Virus record (IMG/VR): IMGVR_UViG_3300034072_001227
Span: 1 to 61,642 of that record
Direction: 5' to 3' (one strand)
DNA: 61,642 nt
DNA from: a virus
Lineage: Duplodnaviria > Caudoviricetes
Shown: positions 1 through 61,642 of the stretch, one piece after another
How positions within the stretch are numbered: position 1 is the first letter of the stretch
Layout: each line of letters begins with the position of its first letter
Notes under the pieces: generated by a model
Seen by the model: only the letters and a program-made list of their open reading frames with translations
Database searches by the model: none
Told to the model about the DNA's origin: nothing
Made by a program: the position numbers and the translations under genes

Positions 1-127
1 CCCCATGGCGCGGCGCGCGTTGCGAGCGGCGGCCAGTTCCTTTTTGAACCATTTCACATATTTGGCCGCATAGGTTTTCAGGCGCTTGGCCGCGCCATCA
101 TAGGCCGCCTTGGCTTCGCGATAGGGC
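1..127. repeat. 127-bp direct terminal repeat (copy 1); assembly circularisation overlap
   Basis: 1-127 is identical to 61516-61642; 127 is a common assembler k-mer length. Confidence 0.95.
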
Positions 128-447
128 ATCGCGAATTTGATATGATCGGGCGTCAATCCCATGGGGCCCGAACCTATGCCCGGGATCAGGCGGAAGGCGT
201 CGCTTGCCGTCTGCGCGCTGGCCTGCAGCGCTTCATAGTGCGCGGTGCAGATGGCGAAGCAATCGACCGCGACAACGTCAAGCCATGCGTGGCCATATGC
301 CGGGCTATTGCGCAAGGCGCGCAGATTGTGACCGTTGGGGAAATGGGTGTCAGTGCCCTTGCCCCATGCGATGCCAAGGGCATCCTTCCATGCCGGGCCA
401 TGGGCGGCAATGAAGGCGCTAAGCGTGGCGTTGGTTTCGGTGTCCAT
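1..447 (-). CDS. hypothetical protein spanning the circular junction (MDTETNATLSAFIAAHGPAW...ARRAMGSL*, 151 aa)
   Basis: ATG at 447-445 directly after the stop of 449-709; open to base 1, continues at 61515 to TGA 61509-61507, abutting the next ATG at 61505; absent from the ORF track. Confidence 0.8.
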   Translation of the reverse strand, partial: MDTETNATLSAFIAAHGPAWKDALGIAWGKGTDTHFPNGHNLRALRNSPAYGHAWLDVVAVDCFAICTAHYEALQASAQTASDAFRLIPGIGSGPMGLTPDHIKFAMPYREAKAAYDGAAKRLKTYAAKYVKWFKKELAAARNARRAMG

Positions 448-448
448 T

Positions 449-709
449 TCAGCGGCCCTCGACTTCACAAGCCGTGCGGCGCATATCCCACATTGCATCT
501 AGGCAATCGGCCTTGCTCATGCCGCTATCAATGATGAAGTCATGCACGGAACCATCGGGATAGGTCACGTTATGCACAAGCTGATAGGTGTCACTATCCT
601 TGCGGACAGGCGCGCTATCGGCTTCGCTAATCTGCCATGCGACGGTCGCGCCAAGCGCGCCGACAATGGCAAGCAAGCCGATATCAAAGATACGGTTGAT
701 ATTGGCCAT
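449..709 (-). CDS. hypothetical protein with N-terminal membrane anchor
   Basis: hydrophobic IGLLAIVGALGATVAW; tight packing with neighbours. Confidence 0.7.
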   Translation of the reverse strand: MANINRIFDIGLLAIVGALGATVAWQISEADSAPVRKDSDTYQLVHNVTYPDGSVHDFIIDSGMSKADCLDAMWDMRRTACEVEGR

Positions 710-710
710 G

Positions 711-824
711 TTAGCAGCCCTCCAGCACGGCCGAAATAACGGCGGCGATAATGGGCAGGCCGATCAACAGGCCAATCATGGCGATGTCGTCAAATCGGGA
801 CCATTTGTGGCCATAGTTGCGCAT
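711..824 (-). CDS. small membrane protein (37 aa), first gene after the putative early promoter
   Basis: CAGATGGAAGGA SD-type leader before ATG 824; C-terminal TM segment. Confidence 0.65.
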   Translation of the reverse strand: MRNYGHKWSRFDDIAMIGLLIGLPIIAAVISAVLEGC

Positions 825-873
825 TGGGCTTTTCCTTCCATCTGGCGACTGTTCCGCGTCGCCGTTTGCAGGC

Positions 874-904
874 CCTATCTGCGCCAGTTTTTGTTGGGGC
901 GCAA
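874..904 (-). promoter_or_regulatory. putative leftward sigma70-like promoter (TTGCGC-N17-CAGATA) carrying TTGCGCCCCAACAAA
   Basis: 15-bp motif identical to 13510-13524; AT-rich upstream tract. Confidence 0.5.
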
Positions 905-1031
905 GGGGCAGAAAGCATTTTTCTGCATATTTATTCATATGCTGGGCTGAAACCCAGCATTTCCGGGCATGGCATGCCGAAATTTGTTGCGGCCCTTCGC
1001 TCTAAGACAATGCCAAGGGCGCCTATATGGC

Positions 1032-1118
1032 CGCGCCAGGTCGACCAGCTCGCAATCTGACACTGCGCGCCAGGTCGACGCGCCTAGCGCCATGATCGGC
1101 GCTCTAAGCGCCTAGCGC
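1032..1118. repeat. short direct repeats CGCGCCAGGTCGAC (1032, 1066) and GCGCCTAGCGC (1080, 1108)
   Basis: exact repeats read in non-coding DNA next to the putative cos. Confidence 0.75.
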
Positions 1119-1285
1119 GCCATATGCAGCACGATGGCCAGCCTTGCCCCATCGCCATGCCTCTTGCCGTCTGGTCGCGCTCTATCGCGCTTGCATCGCC
1201 TTGCCTGCCATCTGGCCAGCCCGCAGCGCGTCGTCGGGATCGATCGCCGCGGCGCATCGTCGGCGGCCCTACCCCCCCCCGTCGC

Positions 1286-1331
1286 GGGTCCTTCCCTGAA
1301 TGTTGCTGAGTAGGAGCGGTGTTGGACCGCT
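1286..1331 (+). other. putative cos packaging site: cosQ-like GGGTCCT and dyad AGCGGT-gttgg-ACCGCT (cosN candidate)
   Basis: lambda cosQ is GGGTCCT about 30 bp before the cosN centre; similar spacing here; the phage has a gpA-type terminase. Confidence 0.55.
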
Positions 1332-1448
1332 AAAGGCGCGAGGCTCTAGAAAATTTCGACATCCCAAACACGAAACGGACCTGCGCGGATCGTTATTTTT
1401 GCTGTAATTGAAGGACACGGGGGATTCTTCGCGAGGAGCCGATAAACT

Positions 1449-1482
1449 AAAAAAAATCCCCCCGGCATGCAGGCCGAGGGGA
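1449..1482 (-). terminator. rho-independent terminator of the left arm
   Basis: minus-strand GC stem-loop (TCCCCTCGGC...GCCGGGGGGA) followed by a T run. Confidence 0.75.
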
Positions 1483-1539
1483 AGGTCAGGGTTGCCTTGC
1501 CGGCGGGGCGCGCCGGCCGCATGGAGATATCAGCTTAGG

Positions 1540-1962
1540 TCAGAGGAAGCGAGGATCCTTTGCCGATATGAACAGGTCAGCGGGAAGGATGATATGCGTC
1601 TTGTCAAAGCCACCCCCCAAGCTAGTTACTCCCTCAATCTTGGATCCAATTTTCCTGATGACAACCGGGATATATGCGGTGTCTCCGACCTCGAACTTCG
1701 TCGATTTCATATCTTCTGCGAGCGCGGTGAAGCGCTCGTTCACCTTATCCATGGCCCGAGCAAGCGGAGATGCCGGTTCCAGATCCGCCGTCGGCCGGAC
1801 ATCGCAATACTGGACCAGCGGGACGAAAGGCTCCGCGGTGATGAAATGGCGCTCGTTGGGCGTGCCGACCTCGGTGATGTCCACCAGCATCTTCACGCCA
1901 TGCTTGCGCGCGGCTACCGCGGCATGATCGATCGCATCGGTCAGATTGAGCTGCTTGCTCAT
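1540..1962 (-). CDS. hypothetical protein
   Basis: GGAG SD before MNMSKQ; phage-like codon usage. Confidence 0.7.
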   Translation of the reverse strand: MSKQLNLTDAIDHAAVAARKHGVKMLVDITEVGTPNERHFITAEPFVPLVQYCDVRPTADLEPASPLARAMDKVNERFTALAEDMKSTKFEVGDTAYIPVVIRKIGSKIEGVTSLGGGFDKTHIILPADLFISAKDPRFL

Positions 1963-2023
1963 ATTCATTCTCCTGCCGGCGCTTGGCCCTTGATCCCGCG
2001 GCCGGCGCGCGGGTGGGGATTGG

Positions 2024-2314
2024 TCACGATGCTGCTGAGGGATTAAGCCGGCATGCGGGGATGAAGCGGTGCCCCTCGATCGGAGCGACAAGCGCCATCC
2101 CTTCTGGCGTCACCTCGATCGCCCGTGCTCGATTGCGCAGAATGCGGATAGCCCCGCGCGACTCCAGGCCGCCGATAAGGCGCTGCAAACCACTCTCGCT
2201 TGCCAATCCCAGATGATCGCTCATCTCTTTGCGGCTGGGGCAGATGTCGCCTTGGCGCTGGAGCGTCGCCAAAAATGTAAGCAGGTCCTTCTGCCTCTGT
2301 GTCAGGCTAAACAT
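2024..2314 (-). CDS. stand-alone LexA-like winged-helix DNA-binding domain (no S24 peptidase domain)
   Basis: LTQRQKDLLTFL...PSRKEMSDHLGLASESGLQRLIGGLESRGAIRILRNRARAIEV resembles the alphaproteobacterial LexA N-terminus. Confidence 0.85.
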   Translation of the reverse strand: MFSLTQRQKDLLTFLATLQRQGDICPSRKEMSDHLGLASESGLQRLIGGLESRGAIRILRNRARAIEVTPEGMALVAPIEGHRFIPACRLNPSAAS

Positions 2315-2628
2315 CAGATCAACCTCCCGATCGCAGCATCCTCATCGAACTCATCGCCCGGCTCGATGCCGATATCGCGAAGGCACTCCCCGCACGGCTT
2401 GCACCCTGGCACAACCTCATAGCAGGGCGGGTCTCCGACATCGGCGCATCGGTCCTGGCAGGCGCTCTTGAGCCTGGTGTCGTCGAAGGTGGGCATCGCC
2501 ATGGCGGTTCTCCGGTATGAGGCGGGGGTTTCGATAAAGGTCATCTGGTAGGCGCCGGGCCAGCCCTGCAGGCGCTCGGGCAGCGCATCGCCTTCCCGGC
2601 ATTCGCGGCAGGCGCAGCGGCGGGTCAC
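2314..2628 (-). CDS. Cys-rich hypothetical protein
   Basis: overlapping start/stop with both neighbours; several CxxC motifs. Confidence 0.6.
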   Translation of the reverse strand: MTRRCACRECREGDALPERLQGWPGAYQMTFIETPASYRRTAMAMPTFDDTRLKSACQDRCADVGDPPCYEVVPGCKPCGECLRDIGIEPGDEFDEDAAIGRLI

Positions 2629-3119
2629 AGGAGACCGACGTTCATGCCAACGGCAGGCTGAGCCGCCGGGAATCGATCGGGGGCAAGCTGCATGGCAAGG
2701 AAGCCCCTCTTCGCGCTACGCCCAACGGGGCGGAAGCCAGCCAGGAAGAACGTCCATCCCGGGGTAGCCTTGTCCCTGACCAGATCCTCATTGATGAACG
2801 TCACCATGCCCATCGGCGGCGGGTCGCCGTAGAAGCTCCTGGTCGCGGCGACCGCCTGCCGAATGAGCTTATGGCTCCGGGGAAAGCCCTCGTTTCGGTA
2901 GATCGAGCACATCCACGCGCCGGCCCATTCGTGCTTGGTGAACTCAGCCTTCGGCCACGAAGTGCCCCAGACCGCACGCTGGTCGCGATCCTCGGCGTAG
3001 AGAACCATGCAGCTCCCGCTCGGCATGAACTGAGGGCTTCCGACCTTCTGCCGGCTGTAATGCCGATCCGCCAACTCCCGCGCGGGGCCATAATAGCGAT
3101 GGACCTGCCGCCAGATCAT
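2625..3119 (-). CDS. Mom-like/GNAT-fold putative acyltransferase
   Basis: ADRHYS...SHKLIRQA...MVTFIN...PGWTFFLAGFRPVG parallels the Mom-family RHYS...SYAD...G.Y.A.NW..G pattern. Confidence 0.5.
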   Translation of the reverse strand: MIWRQVHRYYGPARELADRHYSRQKVGSPQFMPSGSCMVLYAEDRDQRAVWGTSWPKAEFTKHEWAGAWMCSIYRNEGFPRSHKLIRQAVAATRSFYGDPPPMGMVTFINEDLVRDKATPGWTFFLAGFRPVGRSAKRGFLAMQLAPDRFPAAQPAVGMNVGLL

Positions 3120-4066
3120 CGCCGTTCCTCCGCCCTCTCAGACGCTTCCCGCGCTGACTTGGCCTTGTGGTGCGTCGGGCAGAGCAGCCAGAGGTTGTCC
3201 AGCCCGAACATGGCGCGCTGATCCTCGATGCTGTCGAACTCCCACCGGCGCCAGAGCGGCATGATGTGGTCGACCTCCAGCTTCTGGCTCCACGCGATGA
3301 GCCAGATCTTGTCGCTGCGGTAGCCTTGCGGCACCCACTTCCCGCCCCCTGGCCCGCATATAGCGCACCCCGGGCCGTCACGCTTCATGATCTCGGTCGC
3401 CTGTATGTCGCGGTCCATGTGGAGCACATAGGCGAAATAGCAATCGGTCGCGTCACCCTGCTCGAGGCGGTGCCAAGTGCGGCGATTGGAGCGGTTGCCG
3501 GCGTTCTTGCCCTTGTGGTCAAGGATCTCATCACCGCACCAGCGGCACCAGCCCGGGCCTGTGCGCGCATCAGGAAAGACCGGGAAGGGGAAATGGCGCG
3601 GATCAGCGTTCTTGCGCGCGAGGTCGAGCACCTGCCAGTTGCTGGAATTGACCGGCTCGAAGACGCAGATGTGCGGCCAGTCCGCCCAATCGACCCCCTC
3701 CGGTCGCTTCTTGCCGTTGCGATCGAGGCCTTCGGGCTCACACGCCTTGGAGCAGAAGATCCGCACAGCCGCGCCGGCCTCGAGCGCCGATCGGGGGCCG
3801 AACCAGCGCCACTCGTTATCGACGTCCTTCCAGGCGTTGGTCGACGACGGCCAGGCCGACACCGCGCCGCAGGTCTCGCAGGTATATTCGAGCGCTTCCT
3901 CCCAATGGACGGCCTTGGGCGCCTTCTTCTTCATCAGGCGATCGCGCTCTTCCTCGCCATGGGCCAGGACATAGGTGCGATTGCGGTAGTGAACCTTGAA
4001 CCACTGGCTCACGCCCGCCTCACCAGCACTATGTCCCCGCCGCTCGGATACTTGTCCCACTTCCAT
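3116..4066 (-). CDS. HNH endonuclease with additional Zn-binding motifs
   Basis: CAICG...LEVDHIMPL...NLWLLCPTHHKAKS; CRWCG; CETCG. Confidence 0.85.
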   Translation of the reverse strand: MEVGQVSERRGHSAGEAGVSQWFKVHYRNRTYVLAHGEEERDRLMKKKAPKAVHWEEALEYTCETCGAVSAWPSSTNAWKDVDNEWRWFGPRSALEAGAAVRIFCSKACEPEGLDRNGKKRPEGVDWADWPHICVFEPVNSSNWQVLDLARKNADPRHFPFPVFPDARTGPGWCRWCGDEILDHKGKNAGNRSNRRTWHRLEQGDATDCYFAYVLHMDRDIQATEIMKRDGPGCAICGPGGGKWVPQGYRSDKIWLIAWSQKLEVDHIMPLWRRWEFDSIEDQRAMFGLDNLWLLCPTHHKAKSAREASERAEERR

Positions 4067-4254
4067 TCCAGTTGCTCGCTCTTGTAGATGTGGCCTTCCC
4101 CGCGGCGGTGGCCATTGGGGGGAACGACGATTTCGCCTCTAGCGTCCCTTGGGGCGTTGGCGCGGAGGTAGATCTCCACGCCAACGTCGCCCTTCCAGGT
4201 GCGCTTTCCGCCGGTCCAGAGGCTCCACTCCGGCTTTTGCGCGCGTTCGGTCAT
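4009..4254 (-). CDS. hypothetical protein
   Basis: translationally coupled to 4251-4466. Confidence 0.55.
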   Translation of the reverse strand: MTERAQKPEWSLWTGGKRTWKGDVGVEIYLRANAPRDARGEIVVPPNGHRRGEGHIYKSEQLEWKWDKYPSGGDIVLVRRA

Positions 4255-4466
4255 TTCCGCAGCGGCGGGGGTGGCGGAACCTTCACATGGCTGCGCCGGA
4301 TCGCGGCCGCCGCCTGCTCAAGCGCTGCATCCTGCTTGCGCTTCGCCCTGACGGCCCGAACAGCGATCAGCGCGAGGGCGAAGGCCTGATAGCCAAGGTT
4401 GAGCGCCAGATAGGCAAGGATGACGCACAGCGCCCAAAAGGGAATGGTGACGGTCGCCATGGTCAA
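4251..4466 (-). CDS. small membrane protein
   Basis: hydrophobic N-terminal half, basic tail; ATGA coupling to ACP. Confidence 0.65.
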   Translation of the reverse strand: MTMATVTIPFWALCVILAYLALNLGYQAFALALIAVRAVRAKRKQDAALEQAAAAIRRSHVKVPPPPPLRK

Positions 4467-4735
4467 AACGCGAGCCGGCCGATGATGTCGATCAAGTCGC
4501 CGACGGTGCGCGCCTTGGTGACGTCCTTGTCGGGGATCTCGATCGAATAGGTGTCCTCGATGCCCATGATGAGTTCGACATGATCCAAACTGTCGAGCGA
4601 GGGAACATCTTCCCGGATGTCGCTGGCCTCGGTCAGGGCCTCGACCTGCGCCCTGTCGGCGTGGATCTCAATCATGAGATCCTTGATGCGCTCGAGCGCC
4701 TTCTCACGCATCGGCGTGACGATTGGAGAGGTCAT
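4463..4735 (-). CDS. acpP: acyl carrier protein
   Basis: SLDSLDHVELIMGIEDTYSIEIPD...TVGDLIDII; intact phosphopantetheine Ser in DSL; acidic, 90 aa. Confidence 0.9.
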   Translation of the reverse strand: MTSPIVTPMREKALERIKDLMIEIHADRAQVEALTEASDIREDVPSLDSLDHVELIMGIEDTYSIEIPDKDVTKARTVGDLIDIIGRLAF

Positions 4736-5022
4736 TTGCGGCGTTTCCTTCCTATTTTGCGCACGAAGCGCGGTTTGAAGCTCGGCTGGGACCGGAAAAC
4801 GGTCAAATTGCCGTCGTGGGAGGCCAAAACCATGTCCCGGGGCGGTCTGTGCCCTTCCAGCGCCCCTTGGGCCTCCTGTGCCTTCTCCGCCGCCTCAGCG
4901 GCAAGTTTCGCGCATTTGGGGCACTGCTGGCCCGGTTCCGGTGCCTTGAGACCATAATCGAAGTCGCAAATCGGGCACCGGAACCATGGTTTTGGGACGA
5001 TTTTACGCGGTTTCCGGGCCAT
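4732..5022 (-). CDS. zinc-ribbon protein
   Basis: CPIC...CPKC; start MARKPRK. Confidence 0.65.
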   Translation of the reverse strand: MARKPRKIVPKPWFRCPICDFDYGLKAPEPGQQCPKCAKLAAEAAEKAQEAQGALEGHRPPRDMVLASHDGNLTVFRSQPSFKPRFVRKIGRKRRK

Positions 5023-5458
5023 TTTCGGCCGTTTCCGCCTCGTTTTCAGCCGTTTCCGGCCCCCAGGAGACGAATTTCTGGAACCACGCGAGATCCTTGG
5101 GCACATCGCAGACCTTGCCGTCGGGCGTATAGCCGAACAGGTAGCTCTTGCCCGCCGTGCTCTCGGCATCGGTCTGGAAGCCGCGGAACTTCCACCAGGG
5201 CGCGTCCTGGGCCGGGTCATTGTGGCAGGCGACCGCGATAATCACGCCGCCGTTGATCTCGCTGGCGTTCTTCGGGCAGGGATGCACGGTCCCGTCGGCG
5301 TGGACATGGAGAAGGCCCTTCGCCGTCACCTTGCTCTGGGGCAAGCCCAGCAGCCGGGGCATCATCATCGTCGGCTTGCCGGCCGGCACCTTCGCCGCCT
5401 CCGCCCAGATGCGCTTTCGCGCCGGGTCGATGCCGATCACGTTACCAATCTTCGCCAT
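5003..5458 (-). CDS. hypothetical protein
   Basis: AAGGA SD; phage-like codon usage. Confidence 0.7.
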   Translation of the reverse strand: MAKIGNVIGIDPARKRIWAEAAKVPAGKPTMMMPRLLGLPQSKVTAKGLLHVHADGTVHPCPKNASEINGGVIIAVACHNDPAQDAPWWKFRGFQTDAESTAGKSYLFGYTPDGKVCDVPKDLAWFQKFVSWGPETAENEAETAENGPETA

Positions 5459-5485
5459 TATTTCCGTCCTTTCGTGGAGTGAAGG

Positions 5486-6154
5486 TTAATTGCCGCCAGG
5501 TCGCGGCATAGGCGCCTCGCAATGGAAGCAGTTGTTCGGCCCGCTCTCCATGCTGGTGTCGACCTGGTGCTGGCCGTTGGGGCTGGACGGGCAGACCCGG
5601 GGCTTCGTGGGAACCGGCTTGATCGTCTCCAGCGCGCTCTCCACCGCCTCGATCACCTCGGAGCACATGATTTCCGGGTCATCGACCGCGACATGCCAGA
5701 CATTGGCCGGCGTCTGCTCGATCGCCAGCAGCAGGGTGTGCGCCTGCTCGAGCGCCCGCGCCGGCTTCTCCATGCCGTCGACGAACTCCACGCCTGCCCG
5801 GCCATTCCAGAGCTTGAGCAAGTCTTCCTCGCTCTCATCGTGGATATGCAGGCCGCAATTGGCGCAGAAGATCGAATAGCCCACCGTGTAGGCGCCAGCG
5901 GGACGCCCGCCCTCGACAGGGTAATGCTCCAGCGTTTCCTGCATGACCACGGGGTGGTTATCGAGCGGGCAGGGCTTGAGAACTACGTCCTTGACCTCGG
6001 GAGCCGTGACCAGGGCGAGAAGGGCGGCCTTTGCCGCGGTATATTCGGCGCCAGCGGATTTAACGCCGCCGGTGCCAGCGTCACTTTCAAAGCCCCAGTC
6101 TTGCGCGGCCCTATCGAAGCGCTCGATCGCTGACATAATCGCATCACTGGCCAT
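5486..6154 (-). CDS. protein with Lar (restriction alleviation)-like Zn finger
   Basis: LKPCP...IFCANCG...LWNGRA pattern. Confidence 0.55.
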   Translation of the reverse strand: MASDAIMSAIERFDRAAQDWGFESDAGTGGVKSAGAEYTAAKAALLALVTAPEVKDVVLKPCPLDNHPVVMQETLEHYPVEGGRPAGAYTVGYSIFCANCGLHIHDESEEDLLKLWNGRAGVEFVDGMEKPARALEQAHTLLLAIEQTPANVWHVAVDDPEIMCSEVIEAVESALETIKPVPTKPRVCPSSPNGQHQVDTSMESGPNNCFHCEAPMPRPGGN

Positions 6155-7145
6155 TTTCTGATCCCTTCTCAGTCGTTAAGGATTGCTTGATGGGTGCGTC
6201 GATGGCTTGGCGAACGGCGGCGGCCTGCTCGACAATGGCGCATTCATCGCCGTGTTCGTCGGCCGTCTCGATCAAGTCCAACAGCTTGCGCATTTCGGCA
6301 TCAGCGGCAGGCGTGACGATCATGGGGGCACATGTGCAATCCGCGCGAGGCCGTTGCATCGCTTCGCAATCGTCGGCGTGATAGGTGCGCGCCTCCCCCT
6401 CGCCGTCGACCGCCTGCCCGCGAGATTGGGGCGGGTGGGCGAGGGCGGATTGCACTGCTCGCAGGCCGTCTGACTGGAAGAAGCGATCAATACGGGATTC
6501 GTAATTGCGCAGGCGGCGTTTCATTGACTCGGTTGTTTCGAGCGCTTCCGCCATGTCGCTGTCGCACTCGGCGCACGAACCATCCCCTTCGTCACAATCG
6601 CCCCACCGTTGACAGCGGGCCTTGCACGCCTTCATTCGCTCGGCGTGCTGGCTGTCTTCGGTCCCCTGCCACTGAACTGCATCGCCCTTTCCAAGATCGG
6701 CCAGGGCGGCTTTGAAAGATGCTTTGACCTCCCCCGCGTCGAACTCTTGGCCGAGACGCTGGAGGGTGGGGAGAGGGGCGGGAACGTCTGCCTCGGGCGT
6801 GACGACAAGACGGCCGACCGACGCCAGCACCAGTCGCAAGCAATCCGCCACCTCAAGATCAACGGCTGGCAGCTTATCGGCCGCTGGGCCAGCGAAGCAG
6901 TCGGCGGCCGGATAGAAAAATCGCTGCCACGCCAATTCCGCGCGATCCAACAGGGCGGTGGCCACCCCCTCCCCGGCCTGCGCTTTTTCGAGGGCGGCGA
7001 GGGCGGATGCGGCGCGGCGATAGTCTCCGATCAGCAGCCGGAACTTGGCCCATTCTTCGCCGTCTTCATTTGGGTCGATTTGCTCGCAACACGCTGCGAA
7101 CGGCCTCAGCGCGTCGATCGCCGCCTTCATCAGGTCATTGGTCAT
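6144..7145 (-). CDS. hypothetical mosaic protein
   Basis: long ORF with SD GAAGGA; overlaps neighbours. Confidence 0.65.
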   Translation of the reverse strand: MTNDLMKAAIDALRPFAACCEQIDPNEDGEEWAKFRLLIGDYRRAASALAALEKAQAGEGVATALLDRAELAWQRFFYPAADCFAGPAADKLPAVDLEVADCLRLVLASVGRLVVTPEADVPAPLPTLQRLGQEFDAGEVKASFKAALADLGKGDAVQWQGTEDSQHAERMKACKARCQRWGDCDEGDGSCAECDSDMAEALETTESMKRRLRNYESRIDRFFQSDGLRAVQSALAHPPQSRGQAVDGEGEARTYHADDCEAMQRPRADCTCAPMIVTPAADAEMRKLLDLIETADEHGDECAIVEQAAAVRQAIDAPIKQSLTTEKGSENGQ

Positions 7146-7374
7146 CGGGGGTTCCTTCAAGCAGGTGGGCGCGGACGGCGAGGCCTAGCCGCGTGAGGCG
7201 GTCGCGGTGGAGCGTGAGAAACTGCGCCACGCCTTCGGGCCATGGGTCGGATGTGACCTGCGCGGTGAAGAACGGATAGCCGCCATGGTTGGACATCATG
7301 TCCTCAGCTTCCATGATCGACCGTCTCTGCGCCTCCGTCAGCTTCTCAGCCACGCGGTGGGGGGTGGGGGTCAC
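7135..7374 (-). CDS. hypothetical protein
   Basis: coupled to flanking ORFs. Confidence 0.6.
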   Translation of the reverse strand: MTPTPHRVAEKLTEAQRRSIMEAEDMMSNHGGYPFFTAQVTSDPWPEGVAQFLTLHRDRLTRLGLAVRAHLLEGTPDDQ

Positions 7375-7790
7375 TGCTCGTGTCCAAGCGAGCGATTGTG
7401 CTGGTAACAGATGGCGCTCACGATCAGCTCGATCCCATAGACGTCCCCGACCGGGCCGAAGTCCGCGATGACGATCGTCTTGCCCTCGACGCGCACATAG
7501 ATGACCAGGCCAGCCATCAGATCCAGCTCGCCGTCATTGCGCGCGGGCCCGCCGATCGACATGCGGTTGGAGTGGAACCACTTTTCATCGCCATACTCGA
7601 GCAGCAGCTTGGCGGTGACGTCGAACGGGTCGGGATCGACCTGGGGGACGCCCTCGGTTCGACACTTAGGGCATGAGGTCTGGCTGCGCTTGCAATAGAA
7701 GATCACGCCTCCAGCTCCGCGCCAGCCGTGCGCCGGCCCGAAGCGGGTCTTGAAGACGCCGACGCATTCCTCGGGGAGAAACTGGCTCAT
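7371..7790 (-). CDS. hypothetical protein
   Basis: start MSQFLPEEC with ATGA overlap. Confidence 0.6.
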   Translation of the reverse strand: MSQFLPEECVGVFKTRFGPAHGWRGAGGVIFYCKRSQTSCPKCRTEGVPQVDPDPFDVTAKLLLEYGDEKWFHSNRMSIGGPARNDGELDLMAGLVIYVRVEGKTIVIADFGPVGDVYGIELIVSAICYQHNRSLGHEQ

Positions 7791-7935
7791 GACAGCCACC
7801 AGACCACAAAAAGGGTGCAGGCTGCGCACCAGAGCGCCAGATCCGGCCAGGTGGCGGTCCAAAGCGCCGCGCGGGGACGGCCTTCTTCCAGCAGGCGCGC
7901 GACCTTGGACGTCCGCGCATCTTGATATCGCCGGC

Positions 7936-8463
7936 TCATAACACCTCCACCCCGAACCGCGCCCGGTCCCTCATCACCATGCCGATCGGATACGCGATCT
8001 TGAGCGAGCCGATCACGGCCTTGTGCTCGCCCAAGGGAAGCTGGAAATCCTCGGTAGCCTTATGGCCGCCGACCAAGGCCGCCATGACGCTCCAGCCCGT
8101 CGGCATGGGCTCTGGATCGACGCCCAGCGACCGGAGGTGCGGGCAAACCTTCTGCGCATGCTTGGCACATGCCAGATGCACCGGCGCCTCCGTCGTCATG
8201 TAGGTGCGGGACTGCTCATCGATCCGGCCGAGGCGGAACCACCAGCGATCGTCTTCCGCCGTGCGCTCCCCGCAGACGGTGCAGCGCATTTCTGCGATCG
8301 ATCGGCGCTGGCGGACCATGTGCGGCTTGGCGAAGATCGGCTGGCCAACGCCAGGCGCGTGGCGCTGCCATATGGCCTGCTTGCCGCTCACCCACCGGCA
8401 GTTGCGGATCTCGTATTCAGCCTCTCCGGTCCAAGAGGCGTTCCAAGGGATGGTGATATCCAT
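7936..8463 (-). CDS. hypothetical phage protein with Zn-binding motifs
   Basis: HMVRQRR...CTVCG...EAPVHLACA...CPHL; GGAGG SD. Confidence 0.7.
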   Translation of the reverse strand: MDITIPWNASWTGEAEYEIRNCRWVSGKQAIWQRHAPGVGQPIFAKPHMVRQRRSIAEMRCTVCGERTAEDDRWWFRLGRIDEQSRTYMTTEAPVHLACAKHAQKVCPHLRSLGVDPEPMPTGWSVMAALVGGHKATEDFQLPLGEHKAVIGSLKIAYPIGMVMRDRARFGVEVL

Positions 8464-8930
8464 CAGGCCTCCATTGCGCAGATCAGCGCTGCCCGGAGGT
8501 GAAGCCCGAGCGGGTTGTAGCGGAAATAATATCTGTTCCGACCAGCGCCAGCGGTCATCTTGCCGCTGGCAAACCAATGCTTCGTCGATTCCAGAAGGAT
8601 GATGGGCTCATAGCCATCATATTCCCCAGAATAGACATCATCTCCGACATCAACGAAATATTCGCAGCGCGCGATCGTGCGGTGCTCATCTTCCGTGCAT
8701 GGCTGCTCTGCCAAGGTATGGGCGCCGAAGCGGAGGAAGGTGATCTGCTCCTCGGTCAGGCGCCCCAGGCAGAAGCGAACCGTCTCGGCGTCGACGTCGG
8801 CGCAAGAGGTGCAATCATAGGTGTTCCCGCCCATCACGTTCTTCTTCGTGCCAAAGCACAGGAAGCAGGTGACGGCGAGATTGCGGGAAAGGGTGAGCAG
8901 CACCTTGGCCGGATTGTCGTTCTCAACCAT
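8463..8930 (-). CDS. hypothetical protein
   Basis: GAGG SD; CxxC motifs. Confidence 0.6.
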   Translation of the reverse strand: MVENDNPAKVLLTLSRNLAVTCFLCFGTKKNVMGGNTYDCTSCADVDAETVRFCLGRLTEEQITFLRFGAHTLAEQPCTEDEHRTIARCEYFVDVGDDVYSGEYDGYEPIILLESTKHWFASGKMTAGAGRNRYYFRYNPLGLHLRAALICAMEA

Positions 8931-9366
8931 GACGCACCTCCCCACGGGCAGCGTCGAGCATCGCCTTGCTCGGGATGATCCCGGCCGGGAAGCGAGACCG
9001 CTGCGGCTTGCGCTCAGCGGCGAGGCAGTTGCGCACATAGGCGGCGCGTTCCTCTTCCCGCGCGGCCCGGCGGCGGGCGATCTCTTCGTGCTCCTGCGAC
9101 CGCGTCATGGAGCGCGTGATAGCGAGGCTCTGGCGCCATTCGTGGAAGCACACATCGGTCGGCGCCGTCTCGAGGAACTTTCGCACGGTCGTGTCCTTGC
9201 GGGCGCGCAGGTCGCGGCTCCCGTCCAGGAACTCGGCGACGTAATTTGGCGATACCTGCTGGTCGTGGCCGAACAGGTCATAGATGGCGGTGGCGATGTT
9301 GGAATTGCTCCAGCCCGACTTCGCCTTGAAGGCGCGCAGCTGCTCGCGCAGTTCGTGGTTGCTCAC
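8923..9366 (-). CDS. hypothetical, possible HTH protein
   Basis: coupled ORF; helical N-terminus. Confidence 0.55.
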   Translation of the reverse strand: MSNHELREQLRAFKAKSGWSNSNIATAIYDLFGHDQQVSPNYVAEFLDGSRDLRARKDTTVRKFLETAPTDVCFHEWRQSLAITRSMTRSQEHEEIARRRAAREEERAAYVRNCLAAERKPQRSRFPAGIIPSKAMLDAARGEVRHG

Positions 9367-9596
9367 AGGTCAAACGCTCCCTGATTGGGGTTGTGGATAT
9401 GGGCTTCGCGGGCCTCGACCTCGCCGATGCCCTTCTCGCGGGCGACGCGGTATCCCTCGACGTCGCGGGGGCGGCCATGCCAGGCGTTGTTGATCTCGCG
9501 CTGAGTATCGCGGGAAACGAGACCCCAATGGCGACGGCACATCAATTTTGATGGATCGATGAAATGCTCGCATCCCTTGGCGGCGCACTGTCCCAT
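9363..9596 (-). CDS. small Cys/His phage protein
   Basis: CAAKGC...LMCRRHW; AAGGAG SD. Confidence 0.7.
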   Translation of the reverse strand: MGQCAAKGCEHFIDPSKLMCRRHWGLVSRDTQREINNAWHGRPRDVEGYRVAREKGIGEVEAREAHIHNPNQGAFDL

Positions 9597-9690
9597 GACG
9601 ATCTCCTTGGCCTTGATAGAGGGAAACGCCGGCCCGGCGTTGAAAGGGTTAGTCCGCCGGGCCGACGCTCCAAGAAAGCATGCCCTGGGG

Positions 9691-9942
9691 TTAGGCAGCG
9701 GCTTCCTTGAAGGTGATGACTTCGCGCGCGGCGATCTGCAGCGTCTCACCCGTGTGCGGGTTGCGGCCAGTGCGGGCGGCGCGCTGCTTGCGGGCGAAGC
9801 GGCCGAAGCCCGGGAGGGCGACGAACTTCTCTTCCGCGATCGCGGCACTCAGGGCCGTGATGACGTTGGTGAGCTGGCGCTCTGCCTCCGCCTTCGTCAT
9901 CCCCTGCGCGACCAGCTTTGCGATAACAGCCTTGTTCTTCAT
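9691..9942 (-). CDS. hup: HU/IHF-family DNA-binding protein
   Basis: LPGFGRF...RAARTGRNPHTGETLQIAA signature. Confidence 0.92.
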   Translation of the reverse strand: MKNKAVIAKLVAQGMTKAEAERQLTNVITALSAAIAEEKFVALPGFGRFARKQRAARTGRNPHTGETLQIAAREVITFKEAAA

Positions 9943-9943
9943 C

Positions 9944-11335
9944 TCAGTCTTCTCCGCCGGCATTGGCATCATTCCCCTGACCCGAGCCGGCTCCGGCGTC
10001 TGGGGCCGAGACCAGGTCCGCGATGCGGTCCGAGAAGGCCTCGTTGATTTCGTTCTGCAGATCTTCGTCTGCGGCATTGATGATCTCGCTCATGCGGCGC
10101 CGGTAGGCGTTGACGCCGTCGACCGCGTTGATGTCCATGAGGCTGTCCAGCACATCCTTGCGCCACACGCCCCATTCCTCCGGGCCTTCGGGCAGCGGAG
10201 CGGGCGCGGCCTTGGCGGCCTGCTTCTTCTGGTCCACCTGCTGCTGCCGGTTTTCCTGCGGTTCGCCGCCCTGCTGGCCTTGCTGACCGCGATCACCGCC
10301 ATTCTGGTCCACCTGGCGCTCGCGCTGGCCTTGTCGATTTTCCTGACCGTTCTGGCGGCCCTGATCGGCCTGATGGCGGTCAATCTGCTCGGCCTGGTCG
10401 AAGGTGCGCCGCATGGCGATGTCAGCCTCGCCGAAGCCGAGATCCATCTCCACGCCGGCCGCGGTGCCGCTCTTGTCCTCGAGCGCCTGATAGTCGCCAC
10501 GCTCGGGCCGCTTGCGGGCAGCGGGCAGCGCCGCGGCGTTCGCCGGGTTGTCGGGATAGAGTTCGATCTCTTCCGCGTCGGGGCGATAGGAGCCGCCCAG
10601 CAGCGTCTTGCGGTGACGGCGCAGGACGGACTTGCGCCACATCTCGGGCTCCATCTTGCCCTCCCAGACCTTGCCCTTCTGCGTCGCGAACTGCTTGAGC
10701 GCGATGATGTCGGCCTTTTCCATCACTTCGTAGGAGACGGTGCCGGTCTTCAAGCGAGCCATGGAGAAGACGCCCAGCATATCGCCGCGCTTGCCCATGG
10801 GGGCGCGCCGCCAAGTGATGGTGCGCACGCCGCCCTCGAGCCCTTCATCATAGAAGTCGCCATCATGGACGATGATCGTCTCGGGCGGATCTTGCACCGT
10901 GCCGATCGCGGCGATCTGCTTGCGCACGCCGGCCACCATGATGTTGTAGCGGGCTTCCCGGAGGTAATATTCCTTGCCGAAATTGTCCTTGTGCTTGTTG
11001 TTGGACGGGATCGCCGCGGCCTCGACGCCGTCCAGGTTCACGCCGTCATAGGCGGCCTTCATGCAGCACAGGACGATCGAGGCCGGCGTGCATTCGAGGA
11101 TATCGGGATTGTTGCGGAGAAGGATGAGCAACGTCGCCTGGACGTGCCGGAACTCGACGTCCTCGGGCAGAACCGCCTCGATCGCGCGCTGCTGGGCGGT
11201 TACGGATTTGACGATCTCCGCCACCCGTTCCTTCTGCCACTGCGCCTGGCTGATCTGCTGGTTCTGTGTCATCTCCTGCCGGGGAGGGCGGTTCTGCCCC
11301 TGGCGGCCGTTCCCGCCCTGTCGCTGCTGGTTCAT
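9944..11335 (-). CDS. recT: RecT-family single-strand annealing recombinase
   Basis: NPDILECTPASIVLCCMKAA...EMWRKSVLRR; long Q-rich C-terminal linker. Confidence 0.85.
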   Translation of the reverse strand: MNQQRQGGNGRQGQNRPPRQEMTQNQQISQAQWQKERVAEIVKSVTAQQRAIEAVLPEDVEFRHVQATLLILLRNNPDILECTPASIVLCCMKAAYDGVNLDGVEAAAIPSNNKHKDNFGKEYYLREARYNIMVAGVRKQIAAIGTVQDPPETIIVHDGDFYDEGLEGGVRTITWRRAPMGKRGDMLGVFSMARLKTGTVSYEVMEKADIIALKQFATQKGKVWEGKMEPEMWRKSVLRRHRKTLLGGSYRPDAEEIELYPDNPANAAALPAARKRPERGDYQALEDKSGTAAGVEMDLGFGEADIAMRRTFDQAEQIDRHQADQGRQNGQENRQGQRERQVDQNGGDRGQQGQQGGEPQENRQQQVDQKKQAAKAAPAPLPEGPEEWGVWRKDVLDSLMDINAVDGVNAYRRRMSEIINAADEDLQNEINEAFSDRIADLVSAPDAGAGSGQGNDANAGGED

Positions 11336-11341
11336 GTGCGC

Positions 11342-12052
11342 TTAGCTCCTGATCGAGGTTGAGCCCTTTTGGGTGATCCGGCACCCGGGCATGGTTTTCT
11401 GTTTCGTGGCCTTGACGATGGCCAGCGCAACCTTGGCGATCGCTTCCTTCACCGGGTCGCTGTTGAGGATGCTCTCCGGCACCTGGAGAACGTCGACAAC
11501 CTCGATCGCGTCGCGCGTCACTTCCGACAGGCGATATCCATAGTCGCCGACGATCTGCTGCTTCCTTGCCGGCCGCGCACCCTCGGGCATGCCTGCCGGT
11601 GTCTCAGTCGGCGAGCTGGGCGCGGTATAGTCGACCGCGGCGCGCGGGGCGGAGGCATCATGCGCGGGCTGGCGGAAGGAGTCCTGCTCGGCCTGCTGCT
11701 CATCCATCAGTGCCTTGCGCTTGGCCGTATAGGCGTCGAGCTTCCCCTGCGGGATCTCGAGCGCTTCGATCACCGGCGCCCAGAAGTCGTTCGCGATGTT
11801 GATGGCCAGCGACCGGGCATCATGGTGCGGGTCGGACACGGTCTTGCGCGCCGCGTGGATCATGGCCTCGATGTCACGCGCCATGCCGATGAAGTCGACG
11901 ACGCGCTTGGCGTCCTCACGGTCGCGCACGACATAGGACGGCGCCTTGGCGATGAACTCATCGCGGCGGGCAGTGAATTGCGCCAGGGCCTCGCTCATCT
12001 GCTCGCGCACGGCGGCGATATAGTCGGGGCGGTTGTGGCCTAGCAGGTTCAT
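11342..12052 (-). CDS. coiled-coil protein upstream of RecT
   Basis: GHNRP N-terminus, helical body, C-terminal MPGCRI. Confidence 0.7.
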   Translation of the reverse strand: MNLLGHNRPDYIAAVREQMSEALAQFTARRDEFIAKAPSYVVRDREDAKRVVDFIGMARDIEAMIHAARKTVSDPHHDARSLAINIANDFWAPVIEALEIPQGKLDAYTAKRKALMDEQQAEQDSFRQPAHDASAPRAAVDYTAPSSPTETPAGMPEGARPARKQQIVGDYGYRLSEVTRDAIEVVDVLQVPESILNSDPVKEAIAKVALAIVKATKQKTMPGCRITQKGSTSIRS

Positions 12053-12252
12053 GCGCTGACAACCTCGCGGAGAAGGAAAATGATGAGCGCAGCGGCAGCG
12101 TATATGCCGCTGATCGAGTGAGCCGTCTTGGCGGTATCGGGAAGGCCCTTCGCGGACAGCGAGAAGCCCTGGAGCGCCAGCGCTACGGCCGCGATGGCCA
12201 ACCCAATAATTGCGATGTTGGTGACTGCGGAAATGAGCAAAACAGGGTTCAT
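12049..12252 (-). CDS. small two-TM membrane protein
   Basis: two hydrophobic segments; ATGA coupling. Confidence 0.7.
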   Translation of the reverse strand: MNPVLLISAVTNIAIIGLAIAAVALALQGFSLSAKGLPDTAKTAHSISGIYAAAALIIFLLREVVSA

Positions 12253-12653
12253 GGCAAACTCGCTGTCAGGGGGTTCACCCGGCCGCCAGTGCGGGCAAAC
12301 GGGTCGGACGGGTCATAGTCCTCGGCATATTGGGCGCGGTCGATTCGATAGGCATATTCCGCCTCTTCGATCCGATCGGCCGAGCACCGGGGCCAGAAGC
12401 GCACGATATCGTCGACCGGCTGGCCCGAGATGAGGGGCGGGTTTTCGGGATCTCCCAGCAGGATTCCGTTGATCTCGATCTGCCACCGAGGCGCCCGGTC
12501 GAGCAGCACGGTCGGATCAAGAGGATCTGCCGGCTGTCCGAACCAGATGCGGATCGGGACGTCGATGCGCAGCCCTGAGAGCTTGAGCAGGAAATATCCC
12601 TCCTGCAGCGCATCGACGCCTTCGCGTTCACGGATGAACGGATCGGGGATCAT
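12249..12653 (-). CDS. hypothetical protein
   Basis: coupled ORF. Confidence 0.65.
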   Translation of the reverse strand: MIPDPFIREREGVDALQEGYFLLKLSGLRIDVPIRIWFGQPADPLDPTVLLDRAPRWQIEINGILLGDPENPPLISGQPVDDIVRFWPRCSADRIEEAEYAYRIDRAQYAEDYDPSDPFARTGGRVNPLTASLP

Positions 12654-13402
12654 TCCGCGATTTTGTCGTCGTCGCTGCGCATGTAGGCGTTCCACCGCCC
12701 CTTGCGCCAGATGTGGGTGCCGCGCGTGCTGTCCTCGGGATCGCCGTAGAAGATATCGCCGGCGAAGGCGCCTCGGTGCGTCGGCATGCCACAGCCCGGG
12801 ACGGCATCGCCCTGGACGCCGATGGGAGCTTCGTTCTCGGCCAGATCAACCGCAGGAAGCGCTGCGCCTTCCTCGACATCCATGTCCGCCAAGGGCTTGA
12901 CGTCGCCATCGACAGCTTCCGGCTGGAGTTCGGCAGCGTCCTCAGGACCGGCTTCGGCGTCAGCGATATCGGCATCCTGCAGCCGCGCCTCGGCGGCATC
13001 CATATCCGCTTCGGACATAACGGGGGCAGCATGTTCGTCGAGAGCTTCGTCCGCAGCGGCAGCTTCCTCCAGCGCCGCCTCCACCCGCTCTTCCATGCGC
13101 TCTACCACCAGGTGGTAGTTGCCCGGCTCGATGCGGAACTCGGTATCGGCGGCGATCTGGCCGTCGGAGGTGCAATAGAGCACGACGGTCGGGATGCTGC
13201 GGGCGACGAAGGTGTCCTTGTCGAAGATCTGCTTGCCCGCCTGGAGCCATTCCATGACTTCGGTCGGGGATGCTGCCGTCACCTCGACGACGGGCGAGGG
13301 GTAGGCGCCAAGGGCGATGCGCCCGGCCTGCTCCCGCGTGGTCGCAGTGACCATGTAGTGATCGCCGCCCACCGCGATCTTGTAAGGGCGTTTCGCGCTC
13401 AT
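12650..13402 (-). CDS. acidic hypothetical protein, first gene of the left arm
   Basis: GAAGGA SD; E/D/A-rich linker. Confidence 0.75.
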   Translation of the reverse strand: MSAKRPYKIAVGGDHYMVTATTREQAGRIALGAYPSPVVEVTAASPTEVMEWLQAGKQIFDKDTFVARSIPTVVLYCTSDGQIAADTEFRIEPGNYHLVVERMEERVEAALEEAAAADEALDEHAAPVMSEADMDAAEARLQDADIADAEAGPEDAAELQPEAVDGDVKPLADMDVEEGAALPAVDLAENEAPIGVQGDAVPGCGMPTHRGAFAGDIFYGDPEDSTRGTHIWRKGRWNAYMRSDDDKIAE

Positions 13403-13485
13403 ATGCGTCCTTCCGGTTGCTCAAAAATGGGAGCGGAGGCGCACTGGATCTATCCGGTGTGAAGGATGTCTTCGCCGTGGCCTTG

Positions 13486-13610
13486 GCTCGCAATCTGATT
13501 GCACGCATATTTGTTGGGGCGCAACAGGAAAATGCACATGCCGAGAAATTAGATTTCATTTTGTCCGTTGACCAAGCCATGCTGCCGCGCATAGGAAGGG
13601 GCATCAATTT
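13486..13610. promoter_or_regulatory. divergent control region
   Basis: leftward TTGCGCCCCAACAAA motif and GCAATCTGATTGC palindrome; rightward TTGACC at ~13568; transcription diverges here. Confidence 0.6.
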
Positions 13611-13622
13611 CAAGGCAGGAAC

Positions 13623-13874
13623 ATGACCGAGACGAAGCCGCGAGGGAAAGAGATCATTGAGCTGCTGGGGGGCGTGGATCACGTTTCAAAGCTCACCGGC
13701 CGCACCAAGCGGCAGGTCTATTACTGGCGCGCCAACGGGATCATTCCCGAGGATGTGCGATCCATCCTGTTGCGCGACGCCGCATCTCGCGGCCTGCCTC
13801 ACCACCCTTTCGACTATGTCGCCCATCTGCTCCCCATCGTGGACCAGTCGGCGGCCAATAAATCCCGGGGCTGA
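13623..13874 (+). CDS. Cro-like HTH regulator
   Basis: IIELLGGVDHVSKLTGRTKRQVYYWRANGIIP. Confidence 0.8.
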   Translation: MTETKPRGKEIIELLGGVDHVSKLTGRTKRQVYYWRANGIIPEDVRSILLRDAASRGLPHHPFDYVAHLLPIVDQSAANKSRG

Positions 13875-13921
13875 TCCCCGCGATCGCGGCTTCGGCCGTG
13901 TCACAAACCAAGGAGAATATC

Positions 13922-14419
13922 ATGGCTCGTAAAGCCGACGCATCGAGCGTTTCGGATGCCATCCGTCCAGCGGACTTCCGCGGGGCAGTGATGCTCATCC
14001 GCACGATCGACGCGAAAAAGGACAAGATCGCGTCCGTTAATGGCGAGATCGGCGACATCTGGGCGAAGGTCGAGGGCAAGAAGGTCAGCAAGGCCGCTGG
14101 CAAGATGTTCCTCACCCTCGACAAGAAGGAGCCCGACGATCGCGTCACCATCATGCGCGACCTCAACAAGCTGATCGACGCCGCCGGCTGGAGCGAGACC
14201 GCCGCGGATCTGGTCGACATGGCTGAGGACAACGTCGTGCAGATGCGCGCCGGCAAGGGCAAGGCTGCGGCTGCGGCCGAAGCGGATGGCGAGGAAGGTG
14301 ATGAGGCCGGCGGCGAAGAAGCCGGAGATCCCGAGCCGCCCAAGGGATCGGCCCTCGCCCGCTTCAAGGAAAGCCGCGCGAAGGTCGAAGACCACCTCTC
14401 GGGCAAGACGGCCCACTAA
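13922..14419 (+). CDS. GapR (DUF2312)-like nucleoid-associated protein with acidic tail
   Basis: IRTIDAKKDKIASVNGEIGDIWAKVEGKKVSKAAGKMFLTLDKKEPDDR parallels the GapR helix pattern. Confidence 0.55.
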   Translation: MARKADASSVSDAIRPADFRGAVMLIRTIDAKKDKIASVNGEIGDIWAKVEGKKVSKAAGKMFLTLDKKEPDDRVTIMRDLNKLIDAAGWSETAADLVDMAEDNVVQMRAGKGKAAAAAEADGEEGDEAGGEEAGDPEPPKGSALARFKESRAKVEDHLSGKTAH

Positions 14420-14994
14420 TGGCTGAATATTGCGTCCTCGCGCTCGATCTGGCGACCACCACCGGGTGGGCGATCTGGAAGACGGGCATGAAAAGGCCGC
14501 ACGTTGGAGCGCTCCGCCTCCCTGCTAATCCGCAGGAGGTGGGGCGACCCATCGCAGCGCTCTTCACCCAGCTCATGGACCTCGACCAGACCTATGGCCC
14601 GATCACCGACCTGGTGTTTGAGGCCCAGCACATCGCAGCGAAGGTCAACGCGGACACCGTCTATCGCCTAATTGGGCTTGGCGCGCATTGCGAGTGGATC
14701 GCCCATGAGTGGTCGCAGCAGCCGCGCCGGCAGAAGGTGCGATGCTTCAAATGCCACATCCAGTCTTGGCGTAAGCACTTCATCGGCCAAGGGACTGGCC
14801 TGTCGACGCAGGCCTTCAAGGAGGCCGCCATCCGCAAGGCCGAGGAGCTTGGCGTCATCACCGAAGTCGCCGACGCCGCCGAGGCATTCGGCATCCTCGA
14901 CTATTACCTCGCCCAGATCGCCCAGGCGGATCGCAGCGTCGTGACCCCGTGGCGTGACAATGCGCTGTTCAAGGCCCCGGGGCTCGATCTGTGA
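14419..14994 (+). CDS. RuvC-like Holliday junction resolvase
   Basis: VLALDLATTTGWA...VFE...WRKHFIGQG...DAAEAFGI. Confidence 0.8.
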   Translation: MAEYCVLALDLATTTGWAIWKTGMKRPHVGALRLPANPQEVGRPIAALFTQLMDLDQTYGPITDLVFEAQHIAAKVNADTVYRLIGLGAHCEWIAHEWSQQPRRQKVRCFKCHIQSWRKHFIGQGTGLSTQAFKEAAIRKAEELGVITEVADAAEAFGILDYYLAQIAQADRSVVTPWRDNALFKAPGLDL

Positions 14995-15554
14995 GCGACA
15001 TGCTCGCCGGCCTCCCGCTGTTCCACTTCAAGGTGATCCACATCGATCCGGTGTGGTCCTATACGATGCGGACGCCGAAGGGTTACGAGAAGTCGCCGCA
15101 GAAGCACTATGACTGCCTGACGATCGAGCAGTTGAAGGACATCCCGATCGGCCAGCATGCGGCGCCAGACAGCGCCATGGTGATGTGGGGCGTATTCCCC
15201 ATGATGCCCCAGGCGATCGAGCTGCTGGCGCATTACGGTTATCGCTATGTCACCGGCGGCGCTTGGGCGAAGCAGTCGCCGACCGGGCGCAAGTGGGCGT
15301 TCGGATCTGGGTATGTGCTGCGCGGCGCGTCGGAGTTCTACATCGTCGGCAAGATGGGAAACCCGGTCGAGAAGTCGAAATCCGTCCGCAACCTGATCGT
15401 GGCGCCCCGGCGGGAGCACAGCCGCAAGCCCGAGCAGATCTATTCCGACATCGAAGCGCTCTGGGATGGGCCGTATCTCGATGTCTTCGGGCGGTGCCAG
15501 CGCCCCGGCTGGACCGTCGTCGGCAACGAAGCTCATAAATTCGAGGAAGCATGA
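14991..15554 (+). CDS. MT-A70 family N6-adenine methyltransferase
   Basis: DPVW (DPPW-like), HYDCL, G.GYVLRGASE, REHSRKPE, YLDVFGR..RPGW.VVGNE. Confidence 0.9.
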   Translation: MSDMLAGLPLFHFKVIHIDPVWSYTMRTPKGYEKSPQKHYDCLTIEQLKDIPIGQHAAPDSAMVMWGVFPMMPQAIELLAHYGYRYVTGGAWAKQSPTGRKWAFGSGYVLRGASEFYIVGKMGNPVEKSKSVRNLIVAPRREHSRKPEQIYSDIEALWDGPYLDVFGRCQRPGWTVVGNEAHKFEEA

Positions 15555-17068
15555 ACAAGGCCAATTCCCAGACCCGCCTCTCCGTCGCGGAGATGCCGAA
15601 GAATGTTGAGGGCGAATATGCGCTGCTCGGCGCGATGATGATGGACAACCAGTGGATAGCGCGCGCGGTCGAGCGCCTGACGCCCGATGACTTCTTCGAG
15701 CCCTTCCACGGCCGCGTCTTCAAGGCGATGTCGAAGATGCATGAGAACGGCCGCATGGTGACGCCGATCACGCTCAAGCCCATCGTTGAGATGGACCCGG
15801 CGCTCGAGGGACTTGGCGGCCTCGGCTACATCGTGCGCGCGACCTCGGACAATGGCGCGCTGCTCATGGCGTCGGACATGATCGACCAGATCCAGATCCT
15901 CGCCAGCCGGCGCAAGTCCATGATCGCCATGGCGGACGGCATCGACGCCCTCGCCGACACCGCTGAGGATATCGAGGACACGCTCGAGATCGTCGACGGC
16001 ATCGAGGACCAGATCCGGCTGGCCACCGCGCGCGAGCACCGCGAGAAGGTGCGCCGGCTGTCGGATGCGACCGAGAGCGTGCGCAACCGCGCCAGGCAGG
16101 CGGAGAGCGGTGTGATGATCGGGGCGAAGTGCCGCACCATCCCACAGATCGACGAAATGCTCGGGCCTATTGAGCGCGCGACGCTGAATATTATCGGCGG
16201 CAGACCTGGCCAAGCAAAGACCAGCAGCGCCGTTTCCATGGCTCTGGGCTATGCTGCTAATGGATTTGCGACCGAGTTCTTCCACCTCGAGATGAAGGAC
16301 GAACAGCTCGACTTGCGCGTCATCTCTGACATCTCGGAGATGATCGGCCAGCCCATCACCTTCGAGGCGATCAAGAAGGGGCGGCTGGGCAGCGACGACT
16401 TCCGGGTGCTCGAGCGCATCGAGGAAATGCAGGACATGCTCCCGATCGAGTTCACCGCGCTCAAGACCCGCACCGACATTCGGAAGATCGAGAGCCTGAT
16501 CGTGCGGGCGAAGCGCAAGTGGGAGCGGCGCAAGAAGAAGCTCTGGTGCGTGTTCATCGACTACATGCAGCTGATCGGCGCCACCTCCAACGGCAAGCAG
16601 CTGGATGACGACTTGAAGCGGATCTCGACCGTCTGCGCTGCGCTCAACGAGATGAAGCAGAAGCACGACATCGCGATCTTCGCCCTGGCGCAGCTGTCGC
16701 GCGACGTCGACCGCCGACCTGACAAGCGCCCGCTCATGGCCGACCTCAAAGGCAGCGGCGATCTGGAGCAGGACGCCGACTCGATCACCTTCTGCTTCCG
16801 GCCCGAATATTACCTGGAGGGCGCTGAGCCGACGAAGAAGGACAGCACCGAGTGGGAGGAATGGAACGCGGAGTATCAGGCGTCGCGCGACAAGCTCGAC
16901 CTCATCTGTCGGAAGAACCGCCATGGCGCGCCGTCGACCGTAACCACCCGGTTTATCAAGGAACATTACGCCGTCCGCAGCCGCACGCGCCGCACCGAAC
17001 TGGATGAGCCGATCCTCCAGCGCGACATGTTCGACGGCGCTGAGATGGAGATGGTGGAGAATTTTTGA
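15551..17068 (+). CDS. dnaB: replicative DNA helicase
   Basis: GRPGQAKT Walker A, FIDYMQLI, LAQLSR, RPLMADLKGSGDLEQDAD, KNRHG. Confidence 0.95.
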   Translation: MNKANSQTRLSVAEMPKNVEGEYALLGAMMMDNQWIARAVERLTPDDFFEPFHGRVFKAMSKMHENGRMVTPITLKPIVEMDPALEGLGGLGYIVRATSDNGALLMASDMIDQIQILASRRKSMIAMADGIDALADTAEDIEDTLEIVDGIEDQIRLATAREHREKVRRLSDATESVRNRARQAESGVMIGAKCRTIPQIDEMLGPIERATLNIIGGRPGQAKTSSAVSMALGYAANGFATEFFHLEMKDEQLDLRVISDISEMIGQPITFEAIKKGRLGSDDFRVLERIEEMQDMLPIEFTALKTRTDIRKIESLIVRAKRKWERRKKKLWCVFIDYMQLIGATSNGKQLDDDLKRISTVCAALNEMKQKHDIAIFALAQLSRDVDRRPDKRPLMADLKGSGDLEQDADSITFCFRPEYYLEGAEPTKKDSTEWEEWNAEYQASRDKLDLICRKNRHGAPSTVTTRFIKEHYAVRSRTRRTELDEPILQRDMFDGAEMEMVENF

Positions 17069-17706
17069 TGAGGGGGCTTGCCGAAGGGCGGGCCTCGGGA
17101 GCATAAAGTGAAAACCCCGGGGTTAGCCGCCCCGGGGTCTTCGACAAGACCGCGATGCTGCCGCGAGAAATGTCACTGCCTAAATAAGGCAATGCCGTTC
17201 CACTCGCAATCGCAAAAAGCGCTAGAAAGCGAGTGAACGATGAACTTCTCCCCCTGAAAATCACCCAATCGAGTTGGGTTTCCTGTCCGTCTGGCCCTCC
17301 GGCTCTCTCCGGTTCAAGAAGTGACAGAAGCCAAGCTGGCAATAGGGCTGCATGCACGTCCCGCCGGATCGCTTCACAACCAGATGGGCAACCTGGATAA
17401 CCGGCCCTGTATCTCAGGCGTTACCCCCGCGCCGCCGACCGCCGATGTGGGCATAGGCAGAACTGCGAAATTTTGAGTGCCGTTGCCCATTGTGGGCGAT
17501 GATGTGACCACGACAGGAGAAGTCTCGGCAACGAGGTGGATCGAACGGTGGAGACCAGGGCTGGCCCCCCTTCCTGATGGACATAGGGCATCGCAGGGAA
17601 TTGAGATTGAAGCATCAGGAGCCGCCGTCCGTGCAAGCCCCCAACAGCCAGGAGTCTGTTGGTAGCACCCTAGACGGGGGGCGGGTTGTATCTAAAGGAG
17701 ATCGAC

Positions 17707-18114
17707 TTGGAAAATCCTTCGCATCGCAAGGTCTCGCGACAAGAAGTTGAAGCCGGCAAAACGCCCCGCGGGGCATGGACAAAGAAACAGCTGGCCGAAT
17801 GGGGCGTGCCCTGGCCACCGCCAAAGGGCTGGCGCGAAGCATTGGAGAGGGGCCATCCCATCCCGGAACATCGGTTCAAGACGACGTTCTACTTCCTCGA
17901 CTATGCCAGCCCCGTGGAATCCCAGACCATCGCGGTAGAAGCGATGACTGAGCAGGACGCATTGCTCCTGCTGGCCAAGCGCCACTTCCGGGCTGTTGGC
18001 GAAGACGGGATGTGCGGCGACATCGTCCACATTTCCGAAACGAAGGATTATGTGGCCGAAGCTGAGGCTGAAAGGCTGAGGATTGAAGCCCATTTCGCGA
18101 ATGGCGCCGACTGA
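17707..18114 (+). CDS. hypothetical protein
   Basis: AAGGAG SD before TTG; GAWTKKQLAEWGVPWPPPKGW motif. Confidence 0.65.
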   Translation: MENPSHRKVSRQEVEAGKTPRGAWTKKQLAEWGVPWPPPKGWREALERGHPIPEHRFKTTFYFLDYASPVESQTIAVEAMTEQDALLLLAKRHFRAVGEDGMCGDIVHISETKDYVAEAEAERLRIEAHFANGAD

Positions 18115-18737
18115 TGCCCAGCTACATCATCCGCAAGAAATCCACCGGCGAGGAAAAAGTCGTCGAAGCCCCGACGCGCGAAGCCGCTCTCGCCTCCATG
18201 ATCGAACATCTCTTCGAGGTTGCCGAGCAGACGGATCTCTTCGGCGCCAGCACGGCGATCGCCACCAGCCGGCCGCCGCTTGCCGAATATGTGCAAGGCC
18301 GGTGGAACGACATGGTGAAGCGCCACCCGCAGATCGCCGGCATCCGCAACCTCGACGCCAGCCGGCGCATGTCGATCACCACCAGGGCGAAGCCTGCGGT
18401 GACGCCGACCCGGGACGGCTATGCGGTCTGGGATGAGGTTCTGGCCGCGATCGAGGGCAGCATGTTCCTGACCGGCCGGTGCCCGCCGCGCGAAGGGAGC
18501 AGCAAGCCCTTCACCCTCACAATCGACTTCGTGTGCCGCCCGGCACAGTTTCTCAAGATCCTGGATGGAGGATATCCCAATGACCGCACTGGTGCCGAGC
18601 AGCCCGCATTCACGCATGATCCAGAAACCGGACGCCGATACTCTACAACAGAGCAAGCAGCTCGTAGCTTCGTCAATGATCGAAGGAATCGTAGCGGACA
18701 AGGAGATGTCCCGCGCGGAGGTCTTGCTCTACGTTGA
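18114..18737 (+). CDS. replication initiator-like protein (C-terminal-domain type)
   Basis: FLTG...IDFVCRPAQFLKILDGGY resembles C-termini of phage replisome organisers; near dnaB. Confidence 0.55.
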   Translation: MPSYIIRKKSTGEEKVVEAPTREAALASMIEHLFEVAEQTDLFGASTAIATSRPPLAEYVQGRWNDMVKRHPQIAGIRNLDASRRMSITTRAKPAVTPTRDGYAVWDEVLAAIEGSMFLTGRCPPREGSSKPFTLTIDFVCRPAQFLKILDGGYPNDRTGAEQPAFTHDPETGRRYSTTEQAARSFVNDRRNRSGQGDVPRGGLALR

Positions 18738-19104
18738 GAGCCGGCCGGGCCTCGCCGACGCCATCGCGATCGCGCACGCCGGGAATTACGAAGGCCTGCG
18801 CTCGGCCGAGGGCGCGGAAGAGGACGCAGCCCTTTCCGCCGCGATCTTCCACTACCTGCGCACCGGCGGCATGAACATGTCGAAGGAAGACCGCCAGGAC
18901 TATGCGGAGGCGGTGCGGAGCGAACTCATCACGATGCCTTACAACATGGTGATGGAGCAGCTGCGGCTGGCGCCGCGCAGCGTCCGGTTCCCGTCGGAGC
19001 TGCTGCCGTGGATCTTCTCCAGCATCGAAAAGCATTGGGAGGGTAGCAAGACCCGCTATAAGTCGCTCGCGGCCGTAGTGGACCTGCTCGAGGACAAGGA
19101 CTGA
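18580..19104 (+). CDS. hypothetical protein (helicase-loader position)
   Basis: GGAGGA SD; coupled to next gene. Confidence 0.6.
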   Translation: MTALVPSSPHSRMIQKPDADTLQQSKQLVASSMIEGIVADKEMSRAEVLLYVESRPGLADAIAIAHAGNYEGLRSAEGAEEDAALSAAIFHYLRTGGMNMSKEDRQDYAEAVRSELITMPYNMVMEQLRLAPRSVRFPSELLPWIFSSIEKHWEGSKTRYKSLAAVVDLLEDKD

Positions 19105-19784
19105 TGGCGAACTTCCAGCCGAACGAAAAGCGCAGGGCGGACATCAAGGCCGCCCTCAAGCGCGCCAAGCCCAAGGATGAGTCGACTATGGCCGAACTGG
19201 CGATCGTCTGGGGCACCGAGAAGCAGCGGCTGGTGACGAACAAGAAGGAAATGCCGACCTGGCCCGACAGCGTGCGCAAGGTGGGGAATGAGCTCTTCTT
19301 CCCGACCAAGGCGGCGCTCGAGGCCATGCTCGCCTATGAGACGCGCTTCGACAGCGTGATGAAGGACAGGGCCGCCCGGCGCGCGCGGATGGTTGAGGGC
19401 ACGAAGCCCAAGGCGGATACGATGACGTCCGCCCTGCCGCTGCAGGATCTCATCCAGGCCAACCGCCTGTCGGCAGAGATCGAGCAGCGCGAGGACGCCC
19501 AGCGCGCCCGCATACCCTTCGCGGAGGTGCAGCGCATCGCCGGCACCATCTTCGGCCGTCTCTCGACCTTCATCGCCGACATCGGCTCGACGATCGACCC
19601 CAACGGGCAGCTGCCGAACGAAATGCGCACCCGATTGGACGAAAGGGGGCGGGAGGCGCTATTGGAGCTCCATGCAGATATCAAGGGACTGCTGAGCAAC
19701 GATGGCGACGGAAACGCAACTCCTGGAAATGGAAGACAGGCTGGCAAGCCTGGCCGACGGAAATCACTACGCAAAAGCCGGTGA
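19104..19784 (+). CDS. putative terminase small subunit
   Basis: immediately precedes and overlaps TerL; HTH-like N-terminus plus coiled coil. Confidence 0.65.
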   Translation: MANFQPNEKRRADIKAALKRAKPKDESTMAELAIVWGTEKQRLVTNKKEMPTWPDSVRKVGNELFFPTKAALEAMLAYETRFDSVMKDRAARRARMVEGTKPKADTMTSALPLQDLIQANRLSAEIEQREDAQRARIPFAEVQRIAGTIFGRLSTFIADIGSTIDPNGQLPNEMRTRLDERGREALLELHADIKGLLSNDGDGNATPGNGRQAGKPGRRKSLRKSR

Positions 19785-21840
19785 CGCATTCCTGTCGCGA
19801 CTGGATAGCTTGCTCCCGGTCGCGGCAATCTCCACCAAGGACTTCGCCTATACGAAGCGGTGGATTCCCGGCCCGACCCGCCAGAAGATGCGGCTCAACC
19901 GGAACCTGACCCCCTATAACGACGGCATCATGGATGCCATGGATATGCCGGGCGTTCGCGTGGTGGCGGTGAAGGGAAGCGTCCGCGGCGGGAAGACGAT
20001 CGCGGCGGAAAACAAGGCCGTGAAGAACTGGACCTATGGGCCGCTGGTCAACATGCTCTGGTTAATGCAATCCAAGGATGACCTCAACGACTATGTCGAT
20101 GAGCGCGTCACATGGATGCTCGAGAACCACGACGAAGTCTCCGAAAAAATCGATTGGTCGGATAGCCGCAACGGGCGCAGCCGCATGGTGGTCGGCGGCG
20201 CCCTTGCGCTTTGGCGCGCCGCTACCCTGCAGGCCCTGCGCGGCAAGGCGGCGCCGTTCATCGTCTGCGACGAAGTCGACGCCTACAACAAGCGGGTGCG
20301 CAAGGCGCTCAAGACCCTGATCGAAGCGCGCCAGCTCGAGTTCGGCGCGAACACGCTTGCATACTTCTGCTCGCACCCTGACGCTGGCCCGACCGAGGGA
20401 ATCGACGACATCATCTCCATGGGGGTGAAGCATATGTGGTGGTGGAACTGCATGGACTGCGGCGGGTCTTCATCCCCGTCGGTCGGCGCCGACACCCGCA
20501 TGGAGTGGAACGTGTCGAAGCTGCTCGAGCAGCGGGGCGACATGGAGAAGGTGGCGCTGCTCGACATGATCGAGAAGGAAGCGCGCCTGATCTGCCCGCA
20601 CTGCGGTTCGATCATCGACAACAAGATGCGGCTCGAGATGTCGCCTGGCGGCGTCTGGCTCCAGCCGCACCAGAAGCTGCATGAGGGCGGCGAGGTGGAG
20701 GGCGACCAGCGCGTCCACCGCACCATGGGCTTCGAGATGCACGCCTTCATGACCCCCTTCGCCGACATCGGCCCGCTCGCCCGCGGCTGGTCTGAGGCGT
20801 GGATCAAGTTCGACGACACCAAGGATGACACCGACCTCAAGGAGCAGACCGTCAAGCGCCTGGGCGAGACATACCAGCCGGCCGCCGCCTCCAAGCGGAT
20901 CGACGATGAGAAGGTGGTCAAGGCGCGGCTCCAGTCGAGCTATGCGATGAAGACCGTCCCGGCCGGCGTGCTGTTCCTCACCGCGTTCGTCGACATCCAG
21001 GGCGACCGCTTCGAGGTTGTCGTGATCGGCTGGGATCTCCAAATGCGTTCGTGGCTGATCGATCGCTTCCCGATCAAGCAGTGGCCGGGCTTCGACACCA
21101 TCGACCCGTCCAACCGGATCTCCGACTATCGGATCATCGAGCATGCGGTCATCAACCAGCGCTACCTGATCGCCGGCACCGCGCAGATGGCCGAGCCCCT
21201 GTATCTCCCGATCGCGCGCACGATGGTCAACGCAGCGGGCGGCGGCTCTGGGTCGGATGGCGACACCCCGGGCGCCACCACCGCGGCGCGCAAATGGCTG
21301 GCCGAAGCGCTGTCGGAAGGCCGGTTCGATTCCTGGCAGGTCAACCTCTTCCACGGCAACGCGCACAAGAACGCCGAGCCATATGGGCGGGCGACGCCGC
21401 TCGAGTTCGATGAGAACGGCAAGCCCTATGCGATGCAGATCTACCAGCGTGCGCTCAACGTCCACAAGATCAAGTCCGTCATCGCGCTCCGCATGCAGGT
21501 CAAAGACCCCGCGGCGCCCGGCCGCATGTTCATCCCGATGGAGACCAAGCCGCGCTACGTGAAGGAAATGGTGGCGGAGAAGTTCATCAACGACGCCTGG
21601 ACGCGCACCGGCGCCAACGAAACATGGGACGGCTATGTGGCGTGCGAGGCCGCGCGCTTCTACCTCGACCCGAACCGCAAGGGCCTGTGGGATACGAAAG
21701 ACCCCACGACTGGCAAGTTCATGCGCCCGATCTGGGCAACCCCCGTCACGCGGGACGCCGTGATCGCCACCCCCGCTGCCATGGACGCAAAGAAGCAAAG
21801 CGATTATTACGAGCGCCTGGCCGCCCTCAACGGGGGGTAA
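19702..21840 (+). CDS. terL: terminase large subunit, lambda gpA family
   Basis: LTPY, GGKT, IVCDEVDAY, CxxC pairs, FVDIQGDRFE, NETWD. Confidence 0.93.
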   Translation: MATETQLLEMEDRLASLADGNHYAKAGDAFLSRLDSLLPVAAISTKDFAYTKRWIPGPTRQKMRLNRNLTPYNDGIMDAMDMPGVRVVAVKGSVRGGKTIAAENKAVKNWTYGPLVNMLWLMQSKDDLNDYVDERVTWMLENHDEVSEKIDWSDSRNGRSRMVVGGALALWRAATLQALRGKAAPFIVCDEVDAYNKRVRKALKTLIEARQLEFGANTLAYFCSHPDAGPTEGIDDIISMGVKHMWWWNCMDCGGSSSPSVGADTRMEWNVSKLLEQRGDMEKVALLDMIEKEARLICPHCGSIIDNKMRLEMSPGGVWLQPHQKLHEGGEVEGDQRVHRTMGFEMHAFMTPFADIGPLARGWSEAWIKFDDTKDDTDLKEQTVKRLGETYQPAAASKRIDDEKVVKARLQSSYAMKTVPAGVLFLTAFVDIQGDRFEVVVIGWDLQMRSWLIDRFPIKQWPGFDTIDPSNRISDYRIIEHAVINQRYLIAGTAQMAEPLYLPIARTMVNAAGGGSGSDGDTPGATTAARKWLAEALSEGRFDSWQVNLFHGNAHKNAEPYGRATPLEFDENGKPYAMQIYQRALNVHKIKSVIALRMQVKDPAAPGRMFIPMETKPRYVKEMVAEKFINDAWTRTGANETWDGYVACEAARFYLDPNRKGLWDTKDPTTGKFMRPIWATPVTRDAVIATPAAMDAKKQSDYYERLAALNGG

Positions 21841-21861
21841 ATCACAAAGGGGTTCGGCACT

Positions 21862-22101
21862 GTGTATGAGGACATGACGGACGAGGCCCTGCTTGCCGAA
21901 ATTGCGGAATACCGGACGGCCTTGAAGAAGGCCGCGCTTGGTGGGGGCATCCAGCGCGTTGCCGGCGAGCAGCGCAATGTCACCATCTTCGGCGCCGACA
22001 TCGGCCTTCTGCGCGACACCCTGCGCGCCATGGTGGCCGAAGCAATCGACCGCGGCCTGCTCAAGGGCAATGGCGGCGCAATCCTGGTGGAGATTGGTTG
22101 A
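21862..22101 (+). CDS. gpW-like head-tail joining protein
   Basis: 79 aa between TerL and portal, as in lambda gene order. Confidence 0.7.
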   Translation: MYEDMTDEALLAEIAEYRTALKKAALGGGIQRVAGEQRNVTIFGADIGLLRDTLRAMVAEAIDRGLLKGNGGAILVEIG

Positions 22102-23735
22102 TGTCTGAGCCTGTCGAGATCCTGCCGACTGGCGGTTCGTGGGGTATGGCGCCCTGGTTCTTCAAGAATATCGAGAGCTTCCCCGGGCAGCTTTGCACCA
22201 TCCCGAGCCGCGTGTCGGCCAAGGTCGAGACCGCGATCGCGCGGGTGGAAGCAATTAAGGGCGCGCGGCATATCGAGCGCACCTCCGAGCACATCGCCGG
22301 CGGCCTCGATCGCAAGGCGCACATGGTCGCCGGCTCGAAGCTGGTCTGCCGGCCCAAGATCAACTTCCCGCTGCTCGGCTTCACGAAAGAGCAGGCGCGC
22401 GAGATCAACAGCCAGTTCGCGATGTTCTTCAACGATTGGGCCTATGACCTGCGGCTGCTGCAGGACGGCGAAGGGCACTACGACTTCGGCGGCATGATGT
22501 GGATGGCCTATCGGAACCTCGCGGGACCGGACGGCGAGACGGCGGGCGTCATCCACTACGACCAGAAGCGCGCGAACAAGTATGGCACCAAGTGGGCGAC
22601 CTATGTGAGCGTGATCGATCCCGACCGGATCGAAAACCCCGACATGGACGCGGTCAACCGCGATAACCTGTTCAATGGCCGCCTGCTCGACAAGGACGGG
22701 CGCTGGATCGGTATCTACGTCCGCAAGCGTCACTCGAGCGAGGGGACGTCCGACCTGGGCGATATCAACCCGCATGTGTTCGTGCCGCGCGAGACCTCGA
22801 CCGGGCGCCCGATGGCATGGCACTGGTTCACCAAGCGCCGCGGGGCCGCCCAGCGCGGCATGACGACGCTGGTCACGGCGCTGCGCCACTCCACCATGCT
22901 GGACAAGTTCGACGACGCCCAGCTTGGCGCGGCCGTGCTCAACGCCATGTTTGCGATCTTCGCCAAGACGAACGCGGGCAGCAAGGCCTTCGCGCAGAAC
23001 GTCGCGCCGGCCGTCGACACCGGCACCGGCATGCTGCAGGCCGACATGGCGCGCCTCGCCTTCTACGAGAAGACCAAGCTGCGCTTCGGCGAGAACCGCA
23101 TCCCGGTGTTGCCCAAGGATGACGAAGTCGAGATGACCGCCGTCAACCGCGCGGCCGAAGATCCGACGGCGTTCGTGAGCCAGTTCCTGCGCAAGTTCGC
23201 CATGGCGCTGGGCATTTCCTTCGAGCAGATCAGCAACGATTTCAGCCAGGTCAACTATTCGTCAGCGCGCGCGGCGCTGCTCGAAGTCTGGCGCGGGATC
23301 AAGGTCGAGCGCGACTTCTTCTCGCGCCACGTTGCCACGCCGATCTATGCCGCGGTGATCGAAGAGGCGATCGCCAAGGGGTGGGTGAAGCTGCCAGCCG
23401 GCGCGCCCGACTTCACCCTGTTCCGCTCCGCCTATTGCTCGGTGGACTGGATCGGCCCGGGCATGGGCTGGATCGACCCGCTCAAGGAAGCGAACGCGCA
23501 CATCGCCATGGTCAACGCCAAGCTGCGCAGCCGCCGCCGCGTCATGGCCGAGGGCGATGGCGAGCTGTGGGATGAGACCTTCGAGGATATCGCCGAAGAG
23601 GACGAATATGCCGAAGAGCTCGGCATCGACACCACGCCGGTTAATCAGGGCGGCGCGCCGGGAGCGCAGTCAGGCAGTTCGGCCGAGGAAGATCCCGACG
23701 ATGCAGATGCGCGCAGCCGCGCCCAACAGGAGTAA
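22101..23735 (+). CDS. portal protein, lambda family
   Basis: DFSQVNYSSARAALLE, WIDPLKEA. Confidence 0.95.
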   Translation: MSEPVEILPTGGSWGMAPWFFKNIESFPGQLCTIPSRVSAKVETAIARVEAIKGARHIERTSEHIAGGLDRKAHMVAGSKLVCRPKINFPLLGFTKEQAREINSQFAMFFNDWAYDLRLLQDGEGHYDFGGMMWMAYRNLAGPDGETAGVIHYDQKRANKYGTKWATYVSVIDPDRIENPDMDAVNRDNLFNGRLLDKDGRWIGIYVRKRHSSEGTSDLGDINPHVFVPRETSTGRPMAWHWFTKRRGAAQRGMTTLVTALRHSTMLDKFDDAQLGAAVLNAMFAIFAKTNAGSKAFAQNVAPAVDTGTGMLQADMARLAFYEKTKLRFGENRIPVLPKDDEVEMTAVNRAAEDPTAFVSQFLRKFAMALGISFEQISNDFSQVNYSSARAALLEVWRGIKVERDFFSRHVATPIYAAVIEEAIAKGWVKLPAGAPDFTLFRSAYCSVDWIGPGMGWIDPLKEANAHIAMVNAKLRSRRRVMAEGDGELWDETFEDIAEEDEYAEELGIDTTPVNQGGAPGAQSGSSAEEDPDDADARSRAQQE

Positions 23736-23738
23736 ACC

Positions 23739-24689
23739 ATGGGACAGTTCCTCCCCTTCGTGATGCAGAACCTGCTCAACACGCCGCTCGCGATGACGCC
23801 GTCGCATGGGGATATGGTCGCGGCCGCGCTGTCTGGCCGGATCAATATCCAGGCGCTCGAGGACTCTTTCGGGCAATACCGCGATCGTTCGTCCATGATC
23901 GCATTGGCCGCCCAAGGTCGCGCCGATGCCGACCGAGAGCGTGAGCGTAAGGCCGTGCTTGGGCAGGATGATATCGAGTGGAACCATTGGGGCGAGAAGT
24001 CCTTCGTCCAAGTCGGTTCGATCGCGATCATCAAGGTCTGGGGTTCGCTCACGCGCACATGGGGCGTCGGCCCCTACAGCGGCGCGACGGGCTATGACGG
24101 CATCCTGCGCCAGCTGATTGACGCGAATGAGGACAAGACCATCAAGGCCATCTGGCTCGACATCGCCAGCGGCGGCGGGGCGATCAACGGCCTGTTCGAC
24201 CTGTGCGAAGTCATGTGGGGGATGAACGCCACCAACGGCGGGGGCAAGCCCATCTTTGCCATGGCGGCGGATCATGCCTACAGCGCAGCCTTCGCGATCG
24301 CGACCTGCGCGGATCGGATATTCTGCTCGCGCACCGGCGGCGTCGGCTCGGTCGGCTGCATCATGATGCACGCCGATGTCAGCCACGCCATGGAGGAAGC
24401 GGGGATCAAGGTGACGATCATCCGCTCGGCCGATAAGAAGGCGCGGGGCTCGGAATTTGAAGTGCTCGACGCCGACACGAAGGCCCACTGGCAGTCCCAG
24501 ATCGATGAGTGCGCGGATGTCTTCGTCGACCTTGTCGCGCGCAACTTAGGGCTTGCAAAAAAAACAGTTCTGGAAACCGAGGCCTTGGACTATATGGGCA
24601 ATCACGCCAAGGCCATCGGTTTCGTCGATGAGGTGGTGTCTGAGCCGACGGCCTGGCATCAACTCGAAACCCTCATTGAGGGGATATGA
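23739..24689 (+). CDS. S49 head maturation protease
   Basis: LDIASGGG, AYSAAFAIA, GGVGSVG. Confidence 0.92.
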   Translation: MGQFLPFVMQNLLNTPLAMTPSHGDMVAAALSGRINIQALEDSFGQYRDRSSMIALAAQGRADADRERERKAVLGQDDIEWNHWGEKSFVQVGSIAIIKVWGSLTRTWGVGPYSGATGYDGILRQLIDANEDKTIKAIWLDIASGGGAINGLFDLCEVMWGMNATNGGGKPIFAMAADHAYSAAFAIATCADRIFCSRTGGVGSVGCIMMHADVSHAMEEAGIKVTIIRSADKKARGSEFEVLDADTKAHWQSQIDECADVFVDLVARNLGLAKKTVLETEALDYMGNHAKAIGFVDEVVSEPTAWHQLETLIEGI

Positions 24690-24700
24690 AGGGACCGATC

Positions 24701-25339
24701 ATGACGCAGCGTAGCTTTGCACATCTCGTAAACATCTTGAAGGGTTCGGCTGCTGCAGCTGCTCCCGAGGCCTCGCAGGCCGCCCCGCTCCCCGTCGTGA
24801 CCCCCGCGCCCGCTCCGGCTGGCGACGCTGGTGCCGACGCTCAGCCGCAGGGCGACTTCGTGACCGTGGCCGACGCTGTCGCCGCCGCCACCGAAGCCAA
24901 GGCCGAAGGTCACAAGGCAGGCTTCGCCGCCGCCAACGCGCGCATGGGCGCCGTTCTGGGCAGCGACGCCGGCAAGGCCAATCCCGCCATGGCCGCCTTC
25001 ATGCTGACCAACACCGAGGCTTCGGCCGAAACCATCATCGGCCAGCTTGCCACCATGCCTGCCGGCGCTGCTGCTCCGGCACCCGCTGCTCCGGCCGCTC
25101 CGGCTGGCGATAGCCCTGCCGATCGCATCCAGGCCACCACGCCCGTCGTCGACCTGGGCGGCGCCGCTGCGGCGAACAACGGCGACGACGGCAAGACCGG
25201 CTCCGAAGGCAAGCCCGCTGACATCTGGGGCAGCTACCTCGGCATGGATGCCAACGGCACCGTCGCCCAGGGCGGCATCGTCGGCCACACCTACGGCGCC
25301 GCACCCAAGGGCATGGAAGGCATCGCACACGGCTGCTGA
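24701..25339 (+). CDS. putative scaffolding protein
   Basis: Ala/Pro-rich; between protease and decoration gene. Confidence 0.6.
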   Translation: MTQRSFAHLVNILKGSAAAAAPEASQAAPLPVVTPAPAPAGDAGADAQPQGDFVTVADAVAAATEAKAEGHKAGFAAANARMGAVLGSDAGKANPAMAAFMLTNTEASAETIIGQLATMPAGAAAPAPAAPAAPAGDSPADRIQATTPVVDLGGAAAANNGDDGKTGSEGKPADIWGSYLGMDANGTVAQGGIVGHTYGAAPKGMEGIAHGC

Positions 25340-25377
25340 TCGCAGCCGTTTTCGCGTTTCAACGGGAGTAGAAGATC

Positions 25378-25761
25378 ATGCCGGTTCTCAAGACTGTAAA
25401 CCCCGAGGGCATGGGCGCTGGTCGCCACATCATCAGCCAGCGCCTGCCCAACCAGAACGCCGAACAGGTTGTTCTGGCCGCAACCGCAACCGGGCTGGAC
25501 GCCGGCACCGTGCTCGGCAAGGTCACGGTCGGCGGCAAGTATGTCATCCTGGCGCCCGGCGCGTCGGATGGTAGCCAGAACGTGGCCGGCGTTCTGTTCA
25601 ATCCGGCGGAAATCAGCACCGGCGACCAGCGCGGCGTGGCTGACGTTCGTGGCCCGCTGGTCATGAACGCCAACCTGCTGGTCTGGCCGGCTGGCATCAC
25701 TGGTCCGCAGAAGACGGCCGCCCTCACGGCGCTGTCGAATCTGGGCATCCAGGCGCGTTAA
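25378..25761 (+). CDS. head decoration protein (gpD-like)
   Basis: AGTVLGKVT...GASDGSQNVAGVL...LVWP. Confidence 0.88.
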   Translation: MPVLKTVNPEGMGAGRHIISQRLPNQNAEQVVLAATATGLDAGTVLGKVTVGGKYVILAPGASDGSQNVAGVLFNPAEISTGDQRGVADVRGPLVMNANLLVWPAGITGPQKTAALTALSNLGIQAR

Positions 25762-25817
25762 TCGAGGCAATCTGAGCGGGGGCGACGGTTCGCCGACCGG
25801 ATCAAGGGAGTTTGAAA

Positions 25818-26879
25818 ATGGAACTGTCGCTGGATATCTTCAAGAACGACGCCTTCTCGGTGTCGAACTTGTATCGCGTCGTCGACAACGCAACCTACGT
25901 GCCGACCCTGCTCGGCTCCATGGGTATCTTCGAGCCGGTCGCGCTCGATACGGACAAGGTCATCCTCTACGAGGAAGACAGCACCGTCCACCTGATCCCC
26001 TCCACCGAGCGCGGCGCGCCCGACATCACGCAGACCCGTGACCAGGGCCGCATGTTCGCGCTCAAGACCCCGCGCCTGTCGAAGATCGACTCGGTGCGCG
26101 GTTCGGAGCTGCTGGGCATCGCCAACATGGCGCTGCCCGAGTCCATCCGCCTGCGCAACGCGGCTGAGCTGACCGCCAAGCGGACCTCCAAGCTCAAGGG
26201 CGACCTTGAGATGACCAAGGAGTTCCACCGCCTGGGCGCCGTGCAGGGCATCACCTATGACGCGGACGGCGTTCGGGAGATCTACAACCCGTTCACCACC
26301 TTCGGCATCGCGGCTCCGACGGTCGTGGATATCGACTTCGCTACCATCACGGACAATGAGTTCATGATGTATATCCAGTCGACCTTCTACACGCCGATGC
26401 GCGTTGCGTTGAAGGAACGCTGGACCCCGAGCACGCGCATCGTCGCCCTGGTTGGCGATCTGTTCTGGCAGAAGCTCCTGACCCACCCGGCCATCTGGGA
26501 CATCTGGAAGCTGCGCGAGCAGGGCCGGGCGATCGCCGACGGCGCCAGCCGCATGATGGCGACCAACCAGTGGGAGCAGATCACGTTCGGCGGCGTGACC
26601 TTCGTCAACTATCGCGGCACCGACGACGGCACCACCATCGCCGTTGGTTCGGACGAAGCGAAGTTCTTCCCGGTCGGCGCCCGCGACGTCTTCAAGGTCT
26701 GGTATGCGCCGGGCGAGACGCTGGTGCAGGTCCAGGAAAAGGGACGTCCTCAGTATCTGATGATCCAGCCCGACACCCGCACCGAGATCGCGGACCATGT
26801 GGACATCTACGTCCGCTCGTATGCGCTCTATGCGTGCATCTTCCCCAAGGCCCTGATGGCTGCTCGGATCGCGCCTTAA
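25818..26879 (+). CDS. major capsid protein (lambda gpE-like)
   Basis: TKEFHRLGAVQG, FGGVTFVNYRG, FFPVGA; position after decoration gene. Confidence 0.92.
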   Translation: MELSLDIFKNDAFSVSNLYRVVDNATYVPTLLGSMGIFEPVALDTDKVILYEEDSTVHLIPSTERGAPDITQTRDQGRMFALKTPRLSKIDSVRGSELLGIANMALPESIRLRNAAELTAKRTSKLKGDLEMTKEFHRLGAVQGITYDADGVREIYNPFTTFGIAAPTVVDIDFATITDNEFMMYIQSTFYTPMRVALKERWTPSTRIVALVGDLFWQKLLTHPAIWDIWKLREQGRAIADGASRMMATNQWEQITFGGVTFVNYRGTDDGTTIAVGSDEAKFFPVGARDVFKVWYAPGETLVQVQEKGRPQYLMIQPDTRTEIADHVDIYVRSYALYACIFPKALMAARIAP

Positions 26880-26925
26880 CGGCGCGGTCTGACCGCAGGC
26901 GAAGACCCCCAAGGAGAATTATATC

Positions 26926-27513
26926 ATGGGCAAGATCCGAGTTCCCGCCGCCAAGGCCGGCGTTTCCAACCGCAGCGATGGCAGCATCGTCGTCTTCAAC
27001 CCCAAGGGCTCGACCGAGGATGCCCGCGCGCCGATCATCGACGTCGCGGACCTCGCGCGCTTCCAGAAGCTGGGCTTGGTCTCCGCCGACTTCGAGGCGA
27101 CCGCCGATGATGCCGTTGCGGCGATCGTCCCCGGTTCCGCGTCGTCGCTCTGGGAAGAGATCATGGCCAAGCAGAACGCCCAGGCCGCCGAAGCCGTGGC
27201 CGACGCTCCGGCCAGCGACGCGCCCGTCACCAGCTTTGCCACCACGGCCTATGCTGGTGGGCCGCCGCAGGGTCTGGAAGCCGCCGATCCCGACGCCGCG
27301 CCTGGCGTCGAAGGTGCCGGTGCCGGCGGTTCGATCCTCGACCTGTCGATTCCCAAGCTGACCGCCGAAATCGCCACGTCGACGGACGTCGCGGTGCTGG
27401 AGGATCTGCTGGCTGCTGAGAAGGCCAAGGAAAATCCCCGCGCGGGCGCCGTCGCCGCGATCGAGGAACGTATCGAAGCCATCAAGGCCGCTGACAACTC
27501 CAACCAGAGCTGA
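26926..27513 (+). CDS. hypothetical head-associated protein
   Basis: AAGGAG SD; C-terminal LLAAEKA..NPRAGAVAAIE. Confidence 0.7.
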   Translation: MGKIRVPAAKAGVSNRSDGSIVVFNPKGSTEDARAPIIDVADLARFQKLGLVSADFEATADDAVAAIVPGSASSLWEEIMAKQNAQAAEAVADAPASDAPVTSFATTAYAGGPPQGLEAADPDAAPGVEGAGAGGSILDLSIPKLTAEIATSTDVAVLEDLLAAEKAKENPRAGAVAAIEERIEAIKAADNSNQS

Positions 27514-27551
27514 CTGGCGACCTGCCTTCCCTTGGGGGGCGTCATGACGGG

Positions 27552-27584
27552 AAGGGGTCGCGCGGGTTTCCGAGCGGCCCCTTT
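27552..27584 (+). terminator. putative terminator after the capsid genes
   Basis: AAGGGGTCGC...GCGGCCCCTTT hairpin. Confidence 0.5.
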
Positions 27585-27603
27585 CGCATAGGAGGAAGAA
27601 CCA

Positions 27604-27945
27604 GTGCCGAGCATCTTTGAGCAGAATGAGGATCTTCTCCACGACACGGTCGACGAATATCTCGGCGACACCATCGCGCTGTCCACCGACGGCGGCGTGA
27701 CCTTCACCGACATCCTCGGCTTCATCCTGATGAACGGCCAGGCGGTGACGGGCTTTAGCGAGTTGGATGCGATCAACTTCCGCCCGCGCTTCAAGGTCCG
27801 CAAGACCAACCTGCTCGACCCGAAGGTGAACTGGCGCCTGCGCTGCCCGAAATTGCTTGGCGCCGGCAACTGGCGCATGTCGGGCGAGACGATCGATGAG
27901 CAGGGGCGCTATTGGGTGCTCGACATCCAGAAGGCGAGCAACTGA
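27604..27945 (+). CDS. head-closure (gpFII-like) protein
   Basis: size and synteny; GGAGG SD. Confidence 0.6.
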   Translation: MPSIFEQNEDLLHDTVDEYLGDTIALSTDGGVTFTDILGFILMNGQAVTGFSELDAINFRPRFKVRKTNLLDPKVNWRLRCPKLLGAGNWRMSGETIDEQGRYWVLDIQKASN

Positions 27946-27948
27946 GCC

Positions 27949-28485
27949 ATGGCGAAATATCCTGACAGCCCGGTCGAGATCCTGCTCAAGCGGATCGTCG
28001 CCCTGCTCTCCGCCGCCGATTGGGCTGACCTCGCCGACGTCCCGGGCGTCACCGTCCGCCACGCGCGCAACCGCGCCCCTATGGCCAGCGAACGCCCTTG
28101 CGTGTCTGTCGGGTTCGTCGACGATGACGACTTCGGCGGTAGCGGCCGCGCGGCGCACAACGCCTGGGAGGTGGTCCGCGAGCTCAAGGTCGACCTGCAA
28201 TTCGACGCCGATCTGGATTCCGAGGACAGCGCGTTGGACGTCACCGGCTGGGGCAAGCTGCTCCGCATGGCGGCGGTTGCGTTCGACACCCTGCGCATCA
28301 TGGACGACACCGGAGCCGACATGGGGCTGTCGGATCATTGCGATGACGTCTTCCGTTCTGAGACGGGCCCGAACGAGGATAGCGACAGTGACAAGGGTCG
28401 CTTGGTGCAGGGCCTATCTGTGATATACCGCGTTTCGGCAACGTCGCCGAACCGGCTGTTGGCTACAGGAGTAACATACCCATGA
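27949..28485 (+). CDS. tail terminator-like protein
   Basis: synteny; acidic. Confidence 0.55.
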   Translation: MAKYPDSPVEILLKRIVALLSAADWADLADVPGVTVRHARNRAPMASERPCVSVGFVDDDDFGGSGRAAHNAWEVVRELKVDLQFDADLDSEDSALDVTGWGKLLRMAAVAFDTLRIMDDTGADMGLSDHCDDVFRSETGPNEDSDSDKGRLVQGLSVIYRVSATSPNRLLATGVTYP

Positions 28486-28850
28486 GTGACAAGGTCGACC
28501 ACAGCCCGGTCGTATTGGGCGGCGGCAGCTACGACATGAACGAGCTGCAGAAGGTGACGGACAAGGCGGCGAAGGCCGGCAGCGTCGAAGCGCGGCAGAA
28601 GATCCTCGACGATGAACTGTCGAAGGCCGTGACCGACGAACGCACCGAGTTCGATTCCGCGGGCATGCCGGGCTACGTCAAGCAGCAGGTCAAGCGCGAG
28701 ATCGCGCCCGAGGTCTTCGTGACCGAGAACGTGACCGTCTTCTCGCCCAAGGAGGCGGCGAAGGTCGAAAAGGAAGCCGCAGCCGACGCTGCTGGTGGTA
28801 ACAAGGCGGCGGGGGGCAGTGTGCCGGCCGCGTCGGAAGGGAGCAAGTAA
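28482..28850 (+). CDS. hypothetical virion-region protein
   Basis: AGGAG SD; coupled. Confidence 0.7.
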   Translation: MSDKVDHSPVVLGGGSYDMNELQKVTDKAAKAGSVEARQKILDDELSKAVTDERTEFDSAGMPGYVKQQVKREIAPEVFVTENVTVFSPKEAAKVEKEAAADAAGGNKAAGGSVPAASEGSK

Positions 28851-28853
28851 ACC

Positions 28854-30065
28854 ATGTCGTGGAACCACAAGACCCGCGTCGTCGCCATGGCGATCGCGAT
28901 CCAGCCGGTGGCGGGTGTCTTCACCGCGCCGGCCGAGGCGGATCTCGTTGCGGTTTCGGTGCCGAACAATTCGTTTGAGCCGATCACCGCTGATGACCCG
29001 ACCGCGACCGGCGCCATCTGGACCGCGCCCCAGATCAACCTGGGCCGCACCGGCACGGCTGGCGCGAGCTTCGTCATGCGTGGCCCGGGTGGCGCTGCGC
29101 CGCCGGCTGCGAACGGCTGGCCCGAAGGTCGCATCCTGCAGGCCGCCGGCTGGACCGAGCTCATCAACGCGACCGAGCGCACTGGCGTAACCGTCGCGGG
29201 TTCGACCACCTCGGCGATCGCGCTGGCAACGACCGAGAGCGCCGTCGACGACTTCCTGATCGGCGTCCCGCTCCAGATGTCGCAGCTCGGCACCGGCTTC
29301 CGCAAGACGGTCCTGATCTCGGACTATGTCGGTTCGAGCAAGATGGCGACGATTCCCCAGACGCTGGGCGCGGCGCCGGCGGCTGGTGCGAACTACACCA
29401 TCCCGCCATATCTGCTCTATCGCCTCGGCACCCTCACGGGCACGCCGCCGCCGATGCTCTCGATCTCGATCTGGCGCGACAAGAAGCGCTACGACTATAA
29501 GGATTGGCGCCCGACCTCGCTCACCATCAACATGCCGGTGACGAACGACGCCAACACCGAAATGCCCTCGATCGAGTTCACCGGCCGCGCTACGCCGGAG
29601 GCCGAGGTCGACGTCGCCACCACACCGGTTCTGCCCGACGCCAAGCTGCAGCTGCCGGTCGCTCCGGTTCGCGGCGGCAAGTTCTACGTCGATCGCACGA
29701 TGCTCGGCCACCAGTCGCTGAGCTTCGGCGAGACGCTGGAAGTCGCGGCTCCGTCGAACCAGAACCAGGACGCGGGCCAGGACGCGTATGAGCTGATGAG
29801 CGGGTCGCGCACGGTCGATCTGGACTTCAACCAGATGTCCGTGACCGACTTCGACATCAAGGCGCGTGCGGACAACCAGACCGTCATGCCGTTCCTGTCG
29901 ACCTGGGGATTGGGCGCGGGCAACCGCTGGGGCTTCCTGCTGCCGGCGGCGAAGCTCACGAACTACAGCCCGGGCGATCGCAACGGGTTCGTCAACCTCA
30001 CGGGCAACGCGGAAGTGATGGCGGTCGATAAGTCGGCGTGCTTGTGCTTGTGGTGGGGAACCTGA
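28854..30065 (+). CDS. major tail tube protein
   Basis: 403 aa followed by a strong terminator and upstream of chaperone/tape measure genes. Confidence 0.75.
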   Translation: MSWNHKTRVVAMAIAIQPVAGVFTAPAEADLVAVSVPNNSFEPITADDPTATGAIWTAPQINLGRTGTAGASFVMRGPGGAAPPAANGWPEGRILQAAGWTELINATERTGVTVAGSTTSAIALATTESAVDDFLIGVPLQMSQLGTGFRKTVLISDYVGSSKMATIPQTLGAAPAAGANYTIPPYLLYRLGTLTGTPPPMLSISIWRDKKRYDYKDWRPTSLTINMPVTNDANTEMPSIEFTGRATPEAEVDVATTPVLPDAKLQLPVAPVRGGKFYVDRTMLGHQSLSFGETLEVAAPSNQNQDAGQDAYELMSGSRTVDLDFNQMSVTDFDIKARADNQTVMPFLSTWGLGAGNRWGFLLPAAKLTNYSPGDRNGFVNLTGNAEVMAVDKSACLCLWWGT

Positions 30066-30099
30066 TATAGGGTTCCTGTCACGGGGACATGACGCAGGG

Positions 30100-30137
30100 A
30101 GGGCCTTGGTAGGGGATTGCCAAGGCCCTTTTCTTTT
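30100..30137 (+). terminator. rho-independent terminator
   Basis: AGGGCCTTGG...CCAAGGCCCT-TTTCTTTT. Confidence 0.85.
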
Positions 30138-30248
30138 GCCCGGCGCTGGCGCATAGAGACCGCAGAGGCGGCGGCACAAAGCTCTCATTCACTTGTGGGT
30201 GGTCAGCGGTAGTGATGGAAACCGCCGCCTCGAATCGAAAGGCCTGAC

Positions 30249-30395
30249 ATGATGCTCCGCCTTCTCCCCCTGCTTCTGCTGACCGGCTGCTCGACCGTCC
30301 CGAGCTATATCAGCTGCGACAATGCCGAGATGGCGCGCACGGCCGCCAAGGCTGCGCTCCGGGCATTGGACAACGCCTGCCCGATCATCTACTGA
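30249..30395 (+). CDS. small lipoprotein (48 aa)
   Basis: MMLRLLPLLLLTGC lipobox; two further Cys; GAAAGG SD; below the ORF-track cutoff. Confidence 0.7.
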   Translation: MMLRLLPLLLLTGCSTVPSYISCDNAEMARTAAKAALRALDNACPIIY

Positions 30396-30563
30396 GGTCT
30401 CGGCTACAGCGTTGCGACCGAGGGCCTGAAACAATATCTCGCAACCGGACTGACAGACGTAACAGGCGACCCGGCGACAGCGCGCACGGTAATCCAATCG
30501 CCCCTAGCCTGGTCACATTCTCCCCCTTGCAGGCCGCCGCTGCATCGAATAGGCATCTCTCAC

Positions 30564-30692
30564 GGCTTGAAGCCGCCGGGGAGGTCGGGCGACGGGAAAA
30601 CGCTTTGAGGCCTCCCCAATAGCTTGAGGCGAGATTGCATCAGCATCTTCCTTCGGGAAGCCGGGTCAAAGTCCTGGGATCGCCCCCAAGCC
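30564..30692 (+). ncRNA. candidate structured/tRNA-like RNA
   Basis: GGGGAGGTC/GGCCTCCCC stem; CTTCC-TTCG-GGAAG hairpin; T-arm-like CCGGG-TCAAAGT-CCTGG then GATCGCC-C-CCA. Confidence 0.4.
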
Positions 30693-30699
30693 CAATGTC

Positions 30700-30777
30700 G
30701 GGGATGTCGTCCAAACGGTATAAGGACGCCAGTTTCCAAAACTGGAAATCTAGGTTCGAGTCCTAGCAGCTCCGCCA
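30700..30777 (+). tRNA. trnW: tRNA-Trp(CCA)
   Basis: GTCC/GGAC D-stem, CCAGT-TTCCAAA-ACTGG, CTAGG-TTCGAGT-CCTAG, G73, encoded CCA; one acceptor-stem mismatch. Confidence 0.9.
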
Positions 30778-30781
30778 CCAT

Positions 30782-30855
30782 TCACCCTTCGTCTAATGGC
30801 AGGACATCCGGTTTTGGACCGGGCAATGCTGGTTCGACCCCAGCAGGGTGATCCA
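30782..30855 (+). tRNA. trnQ: tRNA-Gln(UUG)
   Basis: TCACCCT/AGGGTGA acceptor stem, TCCGG-TTTTGGA-CCGGG, GCTGG-TTCGACC-CCAGC, encoded CCA. Confidence 0.93.
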
Positions 30856-30922
30856 GTTTCCTCTCCCCCCTCCATCTGTTATTGCCGTCCCGCGCCATCC
30901 AGGCGCTACCAAGGGAACGAGC

Positions 30923-31834
30923 ATGAACGACGAACAATATATTCCGCTGTCTGCGCGCGAGCCGCTGCAGCATGTGGTGGAGGAGCCGGCTGGCGGGAAG
31001 CAGCCGCTGGTCATCACCCTCAAGCGCCCCTCGCCGTCCGATCGGCAGCTTCTGATCTCCCGCATGTTCGCGGCTGGCCTGCGACAGCCGACGGGCAAGC
31101 AGATCCGCGCGGCCGAGCTCAACGCGCTCATCAAGATCCTGGGCGACGACGCTGGCGAGGAAGCGGCCAGCAAGCTCGAGATGTTTTATGACGCTGCGGA
31201 TCTGTGGGGCCGGCAGCTGGTCGAGTGGCGCGAGCGCGAAGCCCAGCGCATTATCGATGAGAAGAACGGCGCTGAGCCGATCGCTCCCGAGGCCCCGCCG
31301 GCAAAACCCTACACTGAGCGCGAGAAGAACGCGGCCGAGCTGCTGATGTATCAGGCGCGCAGTGACGAACTGGTGATCCGCCTGCTGGCCGACGCGGCTG
31401 CATACAATGCCGGCAACATGTTCTGGCTGGTCCGCACGCACATGGTCCCCGATGGCCTTGCTGGCGGCCCCGAGGCGCTGGTCATGTCCTTCGACAAGGA
31501 GGGCGTGCTGACCAAGGAAGCGCTGGACGATCTGATCGGCTACATCGGCGAGCCTGCTTTCCTCGAATTGGCCGGCGTGATCGATGGGCAATATTCGCTC
31601 AAGGCGAGTGAGGAAAAAAACTCCGCATCGCCGCTCGAGACCTCGCGACCGAAGGACGAGCCTTCGGAAGCTACGAGCGGCGTATTGGAGAAACACGCTG
31701 GCATTTCGACGGAATCGATTATCGAACCAACCCCCGAATCCGCATCCGACCAGATCACCGAGAAGTCGTCCTCCACGCCTTCCGCACCAACGGACTTGAC
31801 GGGGACCACTACCCAGACGGTCGGACCCGCATGA
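30923..31834 (+). CDS. tail assembly chaperone (gpG-like); -1 frameshift product extends to 31905
   Basis: slippery GAA AAA AAC at 31613-31621; -1 frame open to TGA 31903-31905. Confidence 0.8.
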   Translation: MNDEQYIPLSAREPLQHVVEEPAGGKQPLVITLKRPSPSDRQLLISRMFAAGLRQPTGKQIRAAELNALIKILGDDAGEEAASKLEMFYDAADLWGRQLVEWREREAQRIIDEKNGAEPIAPEAPPAKPYTEREKNAAELLMYQARSDELVIRLLADAAAYNAGNMFWLVRTHMVPDGLAGGPEALVMSFDKEGVLTKEALDDLIGYIGEPAFLELAGVIDGQYSLKASEEKNSASPLETSRPKDEPSEATSGVLEKHAGISTESIIEPTPESASDQITEKSSSTPSAPTDLTGTTTQTVGPA

Positions 31835-31904
31835 TGCAGCCTGTCCTGCTCAGCCGCGCGATCGATGTCGTGCGCAAGTATATCCGCGAGCAGGGCAACG
31901 ACTG

Positions 31905-32591
31905 ATGCGCCTGGCTATCCGCCAGACGCGCACGCCCGGCCGGTATATTGATGCCGGCCGGCGCTATGCCAAAGACCTCGAGCAGGCCGCCTTCTATGCG
32001 ACCGATGAGGCATCCAAACTCGCCCAGAGGGGCGTCCAGAGCAAGATGCGCGCCGTGGGCCTTGGGCGGCTGGCCAATGCCGTCGGGCAGACGTCGGCGC
32101 TCAAGAAGAACCAGCGCGGCCGCAATCCCTATGGCGTGCTCTATGCGCGCGGCGGGGACGAGAGCCTGGCCGGTGGCGCGCTCGACGCCTACACGCGCGG
32201 CGTCACCATCCGAGCGACCAACCGCAAGTGGCTGGCCTTCCAGACGAACGCTATCCCGCGCCGGGTGAACCGCAAGCGCATGACGCCCGCCCTGTATGAA
32301 AGCGCGGGATTCGCCTCCCGCTATGGCAAGCTGGTCTTCCGCCCGATCAAGCCCGACCTCGCCCTGTTGGTGATCCGCAATACGAGCGTCACCGGCAAGG
32401 GGAAGGTCCGCGAGCGCGGCAAGCGCATGGGCCGGGGATCGATCGCGCAGAAGGAAGTCGTCGCCTTCGTGCTGGTGCGCGAGACGCGCCGGGCGCAGCG
32501 GTTCGACAAGATGGACGTCATCGCTCCTTATGCGCGCATGGTGCCGCAGCTGATGAGCGATTTCCTGATCCGGCGCCGCACCGTCCACTGA
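31905..32591 (+). CDS. basic tail-completion/neck-like protein
   Basis: Arg/Lys-rich, GVTIRATNRKWLAF; tail region. Confidence 0.6.
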   Translation: MRLAIRQTRTPGRYIDAGRRYAKDLEQAAFYATDEASKLAQRGVQSKMRAVGLGRLANAVGQTSALKKNQRGRNPYGVLYARGGDESLAGGALDAYTRGVTIRATNRKWLAFQTNAIPRRVNRKRMTPALYESAGFASRYGKLVFRPIKPDLALLVIRNTSVTGKGKVRERGKRMGRGSIAQKEVVAFVLVRETRRAQRFDKMDVIAPYARMVPQLMSDFLIRRRTVH

Positions 32592-32653
32592 TGCTGTCCC
32601 GCGCCCCTGTTATGGGGTAAGCATTCCCCCGATCGAAACGAGGGGAATATCCC

Positions 32654-35600
32654 ATGGCCGGCAACCGCCAGACCTTCACCACCTATATCAATGCGCTGAT
32701 GGATCAGGGGGTGGATCGCAACTTCGCCCAGCTCGACCAGCTGGCCGACCGGACCTTTTCCTCGATCCAGACCAGCGCGAACAAGGCGCTCTCCGGCGTC
32801 GACGCGCGGATCTCGCAATTCCGCAACAGCTTCCAGGATGTCAGCCGGGTTATCGAGGGTCTGTCGAGCGGCCTCACGCGCACCGGTTCGATCGATCTTG
32901 GCCTGGGCGACCTTCGGCAGGCGGCGGCGGATGCGCGCCTGTATGAGGAAGGGCTGCGCACCATGCTGCGCACGGTCAGCCTCAGCGCCCGTGAGACGCA
33001 GGACAGTTCGGTCGCGACCCGCAACTACATCGGCGCCCTCGAAGCGTCCCTGACGGCCGCGCAGGCGGTCACGCGCGAGACCGAGGACCAGGTCGCGGTG
33101 ATGACCCGCTACCAGACCGCGCTCGACAAGACCGCCAGCAGCTCCAGCCGCCTCGCGCAGGCGGAGCGTGATCGCTATGCGGAGCAGGCCGCCGCGGCCC
33201 GGCTGGATAGCGTCAACGCCACCCGGCAGGATGCGATCAACAGCCGGTTCGCGCCTGGCCTCACGCGCGGTGCGGCAACGGATGCCGGCGCCGGCTTCTC
33301 CGCCCTCGATCAGCAAATCCGCGAGCAGGAGGCGCTGGTGCGCTCGCTCACGGCTGGCGTCGCGCAGCTAGAGCGCCAGTTTGCGCAGGAGGCCGCGACG
33401 GCGGCTGCGGACCAGCAGCGCGTCACGCTCGCGATCGCGGCGCAAGAGGCTGAGTATCAGCGGCTGGCATCGGCCGAGGCTGGCGCAGCGCGCGGCGGCG
33501 AACTGCTCGCCGGCGTCTACCGCGGCACAGCTGCGGAGATGGGCCGGGTCGCTTTGTCGGCGCGGGATTCGGCGAGCGCCTTCGAGCAGGCGGAGCGCGA
33601 GCAGGATGAGCTCAACGCCTCGATCGCGCGCCTTCGCGCCAATGCCGATCCGGTTGTAGCCGTCATCCAGCGCTACACCGCCGCGCTCGAGGAACTGGAC
33701 CGCGTGCAGGACCGGCTGGACCCGGGCGAATACACCCGCCTGCAGGGCCAACTCACCGCGCAGATGAACAATCAGGTCGAGAAGGTTGAAGCGGCCCAGC
33801 GTGCCGTTGCCGGCTATGGCAACACGCTGCGCGGGCAGCGCACGGCCTATATTCAGGCCGGGCAGCAGTTCCAGGATATCGCGATCAGCTTCGCAGGCGG
33901 CCAGCGCGCCAGCACGATCCTCGCCCAGCAGCTGCCGCAGCTTGCCTATGCGTTCGTCGACGTCGGCGGCAAGGTCGGCAAGGTCGCGACCACGCTGGCG
34001 GGCCCCTATGGTCTGGCGCTGGTCGGCGCATCCTTCCTTGTCGGCGGCCTGATCGACCGCCTCATGGGCGCGAGCGACGCGAATGAGAAGGCGCGTTCCT
34101 CGACGATCGACTTCACCAACACGCTCGAGACCTCGCGGGCGTTCGTCAACGACTATGCGGCCTCCATCAATGCGCTCGAGGGTGCGACGCGCAGCCTCAT
34201 CAACACGCAAGCTATCCTGATCGACAGCCTGCAGGCGACGTCCCAGCAGGCGGTCTCGACCCTGTCAGCGCAGGTCTCGACGCTCGACGCGCAGATCGGG
34301 CGCCTCGAGCGCGACCCGACCCGCAACCTTCCCGGCTTCTTCAACACCGGCACCGCAGAGCTTGCGAAGCTCAAGGCGGAGCGCGCAACCGTCGTCGCGC
34401 AGCTTGAGAAGGCGCAGGCCAGCTTCTCCCAGGCAGAGACCGCGCTGGAGGCCCGCCGCGCCACCGAGAACGCGGATAGCGACCTCAAGGCGAAGAACGA
34501 CCTGATCCGCGAGCGCGCGCGCCTTGACCGCCAGCGCCAGCAGACGCTCCAGCAGGGCACGGTGCCGCTCGCCGACTTCACGCCGATCGGCCAGAAGGAA
34601 TATGAGGCAGCGGTCGAAGCGAACGAGCGCAAGCAGAAGGCGCTGGCCGATGCCATCAAGGATCGGAACAAGGCGGAGCGCAAGGCGGCGTCTGATGCAT
34701 CAGCTGCGGCGCGCCAGGCGGCGGCGGAAGCTGAGGCGGCGGCCAAGCGCCGTGCCGGCGAGAAGAAGGATGAGGAAATCCTCGCCCTCCTGCGCCGGCG
34801 CGGGCAGATCTCGCCGGCCGAGTATGAGCGCGAGCGCGCGGCGATCGAGGATCGCTATCAGGCCGAGATCCTGTCGATCGACGCCACCACGACGGCGCAC
34901 AGCAAGTCGACGCAGATCCAGATCGCGAACCTCACGCGGATCCAGAACGCGGCCGAGCAGAACCAGCAGAAGATCCGCGGGATCGTGACGCAGTTCCTCG
35001 ATGCCGAGCCCGCCGCGCGCCGCGCGGCCAAGGCGATCGATCAGGTCTGGGATATGGTCGACCAGCCCAAGGGCCTTGGTGGCGAACTGTTCACCGAGCA
35101 GGACGCCCGGGCGCTCGAAAATCTCATCACCGAAAGTCTGCAGCGCCCGTATCGCGACTTCCTCGCCGATGCGCAGCGCGGCGCCGAAATCGCGCAGCTG
35201 CAGGCGGCCGGCTATGACGATGTCGCGGCTGCGCTGCAGTCCGCGCTCCAGCTGCAGCAGCAGGGTGCGGTGATCGGCGCCGAGCAGTTCGATGATATCC
35301 TTGCCGCCCAGCGCGCGCAGACGGCGCTCAATGACCGGCTGGAGGTGACGCGCGATATCAATCAGCAGATCCTCGGCATTGCGAAGAGCACGCGGGAAGA
35401 GACGAACCAGCTGCTTGTCGGCATCATGAGCGGCAAGCCCCAGCAGGCGCTCAAGCAGTTCGGCCAGAACATCCTCAACAACGTCTTCCAGATCCAGGCG
35501 AAGCAGGTCACGGCCAAGCTCTTCGAGGGCGCGGACGCGGAGCTGCGCGGGTTGCTGGATGATAGCGACGGCGTGACGCGCGCGATCGATATCCTCGAGA

Positions 35601-37327
35601 AGAACGTCAAGGACAATGCCAACGCCGTCGACACGCTCGACACGGTGCTCGGCAACGCTTCGACGTCGGTGAAGAAGTTCGGCGATATCGTCGACCAGGT
35701 TTCTGCGCAGATCAGCGGCGGCGGGGCGGCCGGCTCGGTCGGCGGGACTGGCGGCCTTCTCTCGCTCGACACCGCGATCGAGGGCTTGGGCAAGGCGACC
35801 AAGGACTTCAATGCGCAGAACGACCCCAATGGCCCCGGGATCATCGTCAACGGGCGCCGGCAGGCCGACCTGATCGGCGAGGCGATCGTCAAGAAGCAGG
35901 AACTGTCGTCCAGCACTGCATACGGCAAGGTCTTCGGGAAGCTCGGCGGGAAGCTCGACGAAAGCCTCGGCACCAACTTCTTCGGCGGGCTCGGCAAGTC
36001 GTTCGGCACTGGCGGCCTGTCGGGCGCGAGCATCGGCAGCTTGTTCGGCGGCAAGGGCGCAGGCATTGGAGCGCTGCTCGGCACTGGCGGGACGGAACTG
36101 TTCGGCGCTGGCTTCGCGTCGTCGCTGTCCTCCGCTGTGCCGTATCTGGGGGCGGCCGCTGCTGCCAACAGCATGATCGGCGATATCTTCGGCTTCGAGG
36201 GTGGACCGCTTGGCGTCCTGACCGGGCCGATCAAGTCGTTCCTCAACCCCAGCCGCTCGGCCGGCGCGACGCTCACTGGTCTCAACCAGGTCCAGTATGG
36301 CGGCAAGGACTTCACCAAGCAGGGCTCGGTCGCAGTCGGCCTGGCGGCCTCCGTCTTCTCCGGCCTGGAGGATATCGCTGACCAGCTCGGGGCAACGATC
36401 GGTTCGTTCAACACGACCATCGGCATCCGCGACGGCGACTATCGCGTCAACACCTCGGGCACCTCGCTCAAGACCAAGAACGGGGCGATCGAGTTCGATG
36501 ACGATATGGAGGGTGCGATCGCCTATGCGATCAGCGACGCCATCAGCGACGGCGCGCTGCAGGGCATCAGCATGGCCTCCCAGACCATCCTCAAGAATGG
36601 CTCGGCCGATATCTCCAAGGCGATCACCAAGGCGCTGGCGATCGAGGATATCCCCAAGCGGCTCAAGGCGCTGAAAGACCCGGTTGGTGCGGCGATCGAC
36701 GATCTCAACGATGAGTTTGAGGATCTGATCTCCTACCTCAAGGAGGGCGGGGCGACGGCCGAGCAGTTCGCGCAGGCGCAGGAGCTCTATGATCTCGAGC
36801 GCGCGCAGGCGATCGAGGATGCGTCGAACGGCGCGATCGATGCGCTGCAGGACTTCCTCGACTCCATGACAAACACCAGCGAAAGCCCGCTGTCGAAGCG
36901 GACGGTCTATGGCAATGCGCAGGAGGACTTCGCCGCGCTGCAAGCGCGCGTGGCGGCTGGCGAGAGCGTGGATCAGGATGAGCTGCTGGCGGCGGCGCAG
37001 AACTTCCAGGACGCCAGCCGGGCGCTCTATGGCAGCAGCAGCAGCTTCTTCAACGACTTCGATGCGATCTTCGACACCATCACCCAGGCGAAGGACGCGC
37101 TCGAGGAATCCGCTGGCTCATACGGCGGGCTGGCCGGCTCTCCGTTTGAAACCGACACGGCCGTCAAGGACACGATCGCATCGATCGGCCAGTCCCAGCT
37201 GGCGGCGACGAACAGCCAGACGCAGGCCTTGTCGAAGAAGCTCGACGATGTTGTGGCGGCCGTCCAGTCGATAGCCCTCCAGACAAACAATGTCGGGAGT
37301 GCTACCTCCCTGTTGCAGAACTTCTAA
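32654..37327 (+). CDS. tape measure protein
   Basis: 1557 aa Ala-rich helical; QQFQDIAISFAGGQ...ILAQQLPQL lambda-type TMP motif. Confidence 0.92.
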   Translation: MAGNRQTFTTYINALMDQGVDRNFAQLDQLADRTFSSIQTSANKALSGVDARISQFRNSFQDVSRVIEGLSSGLTRTGSIDLGLGDLRQAAADARLYEEGLRTMLRTVSLSARETQDSSVATRNYIGALEASLTAAQAVTRETEDQVAVMTRYQTALDKTASSSSRLAQAERDRYAEQAAAARLDSVNATRQDAINSRFAPGLTRGAATDAGAGFSALDQQIREQEALVRSLTAGVAQLERQFAQEAATAAADQQRVTLAIAAQEAEYQRLASAEAGAARGGELLAGVYRGTAAEMGRVALSARDSASAFEQAEREQDELNASIARLRANADPVVAVIQRYTAALEELDRVQDRLDPGEYTRLQGQLTAQMNNQVEKVEAAQRAVAGYGNTLRGQRTAYIQAGQQFQDIAISFAGGQRASTILAQQLPQLAYAFVDVGGKVGKVATTLAGPYGLALVGASFLVGGLIDRLMGASDANEKARSSTIDFTNTLETSRAFVNDYAASINALEGATRSLINTQAILIDSLQATSQQAVSTLSAQVSTLDAQIGRLERDPTRNLPGFFNTGTAELAKLKAERATVVAQLEKAQASFSQAETALEARRATENADSDLKAKNDLIRERARLDRQRQQTLQQGTVPLADFTPIGQKEYEAAVEANERKQKALADAIKDRNKAERKAASDASAAARQAAAEAEAAAKRRAGEKKDEEILALLRRRGQISPAEYERERAAIEDRYQAEILSIDATTTAHSKSTQIQIANLTRIQNAAEQNQQKIRGIVTQFLDAEPAARRAAKAIDQVWDMVDQPKGLGGELFTEQDARALENLITESLQRPYRDFLADAQRGAEIAQLQAAGYDDVAAALQSALQLQQQGAVIGAEQFDDILAAQRAQTALNDRLEVTRDINQQILGIAKSTREETNQLLVGIMSGKPQQALKQFGQNILNNVFQIQAKQVTAKLFEGADAELRGLLDDSDGVTRAIDILEKNVKDNANAVDTLDTVLGNASTSVKKFGDIVDQVSAQISGGGAAGSVGGTGGLLSLDTAIEGLGKATKDFNAQNDPNGPGIIVNGRRQADLIGEAIVKKQELSSSTAYGKVFGKLGGKLDESLGTNFFGGLGKSFGTGGLSGASIGSLFGGKGAGIGALLGTGGTELFGAGFASSLSSAVPYLGAAAAANSMIGDIFGFEGGPLGVLTGPIKSFLNPSRSAGATLTGLNQVQYGGKDFTKQGSVAVGLAASVFSGLEDIADQLGATIGSFNTTIGIRDGDYRVNTSGTSLKTKNGAIEFDDDMEGAIAYAISDAISDGALQGISMASQTILKNGSADISKAITKALAIEDIPKRLKALKDPVGAAIDDLNDEFEDLISYLKEGGATAEQFAQAQELYDLERAQAIEDASNGAIDALQDFLDSMTNTSESPLSKRTVYGNAQEDFAALQARVAAGESVDQDELLAAAQNFQDASRALYGSSSSFFNDFDAIFDTITQAKDALEESAGSYGGLAGSPFETDTAVKDTIASIGQSQLAATNSQTQALSKKLDDVVAAVQSIALQTNNVGSATSLLQNF

Positions 37328-37349
37328 CGCCTAAAGATCGGGACGACGT

Positions 37350-40300
37350 ATGATCCTTCCTCTGTTCAGTTCCGCGCTGATTGTCATTGACGCCTGGAGC
37401 AAGGGCTCCGGGTCACGCGCGCCGATCTATCTGGCCGACGGGCCATCGCCCAACACCTATGGCATCGCAGGGTATTCGTGGGAGCCTGCGGTCAGCGACC
37501 GGCCGGCGATCTCCATGGATATCGGCACGCCGCAGGTCGACGGGAAGATCCGCGCAGGCCGTGCGACGTTCTCGATCATCAAGGCCAACGTCCGGTCTGT
37601 CGACATCAATGCGCTCTACCTGCGCTCTGCACCGGTTCGGATCTACGCTTCCATGGCGGAAGATCTGGACCTGACCAAGCCGGAGTTCGATGGCCGCATT
37701 ACCAGCGTTCGGGAAAGTGAAGACGGCTTCACGCTGTTCATATCGGCGGAGGTGTGGACATCGGACCTCGAGAAGCCGCTGCTGAATAGCGACTTCTCCG
37801 GCCTTGGCGGGATCAATGGCGATATCTCGCTGCGCGGCACCCTGCGCCCGGCCGGCTTCGGCGCCAAGGAGAACATCCCGCCCGTCTGGTTCGACCTCAC
37901 CGACAACATTGGCCAGATCGACGGATACGGCAACACGCTGGCCATCACGCGGCTCATGGAGGGAGCGTCGGACATGGGCCCGAGGGTCGACGACTATCCC
38001 ACATATGCGGCGCTCAAGGCGGCGATCGTCGCCAAGGTGATCGGGCCGGGCCAGTGGGGGACGTGCGTTGCGCAGGGATTGGTCGGCCTCGGGTCCCCCC
38101 CGGCTGGCGTCATCACTGCCAATGCGACGTTCGGCTCCAACCGCATCGGCCAGATCTGCCGCCGCATCATCACGACCCATGCCGGCGTCGACGTCTCGCG
38201 CGTGGATGTCGCGGCGTTCGACGCGGTCGATGTCGCCCTCCCTTATGCTGTCAGCTACTGGACATCGTCGCAGCGCACGGTGCTCGACCTCTTCGAGAAG
38301 CTGGCCCTGTCGGCAATATCGACACCCTTGGTCACGCTCCAGAACCGGATTTCGATCTCGCGGGCTGTGACCGGCGCTCCGGTTGGGACGCTCGACTGCT
38401 CAGGCGCGCAGGAGCCGCGCGTCACGACTTCGCAGACCGCCGAACTGTCCGCGCCATATACCGCTATCAAGGCGCGATCTGCGCGCCCGGCGGCGGTCCT
38501 GTCGATCGATCAGGTTTTCTTCATCGACGATCTGATCGAGGTCGGCGTCTTCGAGGTCGACGCGACGTATTATGCGGGCAACATCGTCACGATGGCGAAT
38601 GGCTCGCGCTGGCTGTTCATCAGCGAGACGCCAAAGGCAGGCTCGGTCCCGTCCGACAGCAACACCGACTGGCAGCGCCTGGCCGACGCGATCACGGCCG
38701 GCAACATCACCTATGAAGACGGCACGCCGGTTGAAGCGTTGAAGCCTGCCGAGCCGGGTGCGACCGATGGCATGAACGACGAAGAGCGGGACGAATTCGA
38801 CCAGCTCGCCGCCGACACTGCCACCGCCCAGACCAATATCGCCGCTGCCCAGGCGCAGATCGCGGCGATCCAGTCGAGCGTCGCGGCCGACTTCTCCGCG
38901 GTCAATGCCGAGGTCGATGCGCTGCAAGGCGCAATGACCACCGCCCAGGGCAATATCGCATCGATCCAGTCCGCGCAGTCCGACCTGTCCCAGTCTGTGG
39001 CCGCTCTGGCAGCGGACATGAGCGCCGCCGAAGGGTCGATCAGCAACCTGCAAACGTCGGTGAATGCGAGCCTGTCGGCGCTCAACAGCGACGTGGATGC
39101 CCTGGAGACGCAGGCTGCCGGCATCGCCGCGAGCGTGACCGGCCTCAATACGCAGGTCGGGTCGATCAATACCAATGTCTCGGCCCTGACCACGCGGATC
39201 GCGGACGCTGAAGGCGATATCGACAGCCTGCAATCGACCGTGGCGAGCCAGGGCGCGGCGATCACCGCCAACGCGACCGCGATCACGAACGCGCAAGGAT
39301 CGCTGGCCGAATATAGCCTGCGCCTGTCCAGCAACCGCCGGAACCTGCTGCCCAATGGCGGGCCGGAGGCGCTGCTGCGCGGGTGGACCGGCTCGGCGAC
39401 CTGGACGGTCAACACCAACAACAGCGAGGGTGCCTATTTCCTCTGCACGCCCACCGCCAGCGGCACGTTCGTTCTGACCAGCGATGCGATCCCGATGGAG
39501 GCCAGCGTTGCCCTGACGCTGGGCTATGAGACCCGCAACACGGGCGCGACCTCCTATTGCGATATCCAGTGCTATGACGCGTCCGGCGCAAACCTGATGG
39601 ACGGCGGGCAGAACGCCGCCGCTTCGGGCACGGTGTGGGGCGACCGAGCAGGCCGCGCCTTCACCCTCACCACGCCCGCCAACACGGCGTCGGTGCGCGT
39701 GCGCCTGGTCTGTGTCGCAACCTCCGCTTCCGATCGCGCGCGCATCCGCCAGGTCAAGCTGGAGAAGGGCACGACCTGGTCGGCCTATTCCAATGACGCA
39801 TCGGTCGCGCAGGCCTTCACCGCGATCAGCTCGGCCGAGGCCAATGTCGCCAGCCTGCAAACGACCGTCGCAACCCAGGGCGCGTCGATTTCCAGTAATG
39901 CCACCGCCATCACCGCGCTGACCGGTCGCACTGCGACGCTGGAGACGACGGTGTCGAGCCAGGGCGCGACCATCGGCACGCTTCAGTCGGCCGTATCCAC
40001 CGCCAATGGCAATATCGCCAGCCTCACGACGCGGGTTAATGTCAGCCAGACGAACCTGCTGCCCAATGGCGGCCTCGAAAATGGCTTTTCTGGCGCCATC
40101 ACTAGCGGGTCTTTCAGCTGGAGCAATGCACCGGAATGGGGTCCGATCGCGACCACGTCTACCAACGGAACCCAGATATTCGAATTTGCCGACATCACCG
40201 CTGTGCAGGTTGGCGCGACCTATTGGATTTCCTGCGACCCGCTCGCGCTGGGCGCGTCATCCATCTACTGCGATCTTCTGTTCCTCGACGCCAGCGGCAA

Positions 40301-43300
40301 TGTGCTGCTCGATGGTGGCCAGAACAGTCAGGCAGGGCCTTTCAATTTTAGCGCCAATGACACGCGTCGATCGTTGATCGCGGTGCCGGCCGTGGCGCCC
40401 AGCGGTACCACCAAAATCCGCCCCCGCGTCGTGGCCAATGTCGTCAGCAATCAGGTCGCAGGCTTCCGCCGCGTAAAGGTGGAAACCGGCAATAGCTGGA
40501 CGCCGTTCTCCAGCGAAGCCAGCCTGTTCTCCAACTGGTCGGCGACCAACACCGCGACCGCCAGCGTCGCCAGCCTGACCACGACCGTCAGCACCCAGGG
40601 CGCGTCGATCAGCTCGGCCCAGACCGCCATCACTACGCTGCAAGGTTCGGTATCGAGCTTGCAGACGACGGTCAGCACGCAAGGCGCCTCAATCACCACG
40701 CTGCAAAGCACGACCTCGACCCATACAGGCCAGATCGCGCAGCACACGACCGACATCGCCACCGCCAACAGCAACATCAGCGCGAATGCCCAGGCCATCA
40801 CCACGGCCAATGGCAATATCGCGAGCCTGACGACGCGCGTGTCCTCGGCTGAGAGCAGCATTTCCAGCCAGGCGACGGCCATCACCGGCCTGACCGGGCG
40901 CACCGCCACGCTGGAAACGACGGTCAGCAGCCAGGGCGCGTCGATCACCTCGCTCCAGACCACGACCTCGACCACCAGCGCGAACCTCGCCACCCTGACC
41001 ACGCGGGTCAATGCAGCGTCCACGAACCTGCTCAAATATGGCGGCTTCGAAAGCGGCGCGACCGGCTGGGTCGTTGTCGGCGCCGCCAGCTGGGGCGCGG
41101 TCAACGGCTTTTGGGGTCCGTTCGTCAACACGGCCGGGCTTTCGAACGGCAATGCCGGCTTGCAGAGCGAGCAGTTTGACGCCTCGCCGGGTCAGGCCTG
41201 GACGGCTTCTGTCGACGCCGAGTTCCTGGCGACAGCCGGCCAGATGTATTTGCAGATGGCGTTCCTGGTCAGCGGCAGCTGGACCACGGTCGGCACGGTC
41301 TACAAGACACGTGGGGCGGGCTTCACCAGCACCTCCGACGGTCGCCTGCGCACCACCCAGACTGCGCCTGCCAATACGACCAAGGTCCGCATTCAGATGG
41401 GCGTCGTCAATGTGGCCGGCGTCACCAACTGCGGCTTCCGCCAGGCCAAGCTGGAAGTCGGGTCGGTCATGTCGCCCTACAGCAACGAGGCGAGCGTCTA
41501 TCAGACGATCCAGACGCTCACGACCGCAACGGGCAGCCTTGCAACGCTGTCAACCACCGTATCGACCCAGGGCAGCAGCATCACTAGCCTGCAATCCTCC
41601 TACACGTCGCTGAGCGGGTCGCTTGCCAGCCTGACGACGCGGGTCGGCACGGCGGAAAGCTCCATCACTTCGCTTCAGTCGGCGTCGACCACCCAGGCCG
41701 GGCAGATCAGCACGTTGCAATCGACGGTCGCGACCCAGGGTTCGTCGATCAGCTCGAACGCCACCGCAATAACTACGCTGCAGGGCAATGTCGCCAACCT
41801 GACCACGCGAGTGAATGCGGCCCAGACCAACCTGCTGGTCAATGGCGGGCTGGAGAATGGCTTTGCCGGCGCCATCAGCGACGGCGGCTTTACCTATGGC
41901 AACTGGGGCACCTGGGGACCGAACGCCTCCACATCGACCAATGGCCAGCATGTCTTCCAGTTCGGCGACATCACGCAGGTCCAGGTTGGCGCGACCTACT
42001 GGATTTCCTGCGATCCGCTTGCCTTGGGCGGGTCGGACATCTGTTGTGATCTGCTGTTCCTCGACGCGAGCGGCAATGTGCTGCTCGATGGGCCGCAAAA
42101 TACCCAAGCCGGCCCGTTCAACTATTCGACCGATGATACCCGCCGGGGCCTGATCGCCGTGTCTGCTGTCGCGCCCAGCGGCACGATGCGGATCCGCGCG
42201 CGGATCATCGGCAATGTTGTCTCGGGCGCCACCATCGGCTTCCGCCGGGTGAAAGTGGAGATGGGGACAAGCTGGACCGGCTTCTCGTCCGAAGCCTCGA
42301 TCGTCCAGAGCTTCACCGCTTATTCCGGTCTCGACAGCAGCCTTGCGACGCTATCTAGCACGGTGTCCACCCAGGGCGGCAGCATCACGTCGCTACAATC
42401 GAGCTTCACCAGCCTCAATGGCACGGTATCGAGCCTGTCCTCGACCGTCTCCACGCAAGGGACATCAATCAGCACGCTGCAAACGGCATCGTCCACCCAA
42501 TCCGGCCAGATCGCTACGCTTCAGACCCAGATCGTGCTGGGCGGCAACCTGTTGCAGAATACAGATTTCGCGGTCGATACATCGGGATGGTTCTTCAACC
42601 AGAGCGGCAGCAGCCACACCGGCGCCCGCGATCTTTTGGGCGACGCTTATCGCCTGCCCAATGAACACACGCTTGGCATTCGCCAGGGCGACACCAACAG
42701 CACGGCCTATGCCTTCTGGCAGTCGACCGCCGTCGCGGTGGAGCCGGGCAAATATTACGAAGCCAGCTGCCTGGGGGCCAACGTCAATGCCAACCTGACG
42801 ATCTATCTGCGCTTTCAGGACGCCAACGGCGGCACGGTCCAGGACTTCACCGCCGCCAAGACGAGTGACAGCCAGGGCGCGACATTGTCCGCCTTCCTGC
42901 CGCTGTTCCGGCGTGGTCTGGCGCCGGCCGGCGCCACCAAGGTCGTGGTCATCCTGCTCAAGAACAGCACCAAGGCGGGCAGCGAAAGCTATGGCTGGTT
43001 CACCCGGCCGCAGCTCGCCCAGGTGCCCGGCCTGACGGGTGGCCCGGTGGCCTATTCGCCGGGCAGCGCCAGCACGACGATCAGCACGCAGGCGACTGCG
43101 CTCAGCAATGCGACCAGCAGCCTTGCGAGCCTGACCACAACGGTCAACACCCAGGGCGCGACAATCTCCAGCCAGGCCACCGCGATCAGCACACTGGAGG
43201 GGCAGCAGTCGAGTCTGTCGTCGACGGTATCGGCGCAGGGCGCGGCGATCAGCTCTCTGCAGACCACGACCTCGACGCTGCAAGGCAATGTTGCCAGCCT

Positions 43301-44153
43301 GACGACGCGGGTCGCCGCGTCCAGCCCCAATCTCCTGCCCAATGGCGGGCTTGAGAATGGCTTCGCCAGCGGCGTGGGGTCGGCCGGCGGTTACAGTTTT
43401 GCCATCAGCGCTGATTGGGGGCCGATCGCTAGCACGACTGCAACCGGCACGCAGGTGTTTCAGTTCGCGCCGGTCGCAGCCAATGCCGGTCGGGTTTATA
43501 CGCTGGCCTGTGATTCCGTCTGCACCGGCTCGGGCAGCGCGGTTTATTGCGACATGCTGTTCCGCAACGCTGCCGGCGATATCCTGCTTGATAGCGCGCA
43601 GAACATACTTGCAACCGTCTCCGACTTCGACACCACCACCGGCCGGCGCGGGCAGATTGCCGTCACGGCTACCGCCCCAACGGGCACGACCAACATCGTT
43701 TGCCGCTTTGTAGGCGTGCCGCAAAATGGAGGCACGGTCGGCTTCCGGCAGATGAAGCTGGAGCGGGGCAGCACCTGGTCGCCCTACAGCGCCGAAGCAA
43801 GCATCACGCAGAGTTTCTCGACGCTCTCGACCCTGGGAACGCAATATGCCTCGCTCTCCAGCACCGTGGCGACCCAGGGCGTAAGCATCAGCACCCAGGC
43901 GACCGCGATCACGACAATCCAAGGCAATGTGGCGACGGTTCTCGGCCGCTGGGGCGTTGAAATTGACGTGAACGGCTACGTCAGCGGAGTGGCGATGAAC
44001 AATAACGGCCAGCGCTCTGACTTCGCGGTGCGTGCGGACAAGTTCTCGATCATCCCACCATCCAGCACAGGTGAACGCTTCGAATACAGCGGCAACAATA
44101 TCAGGATCTACCATCCCAACGGCAACATAGCCATTCGTCTGGGGGTAGCCTGA
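37350..44153 (+). CDS. large tail tip/fibre protein with six carbohydrate-binding-like modules and DUF1983-like C-terminus
   Basis: six NLL.N modules separated by S/T-rich coiled coils; C-terminal IDVNGYVSG...FAVRADKFSI. Confidence 0.85.
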   Translation: MILPLFSSALIVIDAWSKGSGSRAPIYLADGPSPNTYGIAGYSWEPAVSDRPAISMDIGTPQVDGKIRAGRATFSIIKANVRSVDINALYLRSAPVRIYASMAEDLDLTKPEFDGRITSVRESEDGFTLFISAEVWTSDLEKPLLNSDFSGLGGINGDISLRGTLRPAGFGAKENIPPVWFDLTDNIGQIDGYGNTLAITRLMEGASDMGPRVDDYPTYAALKAAIVAKVIGPGQWGTCVAQGLVGLGSPPAGVITANATFGSNRIGQICRRIITTHAGVDVSRVDVAAFDAVDVALPYAVSYWTSSQRTVLDLFEKLALSAISTPLVTLQNRISISRAVTGAPVGTLDCSGAQEPRVTTSQTAELSAPYTAIKARSARPAAVLSIDQVFFIDDLIEVGVFEVDATYYAGNIVTMANGSRWLFISETPKAGSVPSDSNTDWQRLADAITAGNITYEDGTPVEALKPAEPGATDGMNDEERDEFDQLAADTATAQTNIAAAQAQIAAIQSSVAADFSAVNAEVDALQGAMTTAQGNIASIQSAQSDLSQSVAALAADMSAAEGSISNLQTSVNASLSALNSDVDALETQAAGIAASVTGLNTQVGSINTNVSALTTRIADAEGDIDSLQSTVASQGAAITANATAITNAQGSLAEYSLRLSSNRRNLLPNGGPEALLRGWTGSATWTVNTNNSEGAYFLCTPTASGTFVLTSDAIPMEASVALTLGYETRNTGATSYCDIQCYDASGANLMDGGQNAAASGTVWGDRAGRAFTLTTPANTASVRVRLVCVATSASDRARIRQVKLEKGTTWSAYSNDASVAQAFTAISSAEANVASLQTTVATQGASISSNATAITALTGRTATLETTVSSQGATIGTLQSAVSTANGNIASLTTRVNVSQTNLLPNGGLENGFSGAITSGSFSWSNAPEWGPIATTSTNGTQIFEFADITAVQVGATYWISCDPLALGASSIYCDLLFLDASGNVLLDGGQNSQAGPFNFSANDTRRSLIAVPAVAPSGTTKIRPRVVANVVSNQVAGFRRVKVETGNSWTPFSSEASLFSNWSATNTATASVASLTTTVSTQGASISSAQTAITTLQGSVSSLQTTVSTQGASITTLQSTTSTHTGQIAQHTTDIATANSNISANAQAITTANGNIASLTTRVSSAESSISSQATAITGLTGRTATLETTVSSQGASITSLQTTTSTTSANLATLTTRVNAASTNLLKYGGFESGATGWVVVGAASWGAVNGFWGPFVNTAGLSNGNAGLQSEQFDASPGQAWTASVDAEFLATAGQMYLQMAFLVSGSWTTVGTVYKTRGAGFTSTSDGRLRTTQTAPANTTKVRIQMGVVNVAGVTNCGFRQAKLEVGSVMSPYSNEASVYQTIQTLTTATGSLATLSTTVSTQGSSITSLQSSYTSLSGSLASLTTRVGTAESSITSLQSASTTQAGQISTLQSTVATQGSSISSNATAITTLQGNVANLTTRVNAAQTNLLVNGGLENGFAGAISDGGFTYGNWGTWGPNASTSTNGQHVFQFGDITQVQVGATYWISCDPLALGGSDICCDLLFLDASGNVLLDGPQNTQAGPFNYSTDDTRRGLIAVSAVAPSGTMRIRARIIGNVVSGATIGFRRVKVEMGTSWTGFSSEASIVQSFTAYSGLDSSLATLSSTVSTQGGSITSLQSSFTSLNGTVSSLSSTVSTQGTSISTLQTASSTQSGQIATLQTQIVLGGNLLQNTDFAVDTSGWFFNQSGSSHTGARDLLGDAYRLPNEHTLGIRQGDTNSTAYAFWQSTAVAVEPGKYYEASCLGANVNANLTIYLRFQDANGGTVQDFTAAKTSDSQGATLSAFLPLFRRGLAPAGATKVVVILLKNSTKAGSESYGWFTRPQLAQVPGLTGGPVAYSPGSASTTISTQATALSNATSSLASLTTTVNTQGATISSQATAISTLEGQQSSLSSTVSAQGAAISSLQTTTSTLQGNVASLTTRVAASSPNLLPNGGLENGFASGVGSAGGYSFAISADWGPIASTTATGTQVFQFAPVAANAGRVYTLACDSVCTGSGSAVYCDMLFRNAAGDILLDSAQNILATVSDFDTTTGRRGQIAVTATAPTGTTNIVCRFVGVPQNGGTVGFRQMKLERGSTWSPYSAEASITQSFSTLSTLGTQYASLSSTVATQGVSISTQATAITTIQGNVATVLGRWGVEIDVNGYVSGVAMNNNGQRSDFAVRADKFSIIPPSSTGERFEYSGNNIRIYHPNGNIAIRLGVA

Positions 44154-44461
44154 TGGCCGCTGTCTTCGAAGTCTGGGACCCGAATGGGCGGCTGAAGGTA
44201 AGCCGCAGCACGCGCTTCCATATGATCCTTGGAACCACCGCGATCGGCGGCGCAGGCTTTGCCAAGACCGGGTCTATCGCGGTGCCGCAATTCGCCCTTG
44301 GCGATCCGTTCATCTTCACCCGCTTCGCCGGAATGCCGGATATCGATGGCTATATGCCTTCTGTCTGGATCGACGGCCAGTCCATTTACTGGTCCTACCG
44401 GGCGGATGGGTCTGCTGTCTTTGAGCGACCCTATGTCTTCATCACTTACGGGCTGATCTAA
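44153..44461 (+). CDS. tail tip accessory protein
   Basis: FEVWDPNG N-terminus; coupled to the fibre gene. Confidence 0.65.
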   Translation: MAAVFEVWDPNGRLKVSRSTRFHMILGTTAIGGAGFAKTGSIAVPQFALGDPFIFTRFAGMPDIDGYMPSVWIDGQSIYWSYRADGSAVFERPYVFITYGLI

Positions 44462-45192
44462 TGGGCTATCTGACAATGTACCGCGAGGATGGGAAGCTGA
44501 ATTTCGACAGCGATTTCCCGACCTATTATCTTCACTCGAAAGGCACGGCCACCACCAAGGCAAGCATTGGCGGCCCGACCCTGCCCAGCTCGATCGAAAT
44601 CCCTATCCGAAGCCAATATGACCTGATGTATATCGCGGTGCGCGCGTCGTTTGCTGTCGGCAAGATCGGGCAGCGGCAGGTGGGGGACGTCTGGCAGGAA
44701 GTTTACGGCTGTGAGGGCGCCGTGGGCCAGCCAGTGGATTGGTGGGCGTTCGCGCCCGCCGACGAACTGGTCCCGTCCCCCGTTGGCCTGACGACATGGA
44801 ATCCGCTGACGCAAAAGGTCACCTACTCCAGCGACTTCGACAGCCTGCGCGTGGTGCCAAACCCAGGCGGATCGACCTATCCGGCCGGACGCACTTATGC
44901 CTCCATTCAAAGCGGCTTCGTCGGATACAAGCATTACTCGGACCAGTATCGGCGCAACGGCGTCCCTGTCGTCGACCCCGACGCATTCGACGATGATGCT
45001 CAATGGTCTGTGCTGGTCGACAGCAAGATCGAGGGCGCTTTCTGGTCCGGCACCACATTCGGCACCGCCGATATCTCATGGAACGATGTCTATGAGAGCC
45101 TAAACTATGGCCGCACGCCGATCCTGCCGCCCGGCAAGGAATGGGACGTAACCGCTGACGGCTTTCTGATCGTCGACGTGACCGACCTCTAG
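44461..45192 (+). CDS. tail tip accessory protein
   Basis: two G-x-L-N/T-F/Y-S/D-S-D-F-like repeats; coupled. Confidence 0.65.
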   Translation: MGYLTMYREDGKLNFDSDFPTYYLHSKGTATTKASIGGPTLPSSIEIPIRSQYDLMYIAVRASFAVGKIGQRQVGDVWQEVYGCEGAVGQPVDWWAFAPADELVPSPVGLTTWNPLTQKVTYSSDFDSLRVVPNPGGSTYPAGRTYASIQSGFVGYKHYSDQYRRNGVPVVDPDAFDDDAQWSVLVDSKIEGAFWSGTTFGTADISWNDVYESLNYGRTPILPPGKEWDVTADGFLIVDVTDL

Positions 45193-45234
45193 CGCTATCA
45201 TTCTCGACGTAACCAACTTCTAAGGAGAACGACT

Positions 45235-45654
45235 TTGTTGAAACTGAACCTTGCCGCCGGTGGCCGCCTCGAACTGCCGGCCTATGGCCTGTTCGCGGTT
45301 ATGAAGCCCAGCGATGGCAAAAACCCTGCAGCTGTCGTGTACGACATGGGCGCCGGCCTCCAGATCGACCAGCTGTCCGACCAATATGGTTTTGTCCGCA
45401 AGCTCGCCCTGGATGGCGCCGCCTTCGAAAACCCGATCGAGGTCGAGATCGTGGAGAAGGTCACCGGGGAAGATGGCGTCACCGACGCCGTCCGGGGCAA
45501 GGTCACTATGTCGCGCAACTCGATCATCGGCCGCCGCGACATCGCCGCCGGCGCGGATGGTGAGCGCGCGCAGATCTTCGTCCAGTTCGGCGCGGGACGC
45601 ATGACGCTGCTGGTCAGCGAAAGCCTTGATGAAATGGACGGCGTCGAGAGCTAG
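45235..45654 (+). CDS. hypothetical protein
   Basis: TAAGGAG SD; TTG start. Confidence 0.7.
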   Translation: MLKLNLAAGGRLELPAYGLFAVMKPSDGKNPAAVVYDMGAGLQIDQLSDQYGFVRKLALDGAAFENPIEVEIVEKVTGEDGVTDAVRGKVTMSRNSIIGRRDIAAGADGERAQIFVQFGAGRMTLLVSESLDEMDGVES

Positions 45655-45709
45655 GCGCCCGCAAAGTCAGCGACGCCGGCCTGATCCTATTGGCTCGAAG
45701 GAGAAGCAT

Positions 45710-45916
45710 ATGATTATCGTAGTTGCCTTGATCATCCTCGCCCTGCTGATGTTCGGCATCGATGGGTTGCATCGACGCATCAGAAATCTTGAAATCGCTA
45801 GCAGCACGAAATCCGGCCAGATCGCCACGCTGCAATCGGCGGTTTCGACCCAGTCCTGTTCGATTGGTTCGAATGCGGCGGACATCGCCGATCTGAAAAC
45901 CCGCCTAGCTTCCTGA
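45710..45916 (+). CDS. small membrane-anchored protein carrying a fibre coiled-coil repeat
   Basis: AAGGAG SD; TM then ASSTKSGQIATLQSAVSTQ. Confidence 0.65.
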   Translation: MIIVVALIILALLMFGIDGLHRRIRNLEIASSTKSGQIATLQSAVSTQSCSIGSNAADIADLKTRLAS

Positions 45917-45927
45917 GGAGAATGACC

Positions 45928-46230
45928 ATGAGCACTGCAAACCCGACCCCGGCCGAGCTGCTGGCCCAACGCGACGAAATCGATCGCCAGATCGCCATCG
46001 CCAACCTCGACGGCCTCAAGGCCATCCAGGCCGCGCTGAAGTCCGGCAAGGTCGCCACCCTCGCCACCGATCTGGAAGCGCTGCTGTCCCAGCTGGCGCC
46101 GTCCAGCGAGATGGGATCGCCGCACAGCCAGGCCAACAATGTCATTACGTCCGTCCGCAACGTCAGCAACTTCTTCGACAGTGAAGTGGCGCGCGTGCAG
46201 GCGATTGTCGACGCCGCCTCTCAGGAATGA
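45928..46230 (+). CDS. hypothetical helical protein
   Basis: GAGGAG SD. Confidence 0.7.
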   Translation: MSTANPTPAELLAQRDEIDRQIAIANLDGLKAIQAALKSGKVATLATDLEALLSQLAPSSEMGSPHSQANNVITSVRNVSNFFDSEVARVQAIVDAASQE

Positions 46231-46324
46231 CCAATCGGCTGGCGCGCGGTGTCTGAGCAGGCTACGCGCGCCACGCTGGTTCGGTCCCAGATAATCCGCT
46301 ATAGGGCGCACAGGAGGCCCCTAT

Positions 46325-46702
46325 ATGCCCGCTCTTCCAGCTGATATCGCGAAATACACGACCAACGGCGTCGTGGTCACAGCCAAGGACGACACGATCC
46401 TTGACCGCTTCCCGGATGCAATCGACGCTTCGACCGAAGAGATCGAAATGTTCTATGACTCCGCTGACGATGCGCGGACCGTCACCAACGCGCTATTCGC
46501 CATCCGATCGAAGATCGCCCCCGCTCACATCGCTGTCGAAGTTCTCGAGGGGCTGAGCCTTGGCAACAGCATCCCGATCGCGCCGACAGCCCCGAGCTTC
46601 ACGGTCCTGGATGAGGACAAGCGGATCAACGAGAATATGCGGGTGATCTCCTACGGCTATCAGATGGGCTCCGGCCGTCACAGCATCGAGCTCCACGCAT
46701 GA
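46325..46702 (+). CDS. hypothetical, probable virion protein
   Basis: AGGAGG SD; coupled to next gene. Confidence 0.7.
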   Translation: MPALPADIAKYTTNGVVVTAKDDTILDRFPDAIDASTEEIEMFYDSADDARTVTNALFAIRSKIAPAHIAVEVLEGLSLGNSIPIAPTAPSFTVLDEDKRINENMRVISYGYQMGSGRHSIELHA

Positions 46703-47781
46703 GCGTCGGCATCTCTGTAACCAGCGTCACCGCGACAAGCGCGAACATCACGCTGAGCGGCAAGGCCGGGACCAGGACAGAGCTGCAACTCTCGACGCGC
46801 CCCGACTTCTCGCGCTCGGCCTCGCCGCGGTTCGATTCCGCCGCCGGCACGACAATGACCCTGTCGGGGTTGAACGCGGGCACCACCTATTATGCCCGAG
46901 GGCGCAACTGGACGTCCGCCACCGTCAATGACGGCTGGGGGGCGGTGACGCCGATCCGCACCTCGGCTGGCGCCGCTTGGGCGGATGATACGGGCAACAT
47001 CATTGTCGATAAGGCGATCCTCGCCCGCCCGCTGCCTTTCCTTGCCGTGACGGCCAATGGTGCTGTCGCCGGCCACCCTGCTGTCAATGTCGGCGTTCCC
47101 AGCCCGGTCGCATGGTGGAACCTCAACACCGGCGGTTCTCATGCCATCACTATCCAGATAGGCGGAGATCCGATCGACACGATCGCGCTGCTCAACACCA
47201 ATCTGCCGGAATCGTCTTCGATCACCGTCAAGGCGGGTAGCACGGCGGCGATCGCGGAAGGCTCCAGCCCGGCGTTCACCTTCACGGCGGCGGCTGGTCG
47301 CGCTTCCCCGAACCTGCCCAGCCGCCCGGGATATCACAGCCTCATCCGCCTGGCGGCGCCGCAAGCCTATCAGTTCTGGCGCATAGTCATCACCGCGACA
47401 GTCCCGGGCAACGTCTTTGCCTGCGACCATATCGTTCTGGGGCTCAACCAGGCGACCCGTGCGCATGCTGTCGACCGCAAGGAAACGCCCGTGGATCTCG
47501 GCCAGTATAAGCGGCTTCGCTCCGGCGTCCTCGATCGCCAGCCCGGCCTCATCATGCGCCGGCAGGAGTTTGAGCTTGCCATGCTCACTCAGGATGAGTT
47601 CCAGAAGAACTATTCCGAGCTATGGAGGGAGCAGTCGTCGATGATGCTCGCGGTCCCCAATGGCAAGGCTGGCCCCTATATCCACGACCGGATCGCCTAT
47701 GGGGACTTCGCTGGCGGCGGAACTTCCCAGCCATATTCAAATCGCTACGTGCGTCCCTTCACGATAGACAGCCTGATCTGA
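46699..47781 (+). CDS. putative tail protein with N-terminal FN3/Ig-like domain
   Basis: TLSGLNAGTTYYAR FN3-like; IDTIALLNTNL...YQFWRIVI. Confidence 0.6.
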   Translation: MSVGISVTSVTATSANITLSGKAGTRTELQLSTRPDFSRSASPRFDSAAGTTMTLSGLNAGTTYYARGRNWTSATVNDGWGAVTPIRTSAGAAWADDTGNIIVDKAILARPLPFLAVTANGAVAGHPAVNVGVPSPVAWWNLNTGGSHAITIQIGGDPIDTIALLNTNLPESSSITVKAGSTAAIAEGSSPAFTFTAAAGRASPNLPSRPGYHSLIRLAAPQAYQFWRIVITATVPGNVFACDHIVLGLNQATRAHAVDRKETPVDLGQYKRLRSGVLDRQPGLIMRRQEFELAMLTQDEFQKNYSELWREQSSMMLAVPNGKAGPYIHDRIAYGDFAGGGTSQPYSNRYVRPFTIDSLI

Positions 47782-47897
47782 CGGAAAACTGCGGTTTCCG
47801 ATAAATCGGTGCGAGCAAGCGTCGAGAAGGGCAAACTCCAATACGAACAGCTTAACGGCTGGCTTTGGTGCTGATATGGATCAGCCTCCAGCGGGAA

Positions 47898-47914
47898 TTA
47901 TGCAATTTGCATAA
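47898..47914. promoter_or_regulatory. perfect palindrome TTATGCAA-T-TTGCATAA, putative operator
   Basis: seen directly upstream of the membrane/lysis gene block. Confidence 0.5.
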
Positions 47915-47923
47915 AATGCAAAG

Positions 47924-48160
47924 ATGGAGACGATCAGCATGACGCCAAAGGAAACTGCGCTCGAGATCGCCGGCAAGCTGCGCGAGGCCGAAGCCGCTTC
48001 GCTCAGCCCGGAACTTGAGGAATTGCACAAGTCGCTCTGGGCTGGGATCTGGCGCCACGCGGACATCCTGGGCCTGACCGAAGATGATCTCAATGAGATC
48101 GGTAACGCTGGTCGCGGCATGGCAGCGCGCGACGGCGAGCCCAAGGACCGGCCGGAATAA
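47924..48160 (+). CDS. hypothetical acidic protein
   Basis: ORF after AT-rich intergenic region. Confidence 0.6.
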   Translation: METISMTPKETALEIAGKLREAEAASLSPELEELHKSLWAGIWRHADILGLTEDDLNEIGNAGRGMAARDGEPKDRPE

Positions 48161-48165
48161 TCGCG

Positions 48166-48639
48166 GTGCGGCCGGAGACGATCTTCTTCATCGGAATAGC
48201 AGCCCTTTGCCTGGGGCTGTCCAACGGTGCATCGGATGACGATCGCCCGGCCGCCCGCCTTTGCGCCGGCGCGCTGCTGTTCAACACGCTGGCGAGCAAC
48301 GCGGCTTGGTATCAGGGCATCATCTCCGGCGGCGGGGATGCGGCGGCCGTGTCGATGATCGTCATCATCTTCGCCCTCTTCCGTTACCAGCGCTCATGGA
48401 CGCTCCCTGTCGCCATCCTCGCCGTCACCTCGCTGCTGGTTCGCGGCATCTTCGACTCCATCGCGCCCGGCGCCCGCTGGTATCAAATATTCAGCGTCAA
48501 TGTGCTGTTCGTGCTACAGGTTTTCATCGTAGCGCTGGCTGCGATTTCCGGGGGAAGACGAGGTGAGCTTGATGTGGGGGATATTGGGGCTAGGCGCGAT
48601 AGTTGTGTTCATGGCGATGATCGCCGATCGGAAGATTAA
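48166..48639 (+). CDS. multi-pass membrane protein
   Basis: about 5 hydrophobic segments. Confidence 0.7.
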   Translation: MRPETIFFIGIAALCLGLSNGASDDDRPAARLCAGALLFNTLASNAAWYQGIISGGGDAAAVSMIVIIFALFRYQRSWTLPVAILAVTSLLVRGIFDSIAPGARWYQIFSVNVLFVLQVFIVALAAISGGRRGELDVGDIGARRDSCVHGDDRRSED

Positions 48640-48658
48640 CCGCCGGGGAGACTGAGAG

Positions 48659-49165
48659 ATGGCAACGCAAGATCCCGGCTTCATGGACGTCGCAGCAGTG
48701 GCCGGCGCATGGTTGCTCCTGATGTGGGGCGTCCGCTTCTCGGTCTCAGCCGGATCAACCCTTGTCCCTCTCGCCCAGGCTGGCGGCCGCATCGTCCGCC
48801 ACTCCATGGCTGGCCGCGACGCGACGCGCGAATGGACCCGGGCTTTCGATGAGGTCTTCCTCACCCTCAACATGTCGCTCATCAAGCCATGGGCCGTCGT
48901 CATGCTGCTGGGCGGCATGGTGCTGATGGGGATGGGCTATGGCTTCAACGCGACCGGCGACGTCGCCCTGCTGGTCTCGCCGGCACATTCCGCCCGCCTG
49001 ATTCCGCTCGATCGCGTGCTCGATCTGATGTCCGCCGTCTTCGGCGCCCTCGGCATGGCGGGCGGCCTGGCGGCCATCTCGCCCAAGCCCACGACTAGCA
49101 TGCTCATATCGCTGGGTTTCACTCTAGCCGGTATCGGTATAGGGGTTATCTCGTTCTACTTCTGA
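48659..49165 (+). CDS. multi-pass membrane protein
   Basis: about 4 hydrophobic segments. Confidence 0.7.
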   Translation: MATQDPGFMDVAAVAGAWLLLMWGVRFSVSAGSTLVPLAQAGGRIVRHSMAGRDATREWTRAFDEVFLTLNMSLIKPWAVVMLLGGMVLMGMGYGFNATGDVALLVSPAHSARLIPLDRVLDLMSAVFGALGMAGGLAAISPKPTTSMLISLGFTLAGIGIGVISFYF

Positions 49166-49181
49166 ACGGGATCGCGCCATC

Positions 49182-49505
49182 ATGTGGGAAAAGATTGTTG
49201 CCGCATGGCCATATGGAGCGCTTGCCATCCTCGCCGTTCTATCGGGCCAGATCGCCCGGCTGGGGCACCGGGCTGAGAAGGGTCTCCCCCTCACCCGTGC
49301 CCGCCTCTTCATAGAACTTTCGATGCTTCCCGCGCTCGGCTCGATCGTCGGCGCGGTGGCAGCGGATCACGACCTTCCCATCTGGCAGATCCTGTCGCTT
49401 GGCGTGGCGGCTGGCTGGGGCGGCTTCGCGACGATCCGCTTCGTCCATGCCATCGTGGTCGACCTGCTGCGCTACATGGTTGAGAAGCGCGCCGGGCCGC
49501 GCTGA
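49182..49505 (+). CDS. putative holin
   Basis: 3 TM segments, GVAAGWGG, basic C-terminus, near endolysin. Confidence 0.6.
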   Translation: MWEKIVAAWPYGALAILAVLSGQIARLGHRAEKGLPLTRARLFIELSMLPALGSIVGAVAADHDLPIWQILSLGVAAGWGGFATIRFVHAIVVDLLRYMVEKRAGPR

Positions 49506-49561
49506 TAGCGCCTGCTGCCTCGCTGTGATAAATGGTTCGCCTCTATAACAGGGAGGCAATC

Positions 49562-49903
49562 ATGCCCGATCTCGATATCGAAAAGCCCGACACGCCGATC
49601 ATCGTCCCCACCACGCCGGTAGCTGCGCAGGCTTCCACCCTCACCCGCGACCTTCTCATCCTGGTCGCGGCCCTGCCCGGCCTGCTGGCTGTCCTGGGCA
49701 CGCGCGACCTGCTCAAGGTCATCGCCTACATCCAGAGCGTCGAGTTCGCGCCTGCGCTGGGCGTCATCGTCCTCACGCTGGTTGCCATCTGGCGCCAGAT
49801 CATCGCGCGTCGTGAGACGGCCAAGCTCCAGATCATGAACCAGTGGACGCCCTCGGCCATCTCCATGACGAAGAGCGAAGCCGCGCAGGAGAAGCTGCCA
49901 TGA
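49562..49903 (+). CDS. two-TM lysis-associated protein
   Basis: GGGAGG SD; ATGA-coupled to endolysin. Confidence 0.65.
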   Translation: MPDLDIEKPDTPIIVPTTPVAAQASTLTRDLLILVAALPGLLAVLGTRDLLKVIAYIQSVEFAPALGVIVLTLVAIWRQIIARRETAKLQIMNQWTPSAISMTKSEAAQEKLP

Positions 49904-50619
49904 GCGACATGAGCCACAAGGATCTCCAACTCGCCGTCCAGCGCCTGGGCTTCGACCCTGGGGCGATCGATGGAATCTGGGGCGGCAAGAGCCGCGCGGC
50001 GACCATCGCGTGCCTCAAGGCCGGGCCGGATCTCGCCCTGACTGCCAGTGACGTCGCGCAGGCCGCCGCCATACTGGACGTCGAGCCTTACAAGATCTGG
50101 GCCGTCTATGAGGTGGAGGCGACCGGCAACCCGTTCACCAATGGCATGCCGACGATCCTCTTCGAGCCGCACCGCTTCTCCAAGGCGACCGGGCACCGCT
50201 ACGACGCCAGCCATCCCAAGATCTCATCCAAGGTCTGGAACAAGAAGCTCTATCCCGCGAGCCAGCAGGGGCGTTGGGATCAGGTTATGGATGCGGTCGC
50301 GCTCGACGTTGACGCCGGCTTTGCCTCGGCCTCCTACGGCGGCTTCCAGATCCTGGGCGAAAATTTCGCTGTCTGCGGCGCGCCTTCGCCTTGGGCCTTT
50401 GCCTGGCGGCAGTCACAGACCGTCGGCGACCAGATGGATGCGTTCGTCCTGTTCGTGAAGGGCAATGGCCTCGCGGCCAAGCTGCGCGCCTGCCAGCCCG
50501 GCGATCCCGATAGCTGCATCCCGTTCGTCTCGCGCTACAACGGCTCGGCCTTCCGGTCGAACAACTATCATGTCCGGTTCGCCACCGGCCTGACGGCGAT
50601 GAAGAAGAGATACGGGTAA
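49900..50619 (+). CDS. endolysin: PG-binding domain plus DUF3380-type N-acetylmuramidase
   Basis: LGFDPGAIDGIWG; EVEA, ILFEPHRF, ASYGGFQILGEN, RYNG. Confidence 0.9.
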   Translation: MSDMSHKDLQLAVQRLGFDPGAIDGIWGGKSRAATIACLKAGPDLALTASDVAQAAAILDVEPYKIWAVYEVEATGNPFTNGMPTILFEPHRFSKATGHRYDASHPKISSKVWNKKLYPASQQGRWDQVMDAVALDVDAGFASASYGGFQILGENFAVCGAPSPWAFAWRQSQTVGDQMDAFVLFVKGNGLAAKLRACQPGDPDSCIPFVSRYNGSAFRSNNYHVRFATGLTAMKKRYG

Positions 50620-50621
50620 AG

Positions 50622-50657
50622 AAAAACCCCCAGAGAGACGGAGCCTCCGGGGGTTTC
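50622..50657. terminator. probable bidirectional terminator where the two transcription directions converge
   Basis: AAAAACCCCC...GGGGGTTT hairpin. Confidence 0.65.
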
Positions 50658-50714
50658 CTGTCGGGCCAAGGCCAATCAGCTCGACACATCCTGCAAAGGA
50701 ATAACGATCCTATG

Positions 50715-51071
50715 TCATGGATCAGTTTGCGCGGCAAGGTGGCGCTTGCGCCGGTTCGGAGCCAGGCGCTCCCACTCGCGAACAAAGCCGTGCCGCGCCA
50801 CCTCGAGCCAGATCAGTTCGCACCCCGTCGGCATGCGGTTGCCCTTGCGCTGATTGCAGATGCCATGCGCTGCGACCATGTTGTTCATGCTGTGCTGCCC
50901 GCCCGCATGTAGCGGCACGACATGATCGCGGGTTGTGGCGAGGCGAGGGTCTGGCAGATCGCCAGCTGGCACGCGCCATAGCCCCAGGCCGCATATCCCG
51001 CACCGCCACCCTTGGCCTCGAGCAAGGGCTGATGTCATCTGTCGCTGCCGGCCACGCTCACGCCAATCCAT
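50715..51071 (-). CDS. HNH endonuclease
   Basis: CGICG...TRDHVVPLHAGG...NMVAAHGICNQRKG. Confidence 0.88.
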   Translation of the reverse strand: MDWRERGRQRQMTSALARGQGWRCGICGLGLWRVPAGDLPDPRLATTRDHVVPLHAGGQHSMNNMVAAHGICNQRKGNRMPTGCELIWLEVARHGFVREWERLAPNRRKRHLAAQTDP

Positions 51072-51429
51072 CGGCTTCCATTTCGGCCTCAACGCTTCCC
51101 CTCCCCGAGGCTGCGGCCCTGCCAGCCCAGATCGTCCCGGTGCTCGAAGACGGTCCAGCCCATCCACATGCGATCGAGGACGGGGGCGCCTCCCCCGGGG
51201 CAAGCATGACATGCGTCCATGCCAGTTCGTAAGGCTCGATCGGATCACACCAATCCCGCGACAGGGGGTAGCGCACCCGGCTGTTGACGGCGAACCTGCA
51301 GCCCACAACCATTGCCGCTGCCTGGAGGCGCAGGAGCCATGCTTCATGCCGCTCGAGCGCGATGCGGCTGGCCTCTGCCTCGATCCCCCGCGCCATGGCC
51401 TCTGGCACGATGAGGTCGAGCCCCCTCAC
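51058..51429 (-). CDS. hypothetical protein
   Basis: coupled ORF. Confidence 0.55.
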   Translation of the reverse strand: MRGLDLIVPEAMARGIEAEASRIALERHEAWLLRLQAAAMVVGCRFAVNSRVRYPLSRDWCDPIEPYELAWTHVMLAPGEAPPSSIACGWAGPSSSTGTIWAGRAAASGRGSVEAEMEADGLA

Positions 51430-51611
51430 TTCTTCCCCTCATTGATCGGCATGGAGGGCAGGGGCTTGCCATAGACCGGCTCCCCGGCGGCCTGCCGGCG
51501 CTGGATCTCCTTGAGCCGCGCCTTCATGGCCTCGCAGCGCTTGCCGCCATTGTTGTAGCCGTTGCCCGGCCGGGGCGTTCCCGGGATGCCGCGCGCGCCC
51601 ATCTTCACCAC
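51426..51611 (-). CDS. small basic protein
   Basis: coupled ORF. Confidence 0.55.
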   Translation of the reverse strand: MVKMGARGIPGTPRPGNGYNNGGKRCEAMKARLKEIQRRQAAGEPVYGKPLPSMPINEGKK

Positions 51612-52522
51612 CTCCGATCATGGCGCAGGCGCACCAGAGCCGGCGACCCGCCGTTCTTCGCCCCGACGCGCTGCTGCTCAAGGATCTCGACGATCGGCGC
51701 CTTCCCGGCCGCAAGAGCCGCCTCGAGCTCCTGCCACTCGCTTCGGCCAACGCCCATCACGACCTTCATGGTCCGCCCCGCGCTGGTCTTGACCATCATG
51801 CCGGCCGGCGAAGAGTTCTTGATGAGCAGGTCAATCACATGGACATCGAGCGTGTTGGCGCACTTCATCTTGAACCAGCCACCGCCGCGACGGCGCTCAT
51901 AGAAGCCGTGGGGGTCTTTGATGACCATGCCCTCAGCGCCCATCGCGCCATATTGCTGGAAGGTGCGCACCAGATCGCGGCCCTTGACCTCGCGGCTGGT
52001 GATGAACCCGACCCAAGGGCAAGCGACCTTCTTCACCAGCTGCTCGAGCGTGTGCCGGCGCTCACGGCGCGCAAGCTCGCACCGGCGGCCGCTCTGCCAG
52101 ATGTTGAGCGGGACCATGTCGTGGAGGAAGAGCGAGCCGATGCCCTTGCGCGACTTGAAGGCGCTGATCGTCGCGTCGAATCCTGCCGGCTCGACATATT
52201 CGCCATGGAAGAATAGCGGCATGCCCGCCAGGCGCTCCATCTCCGCCAGAGCGGGGATGCAATGAGTGGCGCAGTCGAGCGGCGTGCCCTCGAGCGTCAC
52301 CATGCGGCCGTCGATGTAGAGGCCGCAGATGCCGTCGATCTTCATCTCGACGTCCCAGACGCGGCTCTGGTCGAGCGGGGCACTATCGAGCGCCGCCGGC
52401 TTTTGCGCCAGTTCATGGGCCATGTCGGCGCCGCGGATGAGGTGCGGGGTCTGGATGATGTGCTCCATCTTCCACGGCTGTTCCGGTCGGCCTTCCGGCT
52501 GGTGAACGGTTCCCTCAGTCAT
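51605..52522 (-). CDS. lig: ATP-dependent DNA ligase (minimal)
   Basis: EMKIDG motif I, HGE, LHD, EGMVIKD, WFKMK. Confidence 0.88.
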   Translation of the reverse strand: MTEGTVHQPEGRPEQPWKMEHIIQTPHLIRGADMAHELAQKPAALDSAPLDQSRVWDVEMKIDGICGLYIDGRMVTLEGTPLDCATHCIPALAEMERLAGMPLFFHGEYVEPAGFDATISAFKSRKGIGSLFLHDMVPLNIWQSGRRCELARRERRHTLEQLVKKVACPWVGFITSREVKGRDLVRTFQQYGAMGAEGMVIKDPHGFYERRRGGGWFKMKCANTLDVHVIDLLIKNSSPAGMMVKTSAGRTMKVVMGVGRSEWQELEAALAAGKAPIVEILEQQRVGAKNGGSPALVRLRHDRRW

Positions 52523-52760
52523 GGTCTTCTTCCTTTCCATATGTGGGTTGATCCGACTTCTCGATGACGATGATCGCTCCTTTGTCCAGGCGGCCCGCCA
52601 TGGAATAAACCGCCAGAGCCACCGTATCATGCAATGCCTCCATGCCCTCGAAGCGGCGCCCGGTCGCCCCGAGGGAGTAGCGCTGGAACGGCTCCCCTGC
52701 GGCTGGCCAGATGTGGAGGCGCGGGCGGCTGTCGGCTCCGGTGATGAGCTCATTTGCCAA
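52515..52760 (-). CDS. hypothetical protein
   Basis: coupled ORF. Confidence 0.55.
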   Translation of the reverse strand: MANELITGADSRPRLHIWPAAGEPFQRYSLGATGRRFEGMEALHDTVALAVYSMAGRLDKGAIIVIEKSDQPTYGKEEDHD

Positions 52761-53010
52761 GGCTCGCCTCCAGCGCCTCGATGCGCTCCAGCTGCAGCGT
52801 CATCACCTCGACCAGCCCGATGCAGATATTCCCGAGCTGGGCGAAGTTCCCCCGGATGAGGTCCAGGTTCTCCTGCTTGAACGGGAGAGGGTGGGAGCAT
52901 TCCGACGCGAGGCGGTGGATGTTGTCGCCGATGCCAAGGAGATACTGGCGCTCGGTCGAAACCGGATCCGCTTTGGGCGCAGCCGGCCTTGGCGTGCTCC
53001 CCCTATGCAT
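52750..53010 (-). CDS. hypothetical protein
   Basis: GGAG SD; coupled. Confidence 0.55.
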   Translation of the reverse strand: MHRGSTPRPAAPKADPVSTERQYLLGIGDNIHRLASECSHPLPFKQENLDLIRGNFAQLGNICIGLVEVMTLQLERIEALEASLGK

Positions 53011-53506
53011 CAACCGTCTCCCCCGAGCCGATCGACACCTCGACATGCTCGACCAGCATGCGGATGGCGTTGCTCTCAGCGTCGGAAAGCACGGTGCCGT
53101 CCTTCGCCTCGATCATGCGGCCGGCAACCTCGATCGCCCAGCGGAGATCATCGGTCGCCTGCCCCTCGCCGTTGACGATCCCCATCATGACCTTGGCGCT
53201 GTTGGCCAGGAGCCAGTTGCGCGCGTCCTGCTTCACATCGTCGCCGATCGGAGAGGGGCGGATGAGGCGCATGCTGTCCTCAAGGGTGGTGCGCAGGGAC
53301 GACTGCTCCCGGTCGGTCTCGCCCGGCAGGCTGGAGTGGCCGGTCAGGAGCGTGAGCCAGCGGCGGCCGCGCGCGCTGGGCGGCGGGGCGTATAGGTAGA
53401 AAACCCGCATGGAGGTCCAGCGCGGCTTCTGCGGCTGGCCCTCGGGCGCCTGGGTGCTGCGCTCGGCAATGAGGGTGGCGTATTTGGGGTGTGCGAGGGT
53501 GGTCAT
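53003..53506 (-). CDS. hypothetical protein
   Basis: AAGGA SD; ATGA coupling. Confidence 0.65.
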   Translation of the reverse strand: MTTLAHPKYATLIAERSTQAPEGQPQKPRWTSMRVFYLYAPPPSARGRRWLTLLTGHSSLPGETDREQSSLRTTLEDSMRLIRPSPIGDDVKQDARNWLLANSAKVMMGIVNGEGQATDDLRWAIEVAGRMIEAKDGTVLSDAESNAIRMLVEHVEVSIGSGETVDA

Positions 53507-53850
53507 TCGTCGTCCTTCGGCTGGTCGATGATGGTTTGCGAGGCGGGAACCTTGGCATGGGGCAGGGAGCGGATGCGATCGCGATCCATGATCTCCCGGC
53601 CAGCCGCATAGTCGCGAGCGACCTTGCTGTCCTCGATCGTCACGCCCGGCGCGTCGCGCAGCCACTTCGTGCGGTAGATGCGCACGCCGGGCACGCTGTC
53701 GTCCTCATCCAGCGTGAGATCCACGTAGCGGTTGCGCTGCAGCCAATCGAGCGGGATGCGGATCTCGCCGCCAGCGGCCGCGACAAGGATCTTGGCCATG
53801 CGGGTGACGTCGCGCTCCGTCATGGAGGTGTATTTGCGCTCGGTCATCAC
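53503..53850 (-). CDS. hypothetical protein
   Basis: coupled ORF. Confidence 0.65.
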   Translation of the reverse strand: MMTERKYTSMTERDVTRMAKILVAAAGGEIRIPLDWLQRNRYVDLTLDEDDSVPGVRIYRTKWLRDAPGVTIEDSKVARDYAAGREIMDRDRIRSLPHAKVPASQTIIDQPKDDE

Positions 53851-54305
53851 GCGCGCCCCGAGGGATAGACCAGCGTGGACAGGGTTTCCCCGCGCCGCTC
53901 AGCCGCCTCATGAGCCTTCCTCATGGTCTCCCGGCTCTGCTCAGCCAGCGTCGACCCGATCCTGGCGCAATATGCGAGGTCGAACATGACATCGAAGAAG
54001 TCCTCAGCCATCTTCGCGGCATAGTCGGAGGAAGCGAAGACGCGGCCGCCGTAGGACAGGCGCAGTCCACTTTCGGCATCCGAAATGCAGAAGCCGTCGC
54101 CATAGCCGTCTTCCACGATCATGCGATGGACCGCGAGACCTTTACCATCGAAGATGGCGTCGACTTCCCGCGGGCCAGTGGTGGACGGGACGGTGAGCGT
54201 GTCGCGGAACCAGCCCGCGCGATCGTGCAGAATGTTGTCCATCTCGCCGAAGGTGATACATGAAGGGAGCGCCACCACGCCGAAAGTCGTGATTTTGTCG
54301 GTCAT
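53847..54305 (-). CDS. hypothetical protein
   Basis: coupled ORF. Confidence 0.65.
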   Translation of the reverse strand: MTDKITTFGVVALPSCITFGEMDNILHDRAGWFRDTLTVPSTTGPREVDAIFDGKGLAVHRMIVEDGYGDGFCISDAESGLRLSYGGRVFASSDYAAKMAEDFFDVMFDLAYCARIGSTLAEQSRETMRKAHEAAERRGETLSTLVYPSGRA

Positions 54306-54757
54306 TTCCTGTCTCCGTTGATGTCCCCATCGGGATAGAGCTTGGCGATTTCCTTCTGCGCCCGAACAAAGACACTCTCGCGCATGGAGTAGAGAAGGCC
54401 GTCACCCATGGCGCGGACGATGCAATCGCCAGGCGGCGGCCGGAGGCGGTCGAAGCGCTCCTGATGGCGGAACCACATATTGCCCAGCGCGAGCTCGATC
54501 ATGAGATCAACGCAGCGCTCATCCCGGTCGCTGCCGGGAACCTTGGAGACGCGAACATCGACGTTCTCATTCCAGGTCAGGGCAACATCCTCCAGAAGCT
54601 CCAGCGCCAGCCCGGTCGCGCCGGTGCGCAGCGCTTCAATCGCGTGCTGCAGGCGCTGCTTGGCCCGGCTATTGAGGGCGATGCGGCGGTTCTCAGCCTT
54701 GAGGCGCTCTTCGCGCAACCGCGCTTCCCATTCGGCTTTGCTCCAGCGCTCTGTCAT
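54302..54757 (-). CDS. hypothetical protein
   Basis: coupled ORF. Confidence 0.65.
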   Translation of the reverse strand: MTERWSKAEWEARLREERLKAENRRIALNSRAKQRLQHAIEALRTGATGLALELLEDVALTWNENVDVRVSKVPGSDRDERCVDLMIELALGNMWFRHQERFDRLRPPPGDCIVRAMGDGLLYSMRESVFVRAQKEIAKLYPDGDINGDRK

Positions 54758-54981
54758 GCCGCCTTACCTTCGATCAGTATCTCGGCCGGCGCAGCTTCCG
54801 CGACGCCCGCCCAGAGGATTTCCACGAACTGCGCCGCGCCGTCGCCGCTGGAGACGCGGAGCGCGCTCTCCGCACAGGTGATCGCCATCGACATGTTGCG
54901 CGCGTTGGTCGTGTAGGACCATTCGGCGATCTCGCCCCGCACCTCAGCCATGGCGCGAACAGTGATCCCGGCTTTAAGCAT
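54754..54981 (-). CDS. hypothetical protein
   Basis: GGAG SD; coupled. Confidence 0.55.
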   Translation of the reverse strand: MLKAGITVRAMAEVRGEIAEWSYTTNARNMSMAITCAESALRVSSGDGAAQFVEILWAGVAEAAPAEILIEGKAA

Positions 54982-55294
54982 CGTGCGTCTCCGAGGGGAT
55001 GAACGAGCCCAGAGCACCGATGTCGAACAGCCAGGCGTTGCGATAGCTCCAGGTCATGACGCGCTCACCGCCCGGCGCGCGCTCATCGAACCAGATAGCG
55101 GTCTGGCCGAAGAAGAGCGCGCTGGGCGGGTCGGTGTCGCGCACGACGCGGTAGATGCGGCCGTGCATGTCGCGCTTCCACCCGTTGGCCTTGCACATCG
55201 CCACCAGAGGCAGGCCAAGGAGCGCCTTCCAGAGCGGCGGGAAAGCGCTGCCCGTGACATAGGCGGAGCGGCGGATGCGGTCTTTGAGGGTCAT
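54974..55294 (-). CDS. hypothetical protein
   Basis: CAGATGGAAGGA leader. Confidence 0.7.
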   Translation of the reverse strand: MTLKDRIRRSAYVTGSAFPPLWKALLGLPLVAMCKANGWKRDMHGRIYRVVRDTDPPSALFFGQTAIWFDERAPGGERVMTWSYRNAWLFDIGALGSFIPSETHDA

Positions 55295-55359
55295 GTATAT
55301 TCCTTCCATCTGCTTGAAGCGTCCCCGGGCTCTGTGCCCCGCCCGGGAGGGGATTGGTA

Positions 55360-55803
55360 TCAAGCCTTCTTGCGCCCCAGGCCGGAGGCGACGGCGAGCG
55401 CCTTGCGCTGCTCGGAATAAGCGGCCGCCGTCATGGGGTAGTCGTGCGGAAGACCGAAGCGCTCGCGGTAGCTGTCCGGCGTGTGGCCATTCAGCCCCAG
55501 GTGGCGCTTGAGCATCTTGTAGGGCTTGCCATCGAGGAAGCTGATGAGCGCATCGGGGCGGATTGACTTGCGGATCTCGCTCGCGGTCGGCTTGGGCGGG
55601 CTGGGGATGGACGGCGCCTCCTTGGCGTCCATGCCAGCGACATAGCGAAGGGCATCGCCGATCGAGCGGATCAGCGCGCCGATGCCTTCGGGCGAAGCGG
55701 CATGCGAGGTATGCGAGGTATGCGAGAGGTGTGCCGACGCAATCTGCGCGGTCAATTCAGCGATATCGAGCGAGCTGATCTCGCGGGGGAAAGTCTGGGA
55801 CAT
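55360..55803 (-). CDS. mucR: MucR/Ros family transcriptional regulator
   Basis: ELTAQIASAHL...KSIRPDALISFLDGKPYKMLKRHL...YRERFGLPHDYPMTA..YSEQRKALA..SGLGRK. Confidence 0.93.
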   Translation of the reverse strand: MSQTFPREISSLDIAELTAQIASAHLSHTSHTSHAASPEGIGALIRSIGDALRYVAGMDAKEAPSIPSPPKPTASEIRKSIRPDALISFLDGKPYKMLKRHLGLNGHTPDSYRERFGLPHDYPMTAAAYSEQRKALAVASGLGRKKA

Positions 55804-55876
55804 GAAATTGGCCTTTCGTGTTCGGGCATGATCGCCCAGCCTCGCGGCGGCTGGTGGGCCGCCGTCCGGTGGGGGA

Positions 55877-56230
55877 TCAGGCGGACGGGTCTAGCGCCAC
55901 GCGGCGGCACCAGTCGCAGCCGCAATTGGGATCGTCATGATCGAGCGGCACGGCTGGAGCGGGCGCTGTCGGCGTAACCTTGGAGGCGTTGCCCACTACC
56001 AGCCCGACGATATCAGCCAGCAGCCCGGCGGCATCGTCCGCCTCATCCGCAAAGGTGAACGGAATGACCATCTCCGCGTAGCGCACGGTGTGCCCACTCA
56101 GCAGCTTGTGCCGGATGGTGCAGGAGACATGGAACCCGGCCGGGAGGATCTCGATCTTGGTGCCGCGACCGGCCTGGCGCTCGGCATTGAGCAGCGCGCC
56201 GATGGCCTTGAGGGTGGATGCGTCGATCAT
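55877..56230 (-). CDS. hypothetical protein
   Basis: GGGAG SD; ATGA coupling. Confidence 0.65.
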   Translation of the reverse strand: MIDASTLKAIGALLNAERQAGRGTKIEILPAGFHVSCTIRHKLLSGHTVRYAEMVIPFTFADEADDAAGLLADIVGLVVGNASKVTPTAPAPAVPLDHDDPNCGCDWCRRVALDPSA

Positions 56231-56847
56231 GCGCCCGCGCTCCCGTCCTGGTGGGTGATGATCCACGACAGGGCGAGGTGCCCCGCGTGCGCCCGACAGA
56301 TGGGCTTGCCGTCCACAAGGAAGTCGGAGCGCTTGCCGCACAGGTTGGTCGGGAGGCCCCTGCGCTCGCGTTCGTGAAGGGCATAGCGGCTGTGCGGCGT
56401 CGCCCGATCCTTGGCAACCCGGATCGGCTGGACGCAGGGCGCGCGGTTGCTCCCGATCTCGCGCACGGGCTTGATGGTGGGAATGGTCATGGGTCTGGCC
56501 TCCATATCGGCAAGGATGGTGCGAGCGCGGGCAATCAGCCCATCAACCGCCGTGTCGTTGTCGAGATCGCGGCCATCGGCTTCCGCCTGCGTCGTCATGC
56601 GGCTGATCTGCTCGACAAAGGCCAGCAGGGTTTCGGCCGCGTCCTTCGCGCAGTCGGCGCGGGTATATTCGCGCACGCTGGCCGCGTCGCCCAAGTCATT
56701 AAGGGTGGTGTCTTCGTCGAAATCGACGCCCCACGCCTCGCAAAGGCGCTCGACCGCGAAGGCCTCCGCATCCTCCAGCGTGAGGGCGTCAACCGATTCC
56801 GCGAATAGTCCGCCATCGCAGGAGCCTTCGATAAGATAGCGTTTCAT
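56227..56847 (-). CDS. hypothetical protein
   Basis: ATGGAAGGA leader. Confidence 0.7.
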   Translation of the reverse strand: MKRYLIEGSCDGGLFAESVDALTLEDAEAFAVERLCEAWGVDFDEDTTLNDLGDAASVREYTRADCAKDAAETLLAFVEQISRMTTQAEADGRDLDNDTAVDGLIARARTILADMEARPMTIPTIKPVREIGSNRAPCVQPIRVAKDRATPHSRYALHERERRGLPTNLCGKRSDFLVDGKPICRAHAGHLALSWIITHQDGSAGA

Positions 56848-56879
56848 GTGTCGTCCTTCCATTTCTCTAAAGGGTGGTG

Positions 56880-57947
56880 TCAGGCCTGGGCCTTGATCGG
56901 CCAGCGCGCGTCGCCCCGGGCGGGCTTGCAAAAGCCGTCGTCAACCGCAGCGCCACCATAGGGGCGCATCTGGTCGAGCATATCGAGCAACGGCCGCATC
57001 TGGCTGACCGTGCGTTCTGCCGCGTCGGCGCGGTCACGCTGCGCCATGGCCTCCTGATCGGCTTCGCGCGCGCCGGCCAGCGCCAGCACCTTATCGCGGC
57101 GCTCGCGGTGGAGGGCGCGCACGGCGCGACGGCGGCCAGCATGCGCCCGCGATAGGGCATCCTCCAGCCGGTCAATCCGCGCCTGCATGGCCGCAATCGC
57201 TTCGCTATCGGCTGGAGCATCGGCCGCGATCGCCTCCACGACATCGGCCGCCGCAACGGCTGGCGCTTCGCCGACAAGGTCAAGGAATGACGCAGGGGCG
57301 ATTTCCGGCCCGCTCAGCGCCTTCACGACATCCGCGCCACATTGTGCCGCTTCCGGCTGGATCGACGCCACACGGGCGGGATTTGCGGCCAGAACGGCGC
57401 AAAGGTCGCGCACCATCGTTTCCAGTGCGCCGATGCGCGCAAGGGCTTCGCTATTCATGGGGGCAGATTCCTCCGAACGGGGGGCGGTCAATGGGGCCAC
57501 TGCAGGGCCGGAATTTGTTGCGGCCGTATCGGGCGGAGAACATTTTGCCGCCTTGTGGCAGGCCTTGCGCTTGGCCTTGGGCGCGGTTTCCACCGGGCCG
57601 CATGCCTGCCGCACCTTTGCCGCGTTCCACTGGAGCGCGCCGTTAGGCTTCGCGTTCATGCGGATGGAGCGCGCCACGTTCCCGGCGTCGTCCATTTCCT
57701 CGATATCGATGATATCCGCCCGCGCCATGTAACCGGGCATCGCAAGAATGACTTTCGCGTCCTTCCCTACGCCTGCCACGATGCCGCGCGGCTCATAAGA
57801 GACACCGGACGGGATAGCGAAGCCGCGCGACGCGGCCAGCCATTGCAAATAGGCCTTTGTCGCGTCGCCCTGGTCCTTCGCCGTAAATGGCTCCGGCTTA
57901 TTCAGGTCCGCCACGCTTGGCCGATACCATGCGCTATTCTGCAACAT
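56880..57947 (-). CDS. hypothetical protein with C-terminal coiled coil
   Basis: GATGGAAGGA leader. Confidence 0.75.
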   Translation of the reverse strand: MLQNSAWYRPSVADLNKPEPFTAKDQGDATKAYLQWLAASRGFAIPSGVSYEPRGIVAGVGKDAKVILAMPGYMARADIIDIEEMDDAGNVARSIRMNAKPNGALQWNAAKVRQACGPVETAPKAKRKACHKAAKCSPPDTAATNSGPAVAPLTAPRSEESAPMNSEALARIGALETMVRDLCAVLAANPARVASIQPEAAQCGADVVKALSGPEIAPASFLDLVGEAPAVAAADVVEAIAADAPADSEAIAAMQARIDRLEDALSRAHAGRRRAVRALHRERRDKVLALAGAREADQEAMAQRDRADAAERTVSQMRPLLDMLDQMRPYGGAAVDDGFCKPARGDARWPIKAQA

Positions 57948-58041
57948 GTCTCTTCCTTCCATCAGGGCTTGAGCGCCCGCCTAGCGCCCGGGATCGCCCG
58001 GCCGCTAAGGGGACGGCGCGGCATGGGGCCGCGCTCGCCTG

Positions 58042-58293
58042 TCAGTATTCCCGCGCCTCCACGCCCAAGCGGGCCGCGCGCGCCATCGCTTCCGCTTCCG
58101 CTGCTTCGCGCGTCGGAAAATCCTGTTCGTCGCTCAGGTCAAACGGCGCGTTTTCTTCGCCGTCGTGGCGCGTATAGACGCACCAGCCATGCGCGGCGGC
58201 GGGATCGTCGCAATAAGTCTGGTCGCCTTCATCGTCATAGGCCCACGGGTGGAAATAGACGGCGGACGGCTGGAGGGTGGCATTATTGGTCAT
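58042..58293 (-). CDS. hypothetical acidic protein
   Basis: CCAGATGGAAGGA leader. Confidence 0.75.
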   Translation of the reverse strand: MTNNATLQPSAVYFHPWAYDDEGDQTYCDDPAAAHGWCVYTRHDGEENAPFDLSDEQDFPTREAAEAEAMARAARLGVEAREY

Positions 58294-58382
58294 GGGTGGT
58301 CCTTCCATCTGGCACTATCGCCGTCGTGCGCCTGCGCTAGGGCAGGGGCAGGAAGGCGCGCGGGACTGGCCCGCGTCGCCGG

Positions 58383-58583
58383 TTATTCCTCCAGATTGTC
58401 CGCCTCCACCCGGATGCCCCGATATTCGGCATCATGCCGCGCATAGGAAGGCAGGCAGGACGGCCTGACATACCAACATGCATTCGCGCTATGCCAATCG
58501 ACTGGAGCGCCCGCCGGGACGTCCACAGTCAGGTTCAAGGCGCCCGGGCCGAAGTCATGGGTAAAGGCGGATTTAACGCGCAT
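58383..58583 (-). CDS. hypothetical protein
   Basis: GGGAGG SD before MRVKSAF. Confidence 0.65.
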   Translation of the reverse strand: MRVKSAFTHDFGPGALNLTVDVPAGAPVDWHSANACWYVRPSCLPSYARHDAEYRGIRVEADNLEE

Positions 58584-58956
58584 TGCGGCAACCTCCCGGC
58601 AATTCCTGATATGCCCCATAAGCGCCCTCGCCTTTCCCGCCCGGGATGGCTGGCCAGCCGTAGGATATGGGCGAAGGGCGAGCGGACCAATCGGACACGC
58701 GCCAGATGGAGCCATCGGGGGCGATGATATCCCGGCCGCCTCCGGCCTTGCTGGCCGCCTGATAGGTCAATTCCCGCGCTTTCACCTGATCGGCGTTTTC
58801 CACCTGCAGGACGCCGCCGACATCATAGCAGCGCTTGCCCATATCGCCGGGCAGTATGCGGCCGATAGCGCCGACGATGCGCCCGGCCTCTTCGCGGTCA
58901 TAGCTATCAAGTGGGGCCGTGTAACGGCTGGCGATAGTGAAGAGATATTTACGCAT
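58573..58956 (-). CDS. hypothetical protein
   Basis: GGAGG SD; overlaps neighbours. Confidence 0.7.
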   Translation of the reverse strand: MRKYLFTIASRYTAPLDSYDREEAGRIVGAIGRILPGDMGKRCYDVGGVLQVENADQVKARELTYQAASKAGGGRDIIAPDGSIWRVSDWSARPSPISYGWPAIPGGKGEGAYGAYQELPGGCRNAR

Positions 58957-59140
58957 TGGCCGCGCCCTCCAGTCGAACGCGCCGGGTCAGGACGCGATAG
59001 TCTCCGCCCTCATTCTCGCGATACTCGCGCAGGCGTGCGCGGATATCGGCGCGCGTGTCTTCCGTGGTCAGGCATTCCCAGCCCTGCCCATAGTTGCCTT
59101 GCAATTCGTATTCGTCGCGGGTTTTGCGCTGATAGGCCAT
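58949..59140 (-). CDS. small hypothetical phage protein
   Basis: LQGNYGQGWE...LREYRENE. Confidence 0.7.
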   Translation of the reverse strand: MAYQRKTRDEYELQGNYGQGWECLTTEDTRADIRARLREYRENEGGDYRVLTRRVRLEGAANA

Positions 59141-59143
59141 GGC

Positions 59144-59728
59144 TTAATAATCCTGCGCGGCAAGCTGGAGGGCGGACAGGGCTTCTTGCCCGATCCCGGC
59201 GCGTAATTGCAGGGCGTCGGCCATACATTGCTTGTAAATGGCTTCATCCTTGCGGCTATCGGAATTAAAGCCCAATTCATCGGCCCAATCCTCAAATCGG
59301 GCGTAATTCAGGACATCCGCGTCAATGGCCAGCGAATAGACGACATCCGCCGCCGATGGGGCAGGGATGGCCTTGCCGTTCTGGAACATTGCCAGCCCGC
59401 CCGGCGCGAAAACGGTAATTCTGCCGGTTTCGGTTTCGCGCTCAATCGCCGATGCGCGCAACATGCTATAGGCCGATCCGGCTTGCTTGACGCTGGCCTT
59501 ATAGGCTGGCGCAAGGCCGAATCCCTGCGTGTAGTCGGTGGTGATGATATCCCGATAGCGGTCATCACCTTCACCGTTCTTGTAGCGCTGGACCAGCGTT
59601 ATCCGCCAATTGAGCGAGCGATGATTTTCCGCCGCATTGCGCGACTTGGAGAACGGCACAAATTCAGCCCGGATGGACAGACCAAGGCGTTCAATCGCCT
59701 GCTCTAGGGTTTCCGTTGCCTCGCCCAT
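59144..59728 (-). CDS. hypothetical protein
   Basis: GGAGG SD before MGEATE; FEDWADELGFNSDSRK. Confidence 0.75.
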   Translation of the reverse strand: MGEATETLEQAIERLGLSIRAEFVPFSKSRNAAENHRSLNWRITLVQRYKNGEGDDRYRDIITTDYTQGFGLAPAYKASVKQAGSAYSMLRASAIERETETGRITVFAPGGLAMFQNGKAIPAPSAADVVYSLAIDADVLNYARFEDWADELGFNSDSRKDEAIYKQCMADALQLRAGIGQEALSALQLAAQDY

Positions 59729-59729
59729 C

Positions 59730-59876
59730 TCAGCGGCCCTCCGGTGCGTGGAACCCGTCCAGCGAAGCCGGGAACGCGATGGCAAGGAACAGGCGCGCCG
59801 ACTTGTCGCGGCGCTGCGCCTTGCGGGTCATGCGGCGCGCCTTAGCGCCCGGCAAACGGCTATGATCGATGTGCAT
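59730..59876 (-). CDS. small basic protein (48 aa, MHIDHSRLPGAKARR...)
   Basis: CCAGATGGAAGGA leader; stop abuts next ATG; directly downstream of the hammerhead. Confidence 0.6.
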   Translation of the reverse strand: MHIDHSRLPGAKARRMTRKAQRRDKSARLFLAIAFPASLDGFHAPEGR

Positions 59877-59894
59877 TGCGGTTTCCTTCCATCT

Positions 59895-59957
59895 GGCCTG
59901 CCTCATCAGTAGGGGGCGGCCGCTTCCCCTAGACGCGCCATGGCGGCGCGTTTCGGC
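59895..59957 (-). ncRNA. type II hammerhead self-cleaving ribozyme
   Basis: minus strand GCC-GAAA-CGCGCC-gccat-GGCGCG-UC^UAGGGG-aagcggccgc-CCCCUA-CUGAUGA-GGC; complete core and three stems. Confidence 0.88.
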
Positions 59958-60722
59958 TTAGATATTGTCGGCGGCGAATTGCTCAATCGGGATGCTTTTG
60001 CCATCGGCCCAATAGTGGAAATTATCCGCGATGGCCGCGCGCAGGGATAGCGCCTCTTGCATAGCGCGCAGATGCTCCTTTACCGCCTTATGCAGCGCCG
60101 CGCAGATAGTCGGCGCGGCCATCGTGCCAGCGCGCCGGGCTGCGCCGATATCCTTAATCAGGGCGCGCGCGCTGGCCTTTTCTTCGCTGGCGGTGTCTTC
60201 TGCATCATGCCAGCCATTGGCCAGATTCCACGCTTGCTGATATTCGTATTCCGTCTCTAGGGATTTATATATCCACCGCGCAAAGTCGCGCATGGCGTCG
60301 ATTATCTCCCCTTCTGCCTCCGATGGGACATAGCGCCCTTGAACCCATGCGCCGCCAGCAACCTCTTTTCCGTCGGCGCGGTCGATATCCACGCGCATCG
60401 TCATTTCATGGCAATAGTGGCCGATGCTGCGCGAAATGGACGCCTCTAGTTGATAGAAATTGCGGGATTGGACGCGCTGCAGCCTATCCGCGATGGCGTG
60501 CAATTCGGTCGCTTTCGGCCATTCCTTGCGGATAGCGGCGGCCGCGCCCTTGGCATAGGCGTAACTTCCCGTGAATGACGCGCCATCGCCTTGAGACCAG
60601 AAGCCGGAAAAGCTGATATCGTCGATATCAATGCCGATAGTGCGCGCCGCGTCCTTCGCGTTGCCATAGACGCCTGCATGCCAGCCATAGTGCGGCGTGT
60701 AGTGTTCATGATTGAATGCCAT
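59958..60722 (-). CDS. hypothetical phage protein
   Basis: FSGFWSQGDGASF...WIYKSLETEYEY; CCAGATGGAAGGA leader. Confidence 0.8.
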   Translation of the reverse strand: MAFNHEHYTPHYGWHAGVYGNAKDAARTIGIDIDDISFSGFWSQGDGASFTGSYAYAKGAAAAIRKEWPKATELHAIADRLQRVQSRNFYQLEASISRSIGHYCHEMTMRVDIDRADGKEVAGGAWVQGRYVPSEAEGEIIDAMRDFARWIYKSLETEYEYQQAWNLANGWHDAEDTASEEKASARALIKDIGAARRAGTMAAPTICAALHKAVKEHLRAMQEALSLRAAIADNFHYWADGKSIPIEQFAADNI

Positions 60723-60816
60723 TGCCTTATCCTTCCATCTGGGCAGATATCGCCCGCTAGGCGACTGGAGATGCCTCCAGCGGCCAAGGGGGCGGCGGGG
60801 CAAGCCCGCGCGCCAG

Positions 60817-61002
60817 TTATATGCCGTAGGCCCGCATTTCGTCCCTATGGGCGCAAATCAGCATGCCGGTTATCAGGACCATAAAGCCCGCGACCGTTGC
60901 CCAATATTCGGGCGTGTCGTGAATGGCCGCGCCGAAAGCGTCGCCGATCATGAAAGCCAGCACGCTAAGGGCGATGGCGCGGATTAGGTCTAGGGGTAGC
61001 AT
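60817..61002 (-). CDS. small two-TM protein
   Basis: GGAGG SD; two hydrophobic segments. Confidence 0.65.
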   Translation of the reverse strand: MLPLDLIRAIALSVLAFMIGDAFGAAIHDTPEYWATVAGFMVLITGMLICAHRDEMRAYGI

Positions 61003-61274
61003 TAGCGCGCCTCCACGTTGCGATTGCGGTAAACGACATAGCCGCCGGTAACGGTCATGATCGGGGGGAACGTGGCGGCAATCGCGCATTTCTTGCGCTC
61101 GATATATTCGCGCATGGCCTGCCCGGCATCTGCCCGGCAACGCACACCCATAGCGTGCCCGGCAATGTTGATCCCGACGATTAGCGCCATATCGTGCAAA
61201 TCGACGCGCTGGCGAAAATAGCGCTGGTCGCGCTTTGCGCAGACCGTCCGAAAGTCATCATGTAGCTTGCTCAT
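61002..61274 (-). CDS. hypothetical protein
   Basis: TAATG coupling. Confidence 0.65.
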   Translation of the reverse strand: MSKLHDDFRTVCAKRDQRYFRQRVDLHDMALIVGINIAGHAMGVRCRADAGQAMREYIERKKCAIAATFPPIMTVTGGYVVYRNRNVEAR

Positions 61275-61277
61275 GGC

Positions 61278-61505
61278 TTAGGCCGCCTTTGCGCTAGTGT
61301 TATTATCGAGCCAATCGGCGGCCATTTCGGCACGTTCCGCGTTGCGGATAATCCGCGCAGCGCGCTTGCGTTCATCGGCCGCATGGGCGCGCAGCGACTT
61401 TTGCGCGGAACGGCCGGGCGACAAGAGAAAGTCAATCTGGCCAATGTTATCCTTTACGCATGCATAGGCATGCGCGCCGATCATAAAGCGGACATTGATA
61501 ATCAT
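61278..61505 (-). CDS. hypothetical protein
   Basis: GGGAG SD; follows the junction-spanning gene. Confidence 0.7.
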   Translation of the reverse strand: MIINVRFMIGAHAYACVKDNIGQIDFLLSPGRSAQKSLRAHAADERKRAARIIRNAERAEMAADWLDNNTSAKAA

Positions 61506-61515
61506 GTCACAGACT

Positions 61516-61642
61516 CCCCATGGCGCGGCGCGCGTTGCGAGCGGCGGCCAGTTCCTTTTTGAACCATTTCACATATTTGGCCGCATAGGTTTTCAGGCGC
61601 TTGGCCGCGCCATCATAGGCCGCCTTGGCTTCGCGATAGGGC
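61516..61642. repeat. 127-bp direct terminal repeat (copy 2)
   Basis: identical to 1-127. Confidence 0.95.

What the first reader, a model, noticed from the sequence alone, without database searches (positions are those of the whole stretch)
55295..60816. Family of structured intergenic leaders ending in (CCA)GATGGAAGGA, one of which is the hammerhead
Seen: TCCTTCCAT(CTGG) occurs on the + strand at ~833, 55301, 56854, 57954, 58300, 59884 and 60730, each 6-9 nt before a minus-strand ATG. Except at 56854, a hairpin precedes it. Two copies (57961-58041, 60743-60816) share one architecture with different stem sequences: GGCG-hairpin-CG(T/C)C, a CCC linker, a TT(A/G)GC...hairpin...CTAG, a GGGC-loop-GCCC hairpin, then GATGGAAGGA. 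Related layouts occur at 58311-58385 and 55311-55360, and 55804-55876 has the GGGC-loop-GCCC hairpin without the motif. The hammerhead occupies the equivalent slot at 59895-59957. Inference: a repeated cis RNA module that cuts or stabilises the early transcript and gives each cassette a standard ribosome-binding site. The non-hammerhead copies could be an undescribed ribozyme, nuclease-processing sites, or recombination handles for swapping gene cassettes.
Basis: partly seen in the sequence, partly recalled or inferred. Interest (0 to 1): 0.78.

Follow-up and report, generated by a model that had tools for sequence, protein, structure and literature searches.

The report
Repeated structured leaders between phage genes
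A 61.6-kb phage, probably of Sphingomonas-type bacteria, puts the same ribosome-binding block, usually preceded by related RNA hairpins and once by a hammerhead ribozyme, in front of its early genes, and two of these repeats mark the ends of a gene block that a close relative lacks.

Summary
TCCTTCCAT occurs 8 times exactly, all on one strand (0.37 expected). Seven copies lie 6-8 nt before a minus-strand ATG, and one lies inside a gene. One slot is a true type II hammerhead (Rfam, 54.5 bits).

Three leaders, which I call A (60740-60816), B (57964-58041) and C (58310-58382), are 65-72% identical sequence paralogues. They share three hairpins. In 11 of 25 pairs both sides have changed and pairing is kept. 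Leaders E (844-863) and G (55804-55876) share single modules. D (55311-55359) shares only the ribosome block.

A, B and C match no Rfam family, fit no HDV-like fold, and have no sigma-70-like promoter or U-tract terminator. I found no copy in IMG/VR patterns, in 160 related loci, or in 151 Sphingomonadaceae genomes.

A contig from an independent metagenome joins leader B directly to leader A. That skips the 2.78 kb between them, so the repeats bound a gene cassette that is present or absent among close variants.

A second Sphingomonadaceae phage contig shows the same design (hairpin or hammerhead, then a fixed block) with a different block.

Best reading: intercistronic RNA boundary and translation cassettes that also act as recombination sites, similar to T4-type PeSLs but without a recognisable promoter. 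A new ribozyme class is not supported, though it is not excluded. There is no RNA evidence.

The parts
890..904 (-). Promoter-like 15-mer upstream of the first leader (E). Its only other exact copy is at 13510-13524 on the minus strand.
   Evidence: 2 exact copies, 0.06 matches expected at up to 2 mismatches. None lies in leaders A-D, which argues that those leaders are internal to one transcript. This is an inference.
844..863 (-). Leader E hairpin, P1-like. It shares a 10-nt run and the loop context with P1 of leader C. It is followed directly by the ribosome block at 833-844 and the ATG at 823.
   Evidence: Fold. E-C similarity z 4.6, 0 of 200 shuffles. Block position.
60740..60816 (-). Leader A, with three hairpins (P1, P2, P3). 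P1 starts 2 nt after the TAA of the upstream gene (60817-61002). Ribosome block at 60730-60741, ATG at 60722.
   Evidence: Covariance model R1 scores it 78.5 bits, but it is a training sequence.
59892..59958 (-). Type II hammerhead ribozyme in the same kind of slot. It starts at the last base of the TAA of the 254-aa gene. Predicted cut is between C59932 and U59931. Ribosome block at 59884-59895, ATG at 59876.
   Evidence: Rfam RF02276, 54.5 bits, gathering score 37, E 1.7e-08. The cut site follows from the GUC triplet in that alignment plus general knowledge of hammerheads; it was not tested.
58310..58382 (-). Leader C, a paralogue of A and B with P1, a different P2 and a 3-bp P3. Ribosome block at 58300-58311, ATG at 58293.
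   Evidence: R1 scores it 79.1 bits, but it is a training sequence.
57964..58041 (-). Leader B, with three hairpins. P1 starts 2 nt after the TGA of the upstream gene. The block here reads TGATGGAAGGA (57954-57964), ATG at 57947.
   Evidence: Its minimum-energy fold is exactly the three hairpins. Also.
58029..60805 (-). A 2.78-kb gene block (254-aa phrog_5162 protein, hammerhead, five small genes, leader C, 83-aa gene) that a 95-98% identical relative lacks. Its ends lie in P1 of leader B and P1 of leader A.
   Evidence: run X4, record 28 (424 nt, depth 3.7) lies on 57773-58028 and on 60806-60973, a joint that skips 2777 nt with 6 letters fitting both sides. X4 depth is 0 in the bins from 58235 to 60753. 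The longest identical run between the two neighbourhoods is 10 nt, so a k-mer misjoin is unlikely.
56854..56879 (-). Leader F, only 32 nt between stop and ATG. It has the ribosome block ATGGAAGGA but no hairpin. ATG at 56847.
   Evidence: -3.3 kcal/mol, z 0.11.
55804..55876 (-). Leader G before the MucR-like gene. It has a strong hairpin and then a GGGC-loop-GCCC hairpin like P3 of A and B. Its ribosome site is different (GAAAGG).
   Evidence: Fold z -3.0. B-G similarity z 4.1. R1 gives only 14.1 bits, E 1.2. The MucR call is PF05443, E 4.4e-31.
55301..55359 (-). Leader D, with an unrelated GC hairpin, a mini-hairpin and then CAGATGGAAGGA. ATG at 55294.
   Evidence: z +0.48. Not similar to A, B or C beyond the block.

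Best explanation
The leaders are a family of intercistronic expression cassettes inside one long early transcript of a Sphingomonas-type phage. The transcript runs on the minus strand from a promoter-like site near 900, through the terminal repeat, to about 55000.

Each cassette has a structured RNA part and a fixed 9-13-nt ribosome-binding block, (C)CAGAUGGAAGGA, whose GGAAGGA pairs with the extreme 3' tail of the host 16S rRNA.

In A, B and C the structured part is three hairpins. P1 starts 2 nt after the upstream stop codon. I infer that P1 acts as a 3' protective hairpin for the upstream message. I infer that P2 and P3 act as 5' hairpins for the downstream message, after a cut in or near the P1-P2 linker or within the long alternative P2 helix, by a host nuclease of the RNase III or RNase E type.

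The hammerhead produces the same product layout by cutting itself: an upstream RNA ending in a GC hairpin and a downstream RNA beginning with a hairpin followed by the same ribosome block. In leader E, transcription initiation would place a P1-like hairpin at the 5' end.

Because the cassettes are direct repeats at gene-block borders, they are also where gene blocks are gained or lost by recombination.

Shown here: the repeat family, its pairing pattern, the hammerhead, the fit to the 16S tail, and one natural variant with a leader-to-leader junction. Inferred: that the hairpins act in RNA, that a cut happens, and which enzyme makes it.
For: Motif enrichment and placement:
- 8 exact 9-mers against 0.37 expected, all on one strand, 7 of them 6-8 nt before a start.
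- GGAAGGA occurs 15 times in minus-strand sense and 2 times in plus-strand sense.

Paralogy:
- A, B and C are 65-72% identical.
- With the ribosome block removed, A-B z is 6.0 and A-C z is 3.7.

Structure:
- RNAalifold on A, B and C without the block gives three hairpins. There are 25 pairs, and 11 keep pairing after changes on both sides.
- 89.3% of cells are paired against 72.8 +/- 3.8 in shuffles (0 of 500 reach the observed value). Partners slid by 1-3 columns give 43-51% paired.
- A G-U pair in P1 of B, and model scores of 78.5 and 69.5 bits in sense against 15 and 12 bits in antisense for A and B, favour RNA in the sense of the genes.

Not a terminator or promoter:
- No sigma-70-like promoter or U-tract terminator on the minus strand of 54800-61642.
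- The phage has a canonical terminator at 1482-1457.
- The promoter-like 15-mer occurs only at 890-904 and 13510-13524.

Hammerhead and literature:
- A hammerhead sits in an equivalent slot.
- Perreault et al. 2011 (PMC3088659, passages read) report hammerheads flanking single genes or short gene blocks in prophages and propose processing of long phage transcripts.

Same design elsewhere:
- In contig L283, a 15-nt block occurs twice (0 expected). One copy follows a GC hairpin (z -2.5) and the other follows a hammerhead-like element.
- In L152 the order is stop, hammerhead, Shine-Dalgarno, ATG.

16S fit:
- The 16S gene end reads ...CCTCCTTTCT in 3 of the 4 places read.

Cassette border:
- The X4 joint 58028/60806, with only 10 nt of identical run between the two neighbourhoods.
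Against: - There is no RNA evidence of any kind. No RNA run is listed, so no ends, cuts or stabilities are known.
- Fold energies are only 1.3-2.0 sd below shuffles for A, B and C, and not below for D and the hammerhead slot.
- The covariation rests on three paralogues of one genome, and the structure was predicted from those same sequences. DNA palindromes would show the same pattern.
- Two competing folds lie within 1.5-2 kcal/mol in all three leaders, so the real structure is uncertain.
- The predicted probability that the Shine-Dalgarno is fully unpaired is low, 0.002-0.05 for A, B and C. That does not fit a device built to expose it.
- The junction is one 424-nt contig at depth 3.7.
- At least one other piece of the same relative stops matching inside a gene (record 24 ends at 56345), so not all differences lie at leaders.
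- No second phage with this element was found, so selection on it cannot be shown.
Confidence: 0.45

Rival explanations
1. PeSL-type composite cassettes. Each leader would be an attenuator hairpin plus its own weak alphaproteobacterial promoter, with a -35-like CTTG/CTTA after P1 and a -10-like CTAG or the AT-rich P3 loop. Every gene block would then be its own transcription unit, and P3 would sit at the 5' end of the new RNA.
For: - In the closest prophage relative (L282, 57% identical 254-aa protein) the equivalent positions hold a 72-nt repeat in two copies (83% identical; a third partial copy is seen by eye). It has TTGACG, 17 nt, TAAGGT and a fixed leader ending in ATG.
- PeSLs of T4-type phages have a stem-loop, most often between -35 and -10, and end in a Shine-Dalgarno and start codon (PMC2839356, section 13 read).
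- In B, TTAGCG and CTAGGC are 18 nt apart (read).
Against: - The consensus scan finds no promoter-like site on the minus strand of 54800-61642.
- The spacing between the candidate boxes is 21 nt in A and 18 in B, and there is no -35-like hexamer at all in C (read).
- The phage's own promoter-like 15-mer is absent from leaders A-D.
- The scan uses the E. coli consensus, so GC-rich alphaproteobacterial promoters could be missed.
Confidence: 0.2
2. Scars of cassette traffic with little function of their own. The leaders would have been copied along when gene blocks were inserted or duplicated. Only the Shine-Dalgarno would be selected, and the hairpins would be ordinary GC-rich palindromes that persist by descent.
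For: - A, B and C align as plain sequence.
- Modules are shuffled among leaders: E has only a P1-like hairpin, G a P3-like one, F none.
- The family is private to this phage lineage in everything searched.
- Energy z-scores are weak.
- The X4 junction shows that repeats recombine.
Against: - P2 differs at most stem positions between A, B and C yet stays paired. Of its 11 pairs, 6 have changes on both sides, and 93.9% of cells are paired.
- P1 starts exactly 2 nt after the stop in all three leaders.
- A ribozyme occupies the same slot, and a second phage repeats the design with other sequences.
Confidence: 0.2
3. A, B and C are an undescribed class of self-cleaving ribozyme, interchangeable with the hammerhead in the neighbouring slot.
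For: - They sit in the same operon and the same kind of slot as a hammerhead. New ribozyme classes have been found near known ones; I recall this, and no paper on it was read here.
- The multi-hairpin fold has compensatory changes.
- No Rfam family matches them.
Against: - Almost all positions conserved among A, B and C lie in helices or in the ribosome block. The junctions and loops differ between copies, unlike the conserved cores of known ribozymes.
- No hit to any ribozyme family at E <= 10.
- No HDV-like nested fold in any leader: the descriptor hit two minus-strand sites elsewhere, the same number as with wrong catalytic bases.
- There are no homologues outside this phage with which to test conservation.
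Confidence: 0.05
4. The elements work as DNA. The palindromes would be binding sites for a phage or host protein (for example the phage's MucR-like or LexA-like regulators) or host-type REP elements.
For: - Inverted repeats keep complementarity in DNA as well as in RNA.
- The phage encodes a MucR-family protein right in this region.
Against: - The stem sequences differ between copies, which does not suit one sequence-specific binding protein.
- The model is strand-specific.
- No full-length match to leader B in 121 Sphingomonadaceae genomes, only partial hits of 19-66 nt.
- 0 of 151 genomes hit by the covariance model. So this is not a host REP family in those genomes searched.
Confidence: 0.05

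Closest known systems
PeSLs (promoter-early stem-loops) of T4-type phages (Arbiol et al. 2010, PMC2839356; Comeau et al. 2014, PMC4122927)
   Same: - Both are short repeated intergenic cassettes among small early genes of unknown function.
- Both contain a GC stem-loop just after the upstream stop codon and end in the Shine-Dalgarno and start codon of the next gene.
- In both, recombination between copies makes insertions and deletions between closely related phages. For the PeSLs I read the abstracts and section 13. Here the evidence is the X4 junction between leaders B and A.
   Different: - PeSLs are defined by a strong sigma-70 consensus promoter with an AT-rich upstream region and a stem-loop that terminates transcription. 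Here no promoter-like site is found and the hairpins have no U tract.
- The conserved core here is a ribosome-binding block, there are up to three hairpins, and one slot holds a ribozyme.
- The phage is a 61.6-kb GC-rich one of alphaproteobacterial type, not a T4-type myovirus.
Clustered hammerhead ribozymes flanking single genes or short gene blocks in prophages (Perreault et al. 2011, PMC3088659)
   Same: - A type II hammerhead lies between two early genes, just upstream of the next gene's ribosome site, in a phage of an alphaproteobacterial host.
- The paper proposes that long phage transcripts are cut into gene-length messages (passages read).
   Different: Here only one of eight slots has a hammerhead. 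The others hold non-ribozyme hairpins that share only the downstream block with it.
RNase III processing sites between the early genes of phage T7 (R0.3, R0.5, R1, R1.1, R1.3), and the intercistronic hairpins that stabilise puf mRNA segments in Rhodobacter. Both are recalled; no paper was read.
   Same: - In both, related irregular hairpins lie between cistrons of one early transcript.
- After a cut, a hairpin is left at the 3' end of the upstream message.
- The alternative fold of A, B and C is an irregular hairpin of about 12-19 bp with mismatches.
   Different: No cleavage is shown here, and no sequence similarity was tested or is claimed. The helices are shorter and more interrupted in C, and the responsible enzyme is unknown.
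Ribozyme-plus-hairpin insulator parts used in synthetic biology (RiboJ). Recalled; no paper was read.
   Same: A self-cleaving hammerhead-type ribozyme followed by a short hairpin and then a standard ribosome site makes expression independent of upstream context.
   Different: RiboJ is engineered. Here the analogy is functional only and untested.

Membership tests
Hammerhead ribozyme type II (Rfam RF02276) | A match to the covariance model above its gathering score, with the conserved core (CUGAUGA, GAAA, GUH) | tested here: met
   For 59892-59958 on the minus strand only: 54.5 bits against 37. All three core elements are visible in the alignment.
Hammerhead ribozyme type II (Rfam RF02276) | The same test applied to leaders A, B, C, D, E and G | tested here: not met
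   No further hammerhead hit on 54500-61642 at E <= 10 with permissive filters, nor on the whole window at gathering scores. A, B and C contain no GAAA strand before P1 (read).
Other catalogued self-cleaving ribozymes (twister, twister-sister, pistol, hatchet, HDV and others, as far as Rfam 15 holds them) | A match to the family model | tested here: not met
   One search gave 6 hits at E <= 10. Apart from the hammerhead, all are unrelated families at E 1.9-6.9 and far below their gathering scores.
HDV-like / theta (minimal HDV-like) ribozymes | A nested double pseudoknot: P1 of 6-7 bp starting with G1-U, P2, a 3-bp P3 with L3, P1.1, and a catalytic C in J4/2 | tested here: not met
   I used my own descriptor, written from recall of the published motif. 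The descriptor file of Kienbeck et al. 2024 is in a supplement that I could not see. On the minus strand it hit 2 sites (34911, 29059), neither in a leader. Controls with A, U or G in place of the catalytic C hit 2, 3 and 2 sites.
PeSL regulatory cassettes | A sigma-70 consensus promoter within the cassette | tested here: not met
   No promoter-like site on the minus strand of 54800-61642. The test uses the E. coli consensus, so it is weak for a GC-rich alphaproteobacterial host.
PeSL regulatory cassettes | A stem-loop after the upstream stop, a Shine-Dalgarno and start at the 3' end, and a location among small genes of unknown function | tested here: met
   Of the 10 proteins scanned, 9 have no Pfam family, and the two PHROG hits are of unknown function.
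PeSL regulatory cassettes | Copies are the end points of insertions or deletions between closely related phages | tested here: met
   One junction, 58028 to 60806, in one contig of run X4. It is a single low-depth observation.
Intrinsic (rho-independent) terminator | A GC-rich hairpin followed by a run of U | tested here: not met
   The terminator scan finds no minus-strand site in the region, but it does find this phage's terminator at 1482-1457 with TTTTTTTT. P1 is followed by CCCUU or UUCCU.
RNase III site of the T7 early type | An irregular hairpin of about two helical turns between cistrons, cut by RNase III | tested here: inconclusive
   The alternative fold gives long interrupted helices in A and B and a shorter one in C, within 1.5-2 kcal/mol of the three-hairpin fold. 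Cleavage cannot be tested with these tools.
Host REP-type dispersed palindromes | Many copies in the intergenic regions of the host genome | tested here: not met
   BLAST of leader B found 24 of 121 Sphingomonadaceae genomes with only partial hits of 19-66 nt and at most 2 per genome. The covariance model hit 0 of 151 genomes at E <= 0.001. The true host is unknown.

The most novel reading that the evidence does not exclude
Leaders A, B and C are a new kind of RNA cleavage element that a phage uses interchangeably with a hammerhead to cut its early transcript at gene-block borders. It could be a self-cleaving ribozyme of an undescribed class or a dedicated nuclease-recognition fold. The same repeats would double as the recombination sites that move the gene blocks.
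Probability: 0.06. Interest if true: 0.85.

Novelty: new variant of a known kind. Interest (0 to 1): 0.45.

Why it matters
Phages pack many small early genes into long transcripts. How they set each gene's expression, and how they swap such genes, are linked questions. This genome has one fixed ribosome-binding block in eight places, a family of covarying hairpins, a ribozyme in one slot, and a natural variant whose junction runs from one leader to another. That makes it a compact case in which RNA-level punctuation and DNA-level module exchange appear to use the same repeats.

If the hairpin leaders are cut or stabilise RNA as the hammerhead does, then what the phage needs is a boundary, not a particular fold. 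That would also explain why related phages fill the slot with a hairpin, a ribozyme or a promoter.

The limits are plain. The element is so far private to one phage lineage, and nothing is known about the RNA.

Tried and rejected
Searches for the element elsewhere
- The 14-mer GCCAGATGGAAGGA in IMG/VR gave at least 116 contigs with one hit each. That is chance level and useless.
- CTAG..GGGC..GCCCNGATGGAAGGA gave 0 hits.
- GGGC..GCCCNGATGGAAGGA gave 6 stretches, which are 3 distinct single-copy sequences without leader context.
- blastn of 55000-61642 against 50,697 phage records gave no match.
- The tools state that records of this genome, or very near it, may be left out.

Relatives found through proteins
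- Single-protein scans found none.
- An alignment of 26 homologues of the 254-aa protein found 80 loci in each collection.
- Only L282 (57% identity) and L283 (43%) match the query over nearly its full length; the other listed loci match mainly its N-terminal part, at up to 53% identity.
- Covariance model R1 found nothing in the 80 viral loci and one chance-level hit (E 0.47) in the 80 genome loci.
- I did not search the 80 metagenome loci L202-L281 with R1.

CAGATGGAAGGA in 401 Sphingomonadaceae genomes
- 91 genomes have a hit. About 120 places are listed; I did not count them exactly.
- The reversed control hit 13 genomes, by my reading of the table.
- The closest pair of hits on one contig is about 21 kb apart, so I found no second phage with a repeated leader.
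- The excess over the control is unexplained.

Translational-coupling switch
- The idea was that a terminating ribosome melts P1 and so frees the Shine-Dalgarno. I rejected it.
- With the first 8-16 nt held open, the predicted probability of an unpaired Shine-Dalgarno stayed at or below 0.009, against 0.002-0.05 in the free leader.

Trans-acting hammerhead or anti-leader RNA
- These leads came from earlier notes of this scan.
- The complement of the block never occurs in RNA sense elsewhere (0 forward matches).
- The hammerhead is a complete cis fold.

Other checks
- blastn-short of each leader against the window gave only 10-15-nt noise.
- My GC3-based gene caller missed most early genes, so I placed starts by hand.
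- No RNA holder is listed for this DNA.
- 16S was not found in draft genome G001.
The contigs of the closest protein homologues (63% identical, Logan and JGI) therefore could not be read.
- Supplements of the papers were closed. The HDV-like descriptor of Kienbeck et al. and the PeSL reporter figures are in supplements that I did not see.

Full report
Setting

The window is a complete virus record of 61,642 bases with 127-nt direct terminal repeats. The minus-strand genes at 1-900 therefore continue into 61,515-55,000 as one array. Most genes in the array are small and of unknown function. Of the 10 proteins I scanned, only the MucR-like one (55360-55803) has a Pfam family (PF05443, E 4.4e-31), and two hit PHROGs of unknown function. 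The closest full-length relative of the 254-aa protein (59958-60722) in species-representative genomes lies in a Sphingomonas prophage (57% identity), and the next in a Sphingomonadaceae MAG contig (43%). A Sphingomonas-type host is therefore likely but not shown.

The motif

TCCTTCCAT occurs 8 times exactly, always on the + strand, against 0.37 +/- 0.60 in shuffles. The eighth, at 383, lies inside a coding frame. In RNA sense the motif reads AUGGAAGGA, and five copies extend to CAGAUGGAAGGA. The start codon follows GGAAGGA after 6, 7 or 8 nt.

GGAAGGA is strongly strand-biased in the genome, with 15 copies in minus-strand sense and 2 in plus-strand sense. With a start and an ORF of at least 40 aa behind it, it precedes 8 minus-strand genes, including two outside the early array at 4735 and 13402. 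The gene behind the copy at 833 has only 37 aa and falls below that cut.

I read four places in four complete Sphingomonadaceae genomes that carry the anti-Shine-Dalgarno motif. In three of them the 16S gene reads ...CCTCCTTTCT. GGAAGGA can pair with UCCUUUC of that tail through six Watson-Crick pairs and one G-U pair. So the 3' part of the motif is a Shine-Dalgarno sequence. The 5' part (CAGAU) is not explained by 16S pairing.

The hammerhead

Rfam places a type II hammerhead at 59892-59958 on the minus strand, at 54.5 bits against a gathering score of 37. It begins at the last base of the upstream stop codon. The GUC triplet puts the predicted cut between 59932 and 59931. This prediction rests on what is generally known of hammerheads and was not tested here.

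After such a cut, the upstream RNA would end in a GC hairpin with a 5-nt loop. The downstream RNA would begin with a hairpin, followed by the core strand and then CAGAUGGAAGGA. No other Rfam family reaches even E 1 on 54500-61642.

The other leaders

I call the leaders, in order of transcription:
- E: hairpin 844-863
- A: 60740-60816
- HH: the hammerhead
- C: 58310-58382
- B: 57964-58041
- F: 56854-56879
- G: 55804-55876
- D: 55311-55359

A, B and C are sequence paralogues, with 66/92, 64/91 and 57/88 identical columns. With the ribosome block removed, A-B scores z 6.0 and A-C z 3.7 against shuffles. E shares its hairpin with P1 of C (z 4.6). G shares the GGGC-loop-GCCC hairpin region with B (z 4.1). 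D is not similar to A, B or C (z 0.3-0.5). F has no hairpin. The 'family' is thus a core of three full copies plus leaders that carry single modules, with the ribosome block common to all except G.

Structure

There are 25 pairs, and 11 have a sequence in which both sides changed and pairing is kept. Counting on that structure gives 89.3% of cells paired against 72.8 +/- 3.8 in column shuffles (0 of 500 reach the observed value). Partners slid by 1-3 columns give 43-51% paired. P2 carries most of the signal: 6 of its 11 pairs have double changes, and 93.9% of cells are paired.

P1 starts exactly 2 nt after the stop codon in all three leaders. A G-U pair in P1 of B, and much lower model scores on the opposite strand (15 and 12 bits against 78.5 and 69.5), fit RNA in the sense of the genes.

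The caveats are serious:
- There are only three sequences, all from one genome.
- The structure was predicted from those same sequences.
- Fold energies are only 1.3-2.0 sd below shuffles.
- A competing fold lies within 1.5-2 kcal/mol in all three leaders. In it, the 3' strand of the P1 base pairs with the 5' strand of P3, and P2 becomes a long interrupted helix.

What the leaders are not

- Canonical terminators. They have no U tract, and the scan finds no minus-strand site in the region, while it does find the phage's real terminator at 1482-1457.
- Recognisable sigma-70 promoters. The candidate boxes are 21 nt apart in A and 18 in B, and C has no -35-like hexamer at all. The phage's own promoter-like 15-mer occurs only at 890-904, upstream of leader E, and at 13510-13524.
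- HDV-like ribozymes. Earlier notes of this scan found these in the same kind of slot in other phages. My descriptor hit no leader, and its two minus-strand hits elsewhere equal the counts obtained with wrong catalytic bases.
- A host repeat family, in the 121 and 151 Sphingomonadaceae genomes searched.

The positions conserved among A, B and C lie almost entirely in helices or in the ribosome block. That does not look like the conserved unpaired core of a ribozyme.

A natural variant

Four DNA runs hold this stretch, and none is on record as RNA. I laid their contigs on 54800-61642. One contig of run X4, from a different study than the probable source, lies on 57773-58028 with 6 differences and continues at 60806-60973 with 8 differences. 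The skip is 2777 nt, and 6 letters fit both sides. X4 has no depth in the bins between 58235 and 60753.

Position 58028 is in the 5' strand of P1 of leader B, and 60806 is in the same part of P1 of leader A. The relative therefore has one hybrid leader where this phage has leader A, the 254-aa gene, the hammerhead, five small genes, leader C, an 83-aa gene and leader B. The longest identical run between the two neighbourhoods is 10 nt, so a k-mer assembly misjoin is unlikely.

I cannot tell whether the relative lost the block or this phage gained it. It is a single contig at depth 3.7. Another piece of the same relative stops matching inside a gene (56345), so leaders are not the only break points.

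Relatives

- In L283, the homologue of the 254-aa gene is followed by a GC hairpin (z -2.5) and a 15-nt block containing GGAAAGGA. About 1.1 kb further on, a hammerhead-like element (37.0 bits, exactly at the gathering score, with a changed core) is followed by the same 15-nt block. That makes 2 copies where 0 are expected.
- In L282, the equivalent positions hold a 72-nt repeat in two copies (83% identical) with TTGACG, 17 nt, TAAGGT and a fixed leader ending in ATG. A third partial copy is seen by eye.
- In L152, a type II hammerhead lies between a stop codon and the next Shine-Dalgarno. My crude descriptor found only this one in 240 loci (2.77 Mb), and it misses variants such as the one in L283.

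In this group of phages, the slot in front of early genes is thus filled by a standard block preceded by a hairpin, a ribozyme or a promoter.

Reading

The most economical account is that these are intercistronic boundary cassettes: a 3' hairpin for the upstream message, one or two 5' hairpins, and a standard ribosome site for the downstream one. The cut would be made by the RNA itself in the hammerhead slot. I infer that a host nuclease makes it in A, B and C. In leader E, transcription from the promoter-like site would itself place the hairpin near the 5' end.

Perreault et al. 2011 proposed this processing role for hammerheads that flank genes in prophages (passages read). Because the cassettes are direct repeats at block borders, they recombine, as PeSLs do in T4-type phages (abstracts read, section 13).

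I give this reading 0.45 confidence. The promoter-cassette and 'scar' readings get about 0.2 each. A new ribozyme and a DNA-level site get about 0.05 each.

Novelty and score

The kind is known: repeated regulatory cassettes at early-gene borders, hammerheads between phage genes, and intercistronic stabilising hairpins. The particular element matches nothing catalogued, lacks the promoter that defines PeSLs, and shares its slot with a ribozyme. Earlier notes of this scan describe comparable repeated leaders and ribozyme arrays in other phages, so the general phenomenon was seen before on other DNA. I rate it a new variant of a known kind, with interest 0.45.

Noticed in passing
window 890-904 and 13510-13524 (minus); 1048-1060 and 13486-13498 (minus): Two exact repeats shared by the two large control regions. 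One is a 15-mer with a -35-like TTGCGC, the other a 13-mer containing CAGAT. They are probably the early promoter and an operator. The gene behind the second copy of the 15-mer (ATG 13402) also uses GGAAGGA.
   Followed up: partly
window 383-391: An eighth exact copy of the 9-mer lies inside a minus-strand coding frame, not before a start. It may be chance or an internal start.
   Followed up: no
L282 7932-8003, 8771-8842 and about 9739-9830: A Sphingomonas prophage carries a 72-nt repeated promoter-plus-leader cassette (83% identical) in front of consecutive early genes, including the homologue of the 254-aa protein. Upstream there are three 24-nt repeats at 7757-7912.
   Followed up: partly
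L283 2061-2133: A hammerhead-like element scores exactly at the Rfam gathering score (37.0 bits). Its core reads UUGAUAA instead of CUGAUGA, so it may be inactive. It lies between a methyltransferase-like gene and a gene that looked to me like a sliding clamp (read by eye, not tested).
   Followed up: no
window 55698: The X4 relative has 9 extra letters in the short tandem repeat within the MucR-like gene (the stretch that encodes a repeated His-Thr-Ser motif). This is length variation in a regulator.
   Followed up: no
401 Sphingomonadaceae genomes: CAGATGGAAGGA is far commoner than its reversed control: 91 genomes against 13 by my reading. The copies are always dispersed. The reason is unknown; it could be a common ribosome-site context or coding usage.
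   Followed up: no
window 58400-61642 versus 55200-58400: G+C falls from about 0.66 to 0.57-0.63 in the part of the early array upstream in transcription, while the leaders themselves have 0.73-0.80 G+C. They are GC islands in a lower-GC gene array.
   Followed up: no
window 56854-56879 (leader F): The hairpin-less leader keeps CCCUUUAG, which resembles the P1-P2 linker of A and B, directly before the ribosome block. It looks as if P2 and P3 had been deleted between two UAG words.
   Followed up: no

What the first reader, a model, noticed from the sequence alone, without database searches (positions are those of the whole stretch)
59895..59957. Canonical hammerhead ribozyme between two genes of the small-gene (putative early) operon
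Seen: on the coding (minus) strand, directly after the TAA of 59958-60722, the sequence reads GCC GAAA CGCGCC gccat GGCGCG UC / UAGGGG aagcggccgc CCCCUA CUGAUGA GGC aGGCC. All hammerhead core residues (CUGAUGA, GAAA, GUC) are present. Stems I and III are perfect 6-bp helices, stem II is open (type II topology, 3 bp), and the GGCC tail could pair with GGCC in loop I. Known: hammerheads cleave after NUH, which here falls between 59932 and 59931, leaving a 5'-OH end about 55 nt before the next start codon. Inference: the phage self-processes its polycistronic mRNA to set the stability or translation of the downstream genes.
Basis: partly seen in the sequence, partly recalled or inferred. Interest (0 to 1): 0.85.

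Follow-up and report, generated by a model that had tools for sequence, protein, structure and literature searches.

The report
Type II hammerhead ribozyme between phage genes
The flagged sequence is a genuine, complete self-cutting hammerhead RNA lying between two genes of an uncultured phage, but this kind of element in this kind of place has been known since 2011, so it is an ordinary new example.

Summary
Observation confirmed. Window 59958..59892 (minus strand) matches Rfam Hammerhead_II (RF02276) over the whole model at 54.5 bits (cut-off 37, E 1.7e-8). My own model, built from 13 other phage hammerheads, scores it 62.4 bits. [quoted passage not shown] The GGCC/GGCC contact between loop I and the 3' tail lies in register with the family's covarying pseudoknot. 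It is the only ribozyme in this complete 61.6-kb phage genome.

It starts at the last base of the upstream stop codon. The next gene's ribosome-binding site and start codon lie 23 nt after stem II. In my sample of 169 phage type II hammerheads this stop-ribozyme-start layout is typical: 71% and 76%, against 6-11% in controls.

Most likely it cuts the polycistronic mRNA between 59932 and 59931, leaving each product capped by a hairpin. Cutting is inferred, not shown.

Type II hammerheads with this pseudoknot, lying between prophage genes and cutting polycistronic RNA in vitro, were described by Perreault et al. 2011 (PMC3088659). This scan has also reported such elements many times on other DNA. 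It is a new member of a known kind and of low interest.

The parts
59892..59958 (-). Complete type II hammerhead ribozyme (Rfam RF02276 match, model 1-66)
   Evidence: 54.5 bits, cut-off 37, E 1.7e-8; 62.4 bits with own model R1; the same hit in a search of the whole genome.
59955..59957 (-). Stem II 5' strand (GCC). It pairs with GGC at 59900-59902, and the helix is open (3 bp), which defines type II.
59951..59954 (-). Core GAAA (G12 A13 A14 A15.1)
59933..59951 (-). Stem III hairpin, 7 pairs including A15.1-U16.1, 5-nt loop. It becomes the 3' end of the upstream cleavage product.
   Evidence: hairpin -12.4 kcal/mol; in the 5' product only the last nucleotide is predicted unpaired.
59931..59932 (-). 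Cleavage site: after C17 (59932) and before U1.1 (59931)
   Evidence: Position of H17 in the Rfam and R1 alignments. H17 is C in 146 of 150 aligned phage hammerheads. Cutting itself was not tested.
59910..59931 (-). Stem I hairpin, 6 pairs, 10-nt loop holding GGCC (59918-59921). It becomes the 5' end of the downstream product.
   Evidence: hairpin -9.3 kcal/mol.
59903..59909 (-). Core CUGAUGA (C3-A9)
59895..59898 (-). 3' tail GGCC, which pairs with loop I GGCC (59918-59921) as a 4-bp pseudoknot
   Evidence: In alignment A5 these bases fall in columns 84, 86-88 and 126-129. Across 145 distinct phage hammerheads those columns pair in 73.2% of cells, against 59.9% when shuffled (0 of 500 shuffles reach it) and 25-50% when slid.
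59958..60722 (-). Upstream gene (254 aa, phrog_5162, function unknown). The last base of its TAA stop is the first base of the ribozyme model.
   Evidence: 490 relatives at E <= 0.001; model pLDDT 94.7.
59884..59890 (-). Ribosome-binding site GGAAGGA of the next gene, 7 nt before its ATG
   Evidence: Mean unpaired probability is 0.57 uncut and 0.59 cut.
59730..59876 (-). Downstream small gene (48 aa, basic). Its ATG is 23 nt after stem II and 55 nt after the cut.
   Evidence: Third-position GC is 0.83-0.90 in this frame. One relative of the same length is 75% identical.
59144..59728 (-). Next gene (194 aa, phrog_4273, function unknown). It would be part of the same downstream cleavage product.
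   Evidence: A contig of run X5 is about 93% alike over 59189-59713 and also carries hammerhead sequence upstream.

Best explanation
This is an active, cis-acting type II hammerhead ribozyme transcribed as part of the minus-strand message. That message carries the 254-aa gene, the 48-aa gene and the 194-aa gene. Once the 3' strand of stem II and the GGCC tail are made, the RNA folds and cuts itself after C59932, with stems I and II docked by the pseudoknot. The upstream product keeps its stop codon and ends in the stem III hairpin with a 2',3'-cyclic phosphate. The downstream product starts with a 5'-hydroxyl at the base of the stem I hairpin, 41 nt before an open ribosome-binding site. The likely result is that the two halves of the operon get independent, hairpin-protected lifetimes and their expression is uncoupled. 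Shown here: motif identity, intact core, family-typical pseudoknot, sense orientation and family-typical placement. Inferred: cutting in vivo and its effect on RNA stability.
For: Identity. Rfam RF02276 scores it 54.5 bits against a cut-off of 37, and the independent model R1 scores it 62.4 bits, rank 25 of 169 matches. The chance expectation is about 0.007 per window. All core positions are canonical.

Family structure. Over the 20 pairs of the structure, 94.0% of cells are paired, against 64.8% when shuffled, and 19 of 20 pairs change on both sides. The pseudoknot, which is not part of the model, pairs in 73.2% of cells against 59.9% shuffled. The window's 4 pairs are in that register.

Placement. 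The gap from the upstream stop is 0 nt and the gap to the next ATG is 23 nt. Of 169 phage type II hammerheads, 120 have a stop within -3..+5 nt; random positions give 47 of 845 and the antisense strand 15 of 169. Of the same 169, 129 have a ribosome-binding site plus start 10-40 nt downstream; random positions give 94 of 845 and antisense 9 of 169. The fractions are the same with one ribozyme per locus.

Co-transcription. No promoter-like or terminator-like site lies on the minus strand in 56000-61642.

Relatives. A 1287-nt contig of a run from another study is about 93% alike over the 194-aa gene and continues upstream into hammerhead sequence with GUC and a GGCC loop. Other contigs carry an 86%-alike 3' half joined to a wholly different but still 7-bp stem III and followed by their own ribosome-binding site and AUG.

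Products. The 5' product is predicted to end in the stem III hairpin.

Precedent. Fourteen of 18 consensus hammerheads cut in vitro, and prophage arrays cut about 2-kb polycistronic RNAs (PMC3088659). Three type II hammerheads of Desulfovibrio vulgaris cut in vivo (PMC8782182).
Against: There is no experimental or RNA-read evidence for this phage. Plain thermodynamic folding prefers another fold by 3.1 kcal/mol and the region is not unusually stable (z -0.15).

The element is not conserved with its neighbour gene. Only 3 of 240 loci that encode a relative of the 254-aa protein have a type II hammerhead within 2.5-3 kb. The closest available relative, a Sphingomonas prophage gene 57% identical, has a plain 77-nt spacer instead. 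The phage therefore does not need it for this gene.

Predicted ribosome-binding-site accessibility does not change on cutting. Four of 18 consensus hammerheads tested by Perreault et al. did not cut.
Confidence: 0.75

Rival explanations
1. Selfish or neutral passenger. The hammerhead cuts, but it is a small mobile module that spreads between phages at gene junctions and gives this phage no benefit.
For: Its distribution is patchy: 3 of 240 loci with the neighbour gene have one, and the closest relative lacks it. Where it occurs near that gene its position differs: directly after the gene here, two genes after it in L082, about 1.1 kb after it in L286, and directly before it in L084. No other flanking gene is shared. 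Near-copies of its 3' half lie in unrelated flanks in the same metagenomes. Perreault et al. note that ribozymes are common in selfish elements.
Against: A neutral passenger would not be expected to keep such exact placement across the family, with the stop at -3..+5 nt, the start 10-40 nt downstream, and always the sense strand. It is kept upstream of the 194-aa gene in a relative from another study even though the 48-aa gene region between them has been replaced. No repeats or second ribozyme mark a mobile unit.
Confidence: 0.12
2. Conditional switch. Cutting is gated by translation of the upstream gene, because a ribosome stopping at the TAA would cover stem II and half of stem III. Alternatively it is gated by a competing fold. 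Either way the ribozyme would report translation status rather than cut constitutively.
For: The stop codon overlaps or abuts stem II here and in 71% of 169 phage type II hammerheads. A more stable competing fold pairs loop I with the tail and stem II strand. Perreault et al. raise regulated cleavage for phage hammerheads. The reach of a terminating ribosome is recalled knowledge, not a call.
Against: There is no ligand-binding or extra domain, and the motif is minimal and canonical. The tight stop-to-ribozyme spacing may simply reflect compact phage genomes and the need to keep the stop codon on the 5' product.
Confidence: 0.08
3. Inactive look-alike: a chance or decayed motif that does not cut.
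For: Four of 18 consensus hammerheads tested by Perreault et al. did not cut. Minimum-free-energy folding does not favour the fold.
Against: E is 1.7e-8, no core deviation is present, stems are perfect and the pseudoknot is in the family register. Two of 300 shuffled windows gave any loose-descriptor hit and none gave a hit with stems as long as observed. Related copies show compensatory stem changes.
Confidence: 0.04

Closest known systems
Type II hammerhead ribozymes of bacteria and prophages (Rfam RF02276; Perreault et al. 2011, PMC3088659)
   Same: Same core. [quoted passage not shown] The pseudoknot of 4 or more pairs joins loop I to the nucleotides just after stem II. The element is intergenic, in sense orientation, between small phage genes of unknown function.
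   Different: Nothing structural. Here there is a single copy in a free phage genome, whereas the paper stresses groups of two or three that flank a gene.
Triple hammerhead arrangement around ardA in an Agrobacterium tumefaciens prophage, and similar arrays in Clostridium scindens and Azorhizobium caulinodans (PMC3088659)
   Same: Ribozymes punctuate a polycistronic phage message. Cutting was shown in vitro and, for A. tumefaciens, in E. coli.
   Different: Here only one junction of the operon carries a ribozyme. The flanking 254-aa protein matched no Pfam family, ArdA's included.
Three type II hammerheads of Desulfovibrio vulgaris detected by cyPhyRNA-seq (PMC8782182)
   Same: Type II ribozymes next to hypothetical and phage-like genes, with both cleavage ends captured in vivo.
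   Different: Those were verified experimentally. This one is a prediction from an uncultured phage.
Variant hammerhead 'HHphage' of haloviruses HF1/HF2, 13 nt before the start codon of an early helicase gene (discussed in PMC3088659)
   Same: A phage ribozyme just upstream of a start codon in an early polycistronic unit. The mapped 5' end of the transcript lies within three nucleotides of the cleavage site.
   Different: That one has a variant core that needs high salt and infects archaea. This one has a canonical core.
Bacterial twister ribozymes in the same gene neighbourhoods (review PMC6765202)
   Same: Self-cleaving RNAs proposed to process polycistronic messages into parts with different stability or translation. 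Their purpose is still undefined.
   Different: An unrelated fold. None is present in this window.

Membership tests
Hammerhead ribozyme type II (Rfam RF02276) | Covariance-model score at or above the curated cut-off (37 bits) over the full model | tested here: met
   54.5 bits, model 1-66 of 66, E 1.7e-8; the same hit in a search of the whole genome.
Hammerhead ribozyme type II (Rfam RF02276) | Invariant core: C3 U4 G5 A6 N7 G8 A9, G12 A13 A14, A15.1-U16.1, and H17 that is not G (numbering recalled from the hammerhead literature) | tested here: met
   CUGAUGA at 59909-59903, GAAA at 59954-59951, U at 59933 and C at 59932. Of 150 aligned phage copies, 134 have CUGAUGA and 146 have C17.
Hammerhead ribozyme type II (Rfam RF02276) | Type II topology: stems I and III closed by loops, stem II open, with a G10.1-C11.1 closing pair | tested here: met
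   Stem I has 6 bp, stem III has 7 bp, and stem II has 3 bp (GCC/GGC) with no loop.
Hammerhead ribozyme type II (Rfam RF02276) | Pseudoknot of 4 or more pairs between loop I and the tail just 3' of stem II (Perreault et al. 2011) | tested here: met
   GGCC 59921-59918 pairs with GGCC 59898-59895, in the same alignment columns as the family's covarying pseudoknot. Whether it forms in the RNA was not tested.
Hammerhead ribozyme type II (Rfam RF02276) | Site-specific self-cleavage that gives 2',3'-cyclic phosphate and 5'-OH ends | not testable with these tools
   This needs an in vitro or in vivo assay. No RNA run is listed for this DNA.
Hammerhead ribozyme type II (Rfam RF02276) | Structure kept by compensatory change in related sequences | tested here: met
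   Family-wide, 19 of 20 pairs change on both sides. For close copies, contigs of runs X3 and X4 pair an 86%-alike 3' half with a different 7-bp stem III, and a syntenic relative in X5 keeps GUC and the GGCC loop. Only 30 letters of each unaligned end could be read, so the close-relative evidence is partial.
Gene-flanking hammerhead arrays of prophages (Perreault et al. 2011) | Two or more hammerheads within a few kb that flank a gene or a short block of genes | tested here: not met
   There is one copy in the whole genome. The next best R1 match with filters off scores 11.6 bits, E 0.67, and there is no other ribozyme family at E <= 1.

The most novel reading that the evidence does not exclude
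In phage type II hammerheads the upstream stop codon is part of the ribozyme's 5' edge. It lies within -3..+5 nt of stem II in 71% of 169 copies, and at 0 nt here. A ribosome finishing the upstream gene would therefore melt stems II and III. On this reading the ribozyme would cut only RNA that is not being translated through that stop, or would cut only in the brief gap before the first ribosome arrives. It would then be a translation-sensing switch that decides whether the downstream genes stay linked to the upstream message, rather than a constitutive cutter. I found no statement of this in print. 'Stop codon', 'ribosome binding' and 'Shine-Dalgarno' each occur 0 times in the main text of PMC3088659. 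One full-text search listed 11 of the 12 papers it found, none relevant by title. Supplements were closed.
Probability: 0.12. Interest if true: 0.55.

Novelty: new member of a known kind. Interest (0 to 1): 0.2.

Why it matters
On its own it adds one more predicted hammerhead to thousands. It is useful as a clean, single-copy test case: canonical core, perfect stems, a 4-bp pseudoknot, and one defined junction in a complete phage genome. That suits the still-open question of what self-cleaving ribozymes do for phages (the reviews PMC6765202 and PMC6155905 both call this unresolved).

The side survey gives a concrete, testable regularity. The usual unit is stop codon, then ribozyme, then ribosome-binding site, then start codon. 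Type II topology also leaves both products capped by a hairpin.

There is a practical point for annotation. The AUG inside CUGAUGA opens an in-frame extension of the downstream gene, both here (the ORF that starts at 59906) and in L082. Gene callers can therefore place a start codon inside the ribozyme.

Tried and rejected
Close relatives of the phage were hard to reach.
- blastn of 58900-60800 against deposited phages found nothing.
- Single-protein locus searches with the 254-aa protein and with the large terminase found nothing.
I therefore could not fetch the contigs that encode the 63%-identical relative P0002 or the 48-aa relative P0122, and could not test covariation at the orthologous site in full.

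No RNA holder is listed for this DNA, so expression and cutting could not be read from data.

Minimum-free-energy folding does not return the hammerhead. I do not count this against the finding, because the pseudoknot and core contacts are not modelled.

A MAFFT alignment of five hammerheads was scrambled in the loops. I replaced it with a gap-free set of 13 copies of equal geometry and a covariance model.

My hand-written descriptor missed the L286 copy that Rfam found at exactly the cut-off, 37.0 bits. I therefore rescanned all 240 neighbour-gene loci with model R1. The descriptor's one loose hit, in L313, is 132 nt long with 4-bp stems and was not confirmed by R1.

Rejected: the idea that cutting unmasks the ribosome-binding site. 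Predicted accessibility is 0.57 before and 0.59 after.

Rejected: further, weaker or half hammerheads elsewhere in the genome, a lead from earlier scan reports. None was found.

Rejected: a special kinship between the window's ribozyme and the L286 copy. Other phage copies are closer, at up to 73% identity.

The function of the 254-aa neighbour could not be settled. It has no Pfam family and only PHROG families of unknown function. Foldseek found no PDB match at E <= 0.001. VIA-align returned only generic long-helix matches, Z <= 8.8. Atlas structural neighbours at TM about 0.6 carry the automatic name 'antitoxin of toxin-antitoxin stability system', which is a lead only.

Supplementary files of the papers were closed. 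Figures S1-S8 and Dataset S1 of PMC3088659 may already show the stop/start placement or close copies of this ribozyme.

Full report
WHAT IS THERE

Read on the minus strand, the stretch 59958 to 59892 is a complete type II hammerhead.
- The last A of the TAA stop of ORF 59958-60722 is the first position of the Rfam model.
- Stem II 5' strand GCC is at 59957-59955 and GAAA at 59954-59951.
- Stem III is a hairpin of 7 pairs, counting A15.1-U16.1, at 59951-59933.
- C17 is at 59932.
- Stem I is a hairpin of 6 pairs with a 10-nt loop, at 59931-59910.
- CUGAUGA is at 59909-59903 and stem II 3' strand GGC at 59902-59900.
- After one A comes the tail GGCC (59898-59895), which is complementary to GGCC in loop I (59921-59918).

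Rfam's Hammerhead_II model (RF02276) matches it end to end at 54.5 bits (cut-off 37), E 1.7e-8. A permissive scan of the window (E up to 1) found no other ribozyme.

I built a second, independent model (R1) from 13 other phage hammerheads of equal geometry. It scores the window at 62.4 bits. With all filters off its next best match in the genome scores 11.6 bits, E 0.67. The phage therefore has exactly one hammerhead.

CHANCE

A hand-written type II descriptor (core motifs plus three helices) hit the window once. In 300 dinucleotide-preserving shuffles it hit twice with loose stems and never with stems as long as observed. Across 165 sequences (164 loci plus the window; 804 kb) it found only copies that Rfam also finds.

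One point runs the other way. Minimum-free-energy folding prefers another fold (-27.7 against -24.6 kcal/mol for the hammerhead secondary structure), and the stretch is no more stable than shuffles (z -0.15). That calculation ignores the pseudoknot and the core.

GENOME CONTEXT

The window is a whole IMG/VR virus record rated complete. Its 'terminal repeat' is an exact 127-nt overlap, so the map is circular and the start point is arbitrary.

The plus-strand arm carries DnaB, the large terminase, portal and major head genes. The minus-strand arm carries RecT, an HNH nuclease and a DNA ligase. The hammerhead lies in the minus arm, in sense orientation, among small genes of unknown function:
- the 254-aa gene upstream (phrog_5162);
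- the 48-aa gene downstream;
- the 194-aa gene after that (phrog_4273).

Third-position GC supports all three reading frames, at 0.83-0.90 for the 48-aa gene. That small gene has one relative of the same length at 75% identity. No promoter-like or terminator-like site lies on the minus strand between 56000 and 61642. That is weak support for co-transcription. 'Early' timing is plausible but not shown.

RELATIVES OF THE NEIGHBOUR GENE

The 254-aa protein has 490 relatives at E <= 0.001. I collected 240 loci that encode one: 80 from IMG/VR, 80 from metagenomes and 80 from bacterial genomes. At least three contigs occur in two of these sets. I scanned all 240 with R1.

Three loci have a type II hammerhead within 2.5-3 kb: L032, L062 and L286. 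Rfam searches of 79 whole virus records gave the same two IMG/VR cases, plus one sub-threshold hit far from the gene. The position differs in each case:
- directly after the gene in this window;
- two genes after it in L082;
- about 1.1 kb after it in L286;
- directly before it in L084.

No other flanking gene is shared. The closest available relative is 57% identical and lies in a Sphingomonas genome. It has a plain 77-nt spacer where the window has the ribozyme. The ribozyme is therefore not tied to this gene.

The L286 copy has the core variant U3-A8 in place of C3-G8. Perreault et al. describe this as a natural compensatory pair.

CLOSE COPIES IN RAW ASSEMBLIES

Four DNA runs were laid on 58900-60900.
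- A 1287-nt contig from another study (X5) is about 93% alike over the 194-aa gene (34 differences in 525).
 - It replaces 145 nt of the 48-aa gene region with 133 other letters.
 - It matches again over 59859-59916 (start codon, ribosome-binding site, tail, stem II strand, CUGAUGA).
 - It then runs on into sequence that, read in the RNA sense, shows GUC, a stem I strand with one extra base, and a loop with GGCC.
 - So a relative keeps a hammerhead at the same junction.
- Contigs in X3 and X4 match only the ribozyme or its 3' half (5 differences in 37).
 - They have unrelated flanks.
 - They have a wholly different stem III that still forms 7 pairs.
 - Downstream they have their own ribosome-binding site and AUG.

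Only 30 letters of each unaligned end are shown, so this evidence is partial.

FAMILY-WIDE CHECKS

My descriptor found 169 type II hammerheads in 99 of them.

| Feature | Hammerheads | Random positions | Antisense strand |
|---|---|---|---|
| Same-strand ORF of 40 or more codons ends within -3..+5 nt of stem II | 120 of 169 (71%) | 47 of 845 (6%) | 15 of 169 (9%) |
| Ribosome-binding site plus start codon 10-40 nt after stem II | 129 of 169 (76%) | 94 of 845 (11%) | 9 of 169 (5%) |

Taking one ribozyme per locus gives 72% and 77%. The window's values, 0 and 23 nt, sit at the peak of both distributions.

R1 found 169 matches in 100 sources. The best 150 were aligned, giving 145 distinct rows.
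- All 20 pairs of the structure: 94.0% of cells paired, against 64.8% shuffled, and 19 of 20 pairs change on both sides. Fifteen of the 20 lean on an alignment fitted to the model.
- Pseudoknot (not in the model): 73.2% paired, against 59.9% shuffled (0 of 500 shuffles reach it) and 25-50% when slid.

The window's four pseudoknot pairs fall in exactly those columns.

HOW IT MOST LIKELY WORKS

The ribozyme folds as soon as the tail is transcribed and cuts after C59932. Hammerhead cleavage gives a 2',3'-cyclic phosphate and a 5'-hydroxyl (stated in PMC8782182).

Because the topology is type II, the upstream product keeps its stop codon. It ends in the stem III hairpin (-12.4 kcal/mol) with a single unpaired 3' base. 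The downstream product begins at the base of the stem I hairpin (-9.3 kcal/mol), with its first six bases mostly paired in the predicted ensemble.

From general knowledge of bacterial RNA decay (recalled, not from a call), a 3' hairpin hinders 3' exonucleases. A paired, unphosphorylated 5' end escapes 5'-end-dependent attack by RNase E or RNase J. Both halves should therefore be protected and their lifetimes uncoupled. This step is inference. Predicted ribosome-binding-site accessibility is unchanged by cutting (0.57 against 0.59), so I do not favour translational unmasking.

COMPARISON WITH WHAT IS KNOWN

I read passages, sections 8 and 11 (part 1) and the outline of Perreault et al. 2011 (PMC3088659). 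The paper describes:
- type II hammerheads as common in bacteria;
- the loop I to 3'-tail pseudoknot of four or more pairs, and its importance for speed;
- ribozymes that flank genes in prophages, where the genes themselves vary;
- cutting of about 2-kb polycistronic RNAs in vitro, and in E. coli;
- hammerheads in phage intergenic regions.

The reviews PMC6765202 and PMC6155905 (passages) state the polycistronic-processing idea and the persistent link with phages, and say the purpose is still open. PMC8782182 (passages) showed three type II hammerheads cutting in vivo.

This scan has also reported such elements on other DNA many times. A word search returned 530 notes, several of them followed-up reports of type II hammerheads before phage ribosome-binding sites.

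VERDICT

The element is a new member of a known kind, present here as a single copy rather than an array. The only mildly new material is the measured stop-ribozyme-start layout and the hairpin-capped products. The layout is not mentioned in the main text of PMC3088659, and one literature search turned up nothing relevant. Supplements were closed.

Noticed in passing
window 59906 (minus strand); also L082:1514: The AUG inside the catalytic CUGAUGA is in frame with the downstream gene. ORF finders therefore list a longer ORF (59730-59906, 58 aa) that starts inside the ribozyme. The same happens in L082. The likely true start is the ATG at 59876, which has a ribosome-binding site.
   Followed up: partly
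window 59958-60722 (minus strand): The 254-aa neighbour belongs to a large family of unknown function (490 relatives; invariant SQGDGA.F motif; phrog_5162). The family is found in phages and in alphaproteobacterial genomes. Its AlphaFold model is confident (pLDDT 94.7) but has no clear match among solved structures. Atlas neighbours carry an automatic 'antitoxin' name.
   Followed up: partly
L286:2061-2134 and L228:7981-8045: Two type II hammerheads carry the core variant UUGAUAA (U3-A8 in place of C3-G8), a compensatory pair already reported as natural by Perreault et al. 2011.
   Followed up: partly
loci L165-L284 (IMG/VR), for example L231, L201, L197, L233, L236: Several phage contigs carry arrays of 7 to 12 or more type II hammerheads within a few kb, whereas 71 of the 99 positive loci had one. 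Across the sample the usual unit is stop codon, ribozyme, ribosome-binding site, start codon. The stop codon is often TAG, with its G as the first base of stem II (24 cases).
   Followed up: partly
window 1-127 and 61516-61642: The 'direct terminal repeat' is an exact 127-nt overlap, which is the length expected of an assembler's k-mer overlap. The genome map is therefore circular and the minus-strand gene block runs on across the ends.
   Followed up: partly
window 30700-30855 (plus strand): Two adjacent tRNA genes, Trp (CCA) and Gln (TTG). A weak ctRNA_p42d match at 30097-30139 scores 25.6 bits, far below its cut-off of 50, and is probably chance.
   Followed up: no
window 39099-43914 (plus strand): Many diverged internal direct repeats (41-300 nt, 60-85% alike) lie inside the 2267-aa ORF 37350-44153, presumably a tail fibre.
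   Followed up: no
L285 (Sphingomonas sp. genome contig), L286 (Sphingomonadaceae MAG): The two closest full-length relatives of the 254-aa protein that could be fetched lie in Sphingomonadaceae, and most other genome hits are Alphaproteobacteria. This hints at the host group of this 64% GC phage.
   Followed up: no
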